A DNA stretch of 64,000 bases. Origin: Pristiophorus japonicus. Taxonomy: Eukaryota. The notes under the pieces are model-generated. The model ran no database searches and was not told the DNA's origin. It saw only the letters and a list, made by a program, of their open reading frames with translations. Numbering within the stretch: the first letter of the stretch is position 1; each line of letters starts with the position of its first letter. The DNA is taken from NCBI RefSeq assembly GCF_044704955.1, contig NC_091995.1:47430001-47494000 (forward strand). The letters are read 5' to 3'. Positions 1 through 64,000 of this stretch are shown here, piece after piece. Position numbers and translations under genes: made by a program.

Positions 1-665
1 CATCTCAGTCCTAAATGGCTTAGCCCTTATCCTTAGACTATGTCCCCTAGCTCTAGACTTCCCCAACATCGGGAACATTTTCCTGCATCTATCCTGTCCA
101 GTCCCGTCAGAATCTTACAAGTTTCTATGAGATCCCCTCTCATCCTTCTAAACTCCAGTGTATAAAGGCCCAGTTGATCCAGTCTCTCCTCATATGTCAG
201 TCCCGCCATCCCGGGAAGCAGTCTGGTGAACCTTCGCTGCACTCCCTCAATAGCAAGAACGTCCTTCCTCAGATTAGGAGACCAAAACTGAACACAATAT
301 TACAGGTGAGGCCTCACCAAGGCTCTGTACAATTGCAGTAAGACCTCCCTGCTCCTATACTCACATCCCCTAGCTATGAAGGCCAACATATCATTTGCCT
401 TCTTCACCGCCTGCTGTACCTGCATGCAAACTTTCAATGACTGATGAACCATGACACCCAGATCTCGTTGCACCTCCCCCTTTCCTAATCTGCCGCTATT
501 GAGATAATATTCTGCCTTCGTGTTTTTGCCCCCAAAGTTGATAACCTCACATTTATCCACATTATACTGCATCTGCCATGCATTTGCCTAATCACCTAAC
601 CTGTCCAAATCACCCTGCAGGCTTTTAGCATTCTCCTCACAGCTCACACCGCCACCCAGTTTAGT
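1..665 (-). mobile_element. CR1-clade LINE fragment (RT C-terminal region)
   Basis: ORFs 300-572 and 33-242 give MQYNVDKCEVINFG...QRDLGV...LYRALVRPHL and GLYTLEFRRMRGDLIE, typical of the CR1 ORF2 C-terminus. Confidence 0.9.
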
Positions 666-1705
666 TTAGATCGGTGTGAATGGCAGGACAATTATCAGCT
701 GCCATGGGAAAGAGACAGGGCAGGTGTTAAAAAAGCATGAAAAAGAGCTAATTATGGGCAGAGGTTATGGTTTGAAATTGTTGAACTCGATGTTGAGTTC
801 AGAAGGTAGTAAAGTGCCTAAACGAAGGAAGAGATGCTGTTCCTAGAGCATGCATTGAGCTTCATTGGAAAAGCATAGGAAGCCGAAGTACAGAGATGTC
901 GGAGCGGGAGTAGAGCGAGAATTAAAGTGATAGACAACCAGAAGCTCGGGGTCATGCTTACAGTCTAAATGGAGGTGTTCTGCAAAGCGGTCACAATATC
1001 TGTGTTTGGTCTCCGCAATGTAGACGAGACCACATCGCGAGGAGCGAATACAGTCTACTAAATTGAAAGAAGTACAAGTAAATCGCTGCTTCACCTGGAA
1101 GGAGTATTTGGCGCCGTGGACAGTAGGAATGGAGGAGGTAAAAGGGCAGATGTTGCATCTCCTGCACTTGCATGAGAAGGTGCTGTGGGAAGGTGAGGGG
1201 ATGTTAGGGGTGACTGTGGATTGGACCAGGGTGTCGCAGAGGGAGCGGTCCCTTCAGCATGCTGAGAGGGGAGGGGAGGGGAATATATTATTGCTGGTGA
1301 GATCACGCTGGAGGTGGCAGAAATGGCGAAGGATGATCCGTTGAATGTGGAGGCTGGTAGGGTGAAAGGTGAGGATAAGGGGAACCCTGTCGTGATTCTG
1401 AGAGGGAGGGGAAGGGGTGAGCGCAGAAGTGCGAGAAATGGAACAGACACAGTAGAGGGGAATCCTCAGTTGAGGAAAAGGGAAGACATAGCAGAGCAAT
1501 AATGTGGAAGCTGGCATCTTCACAGTAGATGCGACGGAGATGGAAAAATTGGGAGAATGGTCTGGAGTCCTTACAGGAAGCAGGGTGGGAGGAAGTGTAG
1601 TCCAGGTAGCTGTGGGAGACAGTGAGCTTATAATGAATGTTTGTCGATAGCCTATTCCCAGAAATGGAGACAGAGAAGTCAAGGAAGGGAAGGGAAGATT
1701 CGAAT
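666..1705 (-). mobile_element. Penelope-like element fragment (GIY-YIG endonuclease region)
   Basis: ORF 843-1094 FTCTSFNLVDCIRSSRCGLVYIAETKHRYCDRFAEH is a GIY-YIG signature; upstream RVPLILTFHP motif; 3' part resembles the element near 50300-50540. Confidence 0.85.
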
Positions 1706-2260
1706 ATTGAGGTCGTTCATTTTAGTAGCAGGAATAAGAAGGTGAATTATTCATTGGAATGTACAAACTAAATGGGGTAGAGGAGCTAAGTGATCTTGAA
1801 ACACAGATGCACAAATCGTTAAAAGTAGCAACGCAAGCTGATAAGACCATAACAAATGCAAACAAAGTACTCGGTTCATTTCTAGCAGAATAAATAGAAC
1901 ATAAAATAAGGAGGTAATGTTAAATTTGTACAGCGTCTTAGCTAGACCGGACTTGGAGTATTGTGGGCAGTTCTGGCCTCCATGCTACAAAAAGGATATT
2001 GAAACACTGGGGAAAGGACAGAAAATATTTGCAAGAATGTTATCAGAATTGGGAGGATGCAAAGATTGGAATGGGCTGGGGCTGCTTTCTTCGACACACA
2101 AGAGATTAAACAAAGCATTTTGGAGGCATTACCTTACACGCAGACTGATGAGAATGTGGAACTCACTGGGTGGACAGAAGTAATTAGATTAGGATAACAA
2201 CCCTATGGAGTATAACCACCAGATAGACCAGTTAGGCGAATGGCTGTTGCTGTATTGAAG
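1706..2260 (+). mobile_element. Degenerate CR1 LINE 3' fragment
   Basis: ORF 1917-2183 LYSVLARPDLEYCGQFWPP. Confidence 0.75.
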
Positions 2261-2819
2261 ATTCTATCTAACATGTAATTTTTTATAAATGGTTCAGACA
2301 AGTGGATGCAGAAACTTGGTGGAGCTAACTCAGAGCAGTGGTTATCGGAGGAGTAATAGGATTTACTTTGATATCAAATTTATTTCTGTATGAATGTACA
2401 ATAACTGAAAAATAAAGAAAAAGTTTACAGTTAAACTGATCATGAAATGATTGTTCTGTCCCAGGAAACTGGTAAGTTCCGTAAAACCTTTCATTGAGGA
2501 TGTTCTACAAATGGAATACTAATTCTTTCGGAGGAAGTGAAACTACAAGAGGAAGAGCCTCCAGGCGTGCATCAACCTCAGGGCCCACAGTCACATCTGT
2601 GTCACAAAACCGAGGGCTCGCATTCGTAAAAATACATTATAAAATGCTGATATCCTGATACAAAGACTAGCACATGGATAAAATGTCATTTTCACCCACA
2701 GGACCATGGCAGTCTATGGGAAAGTGGAAACATGGGAAGTTAGAAAAGTTAGTGGTACAATTTAGTTTTAAAAGAGTTATGCATTTGCTGGGAGAAATGT
2801 TAACAGGCCTCGTTCAAAA

Positions 2820-3825
2820 AAGGGTGCAAGGATAAAGCCAGCAACTACAGGCCAGTCAGTTTAACCTCGGTAGTGGAGAAGATTTTAGAAATGATAATCC
2901 GAGACAAAATTAACAGTCACTTGGACAAATGTGGAATAATTAACGAAATCCAACACAGATTTGTTAAAGGCAAATAGTGTTTAACTAACCTGATTGAGTT
3001 TGTTGATGAGGTAACAGAGATGGTTGATGAGGGCACTGCGGTTGATGTGGTGTACATGGACTTCCAAAAGGCATTTGATGAAATGCCAAGTAACAGAATT
3101 GCCAGCAAAGGTGAAGCCCATGGAATAAAAGGGACACTGGCAGCATGGATACAAAATTGGCTAAATGACAGAAGACGGAGAGTAGTGGTGAATGGTTGTT
3201 TATTGGATTGGAGGATGGTATAGAGTGATGTTCCCCAGGGGTCGGTACTAGGACCACTGCTTTTTTGATATATATATTAATGACTTAGACTTGGGTGTAC
3301 ATGGCACAATTTCAAAATTTGCAGGTGACGCAAAACTTGTAAATATCGTGAACAGTGAGGAGGATAGTGATAGACTTCAAGAGGACATACACAGTCTGGT
3401 GGAATGGCGGACATGGGACAGATGAAATTTAACATAGAAAAGTGTGAAATGGTATGTTTTGGTTGAACGAATGAGGAGAGGATATATAAACTAAATGGTG
3501 CGATCCTAAAGGGAGTACATTGATGGAGTGATCAGCGGGTATATGTGCACAAATCGTTGAAGGCGACAGGGCAGGTTGAGAAAGAAGTTAAAAAGCTTAC
3601 GGGATTATGGGCTTGATAAATGAAGGCATAGAGTACAAAAGTTTTGATAACATTTTATAAAAGACTGGTTCAGATTCAACTGGAGTACTGTGTCCAATTG
3701 TGAAGGACGTGAAGGCCTCAGAGAGGGTGGGGAGTGGGACTAGCTGAAGTGCTCTTGCAGAGAGCCGGCACGGGCTCGATGGGCCGAATGGCTTCCGTCT
3801 GTTCTGTAACCATTCTATGATTGTA
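2820..3825 (+). mobile_element. CR1 LINE RT fragment with 3' tail
   Basis: VDVVYMDFQKAFD and QNWLNDRRRRVVVNG motifs; ends in ttctatgattgtatg. Confidence 0.85.
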
Positions 3826-3846
3826 TGTTCACGGTTCAGGGACAGT

Positions 3847-3889
3847 CCTTGACAACCAGTGACGGATCCACATGTTTTACTGCGATTGG
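3847..3889 (+). promoter_or_regulatory. MHC-type X1-X2-Y promoter module
   Basis: CCTTGACAACCAG (X1-like), TGACG (X2/CRE, 3860-3864), 20-nt spacer, ATTGG (Y box, 3885-3889); about 110 bp upstream of a signal-peptide exon. Confidence 0.65.
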
Positions 3890-3996
3890 ACGTGAGCTCC
3901 TGCAGCGACCACATATGAGTGAAACTGGGCTCGGGTCCATTCAAACCGCTCAGTCTCGGCCTGTAACTGGGAGAGGCGGCGAGCGGACGGGACGGC

Positions 3997-4048
3997 ATGT
4001 TTCTGTCACTTGTACTGAGCTTCCACCACCTGCAAGCGGCCCTGTCTG
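3997..4048 (+). CDS. Orphan signal-peptide (leader) exon, MHC-like
   Basis: ggcATG then MFLSLVLSFHHLQAALS plus 1 nt, followed by GTGAGT donor; 52 nt and phase 1, the same length and phase as the MHC-I leader exon at 28227-28278. Confidence 0.65.
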
Positions 4049-4220
4049 GTGAGTAGCCGGTTCCCGCTGCACCACTGAATGTCCACAGACTCACCCTCTG
4101 ATCTTAGACTGAGGCGGGCAGGCCTGTGGGTTACATCAGGTGTTTCACAAAGGGAGACGGGCTAGTGTGTGCGGCAGTGAAGCGATGGAGCCGGATTGCA
4201 ATCTCCATCCTGTTTCTCAG

Positions 4221-4319
4221 CCTCGCCTCTCTCTTTGGTTGGATTAGATGGTGTCCATCACTGTCCAGCCGGCCTGACATTGCCGCCCAGTTATTGGGGC
4301 AGCTTCTGTGTTGAACCTG
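4221..4319 (+). other. Candidate 99-nt phase 1-1 exon downstream of the orphan leader
   Basis: Acceptor ctccatcctgtttctcag, donor CTG|gtaagc; open in frame with the leader: ASPLSLVGLDGVHHCPAGLTLPPSYWGSFCVEP. Confidence 0.3.
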
Positions 4320-4880
4320 GTAAGCCGGAGGGGGAATGACAGTGTGTGCCCGCACAGCGGGCTTGCAGGTCGGGATGTGTCAGTATAACTGCGATCCCAG
4401 TCCCGGCCTGACCCCCCGAGTGACCAGGAGCCCAGCGGCGAGACTCCTGCAGGAACGTGGCTCGGTCGCTTCGAGTTCACACTCCAGCCGGCGGGAAGCT
4501 GCACTTTAAAAGCTTCATTGTACCACTTGGGAACTTGAATACCTTTTAAAGCTTCCGATCAATGAGACAAATCATTAAATATAGAGGGGGAGGGATTGAT
4601 TTTAATCGCAGGGGGAACGGGTGCCAGCGACCCGGGAACCTATGTTGCACCTTCCGATTCGCGTCAGGATGAAGCTTTGAGGCGACCCGTACAGGTTCTG
4701 GTGAAGTTTGATCTCCCAGAGTTTACCCAGCTGTTTCGGACTGAGCCGCTGCATATTTGCAACATTTGCTGCTTTGATCAGATTTCCACCATGTGCAGTT
4801 CCACTCGGGATTGGTGATGCTGTGCGATGGGGTAAAGTGGGCGACAGCGAGTCCCGCCCGTTTCCCATCTTTCTCTCCAT

Positions 4881-5540
4881 TTATGATATAATTGGCATCA
4901 CTGAGACATGGCTCCAGGGTGACCAAGGCTGGGAACTCAACATCCAGGGGTATTCAACATTCAGGAAGGATAGACAGAAAGCAAAAGGCGGTGGGGTAGC
5001 GTTGCTGGTTAAAGAGGAAATTAATGCAATGGTAAGGAAGGACATTAGCTTGGATGATGTGGAATCGGTATGGGTGGAGCTGCGGAATACCAAAGGACTG
5101 AAAACTCCAGTGGGAGTTGTGTACAGACCACCAAACAGTAGTAGTGAGGTTCGGGACAGCATCAAACAAGAAATTGGGGATGTGTGCAATAAAGGTACAG
5201 CAGTTATCATGGGCGACTTTAATCTACATATTGATTGGGCTAACCAAACTGGTAGCAATACGGTGGAGGAGGATTTCCTGGAGTGTATTAGGGATGGTTT
5301 TCTCGACCAATATGTCGAGGAACCAACTAGAGGGCTGGCCATCCTAGACAGGGTGATGTGTTATGAGAAAGGACTAATTAGCAATCTTGTTTTGCGAAGC
5401 CCCTTGGGGAAGAGTGACCATAATATGGTAGAATTCTTTATTAAGATGGAGAGTGACACAGTTAATTCAGAGACTAGGTTCCTGAACTTAAGGAAAGGTA
5501 ACTTCGATGGTGGAGGCGTGAATTGGCTAGTATAGACTCG
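4881..5540 (+). mobile_element. CR1 LINE, 5' part (APE endonuclease), interrupted by the provirus
   Basis: YDIIGITETWL, GGGVALLVKE, GVVYRPP, MGDFN, SDHNMVEF motifs; CR1 sequence resumes at 16051. Confidence 0.92.
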
Positions 5541-6856
5541 TGTAAGGGGTTTTCTCAGGGAGTGTTGTTGTGCCTTGGGTGTCTCTCTCTGGGCTTCTGC
5601 CCTCACAGCTTATGCCTGGCCTGTGAGGTACCCTGAGTGCTGCAAGAGCACCCCTGGAGAGACTGTGCCCACAGCTTATGAAGGGGGTTTTTAGGCTCGT
5701 GCGTCCCCACAGATTATGCCTAGCCTGTGAGGCACCTGTGAGTGTCAAACACTCCTAACCCCTTCTTCCATAGCCTGTGGCATACAGTTGAGCATTTTCG
5801 AGGCGCTCTTAGCTTCCCTTACACGGTTCTGACATAAGACTCACGATCAGGAGATGTAATACAATAGAACTGAGACAAGGTGATTTCAAGAGGAACTTTA
5901 GGCTTCCAATTTATTTGACAAGGTGTATCTCAACAAACAGCAATACACCAACAAAACAATCCCCCTAAATCCCACTAAACGGACACAATGAAAATCTTTA
6001 CACAAGTTTAGCAGTACAATGCCCAACCTCCCACCTTTCCTGGCCTAACTGAGTTGGGAGTTCTGGGTACCAGAGGTTATACTCACTACTGTGCCTTCTG
6101 CAGTCTAGTGGTTTGTTTCTTCTATCTTCGGTGTCTTCGGACACTGGTTTTCCTTCAGTGTCGAGAGTCTTGCTGGTTGTGGTTGTTGGATGACGAGTGC
6201 AGGGAACCACACACACTGCGTCAGAAACCCCTTTTTATAGCCAGATTATCCAATCCGCCTCTCCTGCTGAAGTCGATTCTTCTCATTGGTGGACTTTGTG
6301 ATTTTGAAAAATGCAGCAGTTTTAGATTATTGCGGGTTTTTTTTCCACTGATGTTAACCTACTCAAGGTTTGAGTGGGTGTTGATTGCATTGGTCTCCTG
6401 TAGCCATTGTATAGGCCCTTGGGTTGTTTTGGGTTCTCTGGTTTCTAAGGTCTGCATAATTTTCCTTCAATTCAGTTTTTCTAACCTACTCAAGGTTTGA
6501 GTAGGTGTTAGTTGTGTTGGCCTCCTGTAGCCATTGTGCAGGTCCCTGGTTTGTTTTGGGTTCCCTAGTTTTCTAAAGATCTGCATAATTTCCTTCCATA
6601 GTGTAAACATGGGGAAGACAATAGTCCGATAATGGCTGTGAGTCAGTTCCAGTTTTCGAGCAAGTGCTCTCCCATTGGCTTGAAAGCCCCATATTTCGGG
6701 CTGACTCTGTCTCACCATTGGCCCTCCGGTGTCCTCCCCCGTCCAATCACTGCTCTGCCAAGGTCAAACTGTTATCGATTTCAATTCACAGCACAGACTG
6801 ATCCCACAGCCCTTTTCCTTCTGGGTAAAATGAGGGGGTTTTCGTCCTCCCCTACA
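5541..6856 (-). repeat. 3' LTR
   Basis: Matches 14731-16046 at a constant offset of 9190, about 33 substitutions by manual count; minus-strand AATAAA at 5910-5915. Confidence 0.95.
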
Positions 6857-6870
6857 TAATCCCCCATCTG
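6857..6870 (-). promoter_or_regulatory. Polypurine tract (short)
   Basis: Minus strand reads AGATGGGGGATTA directly before the 3' LTR start TGTAGGGG. Confidence 0.6.
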
Positions 6871-7235
6871 ACACAGTCAGACACCACTCGAGTGTGTCAA
6901 AGTTCAGGGTGCTGAGAAAACCCGAGGTCTCCCAAATTGCCCAACTTTCCCCAGTTTAACTCTAAACTGATCCCGTCGTTATATATCGTAATTCCTTTTA
7001 ATGCGGTACAAAACACAGAAATCCAACAGGTTACAATATACGACAGCAATATACATATATGTACTTAAGGTTACAGCAGCAATTGTACATTGAGTCTCAT
7101 TTCAGTCTTAACCGTAAAACAAAGAAACCTGCCCTGCAAACACCCCAGGGGCCATGTATGAAAACGCAGTCATCCCTGGGAATAATAAAACCGCCTAAGT
7201 GTCGCGGTCAAACTTTGTTTACACACCTTGAGTGT

Positions 7236-8368
7236 TTAGCAACGGCTCTCCTGTCTGTGTAGTAGCCTGAGGAACTGCTTTCTTTTTCTTTTTCTCCTGA
7301 GCTTACAGCGTGTAACTAGCAGATAAGCTACAATCAGGAGTTGGTCGATTACTAAGGCATACGCCCAAATCCCACCATGCTGGGGGTTTAATCTGGGCAA
7401 TCTCCCCTGCTAGAATTTCAGTTTTCTGCTCCATGGTGTAAAAATGTTTTTGAGACTAATCCACTGCCTGGAGGAGGGCTGTAAGTTTCCTGGTATAACA
7501 GCTCGGTTTCCCAGGAACACCACGTAGGTAGGCGGACTTCTGTCAGATTTAGCACCACTGATGCCACTGCGTAGTGTACCCCCTGATAAAGTAGTTTCTC
7601 GGTAGGGACCAACACTAAACCATTCCCCGGCCCCCTGGTTGTTGTCGGGCACTCGTGTGGGATGGTGGGCTTGGCCGTGGGTGGGGATTTTCTTTCCCGA
7701 ACTACAAGTTCGGCGGCGTTTACTGGTATCTGGGGATTGGGGGTTACACACGCTTCCCCGCTGTGATCCAATACCACCCCATCCCCGACATCCTGCCACC
7801 ACCTGTAGAAAGCAATGGAGAACCCCTCTGAACACACGCGAGTGCATCCCCACATACACAAATAAATTCCTTGGTTGTACGCCCACCATTTCTCCCAGCA
7901 CACCGTTACCCCGCCAGATGACCCCATGATGGTTCGGTAGGTATCATTATCCAGACGTTCCCAGTCCGAGTGTCGGTCTCCCATGTCCCTCTTGAGCTTT
8001 CTGAGCCACCACCACCGTCCCAGAGGTTTGTCCCCTTGGCAAGTTAGGCATACCTTCCTGCCTGCTGTCACTCTCACTCTGGAAGTGGCCACAGTGATCT
8101 CCGGGCAGGGGATGGAGGCCTCTCCGTAGGTAAAGTCCTTATGGTTGGAGTACTTGGTGGAGTTCGGTCCCAATCACCCAGGCCATCTCCCCTCGTGGGA
8201 GTAGGTGACCCGGCCATCTGCCGCCAGAGTCCCTTCTCCTGTGGTCACTGTCGGCGCTCTGCGCCCGGAGCATCCGAAAACCAGGGAGTCCTCGGTGTCC
8301 CCTCGGTGTCCGGTGCAGATCCTTAGCGATACCAGCATCACTGACGTCCAGTAGGGAGGTGTTGATAT
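7236..8368 (-). pseudogene. env: env-like gene with Ig-like N-terminal domain, internally deleted
   Basis: Splice acceptor tgttcttcttgcctttcag at 8369; ORFs 8174-8425 and 7418-8173 are in one frame separated by a TGA; after about 7487 other frames give a heptad segment LTALLQAVD*SQKHFYTMEQKTEILAGEIAQI, PPAWWDLG, a TM-like ALVIDQLLIVAYLLV and basic tail KLRRKRKRKQ. Confidence 0.75.
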
Positions 8369-8749
8369 CTGAAAGGCAAGAAGAACATGGCCTTGCCTTG
8401 AGAGACCTCTCCAGGCTCGGCCCACTTAATATGTTCCAAACACAAAAATGCTGTACCCAACCGTCACTGCCTTACCTAAACACATATGCACACAACACAA
8501 AGTAACAAAACAGGAAGGGAAAATATACACACCGCCACCCGTCCCCGGGTGGCCAGGCTATATCCTGTCACTGTACAGGTGTCGTCGACCACTCGGCTGA
8601 CCATACCCTGGGGACCAGGATGCCCTCTGCTGAGGGGCTCGTATTGTCCCCCTTAATGGGTCTGGTGCTGCCCTCCAAGGCCCTCCCGAGCCCTGGATAA
8701 TCGGTGGGAGACCCTTGCGAGCGCAACAAAGCACCCTCCCTGTTGTCTT

Positions 8750-11700
8750 TCACCTTCTCGGTCTGGGGCGGGGAACTAAGTAAACAGGGGACCACGGCGC
8801 CCTGGGTTGTGGCACTCTGTCACTCCTCCTTACTGTCAGTGCAGAGTCCCACGTTATGGGCTGCAATGCTATCTCCTCCACCTCTTGGGTTAGCCCCAGC
8901 TGATCCACCATGGGAGGTTCAGCTTCCCCTTGGACCTTGCTAATGGTAGAGCCTTTCTCCCTACTTCTGTTCGTGGGCTGGAAACCACTACCCAGTGGTG
9001 GGATAGCCTTACTGGAGCAGTGAACCAGCCCCGGCTTTAGAGCTTCGGGGCCCGCTCCCTCCTCCGGAGCCTCCAAATCCACCAGGGCCTGTTCTTCCCC
9101 CAGTGCCTGATTCCCTTCCCTTGCTCGTTCCCTCTGTTTTTTTACCTCTTTTGGGGTCAAACAATTTACACTGATTACTGTGATACCACTTCACCCGGTG
9201 AGGCAATCGAACCGCATAGACCATAGGGCTAGCCTTGTCGACTATGCTGTATGGTCCCATATACATTGGTTCAAATACCCCGACCCGGGCGAAGCTTCTC
9301 ACCATCACCTGGTCGCCCACCTCCCAATCATGGTGACTGCGGGGTTCCAGCAGCAGCCGATTGGCACGGTGCTGTTTACCCATGTTGTTGGCCGCCTGCC
9401 AGTGAATCTGTTGAAGCTGTTCAAACAGATTCCTGACGAAGCAGTCCCGGTTCACCTCTCGAAGTTGCCCTTCGATGAGAACCGGCGCCAACACATGCAC
9501 TGGGGTTCTCATGATCCGGCCCGTCATCAGCTCATGGGGTGAGTACCCTGCGCTCTTTGACTGACTGGCCCAGATTCCCATGAGGACCAACGGTAAGACC
9601 TCCACCCACTTGTTTGGTGAGTCTCCCGTCTCCTTGCGCAGCCTTTCCTTTAGGATCCGGTTCAGGCGTTCTACGGGGCCTGAGGACTGAGGGTTGTAGG
9701 CGACATGCCATTTGGCTCTTATCCCCAGCACCTTTAGGGTGGCCTGCATCACCTGGCCGGTGAAGTGGCTTCCCCGGTCGGACTCCACGATTTGAGGTAG
9801 ACCCCACCGAGAGAACACCTCCCTCACCAGGATTTTTGCAGTCCCCACCGCGGTAGCTGTTCGGCAAGGGAAGGCTTCCACCCACTTGGAAAACACATCC
9901 ACCAGGACGAGGCAGTATTTATAACCTCCCTGGGCGGCCGGAAGGGGTCGATCTGGATTGACTGCCATGACCCCTCTACCCGCCTGACGTGTCCCATAGA
10001 CACCTTCCTTTTCTGAGAGTCTGGGTTGTTTGCAGCGCAAACCAGTCAGCCCGCACAGAAGTTGCGGACGTCTTCCCGGAGGCCTGGCCACCACCCTGCC
10101 TTTTCTACCCGTTGCCAGGTAGATTCCGGCCCAGGGTGTCCCGCACCTGGACCCTCATGGGTCAGCTGAAGGAATTCCCTCCGGTGTTGTGGCGGCACTA
10201 CCCATTTGTCCCCTTTAAACTTCCCTCACAGCAATATCTACAGCACTGTATGGGCCCTCTGCCTTCTCCCCCTTTTTGATAGCAGCCATGGCAGCCTTCA
10301 GGATCGGATCCTCCATCTGGACTACTTTAAGGTCCGGGGCCGCAGCCGCCCCTACGCTCCCTTGTGTCCCGGGCTTGCTTCTTGCTGCTGCTATCCTGCC
10401 TGTCTCGTATGGGTCCCATGGGCGACCTGTACGAGCACCTTCCCTTGCCAGCAGGTCTGCCTGCTGGTTACCTTCCCCCCGTGGCTCAGTTTTGGAGTGG
10501 GCCTTTACCTTATGGATATATACATCCCCGGTTTCTCCCACTGCAGCCACGATCTTTTCTAGCAGGGGTTTGGTCACAAGGGGCTTCCCATCCGCAGAGG
10601 TGTACCCCCGGCGTGACCAAATCGCCAGATACTCTGTACACGAATTGCAAGTGAACATGCTGTCCGAGCAAATCGTGTGTGGGGTAGGGAATTCCTCGGG
10701 GTGTGTGACCACATACATCACCGCCGAGAGTTCTGCCTACTGGGCGCTCAGGGTGCATGGGAGTTTAAGAGCCAAGGCAATTCCTGCCTTGGGATCCCAA
10801 ACTCTGCAGCCCGTGAGTCTTGTACCCGCGGACACTGAACTGGAGCCATCAACGTCGATTTCGTGGCTTGTGGGGTGTATCCCTGCCCGAAATCCAAAGT
10901 TAATGTCCCATACCCCCTCCACAGAGCATCTATGCGGCTGCCCTGGATAGATTAAATTTGCTGCGAGCCTGGGCTCGCAGAGGCCCTTGACCTTTAAAGT
11001 CATTTTGGAGAGGAGGAGGGTCCAGCGAGTGATTCTAGCACTGCTCACTGTCCCGTCCAACAGCATCTGCGTCGGGGTATGATGGGTGAGGAGTGTAATG
11101 GGGGATATTCCAGTAAAGATCTGAGCTCTCTTTACTGCCCAGTGGGTGGCAAGCAAGTGCCTCTCACAATTGGAGTATCCCTTTTCTACCTCCGTGAGGA
11201 CCCTGGAGGAGTACACCACTGGTCTCAGCTGACCGTTTTGTTCCTGGAGCAACACTGCACTTAAGCTGTCACCACTGGCTGCCACCTCCAGGAAGAATTC
11301 CTCCCCCCCATCAATTGCCCCGAGGGCTGGTGCTACCTGCAGGTCTCTCCTAAGACGGACAAATGCTGCCTCACAGCCCTCGTCCCATTCCCACTCGACC
11401 CCCTTATGTAGGAGTCTGAGCAGAGGGGCGGCAGTGGCTGCATAGTCCTCGATGAAGTCCCTACAGTAGCCAGTGATTCCCAGGAAAGACCTTACCCCTG
11501 ACACATCCCTAGGGACAGGGAGTTCCTGCACTGCCTTTCTTCCAGCCTCATCAATGGCCCTTTCTCCTGCCCTTATCATCAGGCCCAGGAATTTTACCTC
11601 TCCTAGATCTATCTGGGCTTTCTTGGGGTTAACTTTAAAACCCCCTTCCTTCAATAAGACCAGCAGTTCGGCCAGCAGTGGACCGTGTTCCTCACTGCTG

Positions 11701-12797
11701 TCTGTGAACAACAACAGGTCGTCCACATACTGGACCAGCTGGTGTGGGTGGCTGAAGCCTATTAAGCAGTTCGCCATGCATTGGTGAAAGATGCTGGGAC
11801 TATTATGAAAGCCCTGTGGGAGGCAGCTCCATGTATACTGCTGTTCCCGGAAGGTGAAGGCAAACTTGTACTGGTCTTCCCTCCGTACAGGGATAGACCA
11901 GGACCCGTTGGATATGTCCAACACTGTGAACGTGGTTGCGGATGCAGGGATTTCCCCTATCAGATCCGTAACCGCCGCTACTGTGGGAGCACAAGCTGGG
12001 ATGTTTTTATTGAGCACCCTATAATCCACCGTAGCCCTCCAAGAATTGTCCGGTTTCCTAACCGGCCAAAGCGGGGAGTTGACATGGGTGGCTATGGGTC
12101 TCAAAACACCCTGCTCGACAAGCGAGCTCAAAGCTGTCTCCAAGTCTGCTTCTGCCTCTCGGGGAAAGCTATACTACTTTTGCGGGCGGGACATGGGATC
12201 CTCATCTATTCTAACCTCCACTCCTGTGACTCTCCCACAATCGTGTTTATGGGTGGCAAATGCTGCAAGATTTGCTTGCACATAGGCCCGGTACTTGGCC
12301 GGGGTGTTACCGACCAGAACCTCCAGGTCGTAATCCACTTTTGGCTTCATTGTACACAGAGTCCCTTTTCCCTGTTTCTTATCAATAACCATGACTTCTC
12401 CCTCTGCTCCCGTGCCCACTGTACCCCATAGACAGTGATTCCTCAAGTCTACTAGGATCTGGCGAGCGATGATGAAATCAGCCCCCAAGATCCGTTTTCC
12501 CACCTGCTCCCAGTTCATCAGGACGCACTTCCATTGTGTTTGGAGTGCTCCCAAACGAACTGCGAGCGGGACTGAGAAAAACCCAGCCTTCTCATTACCT
12601 GTGAACCGAACTAGTTGATACGGCACCCCGCTTGATAGAGGTGAGGTTGCGGGGTCCTCCGAATGGACTATCGTGCTGGATGCACCAGTGTCCAAAAGGT
12701 AAGTACCCAATACACCCTCAACCTCCATCTTGACCCAGGGTCGTCCCCAGGGGTCGTATTCTAGTGGGCACAGGTAGGCAGGCTGGGTCTGGGCTAG
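8750..12797 (-). pseudogene. pol: pol: protease, RT, tether (degenerate RNase H), RNase H, integrase
   Basis: PR LLDTGAS and ILGADF; RT NSPLWPVRK, LPQGFHNSP, YVDDLL; tether EVAAS...RPVVYSSRVL; RNase H VDGSS, SAQ*AEL, SDS, KVKAHS, GNQQADLLA; IN VDVFSKWVEA, ESDRGSHF, PQSSGPVERLN, GPY; stops at 12174 and 10737, frameshifts near 10215, 9950 and 9140. Confidence 0.92.
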
Positions 12798-14726
12798 TCA
12801 CGGCCTCTGTACTGGCAGGGTTGCTGGTGCTTCCCTGCCTGTTGCTGTGGCTACCTTCCCAGTCCCCTCCAGTGCTGTCCTCACTGCAGCTACAATCTCG
12901 TCAAGGGATGGTGAGGAGCTCACTCCATTTCCCCCACTCTGGGCGGCTCCTAAAGAACTTCTCCCCCCATATCTCTTTACTGGGCTCCTGCAATCCCTTT
13001 TAAAATGCCCAGCTTTCCCGCACCCGTAGCACACTCCCTCCTTATCAGACGAGTGGCCACCCTCCTGGTGCCATTCCCTTTTGGGAATCGAGTTGGGATT
13101 TACTGCATTTACCCGACCTTTGGAGGTTTTCTCCTCCTCCCCTCCTCCATTCCATTGGACCAGTGCCAGTTGCCTGACCACTGCTTCCTCGGTGAGGTTG
13201 GGGTCCCGGGAATTGAACCACAGTTCTGCCCTGGCCTTGAGCCGGGGCAAGCAGTTTGTCACTAGCATCCTCAGCCAGCGGCCAGTCTGTACCGCGGAAA
13301 GATTCGCCCGGTCGAGGAGCTCCCCACAGGCTGCGTGGTATACCACCCACAACCTGTCCGCAAACGTCTGCGGGGTTTCCCCTGCGAGCTGCCTTGTCCT
13401 TTCGACCCGTTCGAAAGGACTGCCGTCATCGAAGCCCATAGCCTCAAGGACGGCCCTCTGGACCTCAGTAAATGTACGCTATCCCCTCCGGCATTCTGCC
13501 GGTAGGGCCTGGTACAATTTGCTGTCCAGAGAGAAGAGCAGCAGCTTGGCTGTCTCTTCCTCGTCGCACCCATTAATTTCTCCTGCCTACACCACCTCCA
13601 TGAAGTGGATGGACGGGTCCCCGCTGCGAGTGAGTTTGGCCAAATGGGCCACCATGGCCCTGAATGATTGAACTCCATGGGGAATAATAAAGTCGCTCTC
13701 CAGCGCTCCCCGACCTTGGCCACCTCCCTGTGGAGGACCGTACTTGCGCTGCCTGACTGGGCACATCCGCCCTGGTCCAGGATCTTTCTGCGCTGGTCCC
13801 TCTACCTCCGGCTGTCCCACCATACCCGGTGCAGCAGACAGTGCCTGGTCGCCTGATCCAGCCCTTAACTGACCCTCTGCTGGAGCCTCACATCCCTGCT
13901 GCCGAGCGGGACACATTGGTCCTGCCCCCAGCCCTGGGTATGCTACGACCTGCGTGCCCCGCTCCTCCTGGTACCCCACCGGACAAACCACCGGTGCCTC
14001 AGGAGGTGGTCGGGCGTCTCTTGTCTTTGGATTCTCCTCTACCCCCCAATACTCTCCTTTGTCCCCTGTGGACCCTCTGGGTCCTATCAGGGTGACCATC
14101 CCCTTTGCCTGGGATAGAGCGTGGGTGAGAGTTTTAATCCTCTCCTGGCAGGGACCGTGATCTGCAAACTCACTGCTACTGGCCACTTTGTAGGCTGCCT
14201 GCACATCTTTTAATTTATTCTCTAGTTACCAAATCTTCTGGGTGTACCGAGAGTTCTGTTCCCGGAGGGACCCCTCACTACCCTTGGCCTCAGTAACCTG
14301 ACACTGAAGATAGTCCCGGCAATTTCGGAAGGTCTCCTCCAACTGCCGGTTCCTTTGCTACTCCTCAGCTAATTCGGCCAGCAGGTTGTCCCCAACCGCA
14401 GCCCGGATAGCAGAGAGCTCCTCTGATTTCTGAAGACTCTGTTCCAAGTCCTTCACCCGCTGGTCGAGCATTCGGACTTGGCGGGTGAGGCAGATAAGCC
14501 AGATAGCCTTTTCCACCCTGTGGTTGTGGTCCTTCCCTGCTGTCCACTGAGCAGCAGCATCCACTGGGCGCTCTGCCCGAGTGAGGGCTTGCACCCAAGG
14601 TTTGGTGAGGTTCACCTTGCCAAAAATGTATGAGGAAATTCTCTCCTCCATTTTAGTTTCCTCTCTTATCACCTCATCTGTTATATTAACATCTCCTGTT
14701 TGCTTATGTCCTGCCGCGGTCACCAT
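12798..14726 (-). pseudogene. gag: gag: N-terminal coiled coil, capsid-like region, CCHC zinc knuckle
   Basis: Same-frame ORFs 14358-14726, 13587-14204 and 12798-13439 broken by stops; CYGCGKAGHFKRDC; QLAGETPQTFADRL (MHR-like); heptad-rich QVRMLDQRVKDLEQSLQKSEEL. Confidence 0.88.
14708..14725 (-). promoter_or_regulatory. Primer binding site, tRNA-Arg
   Basis: TGGTGACCGCGGCAGGAC is complementary to the vertebrate tRNA-Arg 3' end GUCCUGCCGCGGUCGCCA (recalled sequence) with one G:U pair. Confidence 0.8.
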
Positions 14727-14730
14727 GTTC

Positions 14731-16046
14731 TGTAAGGGGTTTTCTCAGGGAGTGTTGTTGTGCCTTGGGTGTCTCTCTCTGGGCTTCTGCCCTCACAGCT
14801 TATGCCTGGCCTGTGAGGTACCCTGAGTGCTGCAAGAGCACCCGTGGAGAGACTGTGTCCACAGCTTATGAAGGGGGTTTTGAGACTCGTGCATCCCCAC
14901 AGCTTATGCCTAGCCTGTGAGGCACCTGTGAGGGTCAAACACTCCTAACCTCTTCTTCCCTAGCCTGTGACACACAGTTGAGCATTTTCAAGGCGCTCCT
15001 AGCTTCCCTTACACGGTTCTGACATAAGACTCACGATCAGGAGATGTAATACAATAGAACTGAGACAAGGTGATTCCAAGAGGAACTTTAGGCTTCCAAT
15101 TTATTTGACAAGGTGTATCTCAACAAACAGCAATACACCAACAAAACAATCCCCCTAAATCCCACTAAACGGACACAACGAAAATCTTTACACAAGTTTA
15201 GCAGTACAATGCCCAACCTCCCACCTTTCCTGGCCTCACTGAGTTGGGAGTTCTGGGTACCAGAGGTTATACTCACTACTGTGCCTTCTGCAGTCTAGTG
15301 GTTTGTTTCTTCTATCTTCGGTGTCTTCGGACACTGGTTTTCCTTCAGTGTCGAGAGTCTTGCTGGTTGTGGTTGTTGGATGACGAGTGCAGGGAACCAC
15401 ACACACTGCGTCAGAAACCCCTTTTTATAGCCAGATTATCCAGTCCGCCTCTCCTGCTGAAGTCGATTCTTCTCATTGGTGGTCTTTGTGATTTTGAAAA
15501 ATGCAGCAGTTTTAGATTATTGCAGGGTTTTTTTCCACTGATGTTAACCTACTCAAGGTTTGAGTGGGTGTTGATTGCATTGGCCTCCTGTAGCCATTGT
15601 ATAGGCCCTTGGGTTGTTTTGGGTTCTCTGGTTTCTAAGGTCTGCTTAATTTTCCTTCAATTCAGTTTTTCTAACCTACTCAAGGTTTGAGTAGGTGTTA
15701 GTTGGGTTGGCCTCCTGTAGCCATTGTGTAGTTCCTTGGTTTGTTTTGGGTTCCCTAGTTTTCTGAAGATCTGCATAATTTCCTTCCATAGTGTAAGCAT
15801 GGGGAAGACAATAGTCCGATAATGGCTGTGAGTCAGTCCCAGTTTTCGAGCAAGTGCTCTCCCATAGGCTTGAAAGCCCCATATTTCGGGCTGACTCTGT
15901 CTCACCATTGGCCCTCCGGTGTCCTCCCCCGTCCAATCACTGCTCTGCCAAGGTCAAACTGTTATCGGTTTCAATTCACAGCACAGACTGATCCCACAGC
16001 TCTTTTCCTTCTGGGTAAAATGAGGGGGTTTTTGTCCTCCCCTACA
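14731..16046 (-). repeat. 5' LTR
   Basis: Direct repeat of 5541-6856; minus-strand TATAAAAA at 15422-15429, CCAAT near 15475-15479, AATAAA at 15100-15105. Confidence 0.95.
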
Positions 16047-16050
16047 CTCG

Positions 16051-18190
16051 CAAATGATACTTAAAGGGTTGACTGCAGATAGGCAATGGCAAACGTTTAA
16101 AGATAGCATGGATGAACTTCAACAATTGTACATTGGAATAAAAATAAAACGAGGAAGGTGGCTGAACCGTGGGTAACATGGGAAATTAAGGATAGTGTTA
16201 AATCCAAGGAAGAGGCATATAAATTGGCCAGAAAAAGCAGCAAACCTGAGGACTGGGATAAATTTAGAATTCAGCAGATGAGGACAAAGGGTTTAATTAG
16301 AAGGGGGGAAGTAAAGTATGAGCGGAAGCTTGCTGGGAACATAAAAATTGACTGCAAAAGCTTCTAAAGATATGTGAAGAGAAAAAGATTTGTGAAGTCT
16401 TTGCAGTCAGATTCAGGTGAATTTATAATGGGGCACAAAGAAATGGCAGCCCAGTTGAACAAATACTTTAGTTCTGTCTTCACGAAGGAAGACACAAATA
16501 ACCTTCCAGAAATACTAGGGGACTGAGGATCTAGTGATAAGGAGGAACTGAAGGAAATCCTTATTAGGTGGGAAATTATGTTAGGGAAATTGATGGGATT
16601 GGAAGTGGATAAATCACCGGGGCCTGATAGTCTGCATCCCTGAGTACTTAGGGGAGTGGCCTTAGAAATAGTGGATGCGTTAGTGATCATTTTCCAACAG
16701 TCTATCGACTCGGGATCAGTTCCTATGGACTGGAGGGTAGCTAATGTAACACCGCTTTTTAAAAAAGGAGGGAGAGAGAAAACCGGTAAGTATAGACTGG
16801 TTAGCCTGCCATCAGCAATGGGGAAAATGTTGGAATCAATTATTAAAGATGAAATAGCAGCGCATTTGGAAAGCAGTGATAGAATCGGTCCAAGTCAGCA
16901 TGGATTTATGAAAGTGAAATCATGCTTGACAAACCTTCTAGAATTTTTTGAGGATATCACTATTAGAGTGGACAAGGGAGAACCAGTGGATGTGATGTAT
17001 TTGGACTTTTAAAAGGCTTTTGACAAGGTCCCACACAAGAGATTGGTGTGCAAAATTAAAGCACCTGGTATTGGGGGTAATGTTTTGACGTGCATAAAGA
17101 ACTGGTTGGCAGACACGAAGCAGAGAGTCGGGATAAACGGGTCCTTTTCAGAATGGCAGGCAGTGACTAGTGGGGTACCGCAGGGCTCAGTGCTGGGACC
17201 CCAGCTCTTTACAATATACATCAATGATTAAGATGAAGGAATTGAGTGTAATATGTCCAAGTTTGCAGGTGACACTAAGCTGGGTGGCGGTATAAGCTGT
17301 GAGGAGGACACTAAGAGGCGGCACGATGACTTGGACAGGTTAGGTGAGTGGGAAAATGCATGGCAGATGCAGTATAATGTGGATAAATGTGAGATTATCC
17401 ACTTTGGTGGCAAAAACACGAAGGCAGAATATTATCAGAATGGCGGCAGATTAGGAAAAGGGGAGGTGCAACGAGACCTGGGTGTCATGGTACATCAGTC
17501 ATTGAAAGTTGGCATGCAGGTACAGCAGGCGGTGAAGAAGGCAAATGGTATGTTGGCCTTCATAGCTAGGGGATTTGAGTATAGGAGCAGGGAGGTCTTA
17601 CTGCAGTTGTATAGGGACTTAGTAAGGCCTCACCTGGAATATTGTGTTCAGTTCTGATCTCCTAATCTGAGGAAGGGCGTTCTTGCTATTGAGGGAGTGC
17701 AGCGAAGGTTCACCAGACTGATCGATTCCTGGGATGGCAGCACTGACATATGAGGAGAGAATGTATCGACTGGGCCTGTATTCACTGGTGTTTAGAAGGA
17801 TGAGAGGGGATCGAATAGAACCATATAAAATTCTGACGGGATTAGACAGGTTAGATGCAGGAAGAATGTTCCCGATGTTGGGGAAGTCCAAAACCAGTGG
17901 ACACAGTCTAAGGATATGGAGTAAGCCATTTAGGACTGAGATGAGGAGAAACTTCTTCACTCAGAGAGTTGTTAACCTGTGGAATTCCTTACCGCAGAGG
18001 TTGTTGATGCCAGTTTATTGAATATATTCAAGAGGGAGTTACACATGGCCCTTACGCTCGGAGGATCAGGGCTATGGAGAAAAAGCAGGAAAGGGGTACT
18101 GAGGTAAATGATCAGCCATGATCTTATTGAATGGTGGTGCAGGCTCTAATGGCCGAATGGCCCACTCCTGCACCCATTTTCTATGTTTCT
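16051..18190 (+). mobile_element. CR1 LINE, 3' part (RT and tail), continuation of 4881-5540
   Basis: Resumes at caaatgatactt after the TSD; [27 protein letters not shown]; tail ttttctatgtttct. Confidence 0.92.
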
Positions 18191-18379
18191 GTGTTTTCCC
18201 CTTCTGCTGAGTCCAAAGGCAGTAAAACCCTGGACGATGTAAAAGGGGCTCACACTCCCCGCGGCTGAATGGTGAGGCCCGAGGCCACATTGAACAATCC
18301 ATCTCCTGTGTCTGCACAGAGAACACCAAGTTCCAAAATGCTGCACGTTTGAATGAAAACAACATTTGATCTCAGGTAT

Positions 18380-18560
18380 AAAAACAGAAAATGCTGGAAA
18401 TCTCAGCGGGTCAGGCAGCATCTGTGGGGAGTGAAACAGATTTAACGTTTCAGGTCGATGATCCTTCGTCAGAACCACAGATGCTGCCTGACCCGCTGAA
18501 ATGTTCAGCATTTTCAGTTTTTATTTCAGGTTCCTGCCCCGCAGTATTTTGCTTTTGTAT
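18380..18560. mobile_element. Penelope-derived palindromic element with hammerhead ribozyme core
   Basis: Inverted arms aaaatgctggaaatctcagcgggtcaggcagcatctgtgg and ccacagatgctgcctgacccgctgaaatgttcagcatttt; minus-strand CTGACGA-agg...cct-GAAAC at 18442-18475. Confidence 0.75.
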
Positions 18561-18724
18561 TTGATCTCAGGTCCCAGCACACCGTTAAAAGCTAAAACCT
18601 TTACAGTTTGCGAAATTAGATTTACCTGAATGATTTCCAATCCCTAACTGAATGTTTAAAATATAATAATGTGATTCGATATTTGACATTTTCAAATATC
18701 TCAGTATGCTTTTCATTCAAGAAT

Positions 18725-19353
18725 AAATCAGAGAGAAGAACAGAGAGAGGGAGATAGAGAAGGAGAGCGGGAGAAAAAGACAGGAAAAGAGAGAGAATGA
18801 GAAAGAATGAGAGCCACAAATATAAGAAGGAAGAGATAAAAAGGAGCGACTCATTGAGGGGAAGAAATAAACAGAGATAGAGAGAGACAGAATGAAAGTC
18901 AGAAAGATAAAGGCAGGAAAGAGAAAATGATAGAGACACAGATAAAAGACATGGACAGCGGAGAGAGAGAGAGAGAAAGGGATAGTAATGGGTCTGAGAG
19001 AGAGGTAGGGAGAGATAGATTGAGTATGAGAACGAGACATGGATAAAGGCAAGGACTGAGAGGGAAAGTGAAATAGATACAGAGAGTGAGAGAGAGGGAA
19101 AGAGCGACAGAGAGTGAGGGAAAATGAAATAGAGACAGAGATGAGGACAGAGATAGAGAGACAGGAAGTGTGAGAGATATAGGTATCATGCGATACAGGT
19201 ACAGAGAGAGAGAAGGAAAGAGAGACAGTGAAAGAGATGGAAAGAGAAAGAGGGAGACAGAGAGACAGAGAGAGAAGGACAGAGATATAGAGAGACAGGG
19301 AGAGTGAGAGAAACAAAGCAAAATAGAGACAGGAACAGATTGAAAGAGATAGG

Positions 19354-19389
<36 letters not shown>

Positions 19390-19430
19390 ACAGAGAGACT
19401 GGAGAGAGCGAGAGAAAAGTGAGCCAGAGA
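18725..19430 (+). repeat. GA-rich degenerate microsatellite
   Basis: (GA)n and GAGACA-rich low-complexity tract. Confidence 0.9.
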
Positions 19431-19839
19431 CCCTGTAACAGATACATGACTCATAAACCAGGGATACATTCCAGGCCCTGGTGTGAGGGAATCTGTAACA
19501 GTTACACGACGTAGTAAACCAGGGATAGTTTCCAGGACATAGTAATGTGGAAACTGGAAATATGAGTACCAACTGAAAACTCGAGAGATACTCAGCACAT
19601 CCTGCACCATGAATGCAGAGACAAGGATAGTCTAGAAACTCAGCAATCAACTTTGATACAATCTGCAGTAAAATTATTTTTTCTGCTCTGTTAATGATTT
19701 GTGGATTCTAACTGGGAATCAGTGTGGAGACTGATGCATCTTGATCTTTATTGCAACCAAACACTTTACAATAACCGGGTCACTGCCTCCTGTAAAACAC
19801 CACATGGAATAATGTTTCTTCCCATTCACTGCATACCTG

Positions 19840-21720
19840 CGACCTCCGCATCCACTCTCCCCCTGTCCCCTCCCTCCCCTCCACTCTGTCCTCTCCCCAT
19901 CCACTCTGCCCTGTCTCCTCCCTCCACTCCACTCCGTCCCCGCATCATCCAATCTCCCCTTATACCCTCCCTCGCTCCCCACCACTCTGTACCTGCCCAT
20001 CCATCTCTCCCTGTCCCCTCCCTCCCCTCTAGTCTCACCCCTCCCCATTCAATCTCTCCCTGTCCCCTCCCCTCCACTCAGTCCCCTCCCCATTCAATCT
20101 CCCTCTGTCCCCTCCCTCCCAACTCTCCAATCGGTTCCCTCCCCATCCATTCTCCACTGTCCCCTCCCTCCTCTCCACACCGTTCCCTCCCGATCCAATC
20201 TCTCCTTTTACCCTCCCTCCCCTCCACTCTGTCCCACCCCATCCATCTCCCCTCCCTCCCTCCTCTCCACTCTGTCCCCGCCCCATCCATCTCTCGCTCT
20301 CCCCACCCTCGCTCCCCTCACTCTGTCCTCGCCCCATCCATCTCTCCCTGTCCCCACCCTCGCTCCCCTCCACTCTGTCCCACCCCATCCATCTCCCCTC
20401 CCTCCCTCCTCTCCACTCTGTCCCCGCCCCATCCATCTCTCGCTCTCCCCACCCTCGCTCCCCTCCACTCTGTCCTCGCCCCATCCATCTCTCCCTGTCC
20501 CCACCCTCGCTCCCCTCCACTCTGTCCCCTCCCATCCATCTCTTCCTGGCCCCTCCCGCCCCTCCACGCTGTCCCCTCCCCAACCACTCTCTCCCTGTAC
20601 CCTTCGTCCACTACACTCCATTCTCTCCTTCATCTCTGTCCCCTCCCATTGATCCCCACGCTCCCTCCCCTCCACTCTGTCCCATCCACTCTCTCCCCGT
20701 TCGCTCCTATTCCACACCACTCCATTACCCCCATCTCTTCCCTTCCCTCCCTATCTCCTATCACCTCCCCATCCACTCTCTCCCTGCCCCCTCCCCTTCT
20801 GCCCAACTCCATTCTCTTCCTCTCCTCTATCCCATCCACTTGCTCCCCTCCCCTCCATTTTGTTCCATCTTCTATCTCACTGTTCGCTCGCATTCCCCAC
20901 CACTACATTATCCCTATCTGTTCCCTCCCTTTGATCCCCTACCTCCCCTACACTCCGTCTTCTCTCCTTGCTGCCCTCCCATTCCCCCCCTCCACTCTAT
21001 ACACTCCCCATCCAATCTCGCCCTCCCCCTAACTCTCTTCCTCTCCTTCCACTCTCTCCCCTTCTCTCTGTCCCTCACATCCACTCTACCACTCCACCTC
21101 TCCGCTCTCCCCTCACATCCACACAGCTCCCTGCCCATCCCCTCTCCATCATCTCCCTGCCCTTCACTCTACCTATCACCTTTACTCTCTCACTCCACAT
21201 CTCTCCCTCCCTTTGACTCCTCCTACTACCTCCACTTTCCCACTCCAGCTCTCCAATCTCTCCCTCACATCCACTATACCTCCCCTTGCCCCCCTCTCCC
21301 TCCCCTTCACTCCTCCTATCCCCTCCAAGCTCCCACTCCACTTCTCCAATCTCTCCCTCACATCCACTCTCCCTCTCCACCTGTCTCATCTCTCACTCCC
21401 ATTCACTCTATCCATCCCCTCCACTCTCCCACTCCATCTCTCCACTTTCCTCCAATCCAGTCTCTCCTCCACTCCACTCTCCCTCTCCCTCTCCACTCTC
21501 CCCTCACCTCTCTACTCTCCCTCCTCTCTCCTCTTTCTCCCACGCCTCCACTCTCCACCTCGCCCTCTCCAATGTCCCCTCCCCCTCTCCACTCTCCCCT
21601 CCCTTCCCTCCAGTCGCTTCCCTTCACTCTGGTCTCTCCCGTCCCTGCACTCCATCCCTTTCCTACATTCCGCTCTCTCCCTACATTCTGTCCCTTCACA
21701 GACTCCCTCCCCCTCCTGTG
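19840..21720 (+). repeat. CT-rich pyrimidine tract with degenerate 40-45 bp subrepeats
   Basis: Recurrent ccctccactctgtcc and ccccatccatctctc units; very G-poor. Confidence 0.9.
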
Positions 21721-22282
21721 AGTCTGAAACATTTCAGGATACTTTTCAATTAATACTGAATCAGAGACAACAGAGAGAGAAAAAGAAAAGGGCACAAAGA
21801 GAGAGAGAGAGAGTGGGGGCGGAGAGATAATAATACAAGGACAGGGTGAGAAAGAAAGAGTGAGATATACAGAAGAGGGATAGCAAGCTGGCTACAAAGC
21901 AGCACACAGTGAAGAGTGGGTAAGGGTACTTATTTCGACTGGTGATCAGTGCTGGAACCACTGATGTGCACCATTTACATGAACGATTTGTACAATTTCA
22001 ACATTTGCGGATGACAGCAAATTGGGGAGTATAGTTATCAGTGAGGAAGACTGTAATACAATGAGATGTTAATAACCTTGCAGAATGTGATCGTAAATGA
22101 CTACTGAATTTCTATATAAATTAGTGTGAGGTGGGGTATTTTGTTAGGAGGGATAAGGAGGTCACACACATCTTGGAAATTAAGCATCTAAATGGGCAAA
22201 GGGACATAGGGATAAATATTCAGAAATCATTAAAAGTGACAATGCAAATTAATGCCATGAAAATCAAAGTAAGCACTGTGGT

Positions 22283-24528
22283 CAGGGTAGCCTTGAGGAA
22301 GAGTTCATAGCGACTATCCAGGATCGTTTCCTTGTGGAATCAACCAGGGAGCAGGGTTCTTAGATCTGGTACAGTGTAATGAGACAGAATTAATAAATAG
22401 TCTCCTAGTAAAGGATCCTCTAGGAATGAGTGACCATAACATGGTTGAATTTCAAATTCAATTGGAGGGTGAGAAAGTTGGATCTGAAACCAGTGTCCTA
22501 AGCTTAAAAATAGGAGTCTACAAAGGTATGAAGGCAGAGTTGGCTAAAGTGGACTGTGAAAATAGACTAAAGAATGTGACGGTTGATGAGCAATGGCCGA
22601 CATTTAAGGAGATATTTCATAATTCGCAACAAAAATATATCCCAATGAGAAGGAAAGGCTGTAAGTGAAGGGATAACCATCTGCGGCTAACTAAGGAAAT
22701 AAGGGATGGTATCAAATTAAAAACAAGGGCATACAATGTGGCCAAGACTAGTGAAAGGCCAGAGGATTGGGAATCTTTTAAAAGCCAGCAAAGAACGACT
22801 AAAAAATGATAAAGAGAGGGAAGATAGATTATGAAACTAAACTCGCACGAAATATAAAAGCAGATAGTAAGAGTTTCTACAGGTACATAAAAAGGAACTG
22901 ACTGGCTAAAGTAAATGTTGGTCCCCTAGAGGATGAGACTGGGGATTAATAATGGAGAACGGGGAAATGGCCGAGCCGTTGAACAAATATTTTTTATCGG
23001 TCTTCATGGTAGAAGACATTAAAAACATCCCAAAAGTGGATAATCAAGGGGCTTCAGGGAGGGAGGAACTTAATACAATCACTAACACTAAAGAAGTAGT
23101 ATTGGGTAAAATAATGGGACTAAAGTCAGATAAGTCCCCTGGACCTGATGGCTTACATCCTCGGGTCTTAAAAGAAGGAGCTGTGGAGATAGTGGATGCA
23201 TTGGTTGTGATCTACCAAAATTTACTGGAGTCTGGGGTGGTCCCAGCGGATTGGAATACCGCAAATGTAATGCCCCTATTTAAAAAAGGAGGCAGACAAA
23301 AAGTAGGAAACTATAGACCAGTTAGCCTAACATCTGTCATTGGGAAAATGCTGGAGTCCATTATTAAGGAAGCAGTAGCGGGACATTTGGAAAAGCATAA
23401 TTGAATCAAACAGCGTCAGCATGGTTTTATGAAAGGGAAAACACGGATAGAGGATTGGCTAACTAACGGAAAACAGAGAATCAGGATAAATGGGTCATTT
23501 TCTGGTTGGCAAACTGTAACTAGTGGGGCAACGCAGGGATCGGTGCTGGGGCCTCAGCTATTTACAATCTATAGTAATGACTTCATTGAAGGGATCGAGT
23601 GTAATGTTGCCAAGTTTGCTGGTGATACAAAAATGGGTGGGAAAGCAAATTGTGAGGAGGACACAACAAATCTGCAAAGGGATATATACAGTCTACGTGA
23701 ATGGGAAAAAAATTGGCAGATAGAGTATAATGTGAGGTTATCCACTTTGGTAGGAATAATAGAAAAGCAAATTATAATTTAAGTGGAGAAAAATTTCAAA
23801 GTGCTGCAGTACAGAGAGACCTGGGGGTCCTTGTGTATGAAACACAAAAAGTGAGTATGCGGGTACACCAATATTCAGGAAGGCAAATGGAATGTTGGCC
23901 TTTATCGTAAGGGGGATATAGCATAAAAGCAGAGAAGTCCTGCTACAATGGCACAGGATATTGCTGAGGCCACACCTGGAGTACTTCGTCCAGTTTTGGT
24001 CTCCGTATTTAAAGAAGAATATACTTGCATTGGAGGCTGCACAGAGACGGTTTACTAAATTGATTCTGGAGTTGAATTGTGAAGATAGATTGAGTAGTTT
24101 GGGCCGATACTCATTAGAGTTCAGAAGAATAAGAGGTGATTTTTTCGAAACATATAAGATAATGAGGGGGCTAGACAAGGTGGATGCAGACAGGATATTT
24201 CCACTCATAAGGAAACTTAAACTCGGAGACATAGTCTTAGAATAAGGGGCTGCCTGTTTAAAACTGAGATGAGGTGGAATTTTTTCTCTCAGAGGGTCGT
24301 AAACCTATGGAATTCTCTGTCACAGAGAGCTGTGGAGGCTGAGTCATGGAATATATTTAAGGCATAGATAGACATATTTTTGAATGATAAGGGAATACAG
24401 GGTTATGGGGTACAGCCAGGAAAGTGGAGCTGAGTCCATGACCAGATCAGCCATGATCTTATTAAATGATGGAGCAGGCTCGAGGGGCCAGGTGGTCGGC
24501 TCTTGCGCCTATTTCTTATGTTCTTATG
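22283..24528 (+). mobile_element. CR1 LINE (degenerate ORF2, internal deletion) inserted among older CR1 fragments spanning about 21880-25050
   Basis: SDHNMVEF, KSPGPDGLHPRVLKE, NYRPVSLTS, RPHLEYFVQFWSP; tail ttcttatgttcttatg. Confidence 0.88.
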
Positions 24529-25522
24529 ATCATTTCCAGAGGAATAGTATCAAAAAAAAGGAATTTATGTTAAACTTGTACTGAACCTTGGTTAGGCTAC
24601 ACACAGAGAACTGCGTACACTTCTGGTCTCCATATTACAAAAAGGATATAAAGGCATCGGAGAAACTGCAAAAAAAGATTTAAAAGGATGATACCAGAAT
24701 TGAGAGGATATTAGTATGAGGAAAGGCTGAACAAGCTGGGGCTCTTTTCTACAGAAAAGAGAAGGCTGAGATGATAAAAGTTTTTAAGATTATAAAGCAA
24801 TTTGATGGGGTAGATATAGAAAAGATGTTTCCACTTGTGGGGAACCAAAACTAGCGCCCATAAAAATAAGATAGTCACTAGTAAACCCAATAAAGCATTC
24901 AGGAGAAAAAATTTTACCCAAAGGGTGTTTAGAATGTGCAACGTGCTGCCACATGGAGTAGATCAGGTAAATAGCATTGAATCCTTAAAGGGGAAGTGAG
25001 ACGAGTCCATGAAGGAGGAAGGAACAGATGGCTATACTGATAGGGTTAGCTGAAGTGGCTATCTTTTTTTTTCAAATCACCTCATGTAATTCTGGGCAGT
25101 GTTTCACATTGTCATAATACATTCTGTGAAAATGTTGCTGGAACTGATTTTATTCATATCAGTTCGTAAATATAAATTTAGAAGTTAATTTATTTGGGTG
25201 AAAAAATGCAAACAATGGCAATTTCCTGTCAAGGACATATCACAGCCAGGTAAAGATTTCAAGGTATAACATCCAATAGCCAGCACTGGTTAATTATGTC
25301 AACAAAACCATTATATTTACTGATAGCACTACACCTTAAAAAACTGTAACTAATTCATGACTGTTCAGTCTACTGTTTCCAATTAGATTTTATTGTGTTG
25401 TTTTGTAGTTTTCAGATACCTCCCCATAGAATATTATGCAGAAAATGGCCATAACTTGGAATTAAGAGATACAAATCTATGCATGCAGGAATAGTGAGTG
25501 TTACAATGGATACGGGGAACAA

Positions 25523-27415
25523 GTGGATAAGGGGGAACCAGTGGATGTGATGTATTTGGATTTCCAGAAAGCATTCGATAAGTTGCCACATAAAAGGTTA
25601 ATGCACAAGATAAAAGTTCACGGGGTTGAGGGTAATATATTAGCATGGACAAAGGATTGGCTAACTAACAGAAAACAGAGAGACACGATAAATGCGTCAT
25701 TTTCTTGTGGGCAAACTGTAACTGGTGGGGTGCCACAGGGATCGGTGCTGGGATCTCAACTATTTACAATCTATATTATTGAGTTGGATGAAGGAACCCG
25801 AGTGTAACGTAGCCAAGATTGCTGATGATACAAAGATGTGTGGGAGAGCAAATTGTGAGGACACAAAAAGTCTGCAAAGTGATATAGAAAGGCTAAGTGA
25901 ATGGGCAAAAAATTGGCTGATGTACTTTAATGTGGGAAAGCGTGAGGTTATCCACTTTGGCAGAAAAAATAGAAAAGCAAATTATAATTTAAATGTTGAA
26001 CAATTGCAAAGTGCTGCAGTACAGAGGGACCTGGGGGTCCTTGTTCATGAAACTCTTTTGAGTTTACCTGCAAAAACATAAACATTAAAACCATACCACC
26101 CGACCTGGGTGACACAGCAGACATTTTCAAGGCCCCTTTTTAAAAAAATTTTTTTTTTTGGGGGGTTTTTTTGGGGCGCTAAAATCAAATTTCCTTGTTC
26201 ATGAAAGACAAAGAGTTAGTATGCAGGTGAAGCAAGTAATCAGGAAGGCAGAGTAATTGAACATTGGGAAGCCTTCAAAGAGAGGATGGTTCAGGTAAAG
26301 ATTAGACACATTCCCTCGAGGGGAAAAGGAAGGGCATCCAAAGCTAGAGCTTCCTGGGTGACTGATCATATAGAGATTAAAATGCGACAGAAAGAGCAGC
26401 TTTATGACAAATGTCTCATTCATAATACAGTAGGGAATGAAGCTGAATACAGATAGGACAGTGGTGATCTAAATGAAGAATAAGAAGGGCATAGAGAGAG
26501 TATGAGAATAGATTAGAAACTAACATAAAAGGGAACATAAAAGCATTTTTTAAATATAAAGAGTAACAGGCTTGTCACAGGAAGGGACCAAAAAGGAGAT
26601 ATTCTTGTGGAGGGAGAACATAATTGAGATAATAAATAAATACTTTGCACCTGTATGAACACAATATTTGAAGGTGGCAGGACAAGTTGACAAGGCTGTT
26701 AAAACGATGGGATCCTGGGCTTTATTAATACCGGAATAGAGCACAAAAGTAAAGAAGATATGGTAATCCTTTATAAAACACTGATTAGGTCTCAATTGGA
26801 ATATTATGTTCAATTCTGGGCACCAAACTTCAGCAAGTATGGGTCACGACGTTGGAGAGGGTGCAGAAGAGATTTACTAGAATGGTACCAGGGATGTGGA
26901 ACTTCAGTTATGTGGAGAGACTGGAGACGCTGTGGTTGTTGCCCTTAAAACAGAAAAGATTTCGAGGAGATTTGATAGAGGTGTTCAAAATAATGAACAA
27001 GTCAGGAGAAACTATTTCCAGTTGCACAAATATCGATAACCAGTAGTCACAGATTTAAGATGATTGGCAAAAGAACCAGAGGAGACTTGCAGGAACAATT
27101 TTTATGCAGCGAGTTGTTGTTATCTGTAATTCACTAAATGATAGGGTGGTGGAAGCAGATTTAACAGTAATTTTGAATTTGGATTTCGATAGATATTAAA
27201 GGGACAACAAAAATACAGGGCTACGGGGAAAGAACAGGTGAGTGGGACTAAATGGTTAGCTCTAGAACAGAGCCGACATAGGCACAATGGCCCGAATGAC
27301 CTCCATGTATGCTGTATTATTCTCTGATTAGATGGAGTTAAATACCGATCAGCCATGGTCTATTCGAGTGGTGGAAAAAGGCTCGAGGGACTGAATGGCC
27401 TCCTCCTATTCCTAA
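25523..27415 (+). mobile_element. Cluster of CR1 LINE fragments
   Basis: [51 protein letters not shown]. Confidence 0.82.
26053..26191. mobile_element. 139-bp insertion flanked by a 15-bp target-site duplication
   Basis: tccttgttcatgaaa at 26038-26052 and 26192-26206 splits a CR1 RT sequence. Confidence 0.7.
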
Positions 27416-28226
27416 ATTAATCTTGGTGATATTGGAGGTAAATTGTTTAACATATTGGTATAACATTACTTTGCCTGTTATTTTAATGCTGCAGCCTATT
27501 TACAAGTGGGATATGACCTGTGTTAAAGCAGTGGACAATAACATGTCACACTAATATTGTCAACTATAATTTCAGGCAGAACATGTACAGCGGTACAGCA
27601 AGTAATGAGAGGCAATGAACAAGTGTTTTTGTAGTTTGGTCTGAAAATCCTCTTTTCTTTCTTTTAGCAGTGCCTCAACCTGTACATAGCAAATAGATTT
27701 ACAGCTTCACTTAAAGAGAAGACGGTTATATTTTTAGATTGTGCAGCTTGTAAACTTTAGACCACCCAGCAAAAATAGTGAAAGTCAAACAGTCTATGAG
27801 CAGCCTTTCATTGACCTTAACAAGGCAAGGTAGTGTTACCATTGAGGTTTGCATCTGTTCTGTTAAGGTACAAACACGGGATAGGAGATTGTTGATGATC
27901 TTAACAGCCAGCTCTATAACCGCTACCCATAAAGTTCAGTGGGAAATATTCTCGCTGGTGTTTTCTATTTGTTTCACAGATTTACTCCAGGTTCAAGTCT
28001 TTGCCGTTGACCAATGTGTTCTTTTCTAATCCAGTTCTGCCCGCAGTTCCTAAAGCTAGGAAGAGGGCCGCAGATTTCTTCCCGATGCCGGGAGGTGATT
28101 TGTTTCCCAGTGGATTGAATGAGTTTTACGGAACGAGATAAACAGAATAATGTGGGAGAGGATCGGAAATCTACAAAACCTTCCGGTCTCACTGCGCAGG
28201 GTTTTAACTGAGCGACTCTCTGAAAA

Positions 28227-28278
28227 ATGTTCCGCTTTGTTTTACTGAACCTTTGCTATTTTCAAAGGGCGGTTCCTG
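28227..28278 (+). CDS. MHC-I-like exon 1 (signal peptide)
   Basis: aaaATG, MFRFVLLNLCYFQRAVP plus G, donor gtaagt, phase 1. Confidence 0.75.
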
Positions 28279-28369
28279 GTAAGTCAAACCACGGGACTTG
28301 TGCGGCTATATTCTTTATTGCACGACATGACCGCCAGCGTGAACAACATATTGGACCCGTGTATAATCT

Positions 28370-29055
28370 GAGTTAGTTACACTGACTTACTCCGTGTTTA
28401 GTCCAGTTTACACAAACTGTTTCCATGTTTAGTCCGGGTTACACTGACTGTCCCATGTTTCGTTCGGGATACACTGACTTACAGCGTGTTCAGTCCGGGT
28501 TAGACTGACTGTCCCGTGTTTCATCCGGGATACACTGACTGCCCTGTGTTTAGTCCCAGTTACACCAACTGTCCCGTGTTTAGTCCGGATTACACTGACT
28601 GCCCTGTGTTTAGTCCGGGTTACACTGAGTTTCCCGTGTTTAATGCTAGTTACACTGACGGCCCTCGTGTTTACTCCGGGTTACAATGACTGCTTCGTGT
28701 TTAATCCGGGTAAACTGACTGCCCTGTGTTTAATCCAGTATATACTGACTGCCCTGTGTTCAGTCCGGGTTACATCGACTGTCCTGTGTTTAGTCCGGGA
28801 TATACTGACTGCCCCATGATTCGTCCGGGATATACCAACTGCCCCGAGTTTAGTCCAGAATAAACCGAGTGCTCCGTGTTTGGTCCGGGATGCAGCGACT
28901 GTCCAATGTTTAGTCTGGGTACACCGACTGCTCTGTGTTTAGTCCGGGATACACCGACTGTCCCGTGTTTAGTCCTGTTACACCGACTGATCCGTGTTTA
29001 GTCCGGGATACACCTACTGCGCCCCCCGTGTTTAGTCCAGGTTAGGCCGACTGCC
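28370..29055 (+). repeat. 30-bp minisatellite, about 23 units, in MHC-I intron 1
   Basis: Consensus near TACACTGACTGTCCCGTGTTTAGTCCGGG(T/A), contiguous units. Confidence 0.92.
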
Positions 29056-30725
29056 TTGGACCTTGTGGATGCCCTATGGGAGCTCCTGTGCTGGTTGAAT
29101 CTCTGAGGAGATGATATGGGCTTGTGTGGTGCTGGACGCTGAAGAAAGTTGCCGGCAGACTGACTGCAGGAATGGAGTGATGTCCATCAATTGTAGATGG
29201 GGATTTGTGCTTGAATCAGGCCGACGCGTTGCCAAGTTTGGTTGGCCTCATTTCTGGATGTTTCAGCACATGACCTCCAGTCGAATCACACCGCCTTTAT
29301 TCCCCATCTCCAATACATTTATAATTGCGACTTTTTCAAATGTAATATTTCTCCCAAGTTTCTTGCAGCGGTATCCAGGCGATTAATCTTTAATTCCTAG
29401 ACATTGCAAGAGAGTTGGAAAACCTAAACTCCGCCAGTCTGAGAGATACAGTTGGCGGGGTCTTGATAATGTCGTGTGACTCACACTTTGCCAATATTCA
29501 TTATGACCCCGTCTATTTCTGGCAGCAGCTCTGGCCACCTAAATGATGGACTGTCTGAAAATCAGAATGTGTGGAAAATGACCCAGTGGTCAGTAGTTCG
29601 GTGTCCTTGTTACTGCTCATTGTTGGTCACCAACACGGCAGCAGCAGCTAGCAAGGATTTGTATTGGGTTTAGAGAGAGGGCCGTCATAACTGGGCAGCA
29701 GAAGAGAAACATTCCCTGACTATATTCGGGGCAAGGAGCCTCATTCGCTGGGAGTGATGTTCTGTTGTGCGTGAGGATCTGAGCTGCCAGGACATACTCT
29801 TGACAATGGCCTGGAAGTGCACCGACGTTTTGTCTCCCTGGTCTGAACACGCTTGTTGGGAGCATGCTGTCCCACATAGAAATAAAGGCCATATTCATTG
29901 AAGGATACATTTATGTCCAGATTTTCATTCCAACAGATCCAGTTGTTCTAATTTAGGATTTGTGCACCAATCGGGTAATGGGGCTAAGGACCGTCCTCGC
30001 TCAAAAAATCCAAACTAGACCAACAAAGAAATAAATGTAGAGTTAAATGAGTCTCCTGGTGTCACATGCCAGATTGGCAGGGTCTGTAGGCCCATGTGGA
30101 TCACATTTTGCAACACTTGAATTTTCTGGTGGCAGAAAGCGTGTCTTTCAACCTTGTAATCCTAACAGAACTAGATCATCATCTCATGCACTCTCTCGTG
30201 GTTCTACACACACAGAAATAGGATATTGACATGACAGATGAGTTACCAGCCGCCACTCGAGCGTTCTCCCAGCTGTAGGGACAGGAGATGGGCAGTATGC
30301 CAGGAAGCGTTTCCCGGATCACGCCCTTTGGCTCCCTATTTAAACCTATTTTCTTTTCTACATCCACCCATGACTGATCGGGTATTTCATGCCCCAGCAA
30401 TCCTCGACTGGAAATGAATCTATGGGGAGAAATGAACGTTGGTGAACTGCAAAACGCGTGCAAGTGGTTCAGTTGGTCGTCAAACAACCCATCTGATTTT
30501 CCTCCTCATTGACTTCAGTGGAAAGGAAAATCATGCGGTGCATTTACCGCCCAACTCACACTCTGGCTTCAATTGAATTCCACCCCAACCTCTGACCTCT
30601 GCGCTCAACAGATCAATCACAAAGGGCTGATTTACTGTCAGCGTCGGGTAGAAAACTGCGGTAATGGGTCTACATTTCTAATATTTGGTCTTCTAATGAC
30701 GGGGATTTTTAAAATTCTGTTCCAG

Positions 30726-30986
30726 TGTCTCATTCTCTGCTATATTACTACACCCTGAGCCATGGGAGTGCTGATCTGCCGGAGTATAGTTTCCTGGGAC
30801 GTTTGGACGGCTCTGAGACAACCTATTACGACAATAATATGAACATAACTGTTCCAAGACAGCACTGGATGGCGAAAGCATTTAACAAGCGATACTGGGA
30901 AGAATGCACAATCACTCAAGCGGGTTTCCACGGTATCATCAAGGGACAGTTTGATAGATGGTTACAGCAGGGCAGCCAAACATCAA
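30726..30986 (+). CDS. MHC-I-like exon 2 (alpha1)
   Basis: Acceptor ttctgttccag; SHSLLYYYTL...LPEY...GRLDG...YYD...PRQHWMA...YWEE...SQTS; donor gtgagt; 261 nt. Confidence 0.93.
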
Positions 30987-31022
30987 GTGAGTGGATTGAT
31001 TTGAATGAGTGCAGTAAACTGT

Positions 31023-32282
31023 GGGGTCATTTAAACTTGGGGGATTCCTGCCATCAGCGATATCGAATGGATAGCCCATTGTCCACCCCGCCTGATTTTC
31101 CATTCCATTATACCTTCAATAGAAAGGAACTTCAAGCGAGGTGTACAATGGGGAACTAATTGGATATGGCCCACTTTGTACGATGTCTGGAAGGTGCCAT
31201 TAACTCTAATTAATATTTTTAATACTGATGGTGAAATTCAATGTCGGTGGGTATAAAATGGGCAGTAACAGCGAGTCCGCCCTTTAAACAGACTGTCTGA
31301 TTGTCCTTTCCATTCAGTTGAAAGTAAAATGGGCCGAGGTATATAACAGGCAGCTTTCCACTACCACCCGTTTCGCAACCCTGCTGAAATAAAATTTCAT
31401 TCCCGGGAGAAATTTTAAATATTATCACAGGCGAAATATGGGCGCCTGTGAATCAGCTGCCGTTTTACATCTGGATCGATTTTCTGAAATTCGGACATGG
31501 TATAAAATGGGCGGTGGATTCACTATTGGCCATATTCACCTGTTGATAAAAGGTTTGAAACATCCACCGCCGACCAGTGATTATTGAATGATATTGGTAT
31601 TATTACATTCAATTAATTGTGTTGATAATATTCGATTTATTGAATGGTTTTGCTGGTAATTTTACACGTAACACATCATATGCTTGCTGCGATAATGTTT
31701 AACTCTTCAGGCAAAAATGTAAAGTTGTCAATATCAGACCTGCCTCCCGTTCTACACCTTGCTCAGATTCCATTTCCATTGGGTGAGGTACATAACAGGC
31801 CTGCTTTAAATTGTGGCCAAAATTTAAAATCCCCCACCGATTCACGGTAATATTACCTTTCATGAAATATATCAGTAATAGATTTACTGAATGACGTTGG
31901 AAATATCACATTTTTGAATCATATCGGCAAAATTGTGTTTATTGAATTATATTCATATTATTGCACTTGTTGAATGGAATTGGTGAGCACCTATATAATA
32001 TGTATGTATACATTTTATGGTTCTAATGCCCTCTTATATCCAGCAGGTGGTTTATCAGAAAGGCGTACTGCACTGCCCGCAGTTTCCCATCCATGGACTA
32101 TTTTGTTTTATCTTTGCACAATAGTGTAAAATGAGTGATATCAAACTGACTGCCCAATTTTCTCCCTGCCTGATTTTCCCTTCCATTGACCTCAGTGGAC
32201 ATGAAAATCTGGCTGGTGCAAAATGGGCAGCCGATCCAATATTGCCCATTTTACACATTCACCCAAAGTCAAAATTACCCCC
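31023..32282. mobile_element. Several short palindromic MITE-like elements (related copies near 30440-30590 and 34903-35030)
   Basis: Recurring hairpin cores such as gattttcccttccattgacctcagtggacatgaaaatc and ends ggggtcattt...aaaattacccc. Confidence 0.55.
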
Positions 32283-33119
32283 ATGGAGTCAATTCCACTG
32301 TAACAAGGTTGGAGGACAGGGAATGTTACCTATGCTGTTAAAACAGAATTCAGTCCCCAATTTAATGTCATACATTCTGGCCTGTATCCTGGGCTAATAT
32401 TCGTGCATGTTATCTGTAGTTCAGTAGAAAAATTAATAGAAAATTGTGATGGTGAGAAGTTGAGTTGGTTTATATTGGGGATTTTCCAGAAGTATAGGTT
32501 GAAGTGTTGGACAATATAACACCGAGGCATTACAGTGCCACCACCGGAAGGTGTGTAAAATTACAGCCTGCTCATTTTACAGCAGCAACTCCCATATTAA
32601 ATGGTGGCATATGGAATCATAGAATGAGACCATATGGAAAGAGGCCATTCGGTCCATCGTAGAACGGTCACCCATTACACCCTTTCCCAATTCTCCCTTC
32701 CTTTGGGGCCATCGTGAATTGGCTGCCAATGTTACATCTTTGAAGTTAACAGAGAAATAAATGGGTCAAGTGCAGACTGGGCTACTGATCCACTCTGCGC
32801 CCATTTCCCACTTCTGACAAAGACAATTTTTACCCCATCAGGGCATTGATTATAGCATCAGGGACTTGATGCTGATTTCCACAAAACACTGTTAAGACAT
32901 TGTTAGCGTGTTAATGCAGTTCTGAGCACCTATATTAACACCAGGAAAAGTGTTTCACTAGAATGAGTGACTGTAGTTATGAAAAATAAATTGAGAAGTG
33001 GGGCATTTTCACAGAAATAGACAAGGTTCACGGAGGATGTGAGAGGTTTTCAAAGTTTTGTTGCTTTTTCAGAGAGTAAACAATGAATAATTGTTCCCTT
33101 GCCTGAGCTAACAGAAGGT

Positions 33120-34196
33120 TGATGAGGCTAATGAGGTACTATACATGAATTTAAAAAAGGTCTTCGACAAAATTGAAGCCCATGGAATGAAAGGGATAGT
33201 GGCAGCATGGACACGAAATTGGCTAGCGATCGGAACTTGGACCACTGCTTTTCTTTAGTTATATTCATGGCTTGGATGTGGGTGTAAAAGGCACAAATTC
33301 AATTTTTTCAGATGACACAAATGTTGGAAGTATAGAGAACAATGAGGAGGCGAGTGATGACTTCAGCAAGACATAGACAGGCGGATGGAATGGGCAGACA
33401 TGTGGCAGATCAAATTTAACGCAGTAAATTGTGAAGTGATGCATTTTGATAGAAAGAATGAGGAGAGGACATATAAAGTAAATGGTACAATCATAAAGGG
33501 GGTCCCTGATCAGAGAGACATGGGTGTATATGTGCAAAAATCATTGACGGTGGCAGGGCAGGTTGAGACAGCAGTTAAACAGGCTTACGTGATCCTGGGC
33601 TTCATAAATTGAGGATTAATTTAAAAAGTGTGGACGATGCTGTCTAAAACACTGGTTCGGCCTCAACTGGATTATTGTGTCCAATTCTGGGCACCACACT
33701 TTCGGAAGGATCTGAAGGCCTTAGAGAAGGTATAGAAAAGATTTACGAGAAGGATACCAGTAATGAAGGACTTTAGTTACGTTGATAGAGGTGAGAAGCT
33801 GGGCTTGTTCTCCTTGGAGAAGAGAAGATTGAGAGGAGATTTGATAGAGGTGTTCAAAATCATGATGGGTTTGGACAGAGTAGATAGAGAGAAACTGTTC
33901 CCAATGGCAGACGTGTCGAGAACCAGAGGACACAGATTTAAGGTGATTGGCAAAAGAACCTGAGGAAACGTAACTAAATACTGTTTTACACAGCGAGTGT
34001 TTAAGGTCTGGAATACACTGCTTGAAGGGGTGGTGGGGGCAGACTCTAAAAGGGAATTGGATAAGTATCCGAAAGAAAAAAAAAATCAGGGCTACGGGAA
34101 AGGCCAGGATAGTGGGACTAGCTGAGAGCTGGCACGGCTCGACAGGCCGAATGACCTTCTTCCGTATTCTAACCATTATATGATTCTATGATTCCA
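33120..34196 (+). mobile_element. CR1 LINE 3' fragment in MHC-I intron 2
   Basis: WQIKFNAVNCEVMHF, LGLFSLEKRRLRGDLIEVFKIM; tail tatgattctatgattc. Confidence 0.87.
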
Positions 34197-34610
34197 TAGC
34201 GAATTGTTAATAAGAGGCACTCAGTCACTAGAACAACGATGGTAGAAATTAGGATTTTTCCCGTTAGAATATGCAATGTTACTGAGGCAGTTACCACAAC
34301 ATAACTTAAAAGGGAGCTCAATAAATTTATGAAAATGAAGATGCTGGAAAGAAATGAACGTCGGCAGGGAAATAGAACTAAAGCAGAAAGTCTCTGTCTA
34401 AATTTGGCGCCAAATGTTCTCTTTCTGTGCTGTAGATTCTATATCTGTGTGTAACGATGCTTATTTCAAATACTAAATTCCATTTCTACCCTAAGTAATG
34501 GAGAGACTGACTAGATGTGCAGTGACTAGAAAATAGCTGACGTTCTCAGACGGACGGTGTGAAAAAAGCGATAATTATGTAGCTATTGATCGGTTGAATA
34601 ACTGTTCTAG

Positions 34611-34886
34611 GTACTCACTACATTCAAGGACTGTTTGGCTGTGAGCTGCATGATGCCAATCCTATTGGAGGGGTTCTGAAATTGGCTTATGATGGAAGAT
34701 ATGCATTTAGTTTTGATAAAGACACATTGGTTTGGACTGTACATGATCCAATAGCTCAGACGTCCAAAGTGAAATGGGATAAGGAAACAAAGTTGAACCG
34801 TTACTTCAAGAGCTTGATAGAAAAGGACTGCGTGAATTTATGGAGGACCTACTATTCAATTGGAAATGTATCACTAACCAGAAAAG
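34611..34886 (+). CDS. MHC-I-like exon 3 (alpha2)
   Basis: Acceptor actgttctag; THYIQGLFGCEL...AYDGRYAFSFDKDTLVW...KVKWD...EKDCVNLWRTYY...LTRK; donor gtaagt; 276 nt with both conserved Cys. Confidence 0.95.
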
Positions 34887-35094
34887 GTAAGTTCAGAACA
34901 ACCTGGGGATAGTGTACAATGGGCGATATTGGACCATCTTCCAGTACGCACCTCGCCCCATTCTCCTTTAACAGGCAGCCGATCCAATATCGCCCATTTT
35001 AGACTAGCGGCATAAGTTCAAGTGATCCCCCTGATTTTATTTTGAAATGTGCACCTTTTTTGAAGTTGAAAATAACTGTCTTTCTATCATGTAG

Positions 35095-35353
35095 TTTCCC
35101 CTGAGGTCTCAGTTATTGCCAGGGCTGGTGATCGTTGGTTTCTCCACTGCATTGTGATTGGATTTTACCCGCAGTCCATCAATGTGACCTGGTTGAAGAA
35201 TGGAGAACATGTTCATGAGACCAAATCTACTGGAGTATTACCCAATGAAGATGGACGTATCAGCTAACGACAAGCCTTGAATTTATGATGGGAAACAATA
35301 CTCCTGTCATATTGAACACAGCAGCTTGTCAGGTGGGAAGACTGTCCCCTGGG
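35095..35353 (+). pseudogene. MHC-I-like exon 4 (alpha3, C1-set Ig), frameshifted
   Basis: PEVSV...LHCIVIGFYPQSINVTWLKNG...VLPNEDG, shift to TYQLTTSLE, shift to YDGKQYSCHIEHSSL...VPW; 259 nt; premature TAA at 35265-35267. Confidence 0.92.
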
Positions 35354-37218
35354 GTAAGGACATGAGCAGCAACACTGAACAATCCATCAATAATCACAAA
35401 CATCCCATACAGGGAGAGAGCAGAAAGGGATCAATGAAATGAATGACTGAATCAAATTGCCCATTGCCTCCTTGCTTTTCTACTCTACTCTACAAGTGAA
35501 CAGGATATTCTGTTTCCCAGTGATTTGTATGTGTTATTATTTGGTCTGCTGTGCTGTTGCTTATGGACACGACCAGGGACATTAAAATCTGTCACTCCCT
35601 ATAACTGTCATTTCTTGTCCATCACTTTTCTCTGTCTTGCTCTTTCTGTCAGTTTATTTACACGTAAAACCACACTTTTGTTAACTATGTTCTTCAGGCT
35701 GCCTGTGAGTGTTTCTCATTCTTTCTGTCGCTTTTCGTAACTTTATTTTATCTTCTGACTCTTCCATAATCTTTACCCACCCCTCCTTGTATGCGCCCCG
35801 CACACTTGCTTTCTCTATATATATCTTTGTCATTGATTCTTACTGTCTATCTCCTCTTTATACACCTCCCCACCACCCCCGCCCCCCCCCAACCACACAC
35901 ACACACATGATCTCAGAGTTCGATAGGAAACGATTCTATATCCACAGTCTATCTGGGTTAGAGAATGGATTAATCTGCATTCACCATCCACGCTCAGACA
36001 GCAAACTCTTCATTTGCCCGAGTTGTTGTTGCTTCATCGTTTGTTTCTGCTTTCTCATTGTTGATCCCTTGCACTGTGTTTCTGGAGCTGCTCGATTTCT
36101 GAGTTGAACGTTTGCTCTGTGCTAAACTATTTCACTCTCAGCGTCAGTGTTTTTTTGATTATGTTGTCTCTTTGCTCTGGTGGGGAATAAAGGGACGGGT
36201 CACCTTGAGGAGGAGTGTGGAAGCGTTGAGGAAAGGGTATTGAAATGTAGTGCACTGAGGAAACGATGATAAGATTATGCGGCCAGACGGCAAAGGTGAG
36301 GCTGAATTGGCTCCTGAGGCGGGAATGGGTCTGATGTTCACAGGGAGCTGCAGGCAAGGAAGTTGGCGGATGAGGACTTTGCCCAGAGAGCAAAAATCTG
36401 CAGCAAGAGTGAAGGTTGGGGCAACACAAAGTACAGATGGGTGGAAACCCCCACAAAATAAACCGAGAAATTAAAACAGCAGCCGTGATGCTATCGATTT
36501 AAAAAAAGTCAGCATTTTACTATTTGAATTAAAAGTGAAACGTTCTGAAGATAGTTTGGTTAATTACAATTATCATGAGCTGCAACTTTGCACCTTGAGC
36601 CCCCTCCCATCACACGGACCTGTGGGAACAGTAGGAAGCTCGATCCCCCAGCCCTGGGAGCTGGTATAGTGGGTATCATTGATGCAACTGCCACTACTTG
36701 CCCCTCATGGTTGCTCCTATCACCAGACCCGCAGACACAGGCCTCTGCCACTTGTTTACCTGGCTCCTCTCACCCAGCGATCCAGGGGCGGTTGTGGGGG
36801 ATGGGACAGCTCGCTTTCCTCCTGCCTCGCTGGGCACAACGACCACAACCCCTTTCCATTGGTCTCCCAGCAGCACATTCATATCTCTGGCCCAGCCCCG
36901 ATCAATCAGGAAACCGCGCTTCACTCTTCACAGCCTTTGGTTCTCCACGCCTCCCCCCACCCCCCAGTCACATTTACAGCATTCTCTCCTCGTGGACCAG
37001 AACCTGTGGTTACTCACAAAAAGTGAACTTTGTGGCTTTAAAGAAACCTGGCCCCACCTTAGTGAAATAATACATTGTGCACTGTGTGGTGTGGGAACTC
37101 GTACATATAAAACAGCGCATCATCGTTGCATGAGCAGGACCACAGGTTCCCATTGATTATATGTAAAACTGTCAATCCACACATATATAATTATACAATC
37201 CTTGCTCATATGTTTCAG

Positions 37219-37327
37219 AAGGCAAAGTAGAAAAAGACAAGGATGTGGTGCTGATTGCCGTGGGTGTACTGCTATCATTGGCTATCGTTATAATTGTAAT
37301 CTATATGTGGAGGAAAAAAACGGAGAG
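37219..37327 (+). CDS. MHC-I-like exon 5 (connecting peptide and TM)
   Basis: Acceptor tatgtttcag; EGKVEKDKDVVLIAVGVLLSLAIVIIVIYMWRKK; donor gtaagg. Confidence 0.85.
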
Positions 37328-37454
37328 GTAAGGTCAGGGAATAATGTTGCAGTCTTGTTTGTAAAAGTATTGCACAGTGGCTTTGCAGAAAATCTTGTAG
37401 CCTGCCTCAGGATTATATTACAATGTCAAATATCTGTTATAAAGTAAACAAGAA

Positions 37455-37750
37455 TAAAACATTTGTTTAGCGCCTTTCTAAATCTCAGTACGACCCAAAG
37501 CGAAGTACACTCAATGAAGCACCAAGTGTATTCATTGTTGTAATGTAAGAAACGCGGCAGTCGACGTGCGCACAGCAAGCTCCCACAAACAGCAACGTGG
37601 TAATGAGCAGAGAATCTGTTTTACTAATGTTGATTGAGGGGGCATCAGGGAAAACTAACCTTGCGCTTCTATAAATAGTGCTATTGGATCATTTACATCC
37701 ACCTGACAGGACTGATGGTTTAACGTCTTATCTGAAAGACCGCACCTCTG
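37455..37750 (-). mobile_element. Deu-domain SINE (SacSINE1/AmnSINE-like) fragment
   Basis: Recognisable segments gcacagcaagctcccacaaacagcaa, atttacatccacctga and ggtttaacgtcttatctgaaaga. Confidence 0.65.
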
Positions 37751-38531
37751 TCAAATTAACGTGCATGTTGTATTCTGTAATACGGGCTTGTTCTGTCCAC
37801 CTTTTTCTCCTGACAACTATTGGTTCCCAGGCATGGGCAGCCCTTGTGTACCTGGTCTGAGGAGTCACACTTCATGTGTTGCCCTAGACACGGAGGTCCT
37901 GTGTTCATAGAGCCGCCCTTTCCTGCTGGGGTCATTGGATGGCCATCAGGAGCAGAACGCCAGCCATTTCTCTCCTTCCAAGCCCAGGAATCCTGGAGCC
38001 AATGTGAACTCTGCGACAGCAGTGACCAGTGCACTGAGCAGGAGCCTGGCTGACAGGGCCTAGTACCAGTTAGGACGGTGCATTTTGATGCCGAGATTTG
38101 GCATCGAGATCCTTTTCTCTGTAATACTTCCAATAAACTGGATGTCCTTGTTGGACTGTGAGCATCTAGCCAGTAGAAGGAGACCAGTTATAGTTAGGTA
38201 TTTGTGAACTACGGGTCCTTCCAATGAATCAGTTTTAAACAGAGGCTGTGAGTTCCTGATTTCAGCCTCCCATCAGGAATGGCGACCAGCATGTGTTTCC
38301 CACTGGAACTAAGGGGGGAATGGGAACTGAAGCGTCCGACTTCTTGCAGTATAACTGACCACAGCGCAGCATTTACAGAGGATTGGAGAACGGACACCTT
38401 AAGGGAGCTAACGGAGAGCGCCCTGTAAGGGGAAGAACCATGAAAAGAGTGTGAACAAGTCACTTCATTCTCTGTACTGTGCTCTGCTCCATCATCTCGG
38501 GATTGTGTAACATTTGTATTTCACTCCCTAG

Positions 38532-38610
38532 ATTACAATGTTGTTTAACCAGAACAGAGAGGGTCAAACGCCAGACTTGGCTTGGATCCAGGAACAAGCT
38601 GAAAGAGTAA
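38532..38610 (+). CDS. Candidate MHC-I-like terminal (cytoplasmic) exon
   Basis: Acceptor tttcactccctag; phase-1 reading DYNVV*; AATAAA signals near 38790 and 38815. Confidence 0.5.
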
Positions 38611-39214
38611 TCGTGAATCAATTGATTTATTATTGAAACAACACGATTTGTATAAACATTTCCTCCATGCTTTATGCTTCAGTTACTGTATTAAAATATT
38701 TTAACTTGCTTAACATTGAAGCAACATTGTCAAATCTCATCTACAATTGCACAAATTGGCGCTTTAGGTATTACAGAACCGCCCCACAGAATAAAGGCAC
38801 ACCAGGGATTTTAAAATAAATCTTGTTAATATTGATACATTATCACAAACGTCATTTCATTTTCCTTCTACTCTTATCTCCCGAAGGCTTGACTCTGACA
38901 TTGGCCTCAGGGAAACAGTCTCCTCTTGTGAACAGAAACAGTTACTATGAGAACACGATTCATTGTCTGGAAACACAGCTGAGCCCACTCCTGATCACAC
39001 ACTCACATTTCACCTGCAGTATCGCCAATACAGCGGTCCAGAGCAAATCCAGTGTAACTGAAGGGAGCGAGGCCAGTGTAATCCATCTGTTGCTAACCCG
39101 GGATTAAAATGCGAATGAGAATAAGATGGATTTATCACTGCTGGCCAATCTACAAAGAGCCTTCCAGGCTCCAGCGGCAAGATGAAAATCTTCTGCAGAG
39201 AGTCAAGTTGAAAT

Positions 39215-40850
39215 ATTCCGACAGGGGCTATTGGGGGGGGGGGGGGGAGGAGGAACTTAACACAATCATAATCACTAAAGAGGTGGTGCTCAGTAAAATG
39301 ACGGGACTAAAGGCAGATAAATCCCCTGGAACTGATGGCTTGCATCCTAGGGTCTTCAGAGAAGTAGCGGCAGTGGTGGATGTATTGGTTGTAATTTACC
39401 AAAATTGCCTGGATTCTGGGGAGGGCCCGGCAGATTGGAAAACTGCAAATGTAACGCCCCTATTGAAAAAAGGAGGTAGACAAAAAGTAGGAAACTATAG
39501 ACCAGTTAGCCTAACATCTGTAGTTGGGAAAATGTTGGAGTCCATTATTAAAGAAGCAGTAGCAAGACGTTTGGATAAGAAAAATTCGGTCAGGCAGAGT
39601 CAGCATGGACTTATAAAGGGGAAGTCATGTTTGACAAATTTGCTGGAGTTCGTTGAGGACGTAACGAACATGGTGGATAAGGGGGAACCAGTGGATGTGG
39701 TGTATTTTGACTTCCAGAAGGCATTTGACAAGGTGCCACATAAAAGGTTACTGTACAAGATAAAAGTTCACGGGGTTTGGGGTAATATTTTAGCATGGAT
39801 AGAGGATTGGCTAACTAACCGAGAACAGAGATTCAGGATAAATGATTCATTCTCTGGTTGGCAACCAGTAACTAGTGGGGTGCCACAGGGATCAGTGCTG
39901 GGTTCCCAATAATTACAATCTATATTAATGTCTTGGAAGAAGGGACCGAGTGTAATGTAGCCAAGTTTGCTGATGATACAAAGATGGGAGGACACAAGGG
40001 GAAATCTGCAAAAGGACCGAAACAGCCTAAGTGAGTGGGCAAAAATGTGACAGATGTAAAATGTGAGGTCATGCACTTTGGCAGAACAAAATCGAAGAGC
40101 ATGTTATTGTTTAAATGGAGAAGGATTGCATAGTGCCACAGTATAGCGGGACCTGGGGTTACTTGTGCATGAAACACAAAATAATAGTATGCAGGTACAG
40201 CAAGTGATCAGGAAGCCAAATGGTATCTTGGCCTTTATTGCAAAGCAGATGGAGTATAAAAGCAGGGAAGTCTTGCTACAGCTATATAAGGTATTGGTGA
40301 GGCCACACCTGGAATACTGCGTGCAGTTTTGGTTTCCAAATTTACAGAAGGATATACTTGCTTTGGAGGCAGTTCAGAGGAGGTTCAATAGGTTAATTCT
40401 GGGGATGAGGGCATTGATTTATGAGGACAGTTGAATAGATTGGGCCTTTACTCATTGGAATTTCGAAGAATGAGAGGTGATCTTATTAAAACATACGATT
40501 ATGAGGGGGCTTGAGAAGATGGATGCAGAGAAGATGTTTCCACTGGTGGACCAGACTAGAACTAGAGGGCATGATCTTAGAATAAGGGGCTGCCCATTTA
40601 AAACAGAGATGAGGAGAAATTTCTTCTTTCAGAGAATTGTAAATCTGTAGAATTCGCTGCCACAGAGAGCTGTGGAAGCTGGGACATTGAATAAATTTAA
40701 GTCAGAAATAGACAGTTTCTTAAATGATAAGGGGTTATGGGGAAATGGAGCTGAGTCCATGATCAGATCAGCCGCGATCTTATTGAATGGTGGAGCAGGC
40801 TCAAGGGGCCGGATGGCATATTCCTGTTCCTATTTCTTCTGTTCTTATGA
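39215..40850 (+). mobile_element. CR1 LINE RT fragment with tail
   Basis: [44 protein letters not shown]; tail ttctgttcttatg. Confidence 0.9.
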
Positions 40851-41204
40851 AATTTGAAATGTCACACAACTACAAATAGATTCAGGGAATATTTGAGAGA
40901 GAGCGGCGTGGGCATAAAACTGGCTTTATTGTTTCGGCTGACGTTTATAACCACCACACGATTGTCCTTTCATTGAACTAGATCCCGCCAGAGGTGAAAG
41001 TTCCAGCAGCCCAGGGGGAAATTCACCTTCAGGTGCGGTACAACACAGGCTGTGGCAGGTCGGCCGCTCATTACACACCTGCCAGACTTTCCTCTCCATA
41101 AAACTCTACCGAAAATAGCCTCCATCTTATTGATCGAACAACAGGCGGTGCATCAACTGCTGCCCGTGTTACATAATTAAGATGGAAGCGAGTCTCAATA
41201 CTTT

Positions 41205-41392
41205 TAATAAAAACAGAAAATGCTGGAAATTATCAGTGGGTTAGGCAGCTGATATGGAGCGAGAAACAATATTTACATTTCAGGTCGATGACGAAAGGGT
41301 TCTCTCTCCAAAGATGCCGCCTGACCCGTTGCATATTTTCAGTATTTTCTGGGGTTTTTTCCAGACTTCCTGCATCCGCAGTGTTTTGCTAT
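41205..41392. mobile_element. Second, more decayed Penelope-derived palindrome
   Basis: Arms aaaacagaaaatgctggaa...ggcagc and gatgccgcctgaccc...cagtattttctg, similar to 18380-18560. Confidence 0.65.
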
Positions 41393-41439
41393 TTTGTGAA
41401 TTATCTGTAGTCAGTTCTGGTTAGACTCAGACCCTTCAA

Positions 41440-42322
41440 TTATTTCCCTACATTAATAATAAAAGCCAAGGGATATTAAATCAAATTCTTCAACTCCTCT
41501 CTGAATTTAGTCTTGGACACTGCATAAATAATGGTATTTGCGCAAGAACTCAAATCATGCAACATATATCCAGTTCGTTCCATGATGGTGGAAGGATTAC
41601 TTTAGTCTGTACGCAAATGTTGAACATCCATAATTTGCACACATACATAATGAATAAAAGTTACCATACATAACAATATAAAACTACCAGATATGACCAG
41701 CAGGAAAACGATAGATTTTCAGCGGTTTTCCATTTCTGGGTCACTGTCACTGCTCTGGAGATCCTCCTCAGTCTACTTGTCAGCAGAATGTGCTTGATGA
41801 TCAGACCCTTGAATATCGGAATCAAAAGAAACGGAATCAAAGGCATTAAAGCTGCATGAAGCCATAAGGATGTGACCCATATAGGTACAGTGTAGAGGCT
41901 GGATTTCACATCGCAGAACCATGGTATATTGTTATTGATTACTTGAGGTTCTACAGTAAAATAAATGGGGTTCTAAAGTAAATTAGATGCTCAGCCCCAT
42001 ATCATTGCTACAACCACTGCCGCATTTTTTTTGTGCAATACTGGATCTTATTGTGTGGCGATAAATGGTGACAAATCGACCAAAGGTGAAATCGACACTT
42101 AACCAAACAGAACATTCATCAGAAGCAAAAATCAGGAACACATTCAGACTGCAATCCGGAGAGTAGTCCAGGAATGAATCCAGGAAATAAATTTAATTCA
42201 TCTGATACAGCATCACGTCAAAGATCAGGACCAGTAGATTGGCCACCAGTTAAATAGTGATGCATTTGGAGAGACCGTATGTACTTCCCCCAGGAGATAA
42301 TCATAATTGTCACGAAGTTGGT
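41440..42322 (-). pseudogene. GPR139/GPR142-like class A GPCR pseudogene (main coding exon)
   Basis: Manual minus-strand translation across frameshifts: NFVTIMI, LSKCIT, ANLLVLIFDVMLY, CSVWLSVDFTFGRFVTI, YCTKKNAAVVV, IPWFCDVK, PLIPFLLI, DPEMENR*KSIVFLLVISGSFILL, LSSCANTIIYAVSKTKFREELKN. Confidence 0.85.
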
Positions 42323-42549
42323 TTCAAGTGCGAGAGTGAAGAAATAATGATTATGGTCATCAAAAGTAATTCAAACAAAAAAACAGGCAATAATTTATGC
42401 TCATTTTTCCATCACTTAAATTATTCACTGAATGTGCCACGCAAAAGTGGAAATCCTGAGGACACATTACTATTTATCGATTCGCGTCACTTCATTTATT
42501 GCTTGAATTACATCAAAGGAAATTAATAACTTGTGAAATTGGGTAACTT

Positions 42550-45500
42550 CGAAGGGGAAAATCCGTCCCATTATTGCCTCCCATTAGCGACAGCAGGTGG
42601 CGCTAATGGGGCACTAAGGCAGTATCGCCGGGGCGAGGTGAATCCAATGACACAGGCCAAATCCTCACCACCCATCCACGATGGCAGTAGTCCGAGCTCA
42701 CGTGGCATCAAGCTGAAATTGAATGAGAGCAGCCTGAGATCTGATGTTACCAAGCACAGACTGCACTACCGCATTCAGACATTGTGTCGCTTCCGTCTGT
42801 GCTGCATTGGAAACATAAAAACACAGAAAATAGGTGCAGGAGTAGTCCATTCGGCCCTTCGAGCCTGCACCAACAATCAATATGATCACGACTGGTCATG
42901 CAACTTCAGTACCCAATTCCTGATTTCTCTCCATACCCCTTGATCCCTTTAGCCGTAAGGGCCACATCTAACTCTCTTTTGAATATATCTAACGAACTGG
43001 CCTCAACAACTTTCTGTGGTAGAGAATTCCACAGGTTCAAAATTCTCTGAGAGAAGAAGTTTCTCTTCATCTCGGTCCTAAATGGCTTACCCCTTAACCT
43101 TAGACTGTGACTCTTGGTTCTGGATTTCCCCAACATCGGGAACATTCTTCCTGCATCTAACCTGCCCAATTCCGTCAGAGTTTTAACTGTTTCTATAAGA
43201 TCCCCTCTCATTCTTCTAAATTCCAGTGAATATAAGCCCAGTCGATCCAGTATTTCTTCATATGTCAATCTTGCCATCCTGGTAATCAGTCTGGTGAAAT
43301 TTTGCTGCAATCCCTCAATAGCAAGAATGTCCTTCCTCAGATTAGGAGACCAAAGTGTACACAATATTCAAGGTATGGCCCCACCAAAGCCCTGTACAAC
43401 TGCAGTAAGACCTCGCTGCTCCCATATGCAAATCTCTCACTATGAAGGCCAACATGCCATTTACATTCTTCATCGCCTCCTGTACCTGCATGCCAACTTT
43501 CAATGACTGATGTACCATGACACCCAGCTCTTGTTGCACCTCCTCTTTTCCTAATCTGTCACCATTCAGATAATATTCTGCCTTCCTGTATTTGCCACCA
43601 AAGAGGATAACCTCACATTTATCTACAGTATACTGCATCTGCCATGCATTTGCCCACTCACCTAACCTGTCCAAGTCACCCTGCAGTGTCTTAGCATCCT
43701 CCTCACAGCTCACATTGCCACCCAGCTTAGTGTCATCTGCAAACTTGGAGATATTACATTCAATTCCTTCGTCTAAATCATTAATGTATATTGTAAATAG
43801 CTGGGTTCCCAGCACTGAAGCTTGCGGTACCCCACTAGTCACTGCCTGCGAATCTGAAAATTACCCGTTTATTCCTACCTTTTGCTTCCTGTCTGCCAAC
43901 CAGTTCTCTATCCACGTCAATACCATATGCTTTAATCTTGCACTCTAATCTGTTGTGTGGGACCTTGTCAAAAGCCTTTTGAAAGTCCAGGATCACCACA
44001 TCCACTGGTTCTCCCTTGTCCACTCTACTAGTTACATCCTCCCATGTCAGCTGCCACATCACCCATCCCATGGAGCATCAGGTCTTGGTTGCCATTGTCC
44101 CTTTGGCATTCTACAATTCTTTTCAGACTTTACATGATGGGCTCCATGGTATGCACAGAGCCTTGTGCAAGTTGGAGGTGGACCCCCCATGCTCATTATC
44201 AATGATGAGAACCTGTCGTGCACCCTTGCCATTGCACCTATTATCTCCGTGTGCATGCCCATCAACCATCTTCTAAAAGCCTCCCCATCGAGGTCCTCAT
44301 CTGACTCCTGTGCAGCAGAGTTCATGCGTGAACTCACCTTCCAGAATGCTGGCCCCTGAGCTACCCATCCTTCCTGCCCTTGTTGCAGCCCATTCTACCT
44401 CGGTGTCTCATCCTGTGCAGGCACCGCTACTATACTATCATCTAAAGAATGCGAAGTGACAGTGTCTGAGCTCGTGCCTGCGGATGACACATGCAGTGAC
44501 CTGGTGTGTTCTTCCTCCTCCTCCTCTTCTCCTGCCTCACTCTCCACAGTCCCCTCAGCAACAGGCTGCTCAGTGTTTGTTCAGTAGCTGAAAAGGCATC
44601 AATAATGGTTCAAGGTGAAGGGACGGGGCCATGAAGGGAGAAGGGCTTACATAATTAGCTGTTAGTTGTGAACCGTTTGGGGGAACTGCGATATGAGAAG
44701 GAGAAGGGACAAACAGACCGTTGTTAACCCCAGATGGGTCAAATTCACCGGTGGCTTGGCGTCCACCATCTATCGCCCAATAATTTGTGGCACTCCATTT
44801 TACAGTGCAGACAGTGGTTGGCTGTCGGCTTGTTCTCCGCCTGTGCACTCCTCCTCCCTCCTGTTGTGGGGAAAATTATCCTGCAAAAGGAAGGAAGGTT
44901 TGTAAGTCAGTGTGGAGCAATGCGTTTGGGTGATATGCCTCCCATTGTTTAATAGCTGTCATTGTGTGCAAGGTGTGAGCTGTGGGTGTGAGTGTTGGTA
45001 GTCAGAGATTGTTGGTGGGTGAGTGCTGAGGATGTGGTGCTTTGGAGACTGTGTCAAGATTGTAGTTCAGATGGTGGTATACAGCATTTGTTGAGGCATT
45101 CACTCACCCTGACCACCTGAGCGAGGTCCTTAAATTTCTTCCTGTGCTGTGTGTGGATCCTGGGGACCAGAGTGCTGCACCTCTGCCGTTCACATGATAC
45201 GGAAGACTTGTGGTGAGGGCCTCCTGCCACTTGCCGGAGAGAGCACTGCCCTCCGTCTCTCCACATCGAACACCAACGCTTGATCGCAGACTCTTCTGGC
45301 TCGCTCCCTGGGGCGTGGATCTGCCATGCGTACAACTGCTTCCATTCTCCGGCTCGTTCTCCTTATCCTGCTGCTGCTTGCTGATGGAACTGCACAGCCA
45401 GCAAAGCTGAGAATGAGTTTCTGCAGCATCAATGAACCTCCCCTTTAAGTACTGAAAAAAGTCGGCAGCAAGCATTGCTTGCGATTAGAGAGCACCTGAT

Positions 45501-45685
45501 ATTGGTCCATCCTTCGAGTCTAACTGCAATTAGCTTGGGCTTAAAGACTTTAATTAGGACCCCAATCATGTCTTTGTGCAGTGAGCAGGAATTCTGCGTG
45601 CAGTCTAAAGCATTAGCGCCTGGTGCTAAATCGCCAAATCGTTTCATGATACCGGCAATTCCTGAGATATAATGAATTTCTAGCT
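42550..45685 (-). mobile_element. PIF/Harbinger transposon remnant (Myb/SANT-like gene), split by a CR1
   Basis: 45108-45330 encodes RERARRVCDQALVFDVERRRAVLSP...RKKFKDL followed by a gtgagt donor; DEDLDGEAFRRWLMGMH near 44060-44330. Confidence 0.7.
42811..44040 (-). mobile_element. CR1 LINE 3' fragment
   Basis: LDFQKAFDKV, FADDTKL, EFRRMRGDLIE; tail near 42811. Confidence 0.92.
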
Positions 45686-45749
45686 GAAAAAATTGTTAAG
45701 GGGCATGACACGTTTAATGCTGAGAAAATGACTTCGCTGGTGATAAATC

Positions 45750-46045
45750 CAGAGTACGGGGTCATAGTCTCAGAATAAGGGGTCGGCCAGTTAATGCTGA
45801 GATGAGATACATTTCTTCACTCAAAAGGTTGTGAATCTTTGGATTGCTCTACCTCACAGAGCTCCTGATACCCTGTTGTTGAGTATATTAAAGATAGAGG
45901 TCGATAAAGTTTTGGGAACAAAGCGAATTAAGGGATTTGGGGATAGGGCGGGGATGCGGAGTTGAGGTAGATCAGCCATGATTTATTGAATGGCAGAGCA
46001 TGTTCTCAGGGCCAAATTAACTACTCCAGCTGATATTTCTTATGA
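45750..46045 (+). mobile_element. Short CR1 3' end
   Basis: ggggtcatagtctcagaataagggg...ttcttcactcaaaaggttgtgaatct...ttcttatg. Confidence 0.75.
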
Positions 46046-46882
46046 TCACATGTCCTTCTTTAATCCCGCTTCTCCCTCATCCCTCAATTTTTTCTCACTG
46101 AGAAGATACAGAGGGGTTAGGAATGCACTTGACAATATCTTCTCGCTTATCACCACAGCCAGACCCTTGTCCATTTTTCACTTTTTATACCCAAGAACTA
46201 GATCCTGACAGTCAGTGGAGAAAGAGGAAGAAGAAAGTTAAGATGAACAGACACAGTCACAGTCAGCAATTCAGATACTGGCTCTGCACAAATCGTAGAG
46301 GCTGATGTAGAGGAGGGGTCTGCACAAGGTGAGACATCAGAACCGAGTGCGCAGGACTCAGGACAGGTGGGAGGGGTGGTAATATTAGAGCAGGTGCCAA
46401 TTCACTGGAGGAGAAGCTCACACACTATTTCTGTTGCAGGGGACTGAGCTGAGGACTTCAATCGGACAGGGTGCAGAAAAGGCCTGATGGGTGTATACAC
46501 CCAAAGGCTTGGTGTACAGGAAAGCTTGTCAGAAAGCCTGCGCTCAATGTCAAGGAGCATGAAGGAGTCCAAAACCAACTTGGCACTGGGCTTTGCACAG
46601 AGCTCGGTCCCATTCTTTCGAACACAGCAGCAGGCAGAAGAACGGGTTGTCACCTCCATGAGCACACTTGTGGAACCCACCATGAAATGTGCATTGTCTG
46701 CTTTTTTTATTTTTGTGTTGTTGGAACGAGAACGATGTGATGGTCAGTGATAGAGGAAAGGTAAGGAACGTGGGACTAATGGTGAATGGGGGGTGTGGTT
46801 GAGGTGACTAGTATCGCTCATTAATTATTTCTTCACATAGATGCTGAGCAGAGAAGGGCTGCCTGCGTTGCAGCCTCCTTTC

Positions 46883-47092
46883 TGTTATATATATACTTGC
46901 ATTTACTCTGTACAGCCACCAGAGGGCTCATCCCCTGGAGTCCCAAGGGATCCCATAATCCCTTGAGAGCACAGGTATTTAAGAAGGCTTCACAGGTTTG
47001 AGAGACGCTCTGGAGACCTGCAATAAAAGACTAAGGTCACACTTTACTTTGAGCTCACAATGTTCAGTCTGTCTCTTTCTCCATACACAACA
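46883..47092 (+). mobile_element. 210-bp solo LTR
   Basis: TGTT...AACA ends, 5-bp TSD CTTTC (46878-46882 and 47093-47097), TATTTAA near 46976, AATAAA at 47022-47027. Confidence 0.85.
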
Positions 47093-47129
47093 CTTTCCTC
47101 TGTCTGTTCTTCCAGTTCCTGTTGCACTT

Positions 47130-47930
47130 TGTTCTCCTCCATTTCCCCCTCCTCCATTTCCCCCTCCTCCTCCACTTCCCCCTCATCCTCCACTTCCCCT
47201 CCTCCTCCACTTCCCCCTCAGTCTCCACTTCCCCCTCCTCCTCCACTTTCCCCTCCTCCTCCACTTTCTCCTCCTGCTCCCCAATTACCCCTCCTCCATT
47301 TTCTACTCCTCCCCACTTCCTCCTCCATTTTCTACTCCTCCCCACTTCCTCCTCAATTCATACTCCTCCACTTTCTCCCCTCCTCCCCCAATTCCTCCTC
47401 CTCCACTTTCTCCCCTCTTCCCCCAATTACCCCTCCTCCTCCCCCAATTACCCCTCCTCCACTTTCGCCCCTCCACCCCCAATTCCTCCTCCCCACTTCC
47501 TCCTCAATTCATACTCCTCCACTTTCTCCCCTCCTCCCCCAATTCCTCCTCCTCCAATTTCTCCCCTCTTCCCCCAATTACCCCTCCTCCTCCCCCAATT
47601 ACCCCTCCTCCACTTTCGCCCCTCCACCCCCAATTCCTCCTCCTCCACCCCCAATTCCTCCTCCTCCACTTTCTCCTCCTCCACTTCCTCCTTCTCCTTC
47701 CCCATTTCCTCCTGCTCCACTTTCTCCTCCTCCTCTCCCAATTACCCCTCCTCCACTTTCTACTCCTCCTCCTCTCCCAATTATCCATCCTCTGCTTTCT
47801 ACTCCTCCCTCAATTCCTCCTCCTCCACTTCCTCCTCCTCCACTTCCTTCTCCTCCTTCCCCAATTCCTCCTCCTCCACTTTCTCCTCCTCCTCCTGTCC
47901 AATTCTTCCCTCACTTCATTCTCCTCCTCA
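47130..47930 (+). repeat. (CCT)n-rich degenerate minisatellite
   Basis: Recurring cctcctccactttctc and cccaattacccctcc units. Confidence 0.9.
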
Positions 47931-49732
47931 TGCACAAGCTCCTCAGCTTCTCACCGAATAGCTGTTGGCAGGGCTGTTCCCTCATAATGGCCAGTGTGTG
48001 CAGCATGCAGCAAACTGCCACAGATCTTGATACCCGCTCAGCTGAGTACAATAGGGCTCCTCCAGAATGGTCCAGGCAGCTCAAACCTTGCTCGAGGAAG
48101 CAGATGCTGTGGTCTGTAATATTTTTGTGCCGCCAGCATGGTTCTCATGGCTGGCCATGCTGTGTATATGGGCGTGGGTGCCGGACCGGCGTCATGAACC
48201 ATATCATCAGTGGAATTGCCGTGGTTGGTCGAAAACCGCTGTCACAGAGGACTGCCAGGATAACGAACATTCACTTGCATGAAGCCTGGCTTCTGGTCAC
48301 ACAACAGATACACATTAAGGAAGTGGAATCCATTCTGGTTCATGAAAATTGCCGAGTTGACATGAGGCACACCCAAGGTATGATGTGTGGATTCAATGGC
48401 ACCCTGCGCTAGTGGGAAATCTGCAATCAGTGCAAACCCTTGTGCTCTATCGGCCTGCTGTCGGTGGGAAGAGGGAATGAGCTGAAGCTGCCTGTCTTTG
48501 TATAGAGAGCCTCACTGAACTCCCTTATGCAGCATTGTACTGCAAACTGAGAGAGATTGCTTATATCGACAGGAGCATCCTGGAAGGAGCCAGAATCACA
48601 GTCACCTTGCCAGCCACATGCAATGTGGCCCTTGCCCTGCAAACCATTTTACCAAAATGACGGCTGGAGCATTTCTTGTTGGATGTATATGTGCGCATCT
48701 TGGAAATCATTTTAGAGAGATCGGAGGCCGGAAAGCCCCTAACCATTGGTGGCGAATGACCCCGCTATTGTAGGCTGCTTCTGAGAGCTCGGCAATATTG
48801 GTCAGTCTAAAGTCTGCAGATGATTAGCTTTGCTGATGGAGAACAGCACGGACATCCGAAGATTATTTTATTATCTGCAGGTGTGAATGTAGTCTAGTGT
48901 GTTGTTGCACGCAAAAAGTGTGTCCCACATGCTCCTCCCAAAAGACTAGGTTTTGCACAAGCTGCAAAGTTACCGATCTGTTAACTTCGCTGTAAGTATC
49001 TGAGTTGAATAATTTAGGTTTGGCGGCAGTTAGGCAACAATAACCTGCTCATTGATGTCCAATTGGGGTTCCGCCACGACCGCTTACCTCCAGACCCCTT
49101 TACAGCCTTGGTACAAATATGGACAAAGAGCTGAATCCCAGAGGCGAGTTAAGAGTGACTGTCCTTGACATCAAGGCAGAATTTAAACGTGTGTGGGACC
49201 AAGGAACCCGAGTAAAATGTGAAATTAATGCAAATCAGGGGAAAACAGTCCACCAGTTGTATCTGTTCCTAGGATAGTTTGTTAGAGGCCAATTATCTCA
49301 GCCCCAGGACATCCCTGCAGGAGTTCCTGAGGTCAGTGTCATAGGCCCAACTATCTTCAGCTGCTTCATCAATGGCCTTCCCTTCATTACAACATCATGA
49401 GTGGGATTGTCTGCTGCTGATTGCACAGTGTGCAGAACCATTGCAATTCCTCAGAAAATGATGCAGTCCGTGCCTGAATGCAGCAAGAGCTGGACAACGT
49501 CCATACTTCGGCTACTAATTGGCAAGTAACATACACGCTGCACAAAGCGAGGCAATGACCAACTCCAACAAAAGAGAGACAAACCACCTTCACTTGGCAT
49601 TCAACTGCATTACCATCATCTAATCTCACAGCATCAACTTGCTGAGGTTGAGCACTGACCAGAAACGTAACTGGGCCAGCCTCATAAATACTGTGGCTAT
49701 AATAGTGGGTCAGAGAGTGGGTATTCTGTGGC

Positions 49733-52725
49733 AAACGCAAAATACTGCAGATGCTGGAATCTGAAATAAAAACAGAAACATAGAAACATAGAAACATAGA
49801 GAATAGGTGCAGGAGCAGGCCATTCAGCCCTTCGAGCCTGCACCGCCATTCAATAAGATCATGGCTGATCATTCAACCTCACTACCCCTTTCCTGCTTTC
49901 TCTCCATACCCCTTGATCCCTTTGGCAGCAAGGGCTATATCTAACTCCTTTTGAATATATCTAACGAACTGGGGGTGCTGGAAATCTCAGCGAGTCAGGC
50001 AGCATCTGTGGAAAGAGAAACAGAGTTAACGTTTTAGGTCGATGACTCTTCGTCAGAACTGGCAAATGTTCGAAATGAAGAGATTCTGATGGAGCACTTG
50101 GAGTGGGAGGGGAGGACAGAATAAAGGGAAGGTCTGTGAATAGGCAGAAGACAGTGGAGATTAGTGGGACAAAAGGGGTGATGGGCCGACTTGAGATGGT
50201 AATGGCAGAAGTTAGAAAATGATTAGTTCAGATAGTGTGTGAATGGCGGAATAATTACCAGCTGCCCTGGGAAATGAGAGAAAAAATACATAATTTTGGG
50301 GGAGAGAGTTTAAAAAGGGAGGAAAGGCAGCAAAATGTGAGCAGAGGTTATGTCTGAAATTGTTGAACTCAATTTTGAGTACAGCAGGCTGTAAAGTACC
50401 TAAATGAAAGATGAGGTGTTGTTCCCGAGGTTGCATTGAGCTTCATTGGAACACTGTCGGAGGCTGAGGACAAAGAAGTCAGAGTGGAAGTAGAGCAGGG
50501 AAGTAAAGTGACAGGCGACCGGAAGCTCGGGGTCACATGTACGAACATTTTCTAGTTCAAGGTGAGAGCAGTAAACGGCACCGATACAATCATCAATGTA
50601 CCGGAAAAAGAGGTGAGAGGGGGACAAGAGGAGGACTGGAACAAAGATTGTTCCACATATCCCACGAAAAGGCAGGCATAGCTTGGACCCATGTGCATTC
50701 CCCTGGCAACACCTTTAATTTCGCTGAAGTGAGTGGAGTTAAAGAAGAAGTTGTTCAACGTGAGAACAAGTTCACCAAAGGGGAGGTTGTCGATGGATGG
50801 GGATTGGTTGTGCCTCTACTCGAGGAAGAAGCGGAGCGCCCTCAGGCCATCCTGGTGGGGGATGGAAGAGTAGATGGATTAGAGGTCCATAGCGAAAACG
50901 AGAGAGTTGGAGCCGGGAAATGGAAACTGTTAAAGTGACGGAGGGCGTCGGAGGAACCATAGATGTTGGTGGCAAGAGTGTGGACAAGGGGAGAGAAAAT
51001 AGAGTTGAGATAGGAATAATTAATTTCTGTGGAGGAAGAACAGGCTGAATGGGTCTCTCGGGATAGTCCTGCATGTGCACCTTGGGAAGGTGGTAGCAGC
51101 GGGATTTGCAGGGTTGGGGGCCTATGAGGTTGGTGGCTGTGGAGGGAAGTTCTCCAGAGGAGATGAGGTCAGTGATGGTCTGAGAAATGATGAATTGATG
51201 TTCAGTAGTGGGGTCATGGTCCAGGGCGAGATAGGAGGAGGTGACAGAGAGTTGGTGATCAGCGTCTGCAAGGTAGAGGTCGGTTTGCCAAACAACAACA
51301 GGGCCACCCTTGTCAGCAGGTTCAATGGCAATGTTGGGGTTGGATCTGAGAGAGCGGAGTGCTGCAAGTTCAGTGGGAGGTAGGTTGTAGTGAGTGAGGG
51401 GAGCAGCATAATTGAGATGGCCGATGTCCCATCGGCAGTTTATAATGATGAAGTCTAGAGAGTGTAAGAGACCAGTGGGAGGAGTCCATGCAGAGCGAGA
51501 TTTCTCAAAACTGGAGAAAGGTTCAGCTGTGCGGTGGGGATGAGTCCTGCCTGAAGAAGTGGGAATGGAGGCGAAGGCGGCGGAAATATAGCTCACCATC
51601 CTGCCGCACTCGAACTTCATTGAGGTGCAGGCATAAGCGGATGAAGCTCAGACTTTTGCTGAGGACTGATCGTTCGGGGTCAGAGAGGGGAAGGTCAGAG
51701 AAGATAGGAAAAGCATGGCAGGGGTGAGATTGGAAGAAAGGATAGGATCAGAGGGAAGTGCTGGGGAAGAAGGTTCCAGAGGGGTGTTGGTGTCCAAGAG
51801 TTGTTGAAGTTTACGATCCTTCACAGAAGGAAATGAAGGAAAAAAGTTTTTTGTTAATGTGCTGAATGAGGCGAATGTTGAAATGGAACTGCAGACCAGG
51901 ACAGCTTAGAGATAGTGTGAGTTGGTGCTGCTGAAGAGAGAGGTCGAGAGTGTGCATGTGTCGGGACATAGCATTGAATGTGGATCCCAGGATGCAGCGG
52001 AAGCAGTGGTTGAAGGAACGCTGAATATCTCAGAGTTTTCTGTAATCCTGGTTGGATCCAAAACATGAAGGGTGGAATTTCAGTTGGAATCCACATAAAT
52101 TAAGTCGGAGACGAAGACAGTTACTGAGGAACGAGATATGGCTGTGAAAGCGGGCTTTGGTAGATTCTTGATCAAACAAGAGAAGGGAAACAGAAAGCAA
52201 CGATTAACAAGGTAAAAGAGATAAACGGAAATCCCATCAGAGGGAAGATCAGACATTCTTCAGGTGGGCATTCCGAGAAGAGAAGTGGCAGTGCATAAAA
52301 CACTAATACAAAAGCAAAATAATGTGGAGGCTGGAATCTGAAATAAGAACAGATAATGCTGAAAATCTCAGTGGGTCAGGCAACATCTGTGCAGAGAGAA
52401 ACAGAGTTAACGTTTCAAGTCGATGACCCTTCGTCAGAACTGATGATTATTCTAAATGAACAGATTCTTAAGGAGCACTAAAAGGGAGAGGGATGGAATG
52501 AACAAAAGGGAAGGTCTGTGATAGGGTGGAAGACAGGAAAATTTTGAGAGACAAAAGGGATGTTGGCCGACTTGAAATGTTAATGGAATAAGTTTGAAAA
52601 ATATTAGTCCAGATAGGGTGTGAATGAAGGAATAATTACCAGCAGCCATGGGAAACAGAGGGAAAAATACATCAGATCTGTGGGGACGGGGGAGGGGGGT
52701 TAAAAAAAGGGACAAATGGTTTTCA
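49733..52725 (-). mobile_element. Penelope-like element (RT remnant) with terminal repeats; short CR1 tail inserted at about 49776-49970
   Basis: IEPADKGGPVVVW, KGVARGMHMGPSYACLFVGYVE, FFRYIDDCIG; about 400-bp repeats near 49975-50360 and 52310-52720. Confidence 0.85.
52405..52441 (-). ncRNA. Minimal type I hammerhead ribozyme motif
   Basis: AGTT-CTGACGA-AGG(gtcatcga)CTT-GAAA-CG-TT-AACT: intact core, 4-bp stem I, palindromic ACGU stem III. Confidence 0.65.
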
Positions 52726-54960
52726 GTGGCGATTGACTCACCTCCTGACTCACCAGAGTCTTTACAACAACGACAAGACACAACTCAAGAGTGTGATGGA
52801 ATAATCTCCACTTGCCTAGATGCGTGCAGATCCAGCACTCAAAAAGCTCTAAATTATCCAAAAGAAACATTATGCTTGATCAGCACACCATTCACCACCT
52901 TAAAAACGCATTGCCTCCACCAATGGCACAAAGTGGCTTCAGTGTGTACCATCGACAAGATACTCCACAGAAACTACTAAAGCCTTCTTCGGCAGTACCT
53001 CCCAAACACATGATCCCTATCAACTAGAAGGACAAGGGCAGCAGGCGTAAGGGAACACCACCATTTCCAAGTTCCTCTTCAAGTCACACAGTATCCCGAC
53101 TTGGAAATATATAGCCGTCACTTCATCGTCGCGGATTCAAATTCCTGAAACTCCCGACCTAACAGCAGTGTGGAAGTATCTTTACCGCAAGGATTGCAGC
53201 CAGCCACTGTCTCAAGGGTAATTGTGATAGGCAATAAAAGTTTGCCTTCGCTGCGACGCTCACATCCCCTGACTGAATAGATAAAAAGTCACAATTATGT
53301 GCTCGGTGATATTCAATAATTAAACATTTTAAAACTGATTACCATGTGTGACTTGCTTCAAAGGCTTAGGATCATCACTGCTATCGACGTCATGACATTC
53401 CCTTAGAGATACAGCCACGTGAATTCATCCCTGGCTGCGAGATGTATCTCTGGAAAATTAAACGTTACATCGCATAAAAAGTGCGTATTATATCATAGAA
53501 TCTTGGAACATGACCATCTGAATACACAGCAATATGTCTATCTGAATCCGCACCAACATGCATCAAAATATCTTTCCAAACTTTCTTTGTTCACAGGCGA
53601 TCAGCTCACTGAGGCATACAACTCAAGAGTTGATATTCTCTGCTTCTGTTTTGGCCCCATTACTTCTGCTAATTTGAGTGTGTGCAGGATCAGTAATTAC
53701 CACCAATTTTGGAAACGAACACTAAAGATCACGTGTGATGCCCACCAACTTTATATGATTATATGAGAAACGAAAAGTAACGGTCGGCAGTTGAATTCAC
53801 AGGCTAAATCTAATGGTTAGAATTTAATATCTGTGGATATATATCACAATATATCGACAGGGTAACTCACAACAGGATGCCGTATAATGTACTTTAATTC
53901 CAACAGTTATTTACTCTACTGGGGCAATCTACCCTGCAATGGGAGAATTTATTATACAGTTTTATAAGCCACAGCGATTTTGGAATGAAAAAAAAATCTT
54001 CCACAGCCTTTACCCAGGCTGGATAATGAACATTTCTACTCAACCCATGGGGGTAGAAATTCCAATGTCCCAGGCCCATACAAAGTTTCTACGGACCTGG
54101 GAAGGCATCAGGAAACCTGTTTTCAGCGCGCAATGCGCATCAGATGAAAACGGGCTTTTCTGATCTGTCAAGTTCGACATGTCGGGAGCGAGGACATTTC
54201 TTGTGCAAGATTGCAGGATTTACCCAAAAAATGTCCTCAAAAATCTTGCGCTTGATAAAAGCAGGTGCAGAGCCAGCTTTTACAGGCGCATGTGATTTAA
54301 AACATACAAAAACATGACAAAATTGAATGATAAACACATATTTTATTGTTGAAAACCCTCTCCATTATGGTAAGTTTATTCTTAACCATAATTTAAAAAA
54401 CTTTTTTAAAAATCGGGAAAATATTTTATTTTTATAAGACATACTATGGTAGAAATTCCGACATCCCCAGGCCAGTACGAAGTTTCTACAGACCCAGGAA
54501 GGCATCGGAAAAGTCGGTTATCAGTGCACAACGCGCATGTGCTGAAAACCGGCTTTTCTGATCTGTCAAGGTGGAGCTTGACATAACGTAGCCAGCTCGG
54601 GAGTGAAGACATTTGTATGTGCAAGTTTGCGATATTTACAAATATCTTGCCCAGCAAATGTCTTCAAAAATCTAGCGTCTGAAAAAGCAGGCACATCACC
54701 TTCTTTTACGGGCACAAGTGTTTTAAAACACACAAACATAATAAAAATAACATTATGAAAACATATTTTATTGTTAAGAAACCCTCCACACAACGGTAAG
54801 TTTATTTTAAGGCATAATTAAAAAAACGTTTTTAAAAATCGGGGAACATTTTTTTTATAAGACTTTAATAACTTTAATTTAAATGAATCTTAAATATGTA
54901 GTGTATATTTTCTATTTTTTATTCGTGCTTTGGATGTTTGGGAGGGTTTCTCACTCATTT

Positions 54961-57842
54961 CTCGGTCACGTGATATGCTCCTCCTGTACCATGTAGGAAC
55001 TCAGGGACACTACCGGTGTCCCTGACGACTACTTGTGTGGGAACTGTATCCGCCTCCAGCTCCTGACGGTCCGCGTTGCGGAATTGGAGCTGAGGGTGGA
55101 TTCACTCTGGAGCATCCACGATGCTGAGAATGACGTGAGCAGCACGTGTAACGAGTTGGTCTTACCGCAGGTGAAGGGTCCACAGCCAGCTCGGGAATGG
55201 AAGACCAGCAGGAAGAGCAGTGCAAGGAAGGTAGTGCAGGGGTCCCCTGCGGTCATCCCCCTGCAAAACAGATACACCGTTTTGAGTACTGTTGAGGGGG
55301 ATGACTCATCAGGGGAGAGTAGCAGCAGCCAAGGTCAAGGCACCGTGGCTGGCTCTGCTGCACAGGAGGGCAGGAAAAAGAGTGGGAGAGCGATAGTGAT
55401 AGGGGATTCAATTGTAAGAGGAATAGATAGGTGTTTCTGCGGCCGCAACCGAGACTCCAGGATGGTATGTTGCCTCCCTGGTGCAAGGGTCAAGGATGTC
55501 TCAGAGCGGATGCAGGACATTCTGAAAAGGGAGGGTGAACAGCCAGTTGTCATGGTGCACATTGGTACCAACGATATAGGTAAAAAAAAAGGGATGAGGT
55601 TCTATGAGATGAATTTAAGGAGCTAGAAGCTAAATTTAAACTTAGGACCTCAAAAGTAGTAATCTCGGGATTGCTACCAGTGCCACGTGCTAGTCAGAGT
55701 AGGAATCACAGGATAGTTCAGATGAATACGTGGCTTGAGCAGTGGTGCAGCAGGGAGGGATTCAAATTCCTGGGGCATTGGAACCGGTTCTGGGGGAGGT
55801 GGGACCAGTACAAACCGGACGGTCTGCACCTGGGCAGGACCGGAACCAATGTCCTAGGGGGAGTGTTTGCTAGTGCTGTTGGGGAGGAGTTAAACTAATA
55901 TGGCAGGGGGATGGGAACCAATGCAGGGAGACAGAGGGAAACAAAAAGGAGACAAAAGCAAAAGACAGAAAGGAGATGAGTAGACTGGAGGGCAGAGAAA
56001 CCCAAGGCAAAAAACAAAAAGGGCCACTGTACAGCAAAATTCTAGAGGGTCAAATTGTAATAAAAAGCCAAGCATGAAAGCTCGGTGCCTCAATGCAAGG
56101 AGTATTCGGAACATGGGAGACAGCTCTGAGCTAGTTAGAATGGGTGAGAGCTCAGATGAACAGGATCCCAAGAAAGAATGCAAAAGGCAGGAGGCAACAG
56201 AGCAGAGTAGCACTGGGGTTAGTGTAAACCAGAAGGTGACAGGAAGAGACAATATGTATGAATATAAAGGAGCTGCAGGAGGGAACAAAACTAAAAACCA
56301 TGGTTTAAAAACTAGTATTAAAACAGTCTACCTAAATGCATGCAGCATTTGAAATAAAGTAAATGAGTTGATGGCACAAATCCTTACAAATGGGTATGAT
56401 TTGGTGGCCATTACAGAAACGTGGTTGCAGGGTGGCCAAGACTGGGAATTAAGCATACAGGGGTATCTGACAATTTTGGTAAGATAGACAAGAAGGGAAA
56501 GGAGGCGGGGTAGCTCTGTTAATAAAGGAAGATATCAGGGCAGTTGTGAGAGATGATATTGGCTCTAATGAACAAAATGTTGAATCATTGTGGGTGGAAA
56601 TGAGAGATAGTAAAGGGAGAAAGTCACTGGTGGGTGTAGTTAATAGGCCCCCCAAATAATAACTTCATGGTGGGGCGGACAATAATCAAGGGAATAATGG
56701 AGGCATGTGAAAAAGGAACGGCAGTAATCATGGGGGATTTTAACCTACATATCGATTGGTCAAATCAAATTGCACGGGGTAGCCTGGAGGAGGAATTCAT
56801 AGAATGCATACGGGATTGTTTCTTAGAACAGTATGTTACAGAACCTACAAGGGAGCAAGCTATCTTAGATCTGGTCCTGTATAATGAGACAGGAATAATA
56901 AACGATCTCAGAGTAAAAAATCCTCTCGGAATGAGTGATCACAGTATGGTTGAATTTGTAATACAGATTGAGGGTGAGGAAGTCGTGTCTCAAACGAGCA
57001 TACTATGTTTAAACAAAGGGGACTACAGTGGGATGAGGGCAGAGTTGGCTAAAGTAGACTGGAAACACAGACTAAACGGTGGCACAATTGAGGAACAGTG
57101 GAGGACTTTTAAGCAGCTCTTTCATCGTGCTCAACAAAAATATATTCCAGTGAAAAAGAAGGGCGGTAAGAGAAGGGATAAGCAGCCGTGGATAACCAAG
57201 GAAATAAAGGACAGTATCAAATTAAAAACCAATGCGTATAAGGTGGCCAAGGTTATTGGAAAACTAGAAGATTGGGAAAATTTTAAAGGACAGCAAAGAA
57301 TGACTAAGAAAGCAATAAAGAAAGGAAAGTTAGATTACGAAAGTAAACTTGCGCAAAACATAAAAACAGATAGTAAAAGCTTTTACAGATATATAAAACG
57401 GAAAAGAGTGACTGAAGTAAATGTTGGTCCCTTAGAAGATGAGAAGGGGGATTTAATAATGGGAAATGTGGAAATGGCTGAGACCTTAAACAATTATTTT
57501 GCTTCGGTCTTCACAGTGGAAGACACAAAAACCATGCCAAAAATTGCTGGTCATAGGAATGTGGAAGGGAGGACCTCGAGACAATCACTATCACTAGGGG
57601 GGTAGTGCTGGACAGGCTAATGGGACTCAAGGTAGACAAGTCCCCAAGTCCTGATGAAATGCATTCCAGGGTATTAAAAGAGATGGCGGAAGTTATAGCA
57701 GATGCATTCGTTATAATCTACCAAAATTCTCTGGACTCTGGGGAGGTACCAGCGGATTGGAAAGCAGCTAATGTAACGCCTGTTTAAAAAAGGGGGCAGA
57801 CAAAAGGCAGGTAACTATAGGCCAGTAAGTTTAACATCTGTA
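54961..57842 (+). mobile_element. CR1 LINE, 5' part (ORF1 esterase, APE), chimeric
   Basis: ORF1 AIVIGDSIVRG...VHIGTND...DGLHL (SGNH esterase); APE AITETWL, MGDFN, SDHSMVEF; stops at NYRPVSLTS. Confidence 0.9.
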
Positions 57843-60800
57843 AACATAGAAACATAGAAAATAGGTGCAGGAGTAGGCCATTCAGCCCTTCTAGCCCGCA
57901 CTGCCATTCAATGAGTTCATGGCTGAACATGCAACTTCAGTACCCCATTCCTGCTTTCTCGCCATACCCCTTGATCCTCCGAGTAGTAAGGACATCATCT
58001 AACTCCTTTTTGAATATATTTAGTGAATTTGCCTCAACAACTTTCTGTGGTAGAGAATGCCACAGGTTCACAACTCTCGGGGTGAAGAAGTTTCTCCTCA
58101 TCTCGGTCCTAAATGGCTTACCCCTTATCCTTACACTGTGACCCCTGGTTCTGGACTTCCCCAATATTGGGAACATTCTTCGTGCATCTAGCCTGTCGAA
58201 ACCCGTCAGAATTTTAAACGTTTCTATGAGGTCCCCTCTCATTCTTCTGAACTCCAGCGAATACAAGCTCAGTTGTTCCAGTCTTTCTTGATAGGTCAGT
58301 CCCGCCATCCCGGGAATCGCTGCTCTCCCTCAATAGCAAGAATGTCCTTCCTCAAGTTAGGAGACCAAAACTGTACACAATACTCCAGGTGTGGCCTCAC
58401 CAAGGCCCTGTACAACTGTAGTAACACCTCCCTGCCCCTGTAATCAAATCCCCTCACTATGAAGGCCAACATGCCATTTGCTTTCTTAACCGACTGCTGT
58501 ACCTGCATGCCAACCTTCAAGGACTGATGCACCATGACACCCAGGTCTCGTTGCACCTCCACTTTTCCTAATCTGTCACCATTCAGATAATAGTCTGTCT
58601 CTCTGTTTTTACCACCAAAGTGGATAACCTCACATTTATCCACATTATACTTCATCTGCCATGCATTTGCCCACTCACCTAACCTATCCAAGTCACTCTG
58701 CAGCTTCATAGCATCCTCCTCGCGGCTCACACTCCCACCCAACTTAGTGTCATCCACAAATTTGGAGATACTACATTTAATCCCCTCGTCTAAATCATTA
58801 ATATACAGTGTAAACAGCTGGGGCCCCAGCACAGAACCTTGCAGTACCCCACTAGTCACTGCCTGCCATTCTGAAAAGTACCCATTTACTCCTACTCTTT
58901 GCTTCCTGTCTGACAACCATGTCAGCACACTACCCCCAATCCCATGTGCTTTAACTTTGCACATTAATCTCTTGTGTGGGACCTTGTCGAGAGCCTTCTG
59001 AAAGTCCAAATACACCACATCAACTGGTTCTCCCTTGTCCACTGTGCTGGAAACATCCTCAAAAAATTCCAGAAGATTTGTCAAGCATGATTTGCCTTTC
59101 AAAAATCCATGCTGACTTGGACCTAACATGTCACCTCTTTCCAAATGCGCCTTTGACATCCTTAATAATTGATTCCATCATTTTACCCACTACTGAGGTC
59201 AGGCTGACCGGTCTATAATTCCCTGTTTTCTCTCTCCCTCCTTTTTTAAAAAGTGGGGTTACATTGGCTACCCTCCACTCGATACAAACTGATCCAGAGT
59301 CTATGGAATGTTGGAAAATGACTGTCAATGCATCCGCTATTTCCAAGGCCACCTCCTTAAGTACTCTGGGATGCAGTTCATCAGGCCCTGGGGATTTATC
59401 GGCCTTCAATCCCATCAATTTCCCCAACACAATTTCCCGACTAATAAGGATTTTCCTCAGTTCCTCCTTCTTACTAGACCCTCTGCCCCTTTTATATCCG
59501 GAAGGTTGTTTGTGTCTTCCTTAGTTAATACCGACCCAAAGTATTTGTTCAATTGGTCTGCCATTTCTTTGTTCCCTGTTATGACTTCCCCTGATTCTGA
59601 CTGCAGGGGACCTACATTTGTCTTTACTAACTTTTTTCTCTTTACATATCTATAGAAACTTTTGCAGTCCGTCTTAATGTTCCCTGCAAGCCTCTTCTCG
59701 TACTCCATTTTCGCTGCCCTAATCAAACCATTTGTCCTCCTCTGCTGAGTTCTAAATTTCTCCCAGTCCCCAGGTTCACTGCTATTTCTGGCCAATTTGT
59801 ATGCCACTTCCTTGGCTTTAATACTATCCCTGATTTCCCTTGATAGCCACGGTTGAGCCCCCTTCCCTTTTTTATTTGTACGCCAGACAGGAATGTACAA
59901 TTGTTGTAGTTCATCCATGCGGTCTCTAAATGTCTGCCATTGCCCATCCACAGTCAACCCCTTAAGTATCATTCGCCAATCTATCCTAGCCAATTCACGC
60001 CTCATACCTTCAAAGTTACCCTTCTTTAAGTTCTGGACCATGGTCTCTGAATTAACTGTTTCATTCTCCATCCTAATGTAGAATTCCACCATATTATGGT
60101 CACTCTTCCCCAAGGGGCCTCGCACAATGAAATTGCTAATTAATCCTCTCTCATTACACAACACCCAGTCTAAGATGGCCTCCCCCCTAATTGGTTCCTC
60201 GACATATTGGTCTAGAAAACCATCCCTTATGCACTCCAGGAAATCCTCCTCCACCGTATTGCTTCCAGTTTGGTTCGCCCAATCTATATGCATTTTAAAG
60301 TCACCCATTATAACTGCTGCACCTTTATTGCATACACCCATAATTTCCTGTTTGATGCCCTCCCCAACATCACTACTACTGTTTGGAGGTCTGTACACAA
60401 CTCCCACTAATGTTTTTTGCCCTTTGGTGTTCTGCAGCTCTACCCATATAGATTCCACATCATCCAAGCTAATGTCCTTCCTAACTATTGCATTAATCTC
60501 CTCTTTAACCAGCAATGCGACCCACCTCCTATTCCTTTTATTCTATCCTTCCTGAATGTTGAATACCCATGGATGTTGAATTCCCAACCCTGATCATCCT
60601 GGAGCCACGTCTCTGTAATCCCAATCACATCATATCTGTTAACATCTATTTGCACAGTTAATTCATCCACCTTATTATGGATACTCCTTGCATTAAGACA
60701 CAAAGCCTTCAGGCTTGTTTTTTTAACATCCTTTGTCTTTTTAGAATTTTGCTGTACAGTGGCCCTTTTTGTTTTTTGCCTTGGGTTTCTCTGCCCTCCA

Positions 60801-62158
60801 CTTTTACTCATCTCCTTTCTGTCTTTTGCTTTTGTCTCCTTTTGATTTCCCTCTGTCTCCCTGCATTGGTTCCCATCCCCCTGCCATATTAGTTTAACTC
60901 CTCCCCAACAGCACGAGCAAACACTCCCCCTAGGGCATTGGTTACGATCCTGCCCAGGTGCAGACCGTCCGGTTTGTACTGGTCCCATCTCCCCCAGAAC
61001 CGGTTCCAATGCCCCAGGAATTTGAATCCCTCCCTGCTGCACCACTGCTCATGCCACGTATTCATCTGCGCTATCCTGTGATTTCTACTCGGACTAGCAC
61101 GTGGCACTGGTAGCAATCCCGAGATTACTACTTTTGAGGTCCTACTTTTTAATTTAGCGCCTAGCTCCTTAAATTCGTCTCGTAGGACCTCATCCCTTTT
61201 TTTTAGCTATGTCGTTGGTACCAATGTGTACCACGACAACTGGCTGTTCTCCCTCCCTTTTTAGAATGTCCTGCACCCGCTCCGAGTCATCCTTGACCCT
61301 TGCACCAGGGAGGCAACATACCATCCTCGAGTCTCGGTTGCGGCCGCAGAATCGCCTATCTATTCCCCTTACAATTGAATCCCCTATCACTATCGCTCTC
61401 CCACTCTTTTTTCTGTCCTCCTGTGCAACAGAGCCACCCACAATGCCATGACCTTGGCTGCTGCTGCCCTCCCCTGGTGAGTCATCCCCCTCAACAGTAC
61501 TCAAAGCAGTGTATCTGTTTTGCAGGGGGATGACCGCAGGGGACCCCTGCACGACCTTCTTTGCACTGCTCTTCCTGCTGGTCTTCCATTCCCGAGCTGG
61601 CTGTGGACCCTTCACCTGTGGTAAGACCAACTCGCTACACGTGCTACTCACGTCATTTTCAGCATCATGGATGCTCCAGAGTGAATCTACCCTCAGCTCC
61701 ATTTCCATAACGCGGTCCGTCAGGAGCTGGAGGCGGATACACTTCCCGCACACGTAGTCGTCAGGGACACCGGAAGTGTCCCTGAGTTCCCACATGGTAC
61801 AGGAGGAGCATATCACGTGACCAAGCTCTCCTGCCATGATTAAACCCTTAGATTAACTTAAATTAACTTAAATTGGTGACAACACTGTTAACAGGTTACT
61901 TACTGAAATAAAAAAGAAAAAGAAAAACTACTTACCGATACCAGCCAATCACTTACCCCTTTGGTTGTGACGTCACCTTTCAATTTCTTTATACTTCTTA
62001 TTGTCTCCCCGCTGCAGCTGCACAAGCACACCTTTTGTAGGCCGCAGCCGCTCCGTCCCCGGAACTCCCGCCTCTCCTCGACTCTCCGACTCTGCTCGCA
62101 CTCTGGGCCTTTTGTAGGTCGCTGCCGCTCCGACCCCGAAACTCCCGCCTCTCTCGAC
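57843..62158 (-). mobile_element. Essentially full-length CR1 LINE (4.3 kb; 5'UTR, ORF1, ORF2, tail), frameshifted
   Basis: ORF1 61190-61837 CSSCTMW...CGKC plus GDS esterase; ORF2 APE-RT in 60485-61045, 59457-60515, 58296-59159; tail (ttctatgt)n; TSD tctgta at 57837-57842 and 62159-62164. Confidence 0.93.
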
Positions 62159-63550
62159 TCTGTAGTGGGAAAAATGCTTGAAGCTATCATTAAGGAAGAA
62201 ATAGCGGGAGAGCTAGATAGAAATCGTGCAATCAAGCAGACGCAACATGGATTCATGAAGGGGAAATCATGTTTAACTAATTTACTGGAATTCTTTGAGG
62301 ATATAACGAGCATGGTGGATAGAGGTGTACCGATGGATGTGGTGTATTTAGATTTCCAAAAGGCATTCGATAAGGTGCCACACAAAAGGTTACTGCAGAA
62401 GAAAAAGGTACGCAGAGTCAGAGGAAATGTATTAGCATGGATAGAGAATTGTCTGGCTAACAGAAAGCATAGAGTCGGGATAAATGGGTTCTTTTCGGGT
62501 TGGAAATCAGTGGTTAGTGGTGTACCACAGGGATCGGTGCTGGGACCACAACTGTTTACAATATACATAGATGACCTGGAAGAGGGGACAGAGAGTAGTG
62601 TAACAAAATTTGCAGATGACACAAAGATTAGTGGGAAAGCGGGTTGTGTAGAGGACACAGAGAGGCTGCAAAGAGATTTAGATAGGTTAAGCGAATGGGC
62701 TAAGGTTTGGCAGATGGAATACAATGTCGGAAAGTGTGAAGTCATCCACCTTGGAAAAAAAACAGTAGAAGGGAATATTATTTGAATGGGGAGAAATTAC
62801 AACATGCTGCGGTGCAGAGGGACCTCGGGGTCCTTGTGCATGAATCCCAAAAAGTTAGTTTGCAGGTGCAGCAGGTAATCAGGAAGGTGAATGGAATGTT
62901 GGCCTTCATTGCGAGAGGGATGGAGTACAAAAGCAGGGAGATCCTACTGCAACTGTACAGGGTATTGGTGAGGCTGCACCTGGAGTACTGTGTGCAGTTT
63001 TGGTCACCTTACTTAAGGAAGGATATATTAGCTTTGGAGGGGGTACAGAGACGATTCACTTGGCTGATTCCGGTGTTGAGGGGGTTACCTTATGATGATA
63101 GATTGAGTAGACTGGGTCTTTACTCCTTGGAGTTCAGAAGGATGCGGGAAGATCGTATGGAAACATTTAAGATAATGAAAGGGATAGACAAGATAGAGGC
63201 AGAGAGGTTGTTTCCACTGGTCGGGGAGACTAGAACTAGGGGGCACAGCCTCAAAATATGGGGGAGCCAATTTAAAACCGAGTTGAGAGGGAATTTCTTC
63301 TCTCAGAGGGTTGTGAATCTGTGGAATTCTCTGCCCAAGGAAGCAGTTGAGGCTAGCTCATTGAATGTATTCAAATCACAGATAGATAGATTTTTAACCA
63401 ATAAGGGAATTAATGGTTACGGGGAGCGGGCGGGTAAGTGGAGCTGAGTCCACGGGCAGATCAGCCATGATCTTGTTGAATGGTGGAGCAGGCTCAAGGG
63501 GCTAGATGGCCTACTCCTGTTCCTAATTCTTATGTTCTTATGTTCTTATG
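62159..63550 (+). mobile_element. CR1 LINE, 3' part (RT and tail), continuation of 54961-57842
   Basis: Resumes SVVGKMLEAIIKE; YLDFQKAFDKV, FADDTK; tail (ttcttatg)3. Confidence 0.92.
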
Positions 63551-64000
63551 TAATCGGAGTTTCGGACTTACTAAACTCTTATTAATATGAATGTGAATAT
63601 ATTATATCTGATTGGCTGCCCAGAGCCATGTGACTCCAGCACCAGGCCTGCGCACGTCCTGAAATGCATGCACTGCGATGCGCAGGGAGAGGAGGCCTGT
63701 GGATTCGAAAGTCGAGCGGGCACAGCAGCTTCAGGTAGGTGTGCATTTTTTCTCTAAAATCTAGTCGAACACCCGAGGGAAGGAGAAAACGGAATTTCTA
63801 TGCCATTAACATTAATTTCAATTAATTTTAAATATGTGTGGTCTGTTTTTTATTTTGTATTATTTTGTGTGTTTGGTTTTGTTCCCATTAATAGCACTGA
63901 GAATTCGTCGATACGCGAGTCCCAGTGCTATTAATTGGAACCTGTGAAATACTTACCTGATTGGTTGAGCAGTCACACGTGACTGCATCTTCTGCGTGGG

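Follow-up and report, generated by a model that had tools for sequence, protein, structure and literature searches.

Positions 5541 to 16046 of the window, a 64,000-nucleotide stretch of the sawshark Pristiophorus japonicus genome, hold a provirus in decay, one of many copies of a young family of endogenous retroviruses. With good confidence, we place the reverse transcriptase (RT) of this family inside canonical Retroviridae, likely in the deep grade related to snakehead retrovirus (SnRV; clade Huo), and predict that its envelope protein (Env), a homologue of lokiretrovirus Env, is a class I fusogen of paramyxovirus-F type.

Structure of the provirus

The window element is a real provirus on the minus strand (Table 1). 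Its gene order (LTR-gag-pro-pol-env-LTR), together with a primer binding site (PBS), polypurine tract and target duplication, is the canonical layout of Retroviridae. An earlier note on this DNA had reported paired LTRs, a target duplication and a PBS, and all of these were recovered; the PBS starts 5 nt past the 5' LTR. The LTR pair matches at 1283 of 1316 positions without gaps (97.5% identity; K2P 0.0256), and both flanks of the provirus map end to end onto another LINE copy within the window.

Table 1 Features of the provirus and its insertion site (window positions).
Feature	Position	Strand	Remarks
Interrupted LINE, endonuclease part	4705..5536, resumes 16051-17500	+	Exo_endo_phos E 6e-12
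Left target-site duplication CTCG	5537..5540	.	CTCG on both sides of element
3' LTR, 1316 nt, TG...CA	5541..6856	-	
Polypurine tract, 3 nt before 3' LTR	6860..6869	-	Equal context in other copies
env remnant	7236..8368	-	Signal-peptide region, Pro-rich linker, start of F-like part, membrane-proximal end, TM
Probable Ig-like domain in env remnant	about 7925-8104	-	
pol	8558..12797	-	Broken: two stops and frameshifts; other natural copies have an open frame of 1423 aa
Integrase: HHCC region, DDE core (about 9690-9938), GPY/SH3-like C-terminal part	9177..10200	-	
Second, catalytic-type RNase H, one internal stop	10434..10860	-	RNase_H E 2e-14
Tether, degenerate Ty3-type RNase H	11004..11387	-	RT_RNaseH E 8e-21
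RT core, LPQGFHNSP and YVDD in frame	11577..12062	-	RVT_1 E 8e-30
Aspartyl protease, LLDTGA	12471..12734	-	Pfam E 3e-5
In-frame TGA between gag and pol, CTAG next	12798..12800	-	Likely readthrough signal
gag, one CCHC knuckle, probable N-terminal coiled coil	12801..14726	-	Four premature stops
PBS, tRNA-Arg(TCG)	14708..14725	-	17/18 to host tRNA-Arg(TCG) 3' end
5' LTR, 1316 nt, TG...CA	14731..16046	-	
5' LTR AATAAA	15100-15105	-	
5' LTR TATAAA	15424-15429	-	
Right target-site duplication CTCG	16047..16050	.	

The coding domains were identified with Pfam, run on stop-to-stop pieces of the window. The CCHC knuckle (zf-CCHC, E 2e-4), both RT motifs, the retroviral arrangement of a degenerate tether plus a second catalytic-type RNase H, and the integrase (rve, E 6e-16) with GPY in an SH3-like C-terminal domain had each been noticed earlier and stand. 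The four acidic motifs of the second RNase H could be placed in a natural copy, and weak matches of another copy's Gag to coiled-coil families make an N-terminal coiled coil plausible. The TGA-CTAG junction, identical in the window and in all ten fetched copies, is likely a readthrough signal.

Besides the stops in gag and pol, the window copy differs in length from others near 10220, 9949 and 9143, each time with a shift of frame. The env-like gene described in the earlier note is present as a remnant, shorter than other copies by about 1.16 kb at 7489; the deletion takes the furin site, fusion peptide, heptad and fusion core. Neither Gag, Pol nor Env can be produced from this copy.

A young, high-copy family

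The assembly contains at least 150 copies with RTs 95-100% identical, and the search for intact copies that the earlier note suggested yielded an open 1423-aa pol frame in about 28 of them. We fetched ten copies from among the best RT matches, a choice biased to young, intact ones, and in nine of these the LTR K2P was 0-0.010. Of nine copies that include both ends, seven have a 4-bp target duplication, one has 5 bp and one an imperfect duplication. The PBS was identical to the host tRNA-Arg end (18/18) in eight of nine fetched copies scored, and the copies use three distinct tRNA-Arg primer sites between them. The family is young and high-copy, and has recently invaded this shark genome on a large scale. 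Because env is retained in many young copies, their sequences suggest spread through germ-line reinfection. The element is also covered by contigs from four runs of unrecorded kind, with depth highest over the predicted R region; we do not take this depth as evidence of expression.

Transcription of an intact member would run from the TATA box of the 5' LTR as far as the AATAAA of its 3' counterpart. Gag would be translated, and Gag-Pol would arise through UGA readthrough. Host tRNA-Arg and the purine tract would prime reverse transcription, in which the second RNase H would cut and the tether would serve as a spacer; the DDE integrase would carry out integration. Env would come from a spliced RNA and be cleaved by furin at RQRR to free the fusion peptide, and its N-terminal Ig-like arm would probably bind the receptor.

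Placement of the polymerase

Lokiretroviruses are defined as an RT clade, and the earlier note had assigned the element to them. The RT and RNase H trees that it proposed as a check do not join the element to that group. The RT+tether tree, with 41 rows and 398 columns, gave the canonical retroviruses, the window among them, a support of 100/99 and set lokiretroviruses apart as a clade of their own (100/100); the RT-alone tree (67 rows) gave the same split, with the window in the retrovirus clade at a support of 99. A clade of the window and lokiretroviruses was rejected in the RT+tether topology test (AU p=0.0005), which holds under the tree model used. The RT+tether tree omits 26 of the 67 rows (near-duplicates and long branches; P0115, the SSSV-like row and the single row for class II are among them), and class II is represented only in the RT-alone tree. 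Lokiretroviruses were represented by natural loci L032 and L033 and by database proteins assigned through their PFGY motif and near-identity to published lokiretrovirus RTs; Odin, fish foamy-like ERV, CmiERV and ERV4 sequences were not among the rows of any tree.

Among named viruses, SnRV has the RT core most similar to that of the window, yet at just 42% identity (213 bits), compared with 38% (174 bits) for lokiretroviruses, 35-37% for gammaretroviruses and 30-32% for foamy viruses; lokiretroviruses are 65-93% identical to one another. Over RT+tether, BLAST scores for lokiretroviruses (258 bits) and SnRV (254 bits) were level. Motif B of the window is LPQGF, whereas the published lokiretrovirus RTs examined have PFG[YL] (PMC7947760, supplement), and LPQG and PQGF had no matches in the accessible part of that supplement. 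Judged from its sequence, the RT lies inside canonical Retroviridae and the element is not a lokiretrovirus.

It is very improbable, in our view, that we are dealing with a true lokiretrovirus with a divergent RT, the first from cartilaginous fishes, even though the two share several features. Both have a tether plus second RNase H and a similar integrase (PMC7947760), tether motifs resemble each other, the in-frame TGA-CTA junction recurs in two natural lokiretrovirus loci (as TGA-CTAG in L033), and a coiled-coil Gag is described for Bik-1 (bioRxiv 2024.03.25.586437). The Envs are also homologous (see below). However, the tether plus second RNase H is not diagnostic because it is common to all retroviruses; the one lokiretrovirus Gag tested lacks the CCHC knuckle; and, beyond the RT clade and motif, a quick RNase H tree (150 columns; a short domain with moderate support) grouped lokiretroviruses with foamy viruses (89) and left the sawshark family outside. 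A tether combined with an F-like Env does not identify a lokiretrovirus.

Among named groups, lokiretroviruses have the integrase most similar to that of the element (223 bits, against 141 for SnRV). A quick integrase tree placed it weakly with lokiretroviruses (88), and its acquisition from them by recombination was considered; the careful tree did not group the two and agreed with the RT tree, and we dropped this idea. CGIN1/NYNRIN itself was not among the integrase rows.

The expectation of a chondrichthyan host was correct (mitochondrial proteins of the assembly are an exact match to those of P. japonicus), as was the remark on a chondrichthyan gap among lokiretrovirus hosts (0 of 6 genomes positive; PMC7947760, Fig. 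S1). Because its RT nests on the canonical side, the sawshark element does not fill this gap, as had been proposed, and the gap remains. A degenerate lokiretrovirus RT motif had no match across the sawshark genome, and the best matches to a natural lokiretrovirus RT query reached 43%, with 150 of the 156,774 candidates scored. The six best matches carried PQGF, except one with PYGF, and the three placed in the tree were all on the canonical side. These searches are no proof of absence.

Relatives of this element appear in databases under names such as "Gypsy retrotransposon integrase-like", and some invertebrate Ty3/Gypsy elements carry an F-type env (bioRxiv 2023.10.26.564294). Nonetheless, a Ty3/Gypsy retrotransposon (errantivirus- or Tat-like) that acquired an F-type env along with its second RNase H is scarcely credible here. 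Two fully supported branches of the RT+tether tree separate the window from Gypsy-type rows, MLV-type and foamy RTs ranked above Ty3 in a PDB search with the RT, and Metaviridae have a single RNase H, unlike this element, whose RT lies outside them. The RT-alone and RT+tether trees refute such an identity.

Within canonical retroviruses, the element also differs from foamy viruses (Spumaretrovirinae). The two share YVDD and LPQGF, but foamy RTs do not group with the window; foamy Gag is not known to carry a zinc knuckle, foamy Pol is made separately from Gag, and tRNA-Lys serves as the foamy primer. ERV4 lacks a Gag zinc finger and GPY/F and has a 5-bp target duplication (PMC4299795), whereas the sawshark family has CCHC and GPY and mostly 4-bp duplications.

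Likenesses to SnRV are more numerous. Both have LPQGFH, YVDD, an in-frame gag-stop-pol arrangement, a Gag with one CCHC and a coiled coil (probable in the sawshark family) and an Env homologous in its fusion part, and the SnRV PBS is, we assume, Arg-type as well. On the other hand, the SnRV junction is TAG-GGC instead of TGA-CTAG, its Env frame has 1134 codons (777 aa in the sawshark family), and it has a long frame between env and the 3' LTR, none being seen in the sawshark family; pairwise BLAST of the two Gags matched the zinc knuckle alone. Surveys file what appear to be comparable elements as SnRV-like (PMC4131045; PMC6001957, which places SnRV-related ERVs across vertebrates in clade Huo), and SnRV-related ERVs are known from the elephant shark (CmiERV lineage I; PMC4422223). 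The sawshark family likely sits in this deep, SnRV-related grade.

The nearest Pol relatives (P0003-P0009, P0114), annotated as "NYNRIN-like" or "Gypsy integrase-like", come from frog, coelacanth and turtle and are 42-50% identical over RT+tether. The window and its relatives formed an eight-row group in the RT+tether tree (92/91, below the level of strong support) with SnRV outside, and on this tree the family appears to share a deep lineage with elements of frog and coelacanth. A clade with SnRV was absent from every best tree, with the backbone unresolved, but was not rejected (AU p=0.118). It is possible, with somewhat less than even probability, that these shark, frog, coelacanth and turtle elements are an unnamed deep lineage no nearer to SnRV than to other retroviruses, perhaps near the root of Retroviridae. 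The retention of a lokiretrovirus-like junction, integrase and Env would fit such a position, in contrast to the filing of such elements as SnRV-like in the surveys above. This would be a refinement of our preferred placement, and it is compatible with the same reading of Env.

A predicted F-like envelope

Because the window env has lost its core, its F-like nature was read from other natural copies, one of which encodes an Env with a signal peptide, RXKR-type site, fusion peptide, coiled coil and TM. Lokiretrovirus Env is F-related with the same series from the cleavage site to the TM, but lacks the N-terminal Ig-like arm (562 aa in L033). A profile of 34 family Env sequences matched lokiretrovirus Env at 98.3% (HHalign, E 1e-14) and SnRV Env at 94.1% (E 1e-7), against 6.3, 2.1 and 0.9% for three control Envs (MLV-type Env, 6%, among them). 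The SnRV N-terminal match was weak (phmmer E 0.002 among 6 sequences), and direct pairwise BLAST of lokiretrovirus with SnRV Env gave no match (best E 1.3). By these profile comparisons, sawshark Env is homologous to both Envs and closer to that of lokiretroviruses, and SnRV Env would itself be F-like.

Compared by sequence with PDB and Pfam, Env gave only chance-level matches plus a sub-threshold Ig match (E 0.002-0.017), in a low-confidence region of the model, where we consider an N-terminal Ig-like domain probable. In the Env of a natural copy, neither PF00523 nor any retroviral Env family was found with Pfam, and the CX6CC motif that, along with an immunosuppressive domain, characterises the TM of gamma-type Env was absent. 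The AlphaFold model was of moderate confidence (mean pLDDT 63, pTM 0.40) and its structural matches have high rmsd. Its top PDB match in Foldseek was foamy Env (8rm0, E 5e-5), and those in BFVD were lispivirus, paramyxovirus, baculovirus and walleye-retrovirus glycoproteins (E 2e-14 to 1e-8). Against NDV F the model scored Z 10.4 (rmsd 18.1, 364 aligned), and its 13 best VIA rows were F proteins or foamy Env, with no others. The model thus predicts a paramyxovirus-F-like class I fusogen, and the relationship to Mononegavirales F and lokiretrovirus Env suggested earlier is borne out through the profile and model of natural copies. An Atlas search with Env returned one unnamed chordate cluster at 0.84, which we regard as a lead only.

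Skate, other sharks and frogs have related, unnamed Env proteins (P0049, P0059, P0060, P0067, P0096; E 1e-160 for skate to 8e-4 for a Mantella frog), which point to an old association. Env and Pol of these relatives were compared as separate proteins. We found no virus-group description of either the Pol or the Env relatives in the literature searched.

It could be argued that a SnRV-like gag-pol took its env, and perhaps its integrase, from a lokiretrovirus, so that the F-type Env is not ancestral here. The closer Env profile, the integrase similarity and the env swapping reported as common in anamniote ERVs (bioRxiv 2021.11.23.469661) are in line with such a recombinant. We nevertheless consider it unlikely, given the agreement of the careful integrase and RT trees and the old association above. 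Moreover, since F-related Envs are present in SnRV, walleye epsilonretroviruses and foamy viruses too, this reading would require several separate captures.

Implications for retroviral envelopes

SnRV-related shark ERVs are already known (PMC4422223). New here is evidence for F-type Env on either side of the split between lokiretroviruses and Retroviridae, which suggests that this envelope may be old among retroviruses. Our search found no paper on retroviruses of P. japonicus and no statement that SnRV-type Env is F-like; Repbase/Dfam and subscription journals lay outside it, and prior accounts of either are possible.

Previous work found no significant similarity of lokiretrovirus Env to canonical retroviral Env and preferred separate env acquisitions (PMC7947760, PMC9040795). 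This view was already weakened by foamy Env structures, which have a paramyxovirus-F-like core (PMC11468914). More tentatively, the family may mark a deep branch of retroviruses in sharks, skates, coelacanth and frogs that has been active until recently, and its F-type Env may connect those of lokiretroviruses, SnRV, walleye epsilonretrovirus and foamy viruses; the ancestor of lokiretroviruses and Retroviridae would therefore have had a paramyxovirus-F-like envelope, with gamma- and beta-type Envs as later replacements. If true, this would reverse the model favoured so far, in which env was captured independently (PMC9040795). Under the same tentative reading, near-identical LTRs and open frames would mean that the family may still be invading its host genome. 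A canonical-side Env that matches both lokiretrovirus and SnRV Env offers a bridge to a single Env tree for lokiretroviruses, SnRV, epsilonretroviruses and foamy viruses, and opens to testing the question of which envelope retroviruses had ancestrally.

Provirus structure and host

The element is a real provirus. Its two LTRs align without gaps (1283 matches, K2P 0.0256), the target duplication CTCG is present at both sides, and, because both flanks align end to end with a second LINE copy of the window, the provirus interrupted a LINE. Pfam searches of natural stop-to-stop pieces gave the domain order CCHC knuckle, protease, RT, tether (a degenerate Ty3-type RNase H), separate RNase H, integrase core, and SH3-like tail. 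The window copy is dead: gag carries four stops and pol two, there are length differences that shift the frame, and env is shortened (see the table). The shark host, guessed in the earlier note, is confirmed by mitochondrial ND6 and cytochrome b sequences that are letter-for-letter those of Pristiophorus japonicus, and pieces of the same env are present in nuclear gene models of this species. The rest of the window (16051-64000) consists mainly of pieces of LINEs (endonuclease, RT, esterase-type ORF1) and low-complexity tracts, with one 30-nt tandem array; no host exon was identified there among frames of at least 170 aa.

Features of the sawshark provirus and its surroundings (window coordinates unless the contig is named)
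Feature	Position	Strand	Remarks
LTR pair	5541-6856 and 14731-16046	minus	1316 nt each; TG start, CA end
Primer-binding site (PBS)	14708-14725		
LTR-PBS spacer with ATG	14724-14730		5 nt, conserved
Length differences that shift the frame	near 10220, 9949 and 9143		
Shortened env	7489		~1.16 kb missing
Divergent upstream part of U3	15600-15960 and counterpart in other LTR		~LTR positions 84-446
30-nt tandem array	about 28360-29020		
L081-L082, further family members	contig 47410001-47430000	plus	directly left of the window

Placement among retroviruses

The earlier note had also proposed membership in the lokiretroviruses, which Wang and Han define by RT clade and, in the accessible text of their paper, report from 0/6 chondrichthyan genomes (PMC7947760). 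This proposal was not borne out. Trees were built from natural sequences only. The lokiretrovirus loci (L032 and L033), found by motif scan, match published RTs nearly word for word, and the L033 Env matches PF00523; the snakehead retrovirus (SnRV) locus has an RT identical to the published SnRV row. The foamy, gamma, epsilon, and Gypsy rows are presumed to be such from motifs and genome lengths, not from record names. Odin, fish foamy-like ERVs, elephant shark ERVs (CmiERV), and ERV4 are absent from the trees, as is class II from the careful tree. In the RT-only tree (67 rows), a branch with support of 99 set lokiretroviruses apart, and the window was placed with canonical retroviruses, also at 99. 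The RT+tether tree (41 rows, with 26 near-duplicate and long-branch rows left out) recovered lokiretroviruses at 100/100 and canonical retroviruses, including the window, at 100/99, and a clade of the window with lokiretroviruses was rejected (AU p=0.0005).

The window RT motif LPQGFHNSP resembles that of the SnRV row of a published alignment (PMC9040795, as far as available). PFG[YL] occurs in every published lokiretrovirus RT passage compared, and LPQG has no match in the accessible supplement text (PMC7947760). RT placement, the LPQG motif, and the AU test speak against lokiretrovirus identity; the element is not a lokiretrovirus. Among the best hits of a genome search, no true lokiretrovirus was found in the sawshark.

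The family RNase H lies outside the group of lokiretroviruses and foamy viruses. For integrase, BLAST similarity is highest to lokiretroviruses and a quick tree joined the two weakly; the careful integrase tree, unlike the quick one, agrees with the RT tree. Several features lean toward lokiretroviruses: Env and integrase similarity, the TGA-CTAG junction, and BLAST scores that are level over RT+tether. We read them as ancestral traits retained by a slowly evolving lineage, although env may have been captured from a lokiretrovirus.

In the RT+tether tree, the window joins (92/91) Pol proteins of frogs and coelacanth, and further unnamed ones, that carry database names such as 'NYNRIN-like' or 'Gypsy integrase-like'. 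Of the named viruses, SnRV comes closest in the RT core (42%) and shares its gene layout with the family, but it is not sister to the window in the best trees, whose backbone lacks firm support, and a joint clade was not rejected (AU p=0.118). In the accessible parts of the publications, SnRV-related ERVs are described from elephant shark (PMC4422223), Xenopus (PMC4131045), and, as clade Huo, all major vertebrate groups (PMC6001957). The available text of PMC4299795 treats them as still unclassified and describes some with GPY/F and with a zinc finger in Gag, features that the sawshark element has too. The presence of such an ERV in a shark is to be expected. Two more deep-branching retroviral families with PQGF-type RT occur in the sawshark genome, one (L076) near the window's lineage and the other (L075, L077-L080) elsewhere among canonical retroviruses, as placed by L075/L077.

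Envelope protein

The Env of a natural copy (777 aa) has a signal peptide, an N-terminal domain that is probably Ig-like judging by sequence (Pfam Ig_3, E 0.002-0.017, below the cut-off), a Pro-rich linker, and RQRR at 327. Next come a hydrophobic peptide and long helices, then a beta region rich in Cys, a transmembrane segment near 734-757, and a basic tail; CX6CC is absent from this Env. Env relatives were found in skate, Mustelus, Chiloscyllium, and three frogs. By HHalign, the family Env profile matched lokiretrovirus Env (98.3%, E 1e-14) and SnRV Env (94.1%, E 1e-7) but none of three control Envs (6.3, 2.1, and 0.9%).

The Env model had a mean pLDDT of 63 and a pTM of 0.40, higher in the core and low in the N-terminal arm. 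Foamy Env was its only PDB Foldseek hit at E <0.001, and 51 viral glycoproteins in BFVD reached that threshold, including paramyxovirus F and baculovirus F. Each of the top 13 VIA rows was an F protein or a foamy Env, the best at Z 10.4 with an rmsd of 18.1 and 364 aligned. The rmsd values are high, probably because a monomer was modelled in a shape intermediate between the pre-fusion and post-fusion ones. Also among the BFVD matches were the Env models of walleye epidermal hyperplasia virus 1 (Q9WHI8, E 4e-12) and walleye dermal sarcoma virus (A4GTG3, E 3e-9), which suggests that epsilonretrovirus Env is F-like as well.

Our Env call rests on the agreement of three methods, not on any single score. 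The F-like fold of foamy Env is already published (PMC11468914), with no mention of snakehead or loki in the accessible text. Viro3D surveyed class I fusogens, the available main text mentioning neither snakehead, loki, epsilon, nor walleye (PMC12583693), and an anamniote Env survey was, in its accessible portion, limited to gamma-type Env (bioRxiv 2021.11.23.469661). In the papers accessible to our literature search, SnRV-grade Env was nowhere described as F-like or as a homologue of lokiretrovirus Env.

Env pieces also lie inside four database entries (P0050, P0051, P0057, P0090) whose names read Niban-like, cadherin-related, zinc-finger, or F-box; the first two come from sawshark gene models. 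Chimeric annotation is the probable cause, and exonised env a possible one.

Copy family and proposed life cycle

An RT query of the genome gave at least 150 matches, the 150 scored all being at 95-100% identity and about 28 of them (counted by eye) holding a 1423-aa frame. A query from the env core absent from the window gave at least 150 matches, the 150 scored all at 94-100% identity, with frames of at least 795 codons in roughly 30 of them (by eye). From the best RT hits we retrieved ten copies, of which seven were picked for the 1423-aa frame. They show a gag of ~640 aa, an in-frame stop, a pol of 1423 aa, and an env of 777 aa, all three genes being open in 2/10. LTR-pair K2P was 0-0.010 in nine copies and 0.027 in one. 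At published rates of 2.2e-9 (PMC7947760) or 2.2e-10 (PMC4422223), which may not fit sharks, the window copy would have an age of ~6 or 58 million years, and that of the youngest copies would be near zero. Of nine copies that have both ends, seven show a target duplication of 4 bp and one of 5 bp; in the remaining copy it is imperfect.

The window and all ten fetched copies have TGA-CTAG between gag and pol; UGA-CUA(G) is a known readthrough context. Three PBS sequences occur among the copies (the window and L013-L029), each corresponding to a different host tRNA-Arg gene (two TCG, one CCG) with 16-18 of 18 positions matched, which suggests primer switching during real reverse transcription. 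An ATG formed by the LTR-PBS spacer has a good Kozak context, overlaps the PBS, and is in frame with gag; were this candidate the gag start, Gag would differ in its first residues according to the primer tRNA.

The layout and junction of the element, its primer sites and target duplication, and the placements and homologies described above were observed. By analogy with retroviruses in general, the LTR would drive transcription, UGA readthrough would yield Gag-Pol, tRNA-Arg would prime reverse transcription with catalysis by the second RNase H, and env RNA would be spliced. Env may then be cleaved by furin and act in class I fusion, the putative Ig-like arm binding a receptor, and the family may have spread through reinfection.

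The upstream part of the window U3 does not align with that of the youngest copies and contains an internal repeat spaced at 127 nt; the window LTR is a distinct, older U3 subfamily. The two internal regions left of the window (L081 and L082) are in tandem with a common middle LTR, end ~165 bases short of the window, and each retain 1423-aa pol and 805-codon env frames. Contigs from a sequencing run labelled as a different organism span the whole element with few differences, which may point to a closely related organism, a labelling problem, or a recent transfer.

Follow-up and report, generated by a model that had tools for sequence, protein, structure and literature searches.

How does a retrovirus-like element make Pol when its gag gene ends in a stop codon and pol continues in the same reading frame? 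This question is raised by a provirus of Pristiophorus japonicus (contig NC_091995.1) lying in a stretch of 64,000 nucleotides, called here the window, whose numbering is used throughout. The initial annotation proposed that a UGA-CUAG signal is read through at this junction. Published sources are cited by PMC number.

Organization of the provirus

The element is a decayed LTR provirus of 10,506 nt on the minus strand, bounded by LTRs at 14731-16046 and 5541-6856. The two LTRs are 97.5% identical (33 differences) and the provirus is flanked by a target duplication of 4 bp. Its features, in the order in which they are transcribed, are the following:

14731..16046, minus strand: 5' LTR, 1316 bp, with TG...CA ends
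12801..14726, minus strand: gag, with a coiled-coil-like N-terminus, a capsid region and one CCHC knuckle; 4 stops in this copy
12990..13031, minus strand: CCHC zinc knuckle (Pfam PF00098, above cutoff)
12798..12800, minus strand: gag TGA stop, candidate readthrough codon (from the sequence; no difference listed in four runs)
12794..12797, minus strand: CTAG 3' context, type II readthrough motif (from the sequence; motif function from PMC4132726)
12729..12797, minus strand: protease N-terminal leader, 23 codons, upstream of the first ATG (12728)
12732..12789, minus strand: possible 7-bp helix (12789-12783 with 12738-12732), not supported
12684..12692, minus strand: protease catalytic DTG, with the Asp 35 codons past the TGA
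10740..12173, minus strand: reverse transcriptase (RT; YVDD) and tether RNase H (PF00078, PF17917, PF17919)
10218..10736, minus strand: second RNase H, retroviral type, C-terminal part (PF00075, E 2e-14)
9009..10154, minus strand: integrase core and GPY-type C-terminus (PF00665; 76% to P0001, the nearest Pol)
7240..8600, minus strand: broken ORF region in the env position, limits approximate, with an Ig-like segment, a hydrophobic stretch and a basic tail
5541..6856, minus strand: 3' LTR, from comparison of the LTR pair

This copy of the provirus is dead. The several decay stops already noticed in the initial annotation number eight in the gag-pol frame in addition to the junction TGA (14360, 14228, 13589, 13481, 12176, 10739, 10217 and 10157), and the zinc-binding part of the integrase is damaged. 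One of these, TAA-CTAG at 14228-14222 (minus strand), lies inside gag and is a second stop followed by CTAG; it is presumably a product of decay. In the env position, the Ig-like segment matches PF13927 with an E value of 0.003, which is below cutoff, and its Atlas Ig matches (0.90-0.91) are of low recognition. The two ORF pieces scanned from this broken region matched no Env family, including PF00523. Capture of an Ig-domain host gene has been described for a crocodilian ERV (PMC4299795).

Several other structures were observed. Each LTR includes a tandem duplication (15545-15789 and 6355-6599) of about 120-127 bp, 85% alike. A possible primer-binding site with a TGG start (14725-14709, minus strand) lies 5 nt past the 5' LTR and overlaps the first ATG of the gag frame. 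The provirus is inserted into a putative LINE, with endonuclease-like coding sequence on one side and RT-like sequence on the other (4705-5535; 16050-18000).

The gag-pol junction

Re-reading of the minus strand gave the junction exactly as first annotated: CCG TGA CTA GCC, with the TGA at 12800-12798. The CCHC knuckle of Gag is encoded in the frame upstream of this stop, and protease, RT, tether, RNase H and integrase are encoded downstream of it; the claim that gag and pol share one frame across the TGA was thus correct. From 13200 to 12600 the junction frame includes no other stop, against 12 and 5 in the two alternative frames. Frameshifting was considered and rejected. Three slippery-like heptamers occur upstream but reach no useful frame and, since the gag and pol frames are identical, no frameshift is needed.

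The heptamer TGACTAG occurs only once in the 10,506-nt provirus, at the junction, and eight times in the 64-kb window (both strands). CTAG at a codon start is found in 6 of 1262 pol codons. A UGA followed by CUA(G) corresponds to the type II readthrough signal, which is defined as UGA-CUA/CGG (PMC13517186). It does not correspond to the type III signal of MLV (UAG-G, a purine-rich 8-nt spacer and a pseudoknot): the stop is UGA-C and the downstream fold is not above that of shuffled sequences.

The position of the stop, between knuckle and DTG and 35 codons before the catalytic Asp, was compared with that in a reference set. Of 96 loci fetched, 43 (many of them near-duplicate mouse-type ERVs) have a knuckle in one frame with a stop that precedes the Asp by 20-60 codons. 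The distance in these is 26-40 codons (n=43). Their stop contexts, which reflect the same near-duplicates, are TAG-G in 40/43 and TGA in 3/43, with no example of TGACTAG (0/43).

Expression of Pol

The best explanation for this arrangement is probably programmed readthrough of the UGA to give a Gag-Pol protein. The initial annotation had proposed this from the junction alone; the presence of the stop in other copies, its position and the peptide that flanks it now add support. The TGA would be the inherited end of gag in a multi-copy family of retrovirus-like LTR elements. In the active ancestor, most ribosomes would terminate there, giving Gag, and a minority, favored by the CUAG, would insert an amino acid at the UGA and continue, giving Gag-Pro-Pol. 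The fraction that reads through would set the Gag:Pol ratio. The short sequence context by itself is probably the signal, and a pseudoknot is probably not needed. The single frame, the position of the stop, the motif and the presence of the stop in other copies are read directly from the DNA, and from the sequence we infer the readthrough, its rate and the lack of a structural stimulator.

That UGA-CUAG is a strong readthrough context, as had been stated, agrees with values of 7-31% in four human genes, where 12 downstream nucleotides are enough and where the context is conserved across vertebrates (PMC4132726). UGA-CUA alone gives 1.5% (PMC4132726). As a caution, a reporter that carried just the gag-UGA-pol junction of Tca2 gave no directed readthrough (PMC2194720).

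It is also conceivable, if rather unlikely, that readthrough is real but is driven mainly by RNA structure after the stop, a stem-loop or pseudoknot of the kind used by MLV or the alphaviruses. A 7-bp helix does begin 8 nt after the stop, which is the MLV spacing (PMC13517186), and has a probability of 0.67 in a 70-nt window. However, this probability falls to 0 in windows of 100-200 nt, and a helix of equal length is found at 96 of 1840 codon positions. The initial annotation had suggested folding the downstream 100 nt. In none of the five windows downstream of the TGA does the sequence fold better than its shuffles (z -0.44 to +0.56, in a model that excludes pseudoknots and long-range pairs), whereas of seven controls treated in this way the three of gamma type reach a z of about -2 and the other four do not. 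A downstream structural stimulator is neither supported nor opposed by this fold test.

An arrangement in which the gag stop is tight and Pol is made separately, starting at the ATG at 12728 by reinitiation or from an internal promoter, is improbable. This ATG has a favorable initiation context (A at -3 and G at +4), an equivalent Met exists in P0001 (80% identical), and a minor promoter has been described at the Tca2 junction (PMC2194720). Such a Pol, however, would lack the first protease strand. The Pfam protease match (PF00077) begins at residue 18 after the stop and the first Met is residue 24, confirming the earlier claim that the N-terminal strand of the protease lies upstream of this Met. 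Moreover, the Met is not conserved in the frog relatives, separate initiation leaves the leaky context unexplained, and packaging of Pol normally requires its fusion to Gag.

Whether the leader is coding was also considered. Its residues 7-23 align with the protease start of L001, the best of 16 viral matches. This 10,688-bp record we take to be snakehead retrovirus (SnRV), from its length and its UAGGGC junction. We classified 38 listed differences, leaving out two at stops. Both of those listed in the leader are synonymous. For differences that vary among copies, the ratio of silent to changed is 5:1 in leader plus protease and 2:6 in gag, although these numbers are small.

Occurrence of the stop in related contigs

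Contigs of four runs, three from organism A and one from organism B and together representing three studies, were aligned to 12150-13620. One of the runs, X1, may be the window's own sample. Two decay stops, 13481 and 13589, served as controls; at both, essentially the whole depth of every run differs from the window. In contrast, no difference was found at 12794-12800 among the 40 of 74 difference rows listed for the four runs, which do include the neighboring differences at 12777 and 12846. A third control stop, 12176, which is 27 nt inside the edge of the aligned stretch, is also absent from the listed rows. The junction is bridged by three dominant contigs (X5 record 9, X6 record 24 and X7 record 25), which carry 2, 2 and 3 differences, respectively, unplaced and counted by hand.

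The initial annotation would have been contradicted by copies with a sense codon (CGA or TGG) at this position. None was found in the contigs of the four runs among the 40 of 74 rows listed; a minority sense variant could lie among the remaining 34. By a hand tally for run X5, the listed rows include all eight changes of the CGA-codon type, none of them at 12800, and a TGG codon is excluded by a ranking argument alone. In addition, the alignments of two contigs with about 81% identity (16 differences over 86 nt) cover 12715-12800 and end exactly at the TGA; similarity therefore spans the leader up to the stop and is gone in the gag tail.

The TGA thus looks like the inherited end of gag and not a product of decay, as judged from close copies and the rows listed: unlike the junction, where the listed rows show no difference, 13481 and 13589 are stops in this copy only. 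It is very improbable that the TGA instead arose by decay in this copy only (through CpG deamination, for example), in a family whose gag and pol form a single open frame, with the CTAG there by chance. Decay has certainly occurred, as the eight other stops in the same frame attest, and the CpG observed/expected ratio is 0.49. Fused gag-pol forms also exist elsewhere, since the annotation of seven lokiretrovirus consensus sequences gives gag and pol as one ORF (PMC7947760). Against this, in addition to the behavior of the control stops and the tally for X5, the Gag relative P0197 (43% identical over 223 aa; uninterrupted over 619 aa) ends within one residue of the TGA position, although it comes from a 2078-nt contig whose edge could be the cause. 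Furthermore, a Gag knuckle is present in none of 18 hand-picked Pol relatives (0/18), whose first Met lies at differing distances from the catalytic Asp.

Searches for close relatives with DNA were negative: a single-RT search of viral contigs gave none, a profile search of the same contigs gave reference retroviruses only (30-36%), and metagenome contigs gave 80 loci at 25-38%, none of them close. In runs X5-X7, the second organism, B, has copies about 97% alike, and several more divergent subfamilies align over the protease only.

Junctions of lokiretroviruses

A comparable junction can be read from the consensus sequences in the supplement of PMC7947760. Among those listed with a separate gag (n=7), six end in TGA-CTA, as judged by eye: Ofa, Pyo and Sau have CTAG, and Bsp, Dcl and Lro have CTAA. 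The seventh, Tfu, ends in TAA. In an eighth element, Cne, TGA-CTAG and Pol share a frame, again as judged by eye. This gives TGA-CTA in at least 7 of the 24 consensus sequences (4 CTAG and 3 CTAA); the seven annotated as one gag-pol ORF are others. The main text of PMC7947760, in its accessible form, includes no match for readthrough or stop codon. Without recourse to the window, they show that retrovirus-like elements of vertebrates keep TGA-CTA between gag and pol (PMC7947760).

The lokiretrovirus junctions also bear on the idea that Pol comes from a spliced mRNA in the style of foamy viruses, with CTAG providing the acceptor AG, which is suggested by that AG and by a distant similarity of the RT to foamy RTs but is scarcely credible given that pyrimidines make up only 6 of the 17 upstream bases (0.35), that foamy pol is in another frame with its own start (PMC8278194), that Gag here has a CCHC knuckle and that three of the seven lokiretrovirus junctions are TGA-CTAA, with no AG.

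Classification of the element

The nearest Pols are P0001 (80%) and proteins of frogs and the coelacanth (40-50%). Quick trees, which have no bootstrap and include no labeled ERV-L, foamy or lokiretrovirus rows, place the element on the retroviral side, among the frog and coelacanth Pols and outside the clade of gamma- and epsilonretroviruses plus L001. It has the LTRs and the PR-RT-tether-RNase H-IN order of retroviruses, and its RT groups with theirs in these quick trees. By these trees it is not a gamma/epsilon (class I) member: the RT falls outside that clade, whose support is 95-99%. A structure model of the RT (pLDDT 79) retrieved generic RT matches only in a fold search.

The 4-bp target duplication, the knuckle and the GPY motif are class I-like (PMC4299795). 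Because of these three characters, a typical member of ERV3/ERV4 (5-bp duplication, no zinc finger and no GPF/Y; Table 1 of PMC4299795) is excluded. As far as sequence characters go, they would fit the unclassified SnRV/Ovex1-related ERVs (PMC4299795; PMC6001957). SnRV, through L001, is the best viral match, yet it does not form one clade with the element in the quick tree. SnRV-like ERVs are carried by the elephant shark (PMC4422223). Membership of the lokiretroviruses was considered and then dropped after a comparison by eye, in which their Pols start differently from that of the element.

A related protease fragment occurs inside the sawshark gene model P0047. The frog and coelacanth proteins P0002-P0008, P0011 and P0013, annotated as 'NYNRIN-like' or 'Gypsy integrase-like', are full Pols of the same unclassified retrovirus-like group as the element, and in most of them the annotated start is an internal Met.

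Novelty and significance

In-frame gag stops are a textbook retroviral strategy. The initial annotation contrasted the UGA with the UAG of MLV-type viruses. Only part of this contrast holds: since UGA at gag-pol has already been reported in aquatic retroviruses (PMC13517186, PMC8278194), it is the CUAG context alone that is unusual. A 2026 review treats retroviral readthrough as being of the UAG type and experimentally verified only in gammaretroviruses (PMC13517186). A literature search, which excluded Repbase and most subscription papers, found no report of UGA-CUAG at a retroviral gag-pol junction. What seems to be new, then, is that a retrovirus-like element has the type II context, UGA-CUAG; the class of mechanism is already known.

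We tentatively raise the possibility, itself somewhat doubtful, that UGA-CUA(G) is a recurrent and unremarked basal gag-pol signal, with context-only readthrough arising early and shared with the lokiretroviruses rather than acquired by convergence on the easiest leaky context. If this were true, UGA-CUA(G) would be used by the unclassified cartilaginous-fish ERV family of this element and by much of the lokiretroviruses, which are the sister group of retroviruses. Context-only UGA readthrough could then predate the gammaretroviral UAG-pseudoknot arrangement, which would be a later refinement. Together with those of the lokiretroviruses, the junction bears on the evolution of Gag-Pol expression. 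It carries the best-studied vertebrate readthrough context and is thus a directly testable case. A readthrough junction would also account for the arbitrary internal Mets at which the Pol annotations of this lineage begin.

Comparison with known systems

SnRV and SnRV-related ERVs (clade Huo, PMC6001957) resemble the element in their in-frame stop after a CCHC Gag, their protease leader and their YVDD RT. They differ in that the SnRV stop is UAG-GGC and its RT is only 33% identical to that of the element. Gamma- and epsilonretroviruses (for example, MoMLV and WDSV) also have a single in-frame stop between the knuckle and the protease DTG, but MLV uses UAG-G with a pseudoknot where the element has UGA-C.

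A UGA at gag-pol is found in SSSV, ZFERV, RMEV and XtERV-S, all retroviruses of aquatic hosts (PMC13517186; PMC8278194); that of XtERV-S is an in-frame TGA (PMC8278194). The contexts are nevertheless different: UGAAGA in SSSV, UGACGA in ZFERV and UGAAGU in the frog ERV (PMC13517186, section 4.1.2). Lokiretroviruses share with the element the dual RNase H, a coiled-coil-type Gag N-terminus and TGA-CTA junctions, but have a paramyxovirus-like Env, which was not seen in the two ORF pieces scanned here (PMC7947760). They were found in 0/6 of the cartilaginous fish genomes of that study (PMC7947760).

The same UGA-CUA(G) signal is used outside retroelements, at alphavirus nsP3/nsP4 and in human OPRL1, OPRK1, AQP4 and MAPK10; the alphaviruses add an extended stem-loop. 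Finally, the fission-yeast Ty3/Gypsy elements Tj1, Tcry1 and Tosmo1-3 are fungal chromoviruses of an unrelated lineage, with no second RNase H, but they have the same in-frame arrangement, gag-TGA-CT(A/G)-pol, and in Tj1 transposition needs the gag stop (PMC10085805).
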